Positions 1 through 64,000 of a DNA stretch of 64,000 nucleotides are shown in pieces (position 1 is the first letter of the stretch; the number at the start of each line of letters is the position of its first letter). The notes beneath the pieces were generated by a model. It searched no databases, was not told where the DNA came from, and saw only the letters and a list, made by a program, of their open reading frames with translations. Source of the stretch: Salpingoeca rosetta (lineage: Eukaryota; Protista; Choanoflagellata); the NCBI GenBank assembly GCA_033442325.1, contig JAWQFM010000013.1, positions 646,642 through 710,641 on the forward strand, in the 5' to 3' direction. Made by a program: the position numbers and the translations under genes.

Positions 1-367
1 AACTCAACTCAAAAAGAGAGTAGTGCCACCACCAGGTCCCTCTTCACAACAACAACAACAACAACAGCACCAAGCAGAGAGCAACTGTCTGCACGTCAAC
101 CGTTGTTGGCTGTTGTTGTCTGCGTTCGTCTTTGCTTGGTTTTTTGGTTGTAGATTATTGTTGGCGATTATTGTCGACCATTTTCACACAATTTTCCGTA
201 GCGTTTTGGCCGGAAAACCAAGCGCAGCGCAAAGGAGAAGAAGAGAGAAGAGCAACACAGCAGCAGCAGAAGGGGAGGCAAACAACACCCACCCCCACTT
301 CATCATCGCCACCTGCCACACCCATCTCTCTTTGTCTGGTCTGGTCTGGTCTCGTTTGCAGACACGC

Positions 368-403
<36 letters not shown>

Positions 404-609
404 AAGCAGGAAGCGAGGGCTGGAGCTGGACGAAGCAAACAGCCAGGAGAAAAGGGGGTTGGTTTTTGAATTGAAGACAGTGACAGCCGACAGCAGCGTT
501 GCTGTGTTGCAGTTTTGCTGCTGTACGCACACAGCCTAGAGTGTTGTCCTGATTGATCGATTCCTGCAGTAGCCCGCTGTCACGCTCTACTCGACGCTGG
601 CGCGCAGTC

Positions 610-746
610 ATGGGAAACAAGGCGTCAACAGAACTCAAGCCCTTGCCAGGGGCACCACCACACCCCAACTCAGGTATGAAACCTGCTGTTGTTTGTTGTG
701 CGTTTGTACAGTGTTGTGTGCTGGTGTGTGTGTGTGTGTGTGTGCT

Positions 747-791
<45 letters not shown>

Positions 792-1564
792 GTGTGTGTG
801 TGTGTGTGTGTGTGTGTGCTAGTGTGCGCGCGCGTTGGTTGTGAATGTGTGTTGAACGTTGTCAACAGTGTGCGGCATTACTTTGTTGGGACGCGGACGG
901 GCCTGGAGTCTGGCTGCATGACGGCGCGCTCCGCAAGGAGGCGGCGGTGCTCGTAGTCAATGTCTGGTGGCGGCGCAGTCAACCACACCACACCTAGGAG
1001 TGAGTAGCCGTAAAGAGCTAAAACCTCACCGATTGGTCTCTGCTGATACTACTAGCTTCAATATGTCGAATTGAGCACCGAGTAGGCGCGGGCTCAGTGG
1101 TCCGCTTGAAACGTCCCGTTACCCAGCGCTACACTGAGACGAGCTTGCCCACGCGTTACCTGGATCGATGCCGTGCGAGTCGAATGTTGAAGGGGGTAGG
1201 GTTAGGCAGATAGTAGCTCATCGGTAAGAGAGCTGTCTTATGAGCAAGTCGGGAACAATAGTGTGAGAACATTACAACTTGCCAGGCGGATCTCAGGTGG
1301 AGCAGTAGATCTCGTTACCTCAACGATATCGATTACGATTAAGCGCATGCGAGGCAGAAGCGGACGCAGATGACTGGTCCCTCTCGTAGTGTCATGGAGA
1401 ACTAGGGCGAGTTTGCCCCTATGCTCTCCGCCTACGTTTCTCATAGACTCATAGATTTAACCCCGGTCCGGCTGATAAATCAGCGGACCACTCGATATAC
1501 TGACCATGCGTTGCACAGTTTATCATTGTGAGTCCGTCGTGTGAAATGGTCGTACTGTACTCGT

Positions 1565-1600
<36 letters not shown>

Positions 1601-1950
1601 GTCACACACACACACACACACACAAGTCACACACGTTCTCATACACACATACAATCACACACACGCACACATCGCTTACACGCACACAAATGCATACAAA
1701 ACACACGCATACACACACAACTAAACGTGCGCACAAACTGTCAACTACCCACATCCCACTCTCAACCGGCTTCATCTTCTCCCCCCCCCCCAAATGCAGT
1801 GCACGACCGATGCGAGGCAACCTGTACCGGCCTGCCTCCGTCCAACCTGTCCAGCCACAGAACATCTATATTCAGCGTGACACTGCAGGCTCGCTCGGCT
1901 TCTCCTTCTCCTCAGCGAGACGCGTGAGTGGCGCTGTCCTTACCGTACTT

Positions 1951-2011
<61 letters not shown>

Positions 2012-2757
2012 TTCATGTATGCACGTGACGTGACGTGACACACACACACAACCAAAACGTCGTTTGGTGCGTGGCTGCTGCCCGTTTGAGCGTCACTGTA
2101 TGCTTCCCGCGGCCTCCCTCCCTCCCTCCCTCCCTCCCTCTTGCGCTCACTGGAAACCCATCTACCATCCCCTTGTCGCCACTTTCCTGCTTGCCCCGCA
2201 CGCACACGCACACGCACACGCACTGCGCGCTGTTCGCGGTTGCACAGACCATCCACTATGTGAGCTCGGTTGATGCTGGTGGCCCCGCGGAGAAGGCAGG
2301 GCTCTCCGTCGGCCACCACATTGTCGCCGTCAACGGCAACCTCGTCACCAACGTCTCACACGAGCAGGTACGCGCGTGTCGAGTGTGTGTGTGTGTGTGT
2401 TTGTTTGTGCGCGTGCGCGCGTGTGTGTGTGTGTTCTGAGTGTCTGTGTTTCTGTTCATCGACCTGCTCGCGCGCCTACTTGCTTGTGCATTCATATGCG
2501 AGTGTTTGTTTCCCGTTTTCGTACTGTGGCTTCCCCCCTCCCCTCACTCTCCCCATCACCACGCCGCCAACCAACCCCACCCCCTCCAACTCTCCATCAC
2601 CGCAGGTTGTTGTGCTGCTGCAGAATGCGCCTGCGACGAAACCGCTGCAGCTGAAAGTTCTGCCGACCAACGACCGCATCCAGCGCTATCTCCGCCACGC
2701 CGGCAGCCGCAGTCCATCCGTCCTCTACTCCCCAACTTCACCCGTCAACGTACGTGC

Positions 2758-2789
<32 letters not shown>

Positions 2790-4212
2790 TCGTTTGTGTT
2801 TGTGTGTATGTGTGTATGTGTGTGTTTGGGGGTGTACACGCATGGTCTTGTACAATCACAACGTCCCACACGCTCACACCATCCCCCAACATGACCCGCA
2901 ATCACACGACATACCACCATACTTACAACAACAACCCCATCACCACCCTTGTTACATTTGGCCAGGGCTCTCCGCGGGTGGCGTGGGGCGCGTCGGGCGG
3001 ATCACAGCCGTTCCACCGCAGCTTCTGCGCCATTGTCTTCAACCCATCCACAAACCTCTACCTCGCAGCCGCAAAGCAGGTGTGTGTGTGTGTTCATGTG
3101 CATGTGTGCGTGTGTGTAGTTTGTTCTGCGTCCCAATTCCCGCCTCCGCTTCACTTGCTCATGCGCATTGACACACGTTCACATGCACACTCACTCGCCA
3201 TCACTCACTCACTCCCACACACTCCCACACACAAACACACACATACACACACACTCTCTCTCTCACTCACGTACACTCACTCGCCATCACTCAAAACTAC
3301 CCCATCAACGTGCTGCCCGCCACCAGGGGAGCGGGTTTGACGCGATTGTCGGGGACGTCGCTGCTGATGCGTCGTTCGAGGACGCGGCACACATGCTGCT
3401 GGCACAGGAACTCAACATCCCTGCACAGCTCAAGGGCATCCTTCGCTTTGAAATCAGCTCCCTTGCCCTGCGGGTCGTCTTCCTCGTCCACACCACAGGT
3501 GCCCCATCGCACAAGGGATAGAGTGTGTGTGCGTGCGTGTGTGTGTGTGTGTGTGTATGTGTTTGAGAGAGGGAGGCGGAGCGAGTATGTGTGTGTGTGT
3601 ATTTGCAGTGCACGTTGCGTAAATGGAAGCACGCCTTTTCCTGCCTTCTTTCGTTGTTGTCTCACCACCGATACGCACACGCATGCACACGCACACGCAC
3701 ACAACATGCTTTTCCACGCTGCAGCCTCTGTGGTGACGCTTGCGGCCGGGTCGTCGTATGTGCAGGCGGCGTGGCGCTCCCATGCGCAGCTGAGCGCTCT
3801 GAACCGCGAGCTTGGGCGACCCCCATGGCCGGCGGGGGCACTTGGCCTGCAGACAACAACACTCCTGGACTGGGTGTCGTACCTCAACCACAACGGCGCT
3901 GTTGCCCCGCTGCACACTCTCGCCGACCCGGGCGACCCCGTGTGGCACAAGGGGATGGGCGGAGAGAGCGTTGCAGAGCAGCGGGAGACGATTCGACGCG
4001 CCTCGCTCTCCGTCATCCAACGCTCAGATTACAAGCAGAAGAAGGAGGACAAGGAGGACAAGGAGGAGGAGAAGAAGAAGAAGCAGACAGAAGCGCAGCA
4101 AGAGCGAGCAAGGGCGCAGGGAGCACAGGTGACGGCTGCACCTGTTCCAAAGAAGCCCGCAACTGCAACAGCAGCGACCACCAACGGCACCACCACCACC
4201 AACAACAATAGC

Positions 4213-4252
<40 letters not shown>

Positions 4253-5967
4253 GCAACAACAACAACAACACCACCACCACCAGCGGGGCGGCGGCAGATA
4301 CACCACCACCATCATTTGACACCGCAGGCACATCCGCACCAACAGCCACGCAGCAGCAGCAGCAGCAGCAAGATGATACGCATGTGGATGATAATGTGCA
4401 CGCTGAAGGCGGTGAAGGTGAAGGTGAGGAAGACTACGATCCAGAGTTGTACGACAGGCAATGCAAGGAATTGGAGGAGTCTGTAACCTCCACGCGTATG
4501 CGTGCGTTTTACGTGCAGCGTGGCGTGCATTCCACAGAGCCGTTTGGCATGACGGTCACGGAGGGTCACAACGCCTCTGTGAGCCTCACCCTGTGCCAGG
4601 AGGTGGTGGTGAAGGCGCTCGACCCTGCGGGCGTCGTCGCGCAGCACGGCGGCGTGCATGTTGGCGACCGCCTGCTGAAGATCAACGGGCAGTGGGTTGC
4701 AGACGTCACCCACGCCGAATACCTCCTGGACGTGTTGGCGGACGAGCCTGCACTTGACCTGACCATCTCGCGGGGAGAGCCCCTGCCCCACTCGCCGCCG
4801 GCACCGCTGAGCAGCATGACAGACCAGGAGCTGCAGGACGCCACGTTTGAGCACTGCGGTCTGCGCATTCTCGTGCACGACACACAGGGGTGGACGCGTG
4901 CAAAGGCGATTGGCACGCTGGCTGAGCGGTTCTCGCACGTTGAAGCCAACGGGGCACCCACCGCGACAACGTCAACGACAACAGCAGCCCCACCAGCGAC
5001 AACGGGGGCACCTGAAGCAGCAGCAACAGCAGCAACAGCAGCAACAGCAGCAACGTCAGCACCGGCCAATGCTACCAGCAAGGATGCGAGTGCTGGTGCA
5101 GATGGTGACGAGAAGGAGCTGTCTGTGTCTGTTGTAAGCGACAGCAGCGACATGGCAGGCCTGAAGTCTGCACTTCGCCGCTCCACCGTGAGTGATGGCG
5201 GTGATGGTGACACGTCAGCATCGTCGTCCAAGAAGAAGAAGGGCTCCAGGCGCAGCAAGAAGGACAGCAGGAAGCGGTCGGTGAAGTTTCACGACGACAA
5301 GCCGAAGGTTCACGAGACGTACTCCAAGTTTGACTACCACCGGCCCCTGGACCCTGGCCACGGGTTTAGCGACCTGCGCTCGCTGTTCAACTACAACACA
5401 GATCGCATGGAGCAGGAGCAGCTGCGGGAGGCAGAGGACTTTGTCGACGCGCGTCGCGTGTACGGTAACTACATTGTGCGCAACAAGACGACCCGCCCCT
5501 TTGGTTTCAAGCTTCGCCCCATTACAAAGGACCTGAGCCAGCCATACCTTTTCCTGGAAGGGGTTGAGATTGTGGACATTGACCCGAGCGGCCCTGTCGG
5601 CCAGCACGGCGGCATCAGAGAGGGCGATCGCCTGGTGAAGATCAACGGGCAGTGGGTGCTCAACCACCAGCACGCGGAGTATCTCGTGTTTGAGGTGCTG
5701 CGGCGGGCAAAGGCCCTTGATCTGACTGTCACGCGTGGCGAGCCGCTTGCGCCAAGCATCGACCTCAGCACCAAGACAGACGAGGAGCTGCTGGATCTTG
5801 CGTTTGAGCACGGCGGGTATCGTGTTGCGATTGGCGAGGGCCAGTGCACACGCGAGGACGTGATGCTGCTCATTCGCAAGCGCCTTGCGCCGTCGAATGA
5901 TGCAGCTGTGTCTGGGCTCTACCGCACAAAGTCCAACGCCGGCCACCACGTTGACGAGGAGTGCTGA
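610..5967 (+). CDS. Multi-PDZ scaffold protein (N-myristoylation motif, PDZ, degenerate Nudix-like domain, PDZ, PP1-binding motif, PDZ); 8 exons, exon 2 inverted in this assembly
   Basis: Exons 610-673, [882-963 on minus strand], 1800-1923, 2248-2367, 2606-2749, 2966-3079, 3327-3498, 3725-5967 have GT-AG sites and matching phases. Starts MGNKAS. PDZ motifs: IQRDTAGSLGFSF...VDAGGPAEKAGLSVGHHIVAVNG, GGVHVGDRLLKINGQ and GGIREGDRLVKINGQ. PP1-type motif KRSVKF...TYSKFDYHR. Confidence 0.8.
882..963 (-). CDS. 82-nt exon (DIDYEHRRLLAERAVMQPDSRPVRVPT); probably the inverted exon 2 of the PDZ gene
   Basis: Minus-strand acceptor CCACCAG| and donor |GTAATG. It enters in phase 1 and exits in phase 2, exactly bridging exon 1 (ends phase 1) and the exon at 1800 (starts phase 2). 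Confidence 0.7.
994..1566 (+). ncRNA. Candidate large, highly structured non-coding RNA or foreign insert of unknown family
   Basis: No microsatellite and no credible ORF; rich in TA/TAG unlike the flanks. More than 10 stems found by eye, with G-U pairs and a GAGA tetraloop on the + strand. Possible terminal stem 997-1006/1558-1566. Interrupts a CA-rich tract. Confidence 0.6.
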
Positions 5968-6061
5968 CGTGTATGTGTGCGTGTGTGGTGTGTGTGTGTG
6001 TACTTGTGCATGTGTGTGTGTGCTTGTGCGTGTGGTGTGTGTGTGTGTGTGTGTGTGTACT

Positions 6062-6104
<43 letters not shown>

Positions 6105-6646
6105 GTGTGCGTGTGTGTGTGTGCGTGTGTGTGTGTGTGTGTGTGCTTTGATTTGTTGCCCCTCGTTGCTTTGACTGATGTGACTATTCTCCACCTCCTG
6201 TTAGAGTTGATGGTGTGCAACTTTCCTGTGCTTTAGATGCCAATTGTTGGTGCTGTTTGGCGCGTCTTTTGTTTTGATTTTCCTACTCCCTCTTCTGAAG
6301 GAGTACACGGGTGTGTGTGGGTGTGGTTGTGTAACCTCTTCCTTCCATTGTTCCTCCGTGACACCCGTCTACTGCCAGTGCTGTTGCTTGTGTCTATTTT
6401 CCAACCCATCTTCATCACCAGAGTAGACAGCAAACGTATGCTCGCCTCAAACGTGCAGAACAACGCAAATGACATACATACTTTTGAACGTGCGAGGGCA
6501 GAGGTCAAAGCATCGTCGTTCTCACCACACCAGCAGTGCAACAGCATCCTTTGCGCACACGAAAGGTCGCAGAATCTCACGCACACACAAACACACACAC
6601 ACACACAGACACACACACAGACACACACAGACAGACACACACACAA

Positions 6647-6693
<47 letters not shown>

Positions 6694-6720
6694 GTGGTGC
6701 TGGTGGTCGGCGGTGATGTG

Positions 6721-6918
6721 TTATGCGTGCGGCTGCGGGATGACGATGGGTTTTGCGTCGGGCTGTCGTGCTGCATCGTAGGACCGTCTCTTCGTCTTCT
6801 CCACAAATTCGTCCCAGCGCTCAAGCTCCTTATCCGGCAGCAGGTGCTGGTGTGTGTGTGTGTGTGTGAGCTTGAACAGGGAGGATGCACACGCATGTAC
6901 ACTTACACAAACACGCAA

Positions 6919-6998
<80 letters not shown>

Positions 6999-7128
6999 GC
7001 CACGTCTCATTACAGCAGCGGGGTTGTACCTCCATTAGGAGACGCATGAATGTGTCCGTGTCAGCAAACACACGAGCAGTGCGTTTTGCTTTCTTGTCCT
7101 GACATGAATGATGGGTGGGGATGGCGAA

Positions 7129-7173
<45 letters not shown>

Positions 7174-7407
7174 GCGTGTGTGTTGTGTGTGTTGTGTGTG
7201 TTGTGTGTGTACGTGTGTGCGTGTGTGGGTGCACGTTTGACAACAGAGTGAGGAGAAAGGGCACATCATAACAGTCAACACGGGCCCTCCCACTGCACGC
7301 ACGCACGTAGTCGGTGAGCTGTCTGTTGACAACGACGAGCTTTGGTGCGGTGTCGACGAGGGAGTTGGCGGGAGTCACGGTCATCGAGCTGGTGCAGACA
7401 TGAAGAA

Positions 7408-7501
<94 letters not shown>

Positions 7502-8529
7502 GTGAGGAGACGGCAAGCAGATGGCAGTGAGCAACGATGTAGGCACATGCCCACGCTGACTGCTGCTGACCTGCCGAGCGAAATCATGAGTTTGCACTTT
7601 GCCGCTGCTCGTTCCGCCGCCGTCAAGATGGGCTCCTCCAAATCATCTCCAAAGTTGATGATTGTATCCCTGATCAAGGCCGGGTGTGTGGTGTGACATG
7701 AGTGCACGCACCTGGAGCAGTGTGCGTGTGTGTGTGCATGTGTGTGTGCGTGTGTAGGTGTATGTGTGTGTGTGTGTGTACGTGTTCGTGTGGCGACAAC
7801 TTACTTCAGCTTGCCGTTACACCGTTTCCCCTGCAACACCATATAAAACACGGCTGTGAGCAACGAAAGTCATGTGATAACAATGTTACACCATCACACA
7901 CACACACACATGTATGCTCACAAGCAACAAAGCAAGCAAACCAACACACAAACACACCTGGATGGTTCGACTGCAATAGCGGCCGGTGAAATGGTTCAAG
8001 CCACACGTCGGGCAAACTTCAACGTGTGACCCTTTGGGAATCTTGCCGCTCTCCACCACTGCCTCAGACTTTGTGTGAGTGTGTGTGTGTGAGAGAGAGA
8101 GAGAGTGAGTGAGTGTGTGTGTGTGTGTGTGTGTGAGGCAGACCGCACAGTACAAACATGTTGTGCAAGCTGCGAGTGAGATGCTGCAATGGACATTCGA
8201 AATGAGAGCAGAACAACAACAATTAAAAACGACACATTGCAGGTCCGTGTCCATCCAGTGTTTGTTTCGCACCTCATCGTCGAGCACATACTGCGAGCAC
8301 ATGTATCGCGTGCGACAACGGCTGCATACCTCCACAAACACATTTCCTGGCACGACGGGAAAAGAGCGGCAGCAGGGCTTGTTACAGTGAGGAGACGCAT
8401 GGGCACGCGGACGCGCGCAAGGTCGAACCTGCACGCACAGGTGCAGGCACCCGCACACGTGTGGCACATGCGAACGTTTACACAAACGCTTACGTTCCCA
8501 AACAAGCAATTGCAGGCGCACCCCCCCCC

Positions 8530-8592
<63 letters not shown>

Positions 8593-9015
8593 CATACAAA
8601 CCGTGGAGTTCGGCCAGCTTGTCTGCTGGTACGCCAGATAGGCCGTGCAGGCAATCACAGTTCTGGGTGATGACGAACGCAGCAGTGTTGTCACCAACCA
8701 TCTTGGCAATGGCTTCATGGGTGAATGTTGGACGCAGCGCCTCGTAATCAATTCCGCCATCTTCGTCTGTTGTCACGCCCGTGTCTTCCTCGGTCCACTT
8801 ACCCTTTCGCCCGCTATCAGCACGTTTCGTACAACACGTGTCGCCACGGCAAGCAGACCATGCGTGCTGTGAGGATGATGGGGGAAATGAAAACGTTGGC
8901 ACGGTAAAACCACACGTGTGCAGTGGAGAGCCGATCTTGACACTTGACCACAACACTTCCGCATGCAAGCATAAGCGCACACACACACACACAACCCACA
9001 CACACACACACACAC

Positions 9016-9071
<56 letters not shown>

Positions 9072-10233
9072 ACACACACACACCGGTAGTCGCCAATGCC
9101 GGCATTGGTGGAGATGCCAGCGCCTGTGAAGAAACACACACCACCATCACTATGGGCCGCATTGATGTCCTTGATCAGCGACGCCACGGCAGCTGCCTTT
9201 GCTTTGATATCCTCCAAGCTGCAGGGGCATCGTGTTTGCTTGAACATGAGACGGACTGGGCATGCGCACGCGCTCTCGTGGCCTGTGGCGGTGGAGCAAG
9301 CCTCAAAGACAAGCTGGAGCGTCGTGGAGCACAAGGCACACATCATCTCACAGCAAGGGACATACCTGTCAGTGTACTCGGCGGTGGACATGGCCTCCTC
9401 GAACACAGCTCGCTCCCGGCCAGTGAGTTGGGGTCCTTCGTCAAACGATTCCCGTGACAGCGGCGACAATGCAGCGGTTGATTTCGCTTCTGCGGTTGTT
9501 GCTGGCGCTCGCCGAAGACGGCTGCTCCGACGCAACCCACTCTCCATCACAGATCCTGCTGGGCCATCTGTGTTTGCCTGCACGCCGTCGTTGCCACGCT
9601 TGGCCCGCTTTGTCTCCAAGGCAGCGGTGGATCGGTTGCCCTTGACAGTATGTGAGAGAGCATGCACACCAAAAGAGCAAAGTGAACGGCAGCGGTACCT
9701 GCATCCACATGCACACGCACACACGCAAGTAGCTGAACGCACACACACACACACACACCTACACACACGCACACACACCTACACACGCCTACACACACAC
9801 ACACACACCGACTTGCTCCAACGTCCTCAACGCCTCACCCACCCTTCTTCGCCTCAAAGAAGCCTGGAGCGCATCGAAGCACGCACGGTGGAAGTAGGCA
9901 TCACCCGTGTTTCGGCCAACCACCTGCTTGCCCAAAGCATAGCACAGGTTCACAAACTTTGTGTTGAAAGGGAAGACATGCAACAGCAAAACACAAAACG
10001 CAGCGCACATGTGTGTGTGTGTGTGTGTGCGTGTGCGTGTGGAGTGGGTGTTGTTGGTTCTGCCGTCTCCTTCTCTGAAGGTGCAGCCACGTTTTCGACT
10101 TCACCTTCCAGTTGACGGCTGTCTTGCCTGCCTTGAGCGCAGCTGTCAGTCCCCTGATGTTCGCCGTGGTCGCCACTTGAGCAGCAGCTTCATCAATCGC
10201 CTTCCCACACGATCGCAGCGCACAAACGTGCAT
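6721..10233 (-). CDS. Class IV sirtuin (SIRT6/SIRT7-like NAD-dependent deacylase), multi-exon
   Basis: Exons encode FTGAGISTNAGIGDYR-G, LRPTFTH, ITQNCDCLH, LAELHG-NVFVEVCSRC, TGRYC, DTIINFGDDL, LG-SSMTVTPA and VVVNRQLT. The 5' exons (from 10233) are less certain; an alternative ATG is at 9547. Confidence 0.9.
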
Positions 10234-10365
10234 CTTTGTTTGCCAAGCAGTTGCTTGTTGTGTGCACTGTCCACCACCCTTGTCGCTTTGTTTGTAGAAA
10301 ATTGATGAATGTTTTCATCTAATCGTCACATGACGATCGAGCCAAGTCCTTCTTCGCGCCCCCTC

Positions 10366-10419
<54 letters not shown>

Positions 10420-10498
10420 CTGTGATTCTGTTTTATGTATGTACATACACATGACACACGCGCACACGAGCGCGCACGGCCATGCACAACCCCCGTCG

Positions 10499-27617: not shown

Positions 27618-28201
27618 CAGGTGTGTGTGCGTGTGTGTGTGTCTGTGTGTGTGTGTGCGTGCGTGCGTGTGTGTGTGTCTGTGTGTGTCTGTGTGTGTCT
27701 GTGTGTGTGCGCGCACGCGTCTCTCTCTCTCTCTCTCCCTCCCTCTCTCTGTGGCTGCATTATGAACGTCCTGAACACTGTGGACGGCGTCGCAAGTCGA
27801 CACACAGCATGTGTGTGCATGCGTGCGGTTGACTACGAGTATGCCTACGCTTGCCAGCAACGACCACAGCCCTCGACACCAGCCACCACCGCCACCACAG
27901 CCCTCGACACCAGCCACCACCATCACCACAAACATCAGCAACAGCAGCAGCAGCAGCAGCAGGCAGCACTAACGGCAGTACCGGCTGCAGCGCCAGTAAC
28001 TGCGAGGCCTGCACCTTCTTCCTCCCCCCCCCTACGCTGCAGCCCTGTACCGCCACCTGTCCTCGTGCGCTTTAATCGCCATCCATCTCACAGCCGCCAG
28101 CACAGACGGTGCATGCGCGCGCATATTGAACACACACCAGCAATCATGTTCTTTCCTTCTGTCAACATCAGCGCCCACCGCCCCGCTCTTGCCCTCTCGT
28201 G

Positions 28202-28279
<78 letters not shown>

Positions 28280-28458
28280 TCTGCACCCGCCTGCCCTTGG
28301 CTGAACTTGATCTGTTCACATCACATCACATCACATCATTCCTTTGAGGGCAAGAGAGGGCGCTTATTGGTGTTGTTGCAGTGCGATATGACATTCACAG
28401 CTAGGCAGCTGACGTGCATTAGAAAGTAGACTAGTCCCAGGCATTGTTTTGGTGTGAA

Positions 28459-28510
<52 letters not shown>

Positions 28511-28789
28511 GAGAGGAACAGCGGAACCTGCCTGTCGCAATCACCCTCGGTTGTTTACAGTGAACCTGAACATTGTTACATGAACATTACATGTCGCACT
28601 GTGTGAATCGCTGGAGGCCCAAATTTTCGACCTCACCCTTTACGCCTGTATGTATTGCATAACACACCCCTAGACCCCTCCCACACGTGTTCAGCAATAA
28701 TCACAATCACATCACATCTGATCAACACGTCGCGAGTTGACGAGTTGATCATTTTTTCGTCCACCACTTCGCTCCTCAAAACACACAGT

Positions 28790-31700
28790 ATGGCAAGCTC
28801 GGAGGTGCAGCAGAGGGCTGCTGCTTTGTGCATGAAGCAGACTGAAGGAGTGCACCACAAGTTCAAGAGGCAATGGTACGACAGCGACTTGAGCGACAGC
28901 AGGAAGACGGGTGCCTTGTTGTTCGACATTGCTTGCCTCCACAATGGGGATGGCATGACCCAGCACGACTTTCAGTGCCTCGCTCGTCCAGATGTTCCGG
29001 CTGCATACCTGGTCATTGGCGTCGACAGCAGCGGCACCGTCGTGGGGTGCGATGAAGCCGAGATGACAGATGGTGCAGTGCTCTCACAATTCCTCAGGTC
29101 ACGCTTGGACCCGTGCCCCGAAGTCACTGTGTACCACACCGTCCTGAAGGACGACAAGCGCGTGTTCTTGGTGGAGATTGCCGTCGACACGTCCATTGGG
29201 CAGCCTGTGCGGGTGTGCTCCAAACAGCATGGCAGTCTTCTCACCCGCAAGCCAGCCCGCGTGAGCGAGGGCAACGCCGACTGCGACGTGGCAAACAGCG
29301 TGTGGCCGTCCATCGTGTCCTTCTTTTGTGACTCTGACGAGCAACAGCAGCTCTACACAGAGTTGCGCGAGCACCTGGAGGAGACGGGGGCAAGCCAGGC
29401 TTCTCCATTCTTCAACGGCGTCCGCCGAGTCCTGATCGCCGACCAGCTGGAGGAGCACCAGGCAGTGTGGCTTGCAGCCATTCCCTGGCACGCGATCATC
29501 TCCTTTGGCGCCAACGATGGGCTGAAGCAGGCCATCCCACAGGTGACTGGTGTGGATGTTGAGGAGTTTGAGCTCGAGGCGTGCTGGAAGAAGCGTGGCG
29601 GGGTTCCCCCAAAGGAGGTTATCCAGAACGCGGCACACGGCAGCACCAGGCTCTTTCTCACAGCACCACTCGACCCGATGGACGACGACACAGGGCGCAT
29701 AGTGGCTCAGGCCTTCCAAAGTGTGCGTGCGTGAGTGCGTGTGTCGATGTGTGTGTGTGTGTGAAGGAGTGTCTGTGTGTGTGTGTGTGTGAAGGAGTGT
29801 CTGTTGACGCGTGTGTCGATGTGTGTGCGTGTGTTAAGGAGTGTCTGTTGACGCGTGTGTCGATATATATGTATATGTGTGTGTGTATGAGTGTCTGTTG
29901 ACGCGTGTGTTGCGTGTGTCGATGTGTGCGTGCATGACGGTGTGGTGTGACATGCTTACATGGAGACATCTTCTCACCACTCTCACCATGCCTGCCCCTC
30001 CCTTCCCCCGTTTCTCTTGCGCCCATATCTGTCCATGGTATTGTCAGGTTTACGACCGGGTTGAGGATGCGATCAACTCAGATGAAGCTTTGCCTGTCGT
30101 CTACGCTGCGGTTCTCAACGGGTTTATGGACAGATTTCTCGAGACGGCATGGCGGCGCATGCTGCAACACAGCAGCTCGCACGTTGTCCTCGTCGGCATT
30201 TCCTCGCAACGTGGTTCTGATCGCGTTTGGCAGGAATTCAACGAACTGAATGTTGTGGACATGTGGCAGTTCTCTTGCACCAATACCGTGCTACCCATGC
30301 TTGCCGACACCATGGGCACAACCACCAGTGACCTCATCATCGACCTCCCCACCCGAGGTACCATCCACAACGAAGACTTGGCCCCGGTGCAGGGTTACCT
30401 GACCTTGATGTACGCTCCTGAGTCCAGCACTACACCCACCGACAACAACCTCTCTCTTCGAGACCTGCAGCTGCGATTCCTGCAAGGCGGCGTGCTCACG
30501 GCACAGCTCTTGCGGCGAGAGAAGCAGGGGGATTCGTGTGTTGTCCGGCGTGACTTCCACGGCATCCTTGCGCGGGAGCTGGAAGACGCCATCGCCAGCG
30601 ACGACAGCTCGCAGCGGATTATTGCGGTGAGCCACGGCCGGACGACCGGCGCCTCGACTGTGGTGCGTCATGTGCTCCTCAACAAGGCCATGGCCAACGC
30701 CGTGACTGCCTTTGAGCTGTACAAGATTCCAAGGAACGAGAAGCAGAGGCGTGCCGTCGTTGCTCTGCTTCAGCTCGTGCACGAGCGCTCCTCGTCCCCC
30801 GTTGTCTGTCTGGTGGACAACGACGACGTCACACCTGGCCAAGTGCTCCAATTTGTGCAGTCGACAGCCCTCCACGACATACCACAGCTCGTGTTTGTGG
30901 TGACCAGCAGGAGGATGCACCGGCGCAAAACCCAGCGTGACCAGCTAGAGCTGCCACAACCCAGCATCGTACCGAGCACGAGGCATCTCCAGCTTGCGGG
31001 GGCCCTCACCGAGAAGGAGATGGAGGGCTTTGAGGCCGTGTTCAGCCACTTCAGTGGCATGTGTCGAGACCATTCTGGCAACAGCAATGGTGGCCGAGAC
31101 GCAGGGTTTCTGTGGGGCTGTGCCCTGATGGCCAACAAAGAGGACGCAGTGCTGGCCCACATCGTCGAGCATGTTGCCTGGCTCCCTGCTGACGAGGCAA
31201 GGGCTCTGCAGGCTGTGGCTGTGACCAGCGGCCTGGCGAACTCGTCCCTTCCGCTCTTTGCTGCTGAGCGGCTTCTCGTTGACCAAGGCGCTGTGGACTG
31301 GCCCTTTCTGCAAGCGAAGCGCTGTGGCTTCACTTGCCTCGTTCGCTTCCACGGCAGCCGGCTATGCGCACCTCTTCCCACTGATTTCGTCTGCCGCAGT
31401 CTCTTCCAGGCGGCGGTTGTTCGCCTGCGCGACGCATCCGTCACTGTGAGCAGCATCACCAGTGCCCTGTGGGATCCAGTCGCCCTCTTCGACACGGTCG
31501 AGCAGCTCTTGTGCATACTCGAGGCAAGTTGCCACAACGATGATACGGTGCAAGAGATCATGCGCCGTTTGTTCGCCGCGACATCCAGCGACCTGCTGCA
31601 CCTCCTCAACCGCGACCAAGGCCAGCAACTGTACGAACTTGCCATCCGCACCAGCCCGAGCAAGCACAAGGCGCACCTGCTGGCCGAGCAGGGTCAACAC

Positions 31701-32882
31701 GTCGCACTGCACAGCGAAGGCAGCATGGCCCTGATTCACATGGCGTATCGCCTTGCAGAGGACGGTGTTGCCCGGGCGACGCAGCAGGGGGCGAGTTTGC
31801 GAACCCTGTCCACCTTGATTGGTATTCGAGCACACGTCTTGAAGGTGATGATCCAGGCGCAGCTGGAAACGGGCGAGTCTCCAAACACCACCCTTGCAGC
31901 TGCACTTGCTGACGCTGAGCATTACTTTCAACGAGACGCGGATCACGACAACACGCAACTGGCGGTGGCACTGTGCACAATGGCCATCGATGTTGCCAAG
32001 CACATGGAATCGGCCGACCCCATGCGCGACATGGCGCTCAATGCAGCCCTACACTGGGCATCCCAACTGCAGTTGTGCATTACCAGCAATCGCGCAGAGG
32101 ATCCGGAGAAGGCCAGGGAAAAGCTCCGCACAATCTGGGCGGCACTAGAGTCTCTGCGTCCTCCTCCCCAGCGCAGCGTGCTGCAGAAAGCGGTGGCCGA
32201 TGCTGAGCATGATGCTGACGATGAGGACAACATCGACGTTGATGAGGCGCTGCTGTCTTCGGCGCCGCAGCTGCGCCAGTCTTCATGGCAAACCGTGAAC
32301 CAGGGCGACGCCACGATCATCTTCCGCTGCCTGACACAGCTCCTGAAGCGACGGTCCAAGATTGCTTCGTTCTACCACGTCCAAGAATGGATCCATGCTG
32401 CTGTGGCGTGTGATGACACGCAGATGCCCCTTCACGCGATTGCGCAGTCTGAATGGTACCGATGGGTCGTACAGCAAGTCGACCGCGGGCAGCTGCAGGT
32501 TCATGGCCGAGGCACCGTGTGGGCGCTGTGGCAACAGTGGCTCCTGACGGTGGCAGTGCTGTCTGGAGTGAACACCAGAATCGACGGTCGCACATCGGCT
32601 GACACCCCGCTGTGGTATCTGCAGACCAGAATGGGCGGCGAAGCCATGATCAGCGACATCCGCATGACGAAACCCGAGCACCCGTCTACTGGCGAGCTTG
32701 ACAGAGAGTGCAATGTGCGGGTGAGAGTGCATGGCAGAGACCTCGTCGTTCCGTTTCTCAACCCACCGACCCTTGAGCGTCTTGCAGCAAACATCCGAGT
32801 CCGCCCTTTTCTTCCTACACAAGTGCGCGTGTTCTTGGTCGTCAAACGCGCCAGCCTCTACGCCAAGTTGGAGAATCCTTGA
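28790..32882 (+). CDS. SAMD9-like protein: AlbA/Schlafen, SIR2-like, STAND-type P-loop NTPase, helical/TPR, putative OB-fold; 2 exons (28790-29722, 30048-32882), ~1255 aa
   Basis: AlbA: IACLHN...YLVIGVDSSGTVVG...LRSRLDP...VFLVEI. SIR2-like: LAAIPWHAIISF. Then RFLQGG, VVRRD, Walker-A-like HGRTTGASTVVRHVL, Walker-B PVVCLVDN and LTEKEMEGF, in the motif order recalled for SAMD9. Phase-0 GT-AG intron. Confidence 0.75.
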
Positions 32883-33199
32883 CACGGGCGAGCGGGCATA
32901 GCGATGATTACGCTGGACATGTACATGTGCATGTGTGTGTGCGTGTGCGTGCATGTGTGTGTGCGTGTGCGTGCGGTGAGTGTGTGTGTATGTGTGCGCG
33001 TGTGTGTGGGTGTGTGTGGGTGTGAAGAAGCTACTGTGCACGCACACTCTCCTCGCCACCATAGCAATGAGTCCAGAAGGATCTGTGGTGTATTAAGGGA
33101 TAGGGGTTATGTGCGCATATGCGTCAACAGGTCACGACAAGAAGTACACCGGCGTAAGGGCAACGACGAAATGTCACCACAACCTCACACACACACACA

Positions 33200-33277
33200 C
33201 ACAGACACACACAGACACACAGACACACAGACACACAGACACACAGACACACAGACACACAGACACACAGACACACA

Positions 33278-33315
<38 letters not shown>
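33200..33315. repeat. (ACAGACAC)n plus (CA)n intergenic tandem repeat
   Basis: Seen directly. Confidence 0.9.
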
Positions 33316-33317
<2 letters not shown>

Positions 33318-33755
33318 TGCATACTTGACACTGCAGTAACACAGGGGAAATGAAAATGAAAGAACACGATCACAACACATCGAGAAGCTCAGTGCACGCA
33401 AGCGTGCGAACGTGCAAGTAACAAAAGGTGAGGGTAGGGGTAAGGAAGGCGAATAGGGGTTGTGGGGAGAACACATGCAAGAATGGATGGGCAGCAATCC
33501 TACGGCTACACGACATGCAATGGAAACTCATGCAATAAAGAGATCAGTTAAGGCAACATAACACGTGGAGGACAGTACATTGGCGTGGAACAACCGTGGC
33601 GACGTCACAATAATGCAACGTCCCACACAACACACACACACACAGACAGAGCTACATACACACACAGCTACACACACACAGCTACATACACACACAGCTA
33701 CACACACACAGAGCTACATACACACAGCTAAACACACACAGAACTTCACACCTAA

Positions 33756-36700
33756 CTAAACATTTGTGCACTTGGCACCGGCACATCTGCCCCTCCGCCA
33801 TTGTGCGCACTTGTCGACACCAACGGTGTGATCATGATGTTCGCCACTCAGGTCACCATCGTTGGCGTGTGCATCGGCGCGATAGGAGAATTCAACCAAG
33901 CCCTCGCAGTCGCGGTACTTGCGACGATGCAGGTCGAGCTGTGTACGCGAGCCGGGCGTTGGTGGCGGCCGCGGCGGCGGTACATGGTTCGAGCTGCCAA
34001 ACACATCCTCAAGCGGCATCGGACCGAGCGCACGCGCGCACACCCCAAAGCGATCCCACCACCGCTTCCACGTCTTGCTGTTTGGTGTCTCTGTAGGCGC
34101 TGTTGGCGTGTGGTAGTGCGGGCTTTGCTGGCGACCGGCACCGCCACCATCATGCACAGCAATGCCACCGTCAGCGTCGTGTTGATGTTGGGGAGCACAG
34201 GGATCCACCTGGTTTCCATCGCGGTCCCGGTTGACACGGGAAGCAGTGAAGGACAACAGGCGACCATTGTTGAGGTGGCAAATACTGCCGCTGGTGACCG
34301 TGGGTAGCAAGGAGCCAAGGAGCCCGCTTCCCTTGATTGGCGTCTCTGAAGGGGCACCACCACGGAGGTCATCCGACTGGGATCCGCGCGTGTGCGTGCT
34401 TGTCGGCTGTGTTGGCGAACCGCTGCCGTAAGCACCACGCCTTGCCTCACGCCGCCCGCCGCGTATGGCCAACACCCGGGCTGCGCGGTCGTCGTCGTTG
34501 AAGATGCTGCTGCTACTGCTGTTGCACTTGTTGTGGGTGCGGGATAAGGTGTTGTGGCCGTTACTGAAGCTGGTGCGTTGGCGTAGCTCCTTCTTCTCCA
34601 TGAAAACATCATGATGATCATCGGCGTCACCGCGACCGTAGACATCATCGCCATCATACCCACCAGCACGATTGATATTGCCAGCATCACCACCAAGCTC
34701 GCCAAGACCGTCAACACCGGCCTGCACAGGCGACGTGCTCACGGCATTCGGTGTGCTCGAGACAACCTGTGCATGGCTGGCCAAGATGCGACCCCTGCTC
34801 CCGCCACTCCCAGTGCCGACGCCACCCGCGGTGGTTGGCAATGGCGATGAATGCGACGCGCCAACAGCGCTGCCGCGGTCATGCACACCGCTGCCTCCGC
34901 TCCCGGTGTTGGGACTGACGCTGGTGTTGTTGGGCGCGTGCGCTTGCGCTTGTGGGATGGCACGTTCAACGAGTGGTGCTCTTCGGTGTCGCATTGGGCG
35001 CGGCGTTCGTGGGCGATCTGCCACACCACCACTCGCATGCCCGTGCTTCCCTCTTCGCCCCCACCTCCCATGTTCACCATTACCATCACACTCGTCGTCA
35101 TCATCACCACCATCAGCATCGTCACCAGCAGCACGCGGTGGTTGCGTTATTTGATGAGTTGCCTTTCCAGGCGCCCCCGAGCGTTTGCAGGCAGGCACGT
35201 AGCGTCGTGGCAACGACAACGATGATGAGGCTGACAGTGCTGCTGCTGCTGTGAATGGTGGGGACGGTGACGGCGGCGAGCGCTTTGCCTGCTTCTGGTG
35301 CGTGCATGTGTGGCTGCCGGCTGCTGTTGCCGTGCGGCGTGCGCTGCTGTGGCCAAGATGGCTGTGAGCGTGCTGGACATGGCGCACACCCCCATTCCCT
35401 TCATCATCGGCGTTACTCTCTTCACCGCCATAACCTTCCTCCTCCTCCTCACCATCATCATCAAGAACATCCTCAGCAACAACGTGGTTGGTATTATCAT
35501 TATCGCAGTCATCATCACCATCATCATCGTCATCATCGTCATCATCACCATCGTCATCGTCATCATCATAGCCGTTGCTGTTGTTGTTGGTACGATGGCG
35601 GCTGCGAGCGGGGTGTCCACCACGGTCATCCGTTTGCAGTTCGGACAGGCGGAGGGCACGATGCTCACGCCTCCCGTGACGCTTCTTCTTGCTGCGGGTG
35701 GTGGTGGTGGTGGTGGCGCTGTTGTCGTCACGATACTGCCGCGTGTTCATGAGAAGCTGGCCGTCGCGCTTGCCCTGTTGCCACGCTGTTGTGTCTGCAC
35801 ATCCCTGGCAGCGGTGGCTGGGTGCGCCTGGTGGGTGCACCTCGGAGCTCCCGTCCCTGCGCACAACAACATGGTCCCACTGCAGCTGCGGCGTCGGGCA
35901 CGACGGCTCATGCGCGTGCACGGCGCGGTCGAGGAGGCGGTGCATGGTGTCGTAGTGTGGAAGCTCGGCATACGCAAGCCCGTCGACGATGTTGGCGATG
36001 GCCAGGAACGATGTGGGGAACTTGCGCAGCAGCTCCTTCCACGTGTAGCGCTTCTTGCACTCGAGCACCTCCTGCTTGCCCTTGAGCTCGCGCCAGGGGA
36101 GGCGGCCAACGTGCATCTCAATCAGTGAGTACAGCCAGCTGGCAAGGTCGTCGCGCGGGCTCTGGCTGAAGCCGCTCTGCGAGTTGATGGACCCGTATCG
36201 GGTGGTGCCGACAAACGACGCGGTATTGCTCTCTGGTTTGGGCGGCGTGGTGGCTGCATCGTTCTCGCGGAAGAAGCGCGCCAGCCCAAAGTCGATGGCA
36301 AACACGCGGTTCCACTCGCTGTTGATGCCAACAGCAAAGTTGCCGGCCTTGACGTCCCGGTGCACGATGCCGCGGCGGTGGAGGTCTTCAAGCGCCCGCA
36401 GCATGTCGCGTGCAACGTGCACGGTGGTGGGCATGTCGAACGCCTGCCCTCTGGCCTTCTTGCGGAGGGTGCTGACGTTCCTGCCAAGCAGCTGCATGCC
36501 AATGTAGTGCGCGTTCCTCTGCGTGCCGCGGAAGTACAGGCGGGGCACGTGCGCCGATGCGTTCGCGGCCTTGTACACGCGGTATTCGTGCTCCAGGTGG
36601 CACGTGCGGCCTTTGTAGTTTGCCTCCATCTTGATGGCGATGTTCTGCGGTTGCCGCGCCCGCACGCCCGTCGATGCACCAGCAGGTAACGACACGGCCG

Positions 36701-37127
36701 TAGTGGTGGTGGATGCGGTGGTTGAGGCAGCCTGTGAGACCGTGGCGGATGACGGCAGCGATGCGTTCAAGGCAGCAGCAGAGCCAGAGAGCGTCGCGTG
36801 CCCGCTGTCGTCGTTTTCATCTGTGGGTGCTGTACCGATTCGGTGGCACTGGTAAACGCGTCCGTAACCGCCCGATCCGAGCTCCTGGTACACTTGCCAC
36901 TTCCCGTGCCCTTCCACCTCCAGAACATGGCCAATGGCGAACTTGACGTCGGATCGCTTGGCCTGTCGCTTCTGCTGCTGCGTTTGCTGTTGCTGTGGTT
37001 GCTGTGGTTGCGGTTGTTGTTGCTGCTGTGGTTGTGGCTGACGATTTCGAGCGGGCTCGTTCTCGCTCACGCTATCACGGACGTTGGTGGCCCGATTTCT
37101 TCTCTGGTGTGCCATTGCCGGGTTCAT
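33756..37127 (-). CDS. CK1-group kinase, tau-tubulin kinase (TTBK)-like, single long exon with a disordered C-terminal tail
   Basis: LGSGGYGRVY, IAIKME, MQLLGRN, HRDVKAGNFA, IDFGLAR, FVGTTRYGSIN, RDDLASWLY and GRLPWRELKGKQEV. Confidence 0.88.
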   Translation of the reverse strand: MNPAMAHQRRNRATNVRDSVSENEPARNRQPQPQQQQQPQPQQPQQQQTQQQKRQAKRSDVKFAIGHVLEVEGHGKWQVYQELGSGGYGRVYQCHRIGTAPTDENDDSGHATLSGSAAALNASLPSSATVSQAASTTASTTTTAVSLPAGASTGVRARQPQNIAIKMEANYKGRTCHLEHEYRVYKAANASAHVPRLYFRGTQRNAHYIGMQLLGRNVSTLRKKARGQAFDMPTTVHVARDMLRALEDLHRRGIVHRDVKAGNFAVGINSEWNRVFAIDFGLARFFRENDAATTPPKPESNTASFVGTTRYGSINSQSGFSQSPRDDLASWLYSLIEMHVGRLPWRELKGKQEVLECKKRYTWKELLRKFPTSFLAIANIVDGLAYAELPHYDTMHRLLDRAVHAHEPSCPTPQLQWDHVVVRRDGSSEVHPPGAPSHRCQGCADTTAWQQGKRDGQLLMNTRQYRDDNSATTTTTTRSKKKRHGRREHRALRLSELQTDDRGGHPARSRHRTNNNSNGYDDDDDDGDDDDDDDDDGDDDCDNDNTNHVVAEDVLDDDGEEEEEGYGGEESNADDEGNGGVRHVQHAHSHLGHSSARRTATAAGSHTCTHQKQAKRSPPSPSPPFTAAAALSASSSLSLPRRYVPACKRSGAPGKATHQITQPPRAAGDDADGGDDDDECDGNGEHGRWGRRGKHGHASGGVADRPRTPRPMRHRRAPLVERAIPQAQAHAPNNTSVSPNTGSGGSGVHDRGSAVGASHSSPLPTTAGGVGTGSGGSRGRILASHAQVVSSTPNAVSTSPVQAGVDGLGELGGDAGNINRAGGYDGDDVYGRGDADDHHDVFMEKKELRQRTSFSNGHNTLSRTHNKCNSSSSSIFNDDDRAARVLAIRGGRREARRGAYGSGSPTQPTSTHTRGSQSDDLRGGAPSETPIKGSGLLGSLLPTVTSGSICHLNNGRLLSFTASRVNRDRDGNQVDPCAPQHQHDADGGIAVHDGGGAGRQQSPHYHTPTAPTETPNSKTWKRWWDRFGVCARALGPMPLEDVFGSSNHVPPPRPPPTPGSRTQLDLHRRKYRDCEGLVEFSYRADAHANDGDLSGEHHDHTVGVDKCAQWRRGRCAGAKCTNV

Positions 37128-37895
37128 CTTCTTGGTTGTCTCGCGCCTGCGACTGCTGCTACTGCTGCTTCGGTGCTACTGCTGCTTCGGTGTCGCTGTC
37201 GTTGTTGTCGTTGTTGTTGCTGTTTGACAGTGGAGCTTGCTGCAGTTGTTGAGCTCTCGCCCGTTTTCTTCCTCCTTGGCCTGTGCTTGGCCTTGGCCTT
37301 CTGCTTCTGTTCCTTTGTTGTTGGGTGCTGGCTTTGGGCAGGCGTCGTGGACGCTGGGGGTCCTCGTGTGTGCCGTGTGCGGTTGATGGGCGCTGCTGCG
37401 GTCGAGGTGGCGGTGTTGTAATTGCGCCCATTTTCGCCGCCGCCGCCGTCGTCGTCGCTTTCTTCTTGCTTCGCTTGCTTCACCATCATCTCAGCCTACT
37501 GCTGTTGGCGCTGTGTGATGATGGTGATGGCTGTGGTTGTCGTGGTGGTCGGGGCGATGGCGACGCTGGTCGGGTGGCCATCTGCCATGGGTTGGAGCTT
37601 GCTTGCTTGTTGCTTGCTTGTTGCTTGCTTGTTTTGCTGCTTTCGTGCTGCTTTGGCGTGTCTTGCTTGTTCCTTGCTTCGCCAAACCGAATTTCGGGCC
37701 GGAAAATCAATGAAAATCATCCACCAATCGCCCAAATTCACCCCTGAATATGCGACAGCACAAAGTGAGTTCGTCAGGACTGCTTGTTCGTCTTGGGCGG
37801 GAATGCTGCTGTTCGAATGCGCAGCCTTCATTGATTGTTGGGTTGTCTCACATGTCACGCAAGGCTGGTTGACCGAGACACACACCACGGAGGAG

Positions 37896-38696
37896 ATGGA
37901 AGATTACTTGGGGAAGCGATCCTACGAGGAGAGCAGCTGTTATGAGGCTGAGGATAACAGTGCGCAACAAGGTGCGCGCACGCGTATCGGTTTTGTCAGC
38001 CTTTTCATGTCAACTTGTGTTGGGTGTGCGCGTGTCTGTCGTTAATGTCAGTGTCCATGTCAGTGTCAGTGGCAGCCTTGCTTGTTGGACAGTTGCGAGG
38101 GAGTTGCTTGAGTCTCAGTGTGTGTATGTGTGTGTATGTGTGTGTACGTGTGTGTATGTGTGTGTTAGTGTATGTGTGTTAGTGTGTGTTAGTGTGTGTA
38201 ATCTAGATGGGACATCAACACGTGCTTGCATACTTGGAACATCTGTAACATGTTGCAATGCTGTATCGCTCATATTGATGGATGGCCTTGTTTGCTCGAT
38301 GTGTTTGGGGTTTGTGTGTGCATGCATGCGTGCGTGCATGTGTTTGTGCTTGTCTGTTCCCCTCAACCTCTCTCTTCCTCTCTCTCTCTCTCTCCCTCCC
38401 TCCCTGCTAAAGGTCCCGCTGCAGGAGAGAAGAGGAGCTGCGAGCAAGGTGCGTGTGGCATGCTCATGGTGGCTGCTGCTGCGACTTCATCGTGGCCTGC
38501 TCTATGCTGCTTGCTGACCTGCTCTGTGACCTGCTTCGTGACCTGCTCTGTGCCAGTGGGAGCACGCGCGCTGACATGATTGAGTTGGTGTCACTGCTGA
38601 TCTCTTCCAGGCTTCAGCTGGTGGACCTGCATGATGTACAGCATGCCGCAACAGGAGGTCGTTGTGTCCAAGAAGACGGGCAACCTGTTGCAGTGA
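37896..38696 (+). CDS. Possible small 3-exon hypothetical protein (~65 aa)
   Basis: Phase-consistent GT-AG exons give MEDYLGKRSYEESSCYEAEDNSAQQG-PAAGEKRSCEQG-FSWWTCMM...LLQ*. No homology recognised. Confidence 0.3.
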
Positions 38697-39262
38697 CGTG
38701 ACGACGCTGCGTGTGCTCACCATACACGCTCGCAGGTGTTTTGCCTCTTGCATCAGCAGTGTGATGCTTTTATGTGTAATCAACCTTCTAATTCATGTCA
38801 ACCACAACCTCCAAGTGCCTTGGCCTTGTTGTTGTCATTTGTTGTATTGACGAACCCTGTCATCCCTTGCCATGTTGACATGATGTGATGTGACATGATA
38901 CGACTGTATCAGCAGTTGTTCACCAGTTGCTGCTGCCAACCTGTCATCGCCACAACTCCCACTATCACCACAGCTGCCGCAACCCCTCCTTCGTCTCTGT
39001 GTTGCTGTTGCTTGCGTGCTGCAGCTTCGTGTGTGACTGCTTCCCGCACCCGTTCGGCTGTTGTCACACCATGTAATGAACCACAACACACACGCACGCC
39101 GCTGATCGAGGGACATGCGAACACAACGACAGGCCCTGCCAACAAGAAGACCGTGGCAGTGCAATGGGAGGAGGGGGAAGGAGGGTGAGTGAGCCAGGGT
39201 GTACAAACATGGGGGGGGGGGAAGAGACAACAAGACTGTGGTCTGATGCGAGGAGTGGCTGG

Positions 39263-43229
<3,967 letters not shown>

Positions 43230-43608
43230 CTTCGTTGGTGGTGTTGTGTGCACGCGTTGTTGTTACGAGCAAGCGAAGGCAAGCACGAAAATCAACAACA
43301 ATCACAAGCAGCGACAGCAGCGAAGAGCCACTGGAAGGACTGACTAACTCATCCTCTCCTCTCTCCTCCTCTCCTCCTCCGCTCCGCTTTGCTTGTCAAC
43401 TGGAACGGTGGCCGTGTCGACGCGGGTGCTGGTTGCGGTGGTTGTGATGGTGATTGGCTGCGGCCTGCTGCTTCAAGGTGTGTGTCGCTGCCTCTCGTTG
43501 GGGTCCACGTTGCTGTTGTCATCGTCATCGCCTCAAGCAGCGACAGCAGTCACGCAACGATCGCCTTCCTTCCGCATCCCAGCTCTCCTACGTGCCGCAG
43601 CCAAGATT

Positions 43609-45520
<1,912 letters not shown>

Positions 45521-45536
45521 GTGAGAGCTGAGAGGG

Positions 45537-45610
<74 letters not shown>

Positions 45611-45951
45611 TGTCTGAGATGCCTCTTTGCACAAGCGCCGCGCAAGTTGTAGATGTTGCTGTGATGGCCTAGTCTATTGCATTGCCGCTGCTATCTACAC
45701 AAGATGCACATTCACGGCAAGAACCACGTACGAAATGAACGCGCATCATCACATCGCTGCAGGACTGCGACGCAGTGAATGCACGACGAGAATTCGCTCG
45801 TCCATCCATCCATCTTCAACTCCACCGCACCCAACACAGTGCTCGGTGTGCTTGCCATTGCTCCTTGCTTCACACAGCCACTAATAAACCGTCTCCGCAT
45901 ACATGTGCCCAACGCACTCGGAACAGCACACACACACACATATGCACACAT

Positions 45952-45983
<32 letters not shown>

Positions 45984-46005
45984 GACGAATACAACGCACG
46001 CTGCT

Positions 46006-46237
46006 TCACTGCTGCTTTGTGATCCGTGTGATCTGCCTGGTCGCGGCACGACCAAAGACAGCAAGGCGTGCCATGATCAAAGCGCCGACCAGCAGGAACA
46101 CCAGCACCGTCACCGTGGCTCCGCTCTCAAACATCAGCCTGAGGTGCACACGCATGCATGCATTGAGATGTTATGTCAGCTACAGTGGTTGCTGATGTGC
46201 TCGACCGCCACACTGCACACACACACGCACACACACA

Positions 46238-46289
<52 letters not shown>

Positions 46290-46619
46290 AAAGCAAGCAA
46301 AGCAAAGGAGAAGTTGCGCGTGTGTATGTATGCGCATGTAGGCGACCTTGGCGCGAAGATCTTCCAGACCATGAGGTGCCGGCGGAGAACAAGTGCAGCC
46401 GCCATCGCTCCCGCCAGCCGCACGATGGACAGACCGGCAAACACGTGGCTCGCAGCAACAAACCGGCTGCCCATCGCATCATCGTGGCGGGATGAGTGGC
46501 GTGAGGAATTGAGGAGACGGTGGAGTGCGCCAATGTCGGTGTGGTTCAACGAGAAAAGGCCATAAGAGACCCAGTGGGATCGAAAAGACACCGCAAACAC
46601 ACACACACAGTCTCTCTCT

Positions 46620-46672
<53 letters not shown>

Positions 46673-46989
46673 TCTCTCTCTCTCTCTCACTCACTCACTC
46701 ACTCACTCTCTCCCTCTCTTTCTCTCTCTCTCACTCTCTCCACTCCATCCCCTACCGCTGCGTGTGCTTGAGCTGTGAAGTGAAGAGCCAGTAGTCGCCC
46801 TCAACGCCACTCCATCGTCCCGTCGCTTGCAGCAGCGACCGCGGCTGACCAACGATGCGAGGGTGGGAGCAGGGCATGGAGGTGAGCATACATGTTGATT
46901 GTGTGTGTGTGTGACGCAAGGCAGAAAAAGCAAGGGTAAAGTGAGACGAACGCACGTAGAAGCGGCAATCCATCAACCCGTTCCACACA

Positions 46990-47027
<38 letters not shown>

Positions 47028-48684
47028 ATTGCCATCTGCACGGCTGTGATGAGGAGAGGAAGACAGAGGGCGAAGACAATGGCGCTTGTGAACGTCGCAG
47101 TCCACACAAACGCGCCAGAAATGCCCATGTGCACCTCCTGTCGGTTGGAGATTGGAGATTGAGTTGGGAGGGGATGTGGTGAGCATGAACAGGTGGCGGA
47201 TTCATGGGGAGGACGTACATTTGTAAGCAAGACAAATACAACAACTACGAGCAGGCAAGACATACACAACCAAGCGAGCAAGTAAAAAAGCAACACAGAC
47301 CGCACCGTGAGCCCGACGAGCCCACTTGTCCACCTGACCGTCGGCAGCGTGGCCTGGTGGCCGGTGAAGTAGAAGTAGACGACAGTGAGGAGAAACCACA
47401 CGCACACATCCGCAGCGCGCGGTGATGTCAGTGGCGATGGCGAAGAGGAGGAGGATGAGGACGAGGGTGGAGGGGGCATATCTGTTGGGGCTGGAGGAGG
47501 AGGTGGAATGTGGATGTGAACGTGAGCACAGGTTGTACGCGTGGTTGCAAGCATTCAATAGCAAGTTGAACAGTAATAAAAACAACAGTGAGGTGAGCAG
47601 TAACAAGTGAAGACAACGACACCAACTGCACATGTGTCTGCACCTTCAGGAGTGGACGGGATCAGGACGGCGTTTCGCCTCAAGCGGTCAACAGCGACCT
47701 TGTACTTCGGTTGCCTGCACACATGGTGACGATGGGTGGATGGAGGGTGTTGGTGGTGGATGGAGGGTGCACAATATTGAAGATCTGATCAACAGGCAAA
47801 CCTAGCGTTGTGTGCGTGTGTGTGTGTGTGATGTGTGCGTATGTGTGTGTGATGTGTGCGTATGCGTGTGTGTGTGTGATGTGTGCGTATGTGTGTGTTT
47901 GTGTACGTGTGTTGCTTCTGACCGTGTCGACTGCGCCTGGGCCGCGGTAACACGCCTACGACGTGACGCAAACACATGTGCGTGGGGGCAATCGTACATG
48001 TGAGCCGGAGAAGCGAATGGGTGTAGGGGCGAGTGTGCCGTGTAAAAACAAAAGGAAGAAAGCAATCACACACACACACACACACATACACACACACACA
48101 CACACACAAACCAACAAACAAGCACACAGGGGACTGCGCAACTGACGCGAATTCCTCCTCGGCGATGAGCCAGAGATACGCCGCCGCCGCCGCCAGCATG
48201 AGCGCGAGGCCAAGCACAAACCGCGCCTCGACCAGCACCATCGCCGCGTCAACAACGGCAGCGCCAACGACAGCCACCACCGCCGTCGAGCGAGACGGAA
48301 GCCCGTGCACCCACACCTCCCGGCCTGTAGCAGTTGGGCCAAGGCAGGGTGGTGGTGATGTGTGTGTGTGTGTATGTGTGTGTGTGTGTGGATGTGCGTG
48401 TGCGTGCGTGTGTGTGTGTGTGTGTATCAGAAGGTTTAGTGATGGGCGCTTGAGCAAGACTTTGCAGCCACCACAACTAACACGACCACCATCCGCACAA
48501 CAACCACCACCATCGCCATTACCGCCTTGGTTGTCGCGCTTGTCCTGGATCGCCGTCATCGATCCCCGCGTGAGGCACCAGCACACTGAGGGGGAGGGAA
48601 GGGACAGGAACACATGGGCAGGGGAGGTGAGAACCCAATCCCAATGATCAATCAAACATGGCAGTCAAAGCACACACAAACACA

Positions 48685-48726
<42 letters not shown>

Positions 48727-49708
48727 GACACACACACACACACACACAAGACACAAGCGCACACGCCCATCTGAGCTCGGTCCTCCTGCCATACACCGCC
48801 CGCTCCGCTTCACCTGTTGCTGTCGTAATGGCGAGGACGATGCGCGGCCAGAGCACACGCACGCCCGGCTCAAACAGCCACGGCACTCGCGCTGTAAGCA
48901 GATGCGACGGCGATGGTGACGAAGAGAGGAAGGAGGAGGTGGGGGTGTCTGGCTGGGAGCGCGATTGTCCAAGCAAGAACTCGCTGGCCCACTCCATTCC
49001 CATGCACAGCACCATGGGCGCAAAGAGCAGCCGGTACCGCACCCACGCCACGCCTGAGGATGGTTGTTTGAGTGGTGGATGGGGGGGGGGTTGAAGTGGG
49101 CAGAGAGGAGGGTAGTGGAGAGGGGAGGAGAGACGCAAGCTGACAAGAAAACACACACACACACATACGCATCCAATCTGACAAGCAAAATAAAAGGGGT
49201 GATTGCGCGTACCATGCAAGTTTTCGTGTGCTTTGAGCCACCACCACACGAGGGAATGGACGGCGACAACAACGAGCACGGCCAAGTTGCTCGGTCCAAA
49301 TGACACCTCCCACTCTGCACTGAAGAGCGGCGCACACTCCTCTTGCTCCTCCCGGCACACCCTGCGCATTTGATTTGGCAATTGGGGGAGGGGGGTGGGA
49401 GGGGTTCGAACCATGGGTGAGGTGTAAGTGGACATGTTCAAGGACAGTAAGTATGTATGTATGTATGTATGTGTGTGTATGTGTGTGTGTATGTGTGTGT
49501 ATGTGTGTGTGTGTGCGTTGGTTTGCACATGCGTGCTTGCATGTGTCCTTGTGCACTGTCTGGTGTCAAATCGCACCGCATGACGTGAGAGAGGCGAATA
49601 GCGGCGCAGCACACGACCGCAGCAGTCACGATCGGAATCACATTCGTGTTGAACCCTGCCACGCACAAGGGAGTGTGTGTGAGTGTGTGAGTGTGTGAGT
49701 GTGTGAGT

Positions 49709-49739
<31 letters not shown>

Positions 49740-50425
49740 CGTGTGTGTGTGTGTTTGTTTGTTTGTTTGTTTGTTTGTTTGTTTGTTTGTGTGTGTGTGT
49801 GTGTGTATGTGTGTGTGCGTGTGAGTGTGAGTGAGTGTGTTTGCACGTGAGTGGGTACTGTGCTTTTCAAACACAAAGACCGAACCAAGCCACGGCTGGG
49901 TGCTTGGTGCAAACGTACGCAAAGCCTGCAGTGCTCTGAGAGCAATGAGAAGAACGGCGAGAGCGGGTGTGACGCGATCGTCATAGACAACGAAACTGTT
50001 GGAGAACGAGGCCATCGAGTGCAGCCCCTGTGTATGTGTGTGGACATGTGTGGATGAGTGGGTGCGGTTGGTGCGTGCGAGTAGGACCACGTTGTTGTGA
50101 GCAAAAGGTTGGGTGATTGCAAGCAGCCAACAGAAGCACGGCACTCACAAAAACACACACTTAACACACACATACACACGCACATACACACACATGCACA
50201 AGCAGATCGCTCAATAACCCTCCTGTGTCCTCACCATGGCCATGAGGAAGACTGCCTGCCAGGGATCGAGCGATGTGAGCAGTTTCCTCTTCACAGCTGC
50301 CCGCACATGTGTCCACGCCATCACGGGCACACACGCGCTCGCAGCAGCACCTGTTGGGAAGTGTTGCGTTGAATGAAAGTGAGCGAGAGTACAGCTGCTG
50401 TGTGAGCGCGGACGGTTGCACACAG

Positions 50426-50517
<92 letters not shown>

Positions 50518-52359
50518 ACCGATGATGAGGACGGGGAGGGAGAGGTTGAAAGCGTCGGCGACACCAAACACGACGTCTGCAGCGAATGCAGCGAGACCCG
50601 AGACCTGATGGCACGCCATGGAGGGGTGAGTGTATGGTGGAGCATGAATGCATGGTAGGGTGATGAGCAGAAGCTGGTGTGCTCAAAGGATTTTAACAAG
50701 CCAAACACACGAGCACACCGAGAACGAGAGAGAGTGTGTGTGTGAGTGAGTGACACACACACACACACACAAATACATAAATACACAAACACACACAGAC
50801 ACACACACACACACACTCACACACGCAGGCACACAGACACAGACACACACACGACACACGACACACGTGTGCTGCTGACCAGGAAAGCGATGGTCGCTGG
50901 GACGAGAGAAGCGCCGTTGCCTGCGCTGCCATTGACAGCAGTGACGGATGCGACAATGGCCGGGTCCGCCAGCACCGCCGTCGAGAGCACAGCAGCAGCG
51001 AGCAGCACCTGCAGCGCCACGGCAGCAGTCATGGCCGCTGGGGTGGTGGTACAGAAGGGCGTGTGTTGTGCATGCATGTGGGATGTGAATGTCGATGTGG
51101 ATGTGCGGGTGTTGATGCGTGCGTACGCACACGTGCAGAAATGTCGACTCGGGAACCAGCCCCAACAACGCAAACACACCACCGCTTCTTCTTCTTCTTC
51201 CCCACGCTTGCCCCACGCCCTTGTGCACATGTGCGTGTGTGCGTGTGCGTGTGCGTGCGTACGTGTGTTGAACTGGGTCCAAGCCCGGCGGCATGCGGCC
51301 TGGACAGCAGCGGTGTATTGCCGGTAGCGCTGGATTGCATTCACCCGGTGCTGCGCCTTGGGATGGCGATGGCGGTGATGGTGGTGATGGTGTGAGCAAG
51401 GCCATGAACTGGTCCGAACAAGTGAGGGCACACACAGACAGGCAGACACACACACATACACAAACACACAACACACACACACACGAACACACATGCACAC
51501 ACACACAAACACACACAAACACACACACACACACACAAGACACACAACGCAAGCATGGTGATGGATCATGGGTGTGCGGTGCTCACGGCGTGGTGGGCGG
51601 ATGTGTTTGAGCGGAGGGACATGGCGAAATCCTCATCGCCACTGGACAGCAGCGCAGACAACGCAGTGCCGTCCCCGACTGCACCGACACGCGCGGAGGG
51701 AAGGGATGGGGGATTGGGGATGAGGGATGAGGGTTGGGGAGGAGGCGTGGGGTGAGCAGTGGTGTTGGGCACGTGACAAGACAAGAGAGTTTGAAGACGA
51801 GTGTGAGAAAACATGGGTAAGAGTACTGCGTAAACACACACGCGCGCACAAAGACACATACACACACAAGTACATGGGCTCACACACAAGTGTATGCACA
51901 CACACACACACACAAGTACATGCACACACGCGCATGCAAGTGCGTGTGCTCACTGTTAAAGTCGGGGTGCTGGTTGATGTACGTGTCGAGGAACATGCGG
52001 ATTTGATGGGCGTTTACGCGCGTCGCCTCAACAACAGGAAGCAGCGCAGCAGCCCACGCAACATCGTCACCATCACCACGATGGTCATTGTCGTCATCAC
52101 GGGTGGTACTCCGGCTGCTGTTGAGGTTGTCACTAGCTGCTGCCACATCTACGCTGCTCTCCATGCGTGCAGCGGTGTGCCTGTCGTTGTCATCGTCGTT
52201 GTCGTTTGTGTCATCGGGAGTACCATCACCACCACCAGCCATGAACACCTCTGGCACCACAGCGCCGAGAGAGCCGTGGGGGATTGGGTACCCAAGCAGC
52301 AGCGGCAGCGTTGCCGCCAAGTCAATCTGGTCCACGCTCCGGGGCCAATGTGATGATGA

Positions 52360-52445
<86 letters not shown>

Positions 52446-53367
52446 GCGGTGGTGGTGGCGGTGGCGGTGGTGTTGGTGGTGTGGTCAGGTGCTGGCTGAG
52501 GCGACGGCTGTGCACGGCTGATGTGAGCGGCTGCGATTTGCTGTGAAGAAACAGCGCGGCGTCCAGCTCACTGCAGTCCCACCGACGCACGAACATGGGC
52601 ATGTGGATGAGGAGGAAGGGATGGTGCGTGCATGGGAATGTGAGTGAAAACAAGCGCATGAAATGAAGCAAACGCACGACGACACAAGCACGCACAAGCA
52701 CGCACGCACATGCAATCAGCAACCTGTCCAGGCGATATCAGCGCCACCACATTCTATTCCACCAACCAACCATCCAACGAACCAACCATCCAACCAACCA
52801 TCCAACCAACCATCCAACCAACCATCCAACCAACCAACCATCTCATCCATTACCTATCGCTGTCACCGCCGTGGTCTCCATCGTGCGTCATGCCGTGGTC
52901 CCCCATCACGACGAGCAGCGTGTCGTCGTCCATCGCCGCTGCAATCAAACGCACCACCGCATCCACTTCCCGCAGTTTCGACGCCATGGCAGGGTGGCTG
53001 GGGCCGTACCTGGCCCGCGTGAGTGAGTGTGTGTGTGTGTATGTGTGAGTATGTGTGTGTGTGTGGGTGTGTTATTGTGTATTGTTTGTGTGTGTCGAGT
53101 CTTGGTTCACGGCATTGTTTGCAAGTGCACTGCGCGACAGCACACCACCACTCATCCATGACATCTGTACCACCGCACCTGTGGCCGCAGTGGTCAACAC
53201 CGAGCATGTGTGCGACGACGAGCGTGTGGTTCTGCCGCATCAGCTCATGCACGTGCCGTTTCACGCCGTTGTCGACCGTGTCCAGATCACGCACGTTGAA
53301 CGACGGATATGGATGCGCAACTGTAAACGCATTCGGGAACAGATCCTGCGGTTTCGTGCGTTCATGC

Positions 53368-53443
<76 letters not shown>

Positions 53444-55028
53444 GGCGTCAGATGGCAGCATGACAGGGGTGATTAAAGGCAAGGTGCAGTCGCGTCACTT
53501 CACGCACGACACATTCGAACCACTGAGCACACGTGCGCGCGACTGTGGAAGCAGACGCTGCTTCAAGTGCAAACTGCCAGTGTGCCAGGCGCTGCTCACC
53601 ATCCACGTGTCATCGCCAACAAAGCCCGTGGTTGTGGTGTTGCGGTTGGCAATCTGTTGCACGAAATTGTCCTCCACAATCTCCGACGAGGTGAAGCTGC
53701 TGCTTCCACATGCGCGTACATGTGTGTGTGTGTGTGTGTGCGTACGTGTGTGTGTGTGCGTACGTGTGTGCGTGTGCGTACGTGTGTGCGTGCGTGTATG
53801 TGATTGTGCGTGAGCTAATGCGAGTGAGAGGACACACGCGCGCGCGTGTGTGTGCATGATCGATTCAGGTTGCTCCGGCAAGCAGATATTCATTGTCCGC
53901 ATTGAGCAAGGCGTGCACGTGTTCAACGTTTGCCAAGCGCACCTGCCAATGTCAAGGAAGGTGGGCAGGGACCCTGTTGTGATTCCTTTCAGCCGCTGCA
54001 TGGTTGTGGTTGGCGCATCAGCTCGAAACCGAAACAGCAGGCTGTGGTTCGGCTGCTCTTTGACCAACCTTATCATGCATATGCATGTCCATACGTGCGT
54101 GAATGGGAGAACACGCCAATGCACGCCAGTGCACGCCAATACGAGGGATACCAAACAACGCACAGACACACACACACACAGACACACACACACACACACA
54201 CAAAACCCCCCCCCGCATGCATGTACACACGTACACACACACACACACACGCAAACCAACATGTGAAGCCCGTTGTTCGGTCACAAGGTGTACAAGACGT
54301 ACTCATCGAAGATGGTGATTTGGTTGGTGTAGGGTGTGTCCTTGTCAGGGACTGCAGTTGCAAAGTCGAAGCGGAGAGCATCCACCACCAGCACGACGGC
54401 TCGCTGGAACCTGGTTTAGTTGCATTCACATGAAGTGAAAAGCAACGCGTCCGCGGGTGTGTGTGGGCATGTGTGCGTGGACATGCGTGAGTATGTATGT
54501 GTGTGTCTGTGTGTGTGTGTGTGTGTGCGTATGTGTCAGCAAGTGAGTGAGTGTGTGGGTGATGGAGGGTTTGTGCACTCCAACCATATCTGACATACCG
54601 TGGTGGCTTGGAGAGCCAGCATGACCGCTGTTCACCTGGTTGACATGAAACACGAACCAAGGAATTCACGCCAAATGGTGTGAGGTGAAACTCCCCAAAT
54701 ACCAAGTGTGTCTGTCCACCACTTCATAATCCCGTGCTGTCACCTTGACTGACCAGGCCGCGCGCATGATGCTCACTGACCATATACCATCCCACAATCA
54801 CACAATCACGCACTCACATGTTCACTGACACGGCATGCGCGTACCCGTCGTGTGATTTGCAGAGGTTCCGGTCAGTGGGTGATTGCTGCAAGTGGAGATG
54901 GTGTCTGGGGAGTGCCGGTGCAGCAGGAATCCAGAGAGGAAGAGCCCAAGCACACACGCTTGCAGCACCAGCACCAGTGCCAGCCTCAACCAGCCCCACG
55001 ACAATGTCAGCGAGCGTGACCCAGCCAT
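46006..55028 (-). CDS. PIGO: GPI ethanolamine phosphate transferase 3 (PIG-O/Gpi13), multi-exon
   Basis: [85 protein letters not shown]...[18 protein letters not shown] and [13 protein letters not shown]. Confidence 0.93.
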
Positions 55029-55196
55029 TGTAACGTTTCTTCTTGCTTGTCGCGCCTTGCTTGGCTCAGCAGCTTCCGCTTCAGTGCAGAAAATCTATTG
55101 AAAATACGACCATTCTTCCCAACTTGAACCCGCTGACGCAGCAGTTCGTGGCGACACTGAACACCGCAGCCAACCAGAAGCAACAACACAACCACG

Positions 55197-61404
<6,208 letters not shown>

Positions 61405-61555
61405 CGTGCCGAAAAGTACGGCAAAACATACACAAATCTTCAGGAAGCGCAGTGCACGAAGAAGGGAGGAAAGAAGGGACGAAGGAGCCATCACTCTGCT
61501 TCGCTCATTCACATCACACACAAACAAACAAACACAAGCACGGACACGCAGCAAG

Positions 61556-62621
61556 ATGAGCGGAGCCATCAACGACCCCAACCTCAGCTATGAGGAGACT
61601 GTTGACGCAGGTAAGGTGTACAGGGGGGTTGTGTGTGTGGGGGGGAGACTCTTTCTCTCTCTCTCTCTCTGGTGTTTGCTTTGGGACGACGCTCACGATG
61701 ATGGTTTGGTGTGTGTTCTTGGTGTTCTGTTGACAGAGCTGCGGCAAGCGTACAAGGTATGCAAGTGAGGTGCTTAGCGTGTGTGTTTGATGCTGGACAG
61801 CAAATTGCGAGATGCTCATTGCTATCCGAATTGCTCTCTCTCTCTCTCTCTCTATCTCTGTGCGTGGTGTGCAGGACTTTGAGCAGATGGAGGCCGGCAA
61901 CACGACGGGCTGGGAGTACATGTTTGACGTGGAAGGTGCGCCAGAACGAGTTGGCGAAGACCATGAGCATGAGAAGGGGGTTTCTTGCGTGGTGTTTTGT
62001 GTAGTTTGGTTCTCACTTGATTTGGTTTGGGCATGCTGGGTGGACGCGTTTGGCCAGACTGGAAGCTGTATCGACGCAGGAAGGAAGGATCTCACCTGTA
62101 TGAATACATGGTGTGTTATGTGAGAGATAGTGCGTGTGTGAGTGTGAGCGTGAGCGTGTGTGTGTGTGTTGGGGGGGTGCATTCGCTGCTTTGATGTGAA
62201 AGGTTTGCTTGAGCTGTCTCAGCACATTGCTCACTGTCACTAACTCTCTGCATGTTTACTCCAAATGGGCAGACGTTTGGGCATGGCCGAGACATGGAGA
62301 TGCAGCTCATGTATCAGGTGTATATGGACCTCGATTACACGAAGATCTGGCACGCTTACTGCCGAGGTGAGAGAGAGAGAGAGAGTGTGTGTGTGTGTGT
62401 GTATGTGTGTGTGTGTCTGTGTCTGTGTTTGGAAGGGGGTTTCTGTTGGCAAAGGAGACACCGGTGCTGATTTCTCATAATGGTGTCGTGCATTTCGGTT
62501 TCTTGCTTGAGCAGATGTGATTTCATACGAGGCAGAGTTTGAAGGCGAGGCGCAGCTGTTTGTCGTCAAGTGCCCCTTCCCACTGGTCAGTGAGATTGAG
62601 TGCTTGCGTGTGTGTGCGTGC

Positions 62622-62669
<48 letters not shown>

Positions 62670-63036
62670 TGGTCTTGGGGGCCTCCATTCGCTGATTTGC
62701 TGCGTTGTGGCTGCACTGCAGGCTGATCGCGAGTATGCGTTTGTTCGCCACGCGCGCCAAATGAAGCGCAATGGTGCGTGTGCATGTGAGTGTGAGTGTG
62801 TGTGCATGTGTGTGTGTGTGTGTTGTGTGTGTGTGAGTTGAGTGTGTCAATGAGCGTGTGTATACGATGCTCGCTTCATCGCTGAACTGTATTGCTCAGC
62901 ACCATCCTCACCACACACCTGCTCGTGCCTTTAGGCCGCCGCATGTACTTGATTCTGAGCCACACCGCCCGCGACTGCCTCACCAATCCGCCAAAGACAG
63001 AGAGGGGCATCGTGAGGTAGGGACGCGCTTCTTGCG

Positions 63037-63109
<73 letters not shown>

Positions 63110-63413
63110 CGAACGTTGAGGGAGCTGCGATTGACGTTTTTTTTTTTTTTTCAATGCACGGCCTTGATTGCCGCCACATCCACCGCCACTGACAACAACG
63201 GCGCATGTGTGTATGTATGTATGTATGTATGTATGTATGTATGTATGTATGTATGTATGTATGTATGTATGTATGTATGTATGTATGTATGTATGTATGT
63301 GTGTGTGTGATGTTTTGGCAGGATTCCCGAGCACCGGCAGGTGATTGTCATGGAGGAAAATCCGTCCGATCCGCAGCGCCCGCTCATCTTCATGTAGTGA
63401 GTGCTGCTGCGGG

Positions 63414-63450
<37 letters not shown>

Positions 63451-63571
63451 GGTGACGTCGCTCATAGCATAGTTGTGTGTCGTGCATGCATATGCAGCTA
63501 CTTTGATGATCCTGGCGGCAGCATTCCAAGGTGAGGAAGAGAGATGCATTGGCATATATGTGTGTGTTGTG

Positions 63572-63607
<36 letters not shown>

Positions 63608-63900
63608 GTGCGTTGTGCTGTGTCTGTGCAATGTATGTGCAATGCACCGTTTTTGCGTGCTGTGAACTGTGCCCTCACTTTGTTGACGCGTTGCCCCCTC
63701 TCCCACCCCCGTGTCCAACATCACTTGATCGCTGCAGCTGGCTCGTGAACTGGGTTGCCAAGACGGCGGCGCCGAAATATCTCTCCGGTCTCCGCACGGC
63801 CATGCGCGGCTACCACACGTGGAGGTGCGCAGCAGCAGTAAATCGGGGGTGGGGGGAGTGTTGTGTTGTTGTTTGGTGGAAGAAGAGATGGAAAGAGACC

Positions 63901-63992
<92 letters not shown>

Positions 63993-64000
63993 GTCGTCGT
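61556..64000 (+). CDS. START-domain lipid transfer protein (PCTP/StARD2/StARD7-like), runs off the window end
   Basis: VYMDLDYTKIW, VKCPFPL-ADREYAFVR, YFDDPGGSIP and WLVNWVAK. Confidence 0.88.
63210..63300. repeat. (TATG)n intronic microsatellite
   Basis: Seen directly. Confidence 0.95.

What the first reader, a model, noticed from the sequence alone, without database searches (positions are those of the whole stretch)
28790..32882. SAMD9/Avs9-like immune NTPase in a probable unicellular holozoan
Seen: ordered motifs for AlbA/Schlafen (ACLHN...LVIGVD..G.VVG), SIR2-like (IPWHAIISF), F.QGG and VRRD, an atypical Walker A (HGRTTGAST), Walker B (PVVCLVDN), helical repeats and a beta-rich C-terminus; no SAM domain. 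Known: SAMD9/SAMD9L are animal antiviral proteins with AlbA-SIR2-STAND-TPR-OB architecture whose AlbA domain cleaves tRNA, and bacterial proteins with similar architecture act in anti-phage defence. Inference: a protist antiviral sensor-effector bearing on whether SAMD9 immunity was inherited from pre-animal ancestors or acquired horizontally; its single intron contrasts with most neighbours.
Basis: partly seen in the sequence, partly recalled or inferred. Interest (0 to 1): 0.85.

Follow-up and report, generated by a model that had tools for sequence, protein, structure and literature searches.

The report
SAMD9-family immune-type NTPase in a choanoflagellate
The choanoflagellate Salpingoeca rosetta, a single-celled relative of animals, expresses a gene with the domain layout of the human antiviral protein SAMD9 except its SAM domain, although published surveys reported no such protein in protozoa.

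Summary
The window is Salpingoeca rosetta. The gene is PTSG_05554 ("hypothetical protein", 1255 aa), with exons 28790-29722 and 30048-32882. It is single-copy, and stranded RNA reads support the transcript and the splice junction.

- **NOD to TPR1:** a profile built only from this protein and its few protist relatives hits human SAMD9 as the only significant PDB match (E 2.8e-16).
- **Walker A:** the lysine-less motif with an upstream histidine (H507-x4-G-A-S-T) has the same spacing as SAMD9 H737...G742-G-T744.
- **SIR2-like domain:** template-free models place aa 187-400 on SAMD9 389-622 (Z 14.6).
- **C-terminus:** aa 820-1255 aligns to SAMD9 TPR-OB 1034-1588.
- **N-terminus:** it is an AlbA_2 fold. 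There is no SAM domain.

The family is tiny: 15 hits among 1.84 billion representatives, none clearly bacterial or animal.

The immune, tRNA-cleaving function is inferred, not shown. One acidic residue of the AlbA site appears to be lysine here. Whether the gene shares ancestry with animal SAMD9 or came separately from bacteria is unresolved, because no metazoan sequences could be put in a tree. It scores about equally against human SAMD9 and Streptomyces relatives.

The scan also flagged this same stretch from an overlapping window (s1-431480).

The parts
28640..28789 (+). 5' untranslated region (approximate transcript start)
   Evidence: Stranded RNA read depth begins in the bin 28642-28812. 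There is no in-frame ATG upstream of 28790.
28790..29722 (+). Coding exon 1 (aa 1-311): the AlbA_2 domain and the first half of the SIR2-like domain
   Evidence: The spliced translation equals P0001. The donor GTGCGT lies at 29723. Read loose ends and a spliced contig support the junction.
28790..29284 (+). AlbA_2 / Schlafen-type domain (aa 1 to about 165). It carries E19-x4-K24-F-K26, D46 and G77-V-D79.
   Evidence: Pfam PF04326 scores 25.3 bits, equal to its cut-off, and 31.5 bits in the relative P0006. hhalign against the bacterial AlbA_2 protein P0035 gives 93.6%, E 2e-7. All 10 rows of the Atlas fold search are AlbA_2 clusters. Foldseek finds 3lmm and the rabbit SAMD9 tRNase 9o0d. Weak Schlafen hits fall at the GVD motif.
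29348..30314 (+). SIR2-like Rossmann domain (aa 187-400), interrupted by the intron
   Evidence: VIA-align places model 187-400 on SAMD9 389-622 with Z 14.6, rmsd 3.4 over 202 aa. Prokaryotic SIR2 domains score 12.0 or lower. The top 7 Foldseek hits are all SAMD9. hhalign to the bacterial P0034 starts at aa 199.
29723..30047 (+). The single intron (325 nt), GT-rich with 28- and 44-nt tandem repeats. The intron lies at the same position in two orthologous environmental loci.
   Evidence: Some reads lie inside the intron, which indicates partial retention or pre-mRNA.
30048..32882 (+). Coding exon 2 (aa 312-1255 plus the stop codon)
30519..31889 (+). Region with significant sequence similarity to human SAMD9 residues about 698-1151 (end of the SLI, NBD, HD1, WHD, HD2 and TPR1); about aa 469-925
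   Evidence: Profile A5, built from protist sequences only, against PDB sequences: six SAMD9 sequences at E 2.8e-16 to 1.2e-15, and nothing else below E 0.08. hhalign to Streptomyces P0034 gives 98.3%, E 2.3e-14.
30633..30659 (+). Lysine-less Walker A, HGRTTGAST (H507, G512, A513, S514, T515)
   Evidence: It aligns with SAMD9 H737, G742, G743, T744 and T745. PMC13600222 and PMC5445408 describe this as the SAMD9-family signature. It is conserved in all family members.
30798..30821 (+). Walker B, PVVCLVDN (D568 matches SAMD9 D799; N569 replaces D800)
30912..30914 (+). Probable sensor-1 arginine R600 (matches SAMD9 R837)
   Evidence: My own reading of the alignment. The HMMER register is shifted by one residue here, so this is an inference. 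An Arg is conserved after this strand in family members.
31572..32879 (+). TPR-like helical repeats plus the C-terminal beta-barrel (aa 820-1255)
   Evidence: The AF2 model has pLDDT 86.4 and pTM 0.85. SAMD9 is the top Foldseek hit (E 4.6e-4). It is the only chain aligned over the whole model: 1-436 on SAMD9 1034-1588, 350-359 aa aligned, Z 14.3 to 11.8 over four entries.
32604..32879 (+). OB-like beta-barrel (aa 1164-1255)
   Evidence: DSSP gives strand, three strands, a helix, then two strands at model residues 348-433. It occupies the position of the SAMD9 OB domain in the VIA alignment.
32883..33260 (+). 3' untranslated region (approximate)
   Evidence: RNA depth continues to the bin 33088-33258 and is zero beyond it.

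Best explanation
PTSG_05554 is a genuine, expressed, single-copy eukaryotic member of the SAMD9 family of STAND proteins. Its layout is AlbA_2 nuclease-type domain, lid-less SIR2-like domain, NOD with a lysine-less Walker A, TPR repeats and a C-terminal OB-like barrel. It has no SAM domain.

Shown here: the homology, the domain order, the gene structure and the transcription.

[quoted passage not shown] A foreign or stress cue sensed through the TPR-OB or SIR2 region opens it and lets it oligomerise. That brings the N-terminal AlbA_2 domains together, and they cut tRNA or other RNA. Translation stops, which would sacrifice or arrest the infected cell.

My confidence in the identity is about 0.9. 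My confidence in the sensor-nuclease mechanism is about 0.5.
For: **Identity and expression**
- The spliced model equals the NCBI protein of S. rosetta.
- Stranded RNA coverage and junction reads support the transcript.
- The gene is single-copy in the genome.
- The intron sits at the same position in two 45-54% identical environmental orthologues.
- The neighbours are ordinary eukaryotic genes.

**Homology to SAMD9**
- The protist-only profile hits only SAMD9 in the PDB (E 2.8e-16, 61.8 bits, about 390 positions).
- H507-x4-G-A-S-T, D568 and R600 line up with SAMD9 H737/G742/T744, D799 and R837. The roles of those residues are described in PMC13600222.
- The same signature defines the family in PMC5445408.
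- The SIR2-like domain matches SAMD9 best: Z 14.6 against 12.0 or lower for prokaryotic SIR2.
- It spans about as few residues as SAMD9's lid-less domain.
- The TPR-OB model aligns end to end only with SAMD9.

**AlbA_2 domain**
- Supported.

**Other leads and precedent**
- Protein-language-model neighbours of both P0001 and the distant relative P0011 are chordate SAMD9/9L clusters and bacterial AlbA+nSTAND5 clusters (0.93-0.95). This is a lead only.
- The AlbA domains of SAMD9 and Avs9 are the toxic or nuclease effectors (PMC10246899, PMC12680541).
Against: - No functional data exist for this protein, and I know of no virus of S. rosetta (own knowledge).
- In the E-x4-[E/D]-F-K motif of AlbA_2/Schlafen nucleases, S. 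rosetta has K24. Most relatives have Asp there, and the closest full-length orthologue has His. The matching SAMD9 E196A mutant is dead (PMC10246899).
- That residue mapping rests on motif spacing, not on a structural superposition.
- The second Walker B acid is Asn (D800A weakens SAMD9).
- The WHD histidine is not conserved in my reading.
- Pfam nSTAND and iSirtuin models do not hit the protein, even at E up to 5.
- The N-terminal model is only moderately confident (pLDDT 67.9), and aa 403-485 are unmodelled.
- The NOD itself was not folded.
Confidence: 0.6

Rival explanations
1. It is a true SAMD9-family homologue, but the effector is degenerate or repurposed. The AlbA_2 domain only binds nucleic acid, and the protein acts as a scaffold or regulator (stress, translation control or cell-cycle arrest) rather than as a nuclease-based antiviral sensor.
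For: K24 stands where relatives have Asp and canonical AlbA_2 has Glu. The orthologue in L002 has His there. The second Walker B acid is Asn. The gene is single-copy with no expansion, unlike many arms-race immune families. It is constitutively transcribed in ordinary cultures.
Against: E19, D46 (conserved in every family member aligned there, though not in the bacterial reference P0035) and D79 are retained. The whole multi-domain architecture is conserved over deep divergence (21-54% identity), which argues for a maintained regulated-effector logic. Human SAMD9 is also constitutively expressed and mostly autoinhibited (PMC13600222).
Confidence: 0.2
2. On origin: the protist family was acquired from bacteria (an Avs9-like or nSTAND5 gene) independently of animals. 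It would then be a parallel import, not an orthologue of SAMD9, and would say little about pre-animal immunity.
For: The family profile scores Streptomyces TCAD9-nSTAND5 proteins as well as, or better than, human SAMD9. In about the same NOD-TPR1 stretch P0033 scores 74.8 bits and P0034 54.5, against 61.4 for SAMD9. P0032 scores 89 bits over a longer span that also includes the SIR2-like part. Distribution is very patchy: only 15 hits in 1.84 billion representatives, and no other named choanoflagellate (Monosiga included, by my reading) among them. HGT into animals was already proposed for this family (PMC5445408), and convergence was proposed in PMC12680541.
Against: No bacterial protein was close enough to be found by the exhaustive search with the three-species profile, so any transfer is old. 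The gene has a conserved spliceosomal intron, a GC content (0.59) close to that of the window (0.56), and deep eukaryotic divergences. The bacterial relatives found carry TCAD9 rather than AlbA_2 at the N-terminus. The best structural matches of the SIR2-like and TPR-OB parts are SAMD9, although no Avs9 structure is in the PDB for comparison.
Confidence: 0.35
3. It is a generic STAND/NLR-like protein, or a lineage-specific orphan, whose resemblance to SAMD9 is only motif-level chance.
For: Single-sequence searches of P0001, P0007 and P0011 against the PDB find nothing. Pfam finds only AlbA_2, exactly at threshold.
Against: The profile hit has E 2.8e-16 and is exclusive to SAMD9, although Apaf-1 and NLRs (PMC13600222) and EfAvs5 (9jap) have solved structures. 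Independent template-free models match SAMD9 in two further regions. The rare H...G-x-[ST]-T Walker A is shared.
Confidence: 0.02

Closest known systems
Human SAMD9 / SAMD9L (poxvirus and lentivirus restriction factors; tRNA-Phe anticodon nuclease)
   Same: Same order of AlbA_2, SIR2-like, (SLI/Delta) NOD, TPR and OB. Sequence similarity is significant over NOD-TPR1 (E 2.8e-16). The Walker A shares the lysine-less form with an upstream His at identical spacing, and Walker B D799 and sensor-1 Arg have equivalents. SAMD9 is the best structural match for the SIR2-like domain (Z 14.6) and for the whole TPR-OB part.
   Different: There is no SAM domain or disordered N-terminal segment, and the protein is 1255 aa against 1589. 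Walker A reads G-A-S-T rather than G-G-T-T. Asn replaces D800. Lys stands at the position I map to E196. The tRNA-binding basics K214 and R221 are not matched by spacing (A42 and C49, my inference). Identity is about 10-14% in the structural alignments. The host is a unicellular protist with no interferon system.
Bacterial Avs9 (for example Pseudomonas fluorescens A0A7T4VS34; PMC12680541)
   Same: [quoted passage not shown] Its AlbA_2 active site is required for toxicity. Protein-language-model neighbours include bacterial AlbA+nSTAND5 clusters.
   Different: Avs9 is prokaryotic and encoded in defence islands. This gene is nuclear, spliced and flanked by eukaryotic genes. No Avs9 sequence or structure was available to compare directly. 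The PADLOC library gave only a weak N-terminal hit (PDC-S50, E 1.8e-6).
Actinobacterial TCAD9 + nSTAND_NTPase5 proteins (Streptomyces P0032, P0033, P0034)
   Same: Profile and profile-profile homology runs from the SIR2-like domain through the NOD into the TPR (E 3e-20 to 6e-13; hhalign 98.3%). They carry the same H-x4-G-G-S-T Walker A.
   Different: The N-terminus is TCAD9 instead of AlbA_2. They are longer (1425-2026 aa) and bacterial.
Avs5 (SIR2-STAND) and other prokaryotic defence SIR2 proteins (SPARSA, DSR2, ThsA-like)
   Same: A SIR2-type Rossmann fold N-terminal to a STAND module. VIA Z is 10.4-12.0.
   Different: These have an NADase with a lid and catalytic residues. Here the domain is short like SAMD9's, and I see no conserved catalytic His (inference). 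They have no AlbA_2.

Membership tests
SAMD9 family (core architecture of Mekhedov et al. 2017, PMC5445408) | N-terminal AlbA_2 (Schlafen-type) domain | tested here: met
   Pfam PF04326 scores 25.3 bits, equal to its cut-off. hhalign to a bacterial AlbA_2 protein gives 93.6%, E 2e-7. All Atlas fold neighbours are AlbA_2 clusters. Foldseek finds 3lmm and 9o0d.
SAMD9 family | Variant SIR2-like domain following AlbA | tested here: met
   Model aa 187-400 aligns to SAMD9 389-622 with Z 14.6, rmsd 3.4 over 202 aa. The top 5 rows are all SAMD9. The top 7 Foldseek hits are SAMD9. Absence of the NAD lid is suggested only by the short span, so that point is an inference.
SAMD9 family | STAND P-loop with GG[T/S] in place of GK[T/S] and a conserved upstream histidine | tested here: met
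   H507-G-R-T-T-G512-A-S514-T515 aligns to H737...G742-G-T744-T745. Relatives have GGS, GGST or GCT. The variant here is G-A-S.
SAMD9 family | Significant sequence similarity of the NOD region to SAMD9 | tested here: met
   Protist-only profile against PDB: SAMD9 at E 2.8e-16 and 61.8 bits, with no other STAND protein at E up to 10.
SAMD9 family | TPR array after the NOD | tested here: met
   High-confidence helical-repeat model. TPR proteins score Z 13-15 over model residues 1-198, and SAMD9 aligns over the whole model. The C-terminal profile has SAMD9 TPR1 as its top PDB hit, E 1.4e-3.
SAMD9 family | C-terminal OB-fold domain | tested here: met
   This is fold-level evidence only. A confident beta-barrel with a helix between strands lies at aa 1164-1255. 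The VIA alignment of the whole model runs to SAMD9 residue 1588. The domain was not folded and searched on its own.
SAMD9 family | Four acidic tRNase active-site residues (SAMD9 E184, E196, E218, D241; PMC10246899) | tested here: inconclusive
   By motif spacing, E19, D46 and D79 are present, but K24 occupies the acid of the E/D-F-K motif, where relatives have Asp. No residue-level structural superposition was available.
SAMD9 family | Monophyly with metazoan SAMD9 (orthology) | not testable with these tools
   No metazoan SAMD9 sequence could be obtained as a reference. Bit scores to human SAMD9 and to Streptomyces relatives are similar.
Vertebrate SAMD9/SAMD9L proper | N-terminal SAM domain | tested here: not met
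   The protein starts about 20 aa before the AlbA domain. There is no SAM hit in Pfam and no upstream in-frame ATG. SAM is not part of the family core according to PMC5445408.
Avs9 (bacterial antiviral STAND; PMC12680541) | AlbA_2-SIR2-STAND-TPR-OB composition without SAM | tested here: met
   Same calls as above (53, 72, 73, 81).
Avs9 | Prokaryotic gene, enriched next to defence systems | tested here: not met
   This is a nuclear gene with a spliceosomal intron, RNA support and eukaryotic neighbours.
Pfam nSTAND_NTPase5 (PF25199) / iSirtuin (PF24403) | Match to the family HMM above threshold | tested here: not met
   No hit even at E up to 5. Homology to nSTAND5-bearing P0034 appears only in profile-profile comparison.
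Schlafen family | AlbA_2 core followed by a SWADL/linker and (group III) a helicase domain | tested here: not met
   SIR2-like and STAND domains follow instead. Schlafen PDB hits are weak (E 0.09-0.9) and limited to the GVD motif.

The most novel reading that the evidence does not exclude
The complete SAMD9-type sensor-effector (AlbA_2-SIR2-NOD-TPR-OB) already existed in the common ancestor of choanoflagellates and animals, or earlier in eukaryotes. This small protist family would be the sister of metazoan SAMD9. Animals would then have inherited the system and later added SAM or death-fold domains. It would revise the published view that the family occurs only in animals and prokaryotes and arose in animals by transfer or convergence. 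It would also make S. rosetta a tractable model for the ancestral trigger and target.
Probability: 0.45. Interest if true: 0.8.

Novelty: new member of a known kind. Interest (0 to 1): 0.66.

Why it matters
SAMD9 and SAMD9L are major human restriction factors and disease genes. Their deep history is contested. HGT from bacteria into animals was proposed in PMC5445408, and convergence with Avs9 in PMC12680541. The latter paper states explicitly that no hits were found in protozoa, algae, fungi or plants.

A full-architecture, expressed homologue in the sister group of animals, together with a handful of deeply divergent relatives on other eukaryotic contigs, breaks that distribution. It turns the question of inheritance versus acquisition into one that a phylogeny can answer.

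It also offers a genetically tractable unicellular system for three questions: what the ancestral protein senses, whether the AlbA domain cuts tRNA, and how a lysine-less, ATP-locked NOD is regulated.

No paper in the searchable library links SAMD9 with choanoflagellates, apart from one incidental co-mention.

Tried and rejected
- **Single-sequence searches** of exon 1, exon 2, P0007 and P0011 against PDB sequences found nothing useful.
- **Family libraries.** NCBIfam had no hit. PADLOC gave only a weak N-terminal hit. Pfam had nothing for aa 150-1255.
- **First exhaustive job** failed because the profile exceeded 1200 positions. It was repeated with a trimmed alignment.
- **Metazoan SAMD9 sequences** for a tree could not be obtained.
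  - The word prefilter of the homologue search did not pick them up.
- **Last homologue search** went on the GlyRS next to P0011 to name that contig's organism. It was uninformative: a bacterial-type enzyme, about 47-51% identical to bacteria and oomycetes.
- **Apparent shared synteny** (a kinase downstream in L006) was not supported by tblastn, so I dropped it.
- **Atlas fold search of the C-terminal model** gave only generic TPR rows with TM below 0.5.
- **N-terminal profile (A6) against the PDB** found nothing. The AlbA-only profile gave only weak Schlafen hits, so the catalytic-residue mapping stays at motif level.
- **Contamination or a bacterial origin of the locus** is rejected by the intron, the RNA reads and the eukaryotic neighbours.


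Full report
**1. What is at the coordinates**

The region holds two long + strand ORFs in different frames, separated by a GT-rich stretch.
- Joining 28790-29722 to 30048-32879 gives a 1255-aa protein.
- That protein is letter for letter P0001, NCBI 'hypothetical protein PTSG_05554 [Salpingoeca rosetta]'. The window is therefore choanoflagellate DNA (G000 contig 13).

Stranded RNA reads from two 2026 runs cover about 28640-33260 in the orientation expected for a + strand mRNA.
- 9 and 15 reads end at 30048 with the last bases of exon 1 as an overhang.
- An older spliced contig bridges 29718 to 30048.
- Some reads lie inside the intron, which indicates retention or pre-mRNA.

The gene is single-copy: only itself, plus one marginal 65-aa match, turns up in the genome.

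**2. Relatives**

The family is remarkably small.
- A word-indexed search found only two other proteins, at 44-47% identity, on short ENA metagenome contigs.
- Both contigs carry the AlbA exon upstream and an intron at exactly the same codon boundary.
- An exhaustive HMMER search of 1.84 billion cluster representatives, using a three-species profile, gave 15 hits in all.

Among those hits are deeper relatives:
- P0007 with P0012 on one contig.
- P0010, with a following ORF.
- P0011, 1356 aa, on a 13.5-kb JGI contig. That contig also carries DIRP, APE1-like and other eukaryote-type genes.
- P0015.
- P0004, a transcript that spans the exon junction.

None of the 15 hits carries an organism name other than S. 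rosetta. Those whose contigs were fetched lie on eukaryote-like contigs. S. rosetta P0001 scores 7e-29, 4e-19 and 3e-11 against P0007, P0010 and P0011. The eukaryotic family is therefore old or fast-evolving.

**3. Link to SAMD9 by sequence**

A 15-row alignment of these protist sequences only (A5) was searched as a profile against all PDB chain sequences.
- The six top sequences are all human SAMD9 cryo-EM constructs, E 2.8e-16 to 1.2e-15, about 61 bits.
- They align over profile positions 435-825, equal to SAMD9 residues about 698-1151.
- The next hit has E 0.08.

The alignment pairs the following:
- VVRRD with FVKRD.
- H507-GRTT-G512-A-S514-T515 with H737-HPGC-G742-G-T744-T745.
- PVVCLVD568 with PVLLLVD799.
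- By my reading, R600 with the sensor-1 R837.

The SAMD9 structure paper reports that the Walker A lysine is replaced by Gly and that the upstream H737 takes its place (PMC13600222). Mekhedov et al. made GG[T/S] plus the upstream His the hallmark of the family (PMC5445408). All protist members keep H-x4-G-x-[ST]-[ST].

The same profile also finds Streptomyces proteins carrying TCAD9 and nSTAND_NTPase5.
- E-values are 3e-20 to 6e-13 in a database of 5.8 billion.
- hhalign to one of them gives 98.3% over 593 columns, from the SIR2-like region into the TPR. It carries the Walker A 'HlagaGGST'.

**4. Structure**

Two template-free AF2 models were made.

*aa 1-500* (pLDDT 67.9; aa 403-485 poor).
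- Foldseek against the PDB puts seven SAMD9 entries on top (E 3.6e-6 to 4.8e-4). Prokaryotic defence SIR2 proteins follow, then FAM118B, the AlbA_2 protein 3lmm and the rabbit SAMD9 tRNase 9o0d.
- VIA-align places aa 187-400 on SAMD9 389-622 with Z 14.6 and rmsd 3.4 A over 202 residues. SPARSA scores 12.0, DSR2 10.9 and EfAvs5 10.4.
- The prokaryotic SIR2 alignments span about 295 residues of their chains. The SAMD9 alignment spans 234.
- This is consistent with a lid-less SIR2-like domain as in SAMD9 (inference).
- The Atlas fold search returns only AlbA_2 clusters for the N-terminal part.
- Pfam and hhalign to a bacterial AlbA_2 protein agree.

*aa 820-1255* (pLDDT 86.4, pTM 0.85).
- The model is helical repeats followed by a beta-barrel.
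- SAMD9 is the top Foldseek hit.
- SAMD9 is the only chain aligned across the whole model, 1-436 on 1034-1588, with 350-359 residues and Z 14.3 to 11.8 across four entries.
- The rmsd is high (8-10 A), as expected from the TPR1/TPR2 hinge.
- Ordinary TPR proteins cover only model residues 1-198.

The ordered architecture is therefore AlbA_2, SIR2-like, NOD, TPR, OB-like barrel, without SAM.

**5. How it probably works**

The mechanism rests on analogy with SAMD9 (PMC13600222, PMC10246899) and Avs9 (PMC12680541).
- The resting state is ATP-bound and closed.
- A trigger opens the protein and it oligomerises.
- The AlbA_2 nuclease then acts on tRNA or RNA, and translation is arrested.

Only the parts list is shown here. 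Four points temper the analogy:
- The AlbA motif E-x4-[E/D]-F-K reads E19-GVHH-K24-F-K26 in S. rosetta. It has His in the L002 orthologue and Asp in five more distant relatives.
- D46 and D79 are kept. By spacing, K24 corresponds to SAMD9 E196, whose alanine mutant is inactive. This mapping is unverified.
- The second Walker B acid is Asn, and most relatives also lack it. This suggests nucleotide binding with little hydrolysis.
- I find no conserved catalytic His in the SIR2-like domain (inference), so it is probably a structural module as in SAMD9.

**6. Origin**

I could not place the family relative to metazoan SAMD9, because no metazoan sequence was available as a session reference.

*Distances.* Rough measures are uninformative.
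- The profile gives 61 bits to human SAMD9.
- In roughly the same region it gives 54.5-75 bits to the Streptomyces proteins P0034 and P0033.
- Single sequences do not find each other across groups, except Streptomyces P0033 against SAMD9 at E 1e-3.

*Recent transfer.* Several observations argue against a recent bacterial import:
- No bacterial hit appeared in the exhaustive search.
- The intron position is conserved.
- The GC content (0.59) is close to that of the window (0.56).
- The divergences within eukaryotes are deep.

*Old transfer.* Several observations keep an old independent transfer possible:
- The distribution is very patchy.
- No other named choanoflagellate appears among the hits.
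- Bacterial relatives with a different N-terminal domain exist.

I put shared ancestry with animal SAMD9 at about 0.45 and an independent bacterial origin at about 0.35.

**7. Novelty**

- Mekhedov et al. (2017) found the family in animals and bacteria only.
- Legrand et al. (2025) state that searches, including relaxed ones and ones seeded with Avs9, recovered nothing in plants, fungi, algae or protozoa.
- A 2026 preprint still calls SAMD9 an animal family.
- Full-text searches find no paper connecting SAMD9 with choanoflagellates, Salpingoeca, Monosiga or Capsaspora, apart from one incidental co-mention.

This is therefore a new member of a known kind, and the first in a unicellular eukaryote as far as the searchable literature shows. 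It is not a new kind of system. The scan also flagged the same stretch from an overlapping window (s1-431480).

**8. Limits**

- The OB assignment is fold-level only.
- The catalytic-residue mapping is motif-based.
- The organisms behind the environmental relatives are unknown.

Noticed in passing
window 28741-28899: All four runs laid (RNA reads of 2026, contigs of 2011 and 2022) differ from the reference at the same seven places: 28741 C>G, GGA inserted after 28800, 28807 G>C, 28808 C>A, 28818 C>T, 28883 A>T and 28899 G>A. These change residues 4-37 (an extra residue, Q7K, A10V, S32C, S37N). The rest of the gene shows no differences. This points to a local error or a divergent allele in the reference assembly. 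It does not touch the E19...K26 motif.
   Followed up: partly
window 29721-29910: The intron is built of a GT microsatellite plus tandem repeats of 28 and 44 nt (about 2-3 copies). RNA reads show appreciable depth inside the intron, which suggests retention or pre-mRNA.
   Followed up: partly
window 26247-27617 (+) and 33756-37127 (-): The neighbours are a tRNA (uracil-5)-methyltransferase-like ORF (PF05958, E 1.5e-42) upstream and an uninterrupted 1123-aa protein-kinase ORF downstream on the opposite strand. Being intron-poor is therefore not unique to the SAMD9-like gene here.
   Followed up: partly
L001:2-91: The 5' end of this ENA contig matches residues 47-76 of the protein on the reverse strand, next to the forward copy. 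This looks like a terminal inverted duplication and probably an assembly artefact. It truncates the AlbA exon of that orthologue.
   Followed up: no
P0032, P0033, P0034 (Streptomyces and a Logan contig): The bacterial relatives combine a TCAD9 domain with a SIR2-like region, nSTAND_NTPase5 and TPR. P0034 carries the same lysine-less H-x4-G-G-S-T Walker A (seen). This is the N-terminal effector swap expected in a modular family.
   Followed up: partly
P0001 aa 825-970; P0033 aa 1063-1153: After SAMD9, the next PDB sequence hits are the interferon-induced TPR proteins IFIT1 and IFIT5 (E 0.008-0.03). This holds for both the protist C-terminal profile and the Streptomyces protein. It may be only generic TPR similarity.
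   Followed up: no
L007 (JGI 3300045922 contig, 13.5 kb, GC 0.655): The most divergent full-length relative, P0011, is encoded without an intron. Its contig is compact and GC-rich, with DIRP, an APE1-like nuclease, a weak fungal-type Zn-cluster hit and a bacterial-type GlyRS. That GlyRS resembles those of oomycetes and bacteria (47-51%). The organism is an unidentified eukaryote.
   Followed up: partly
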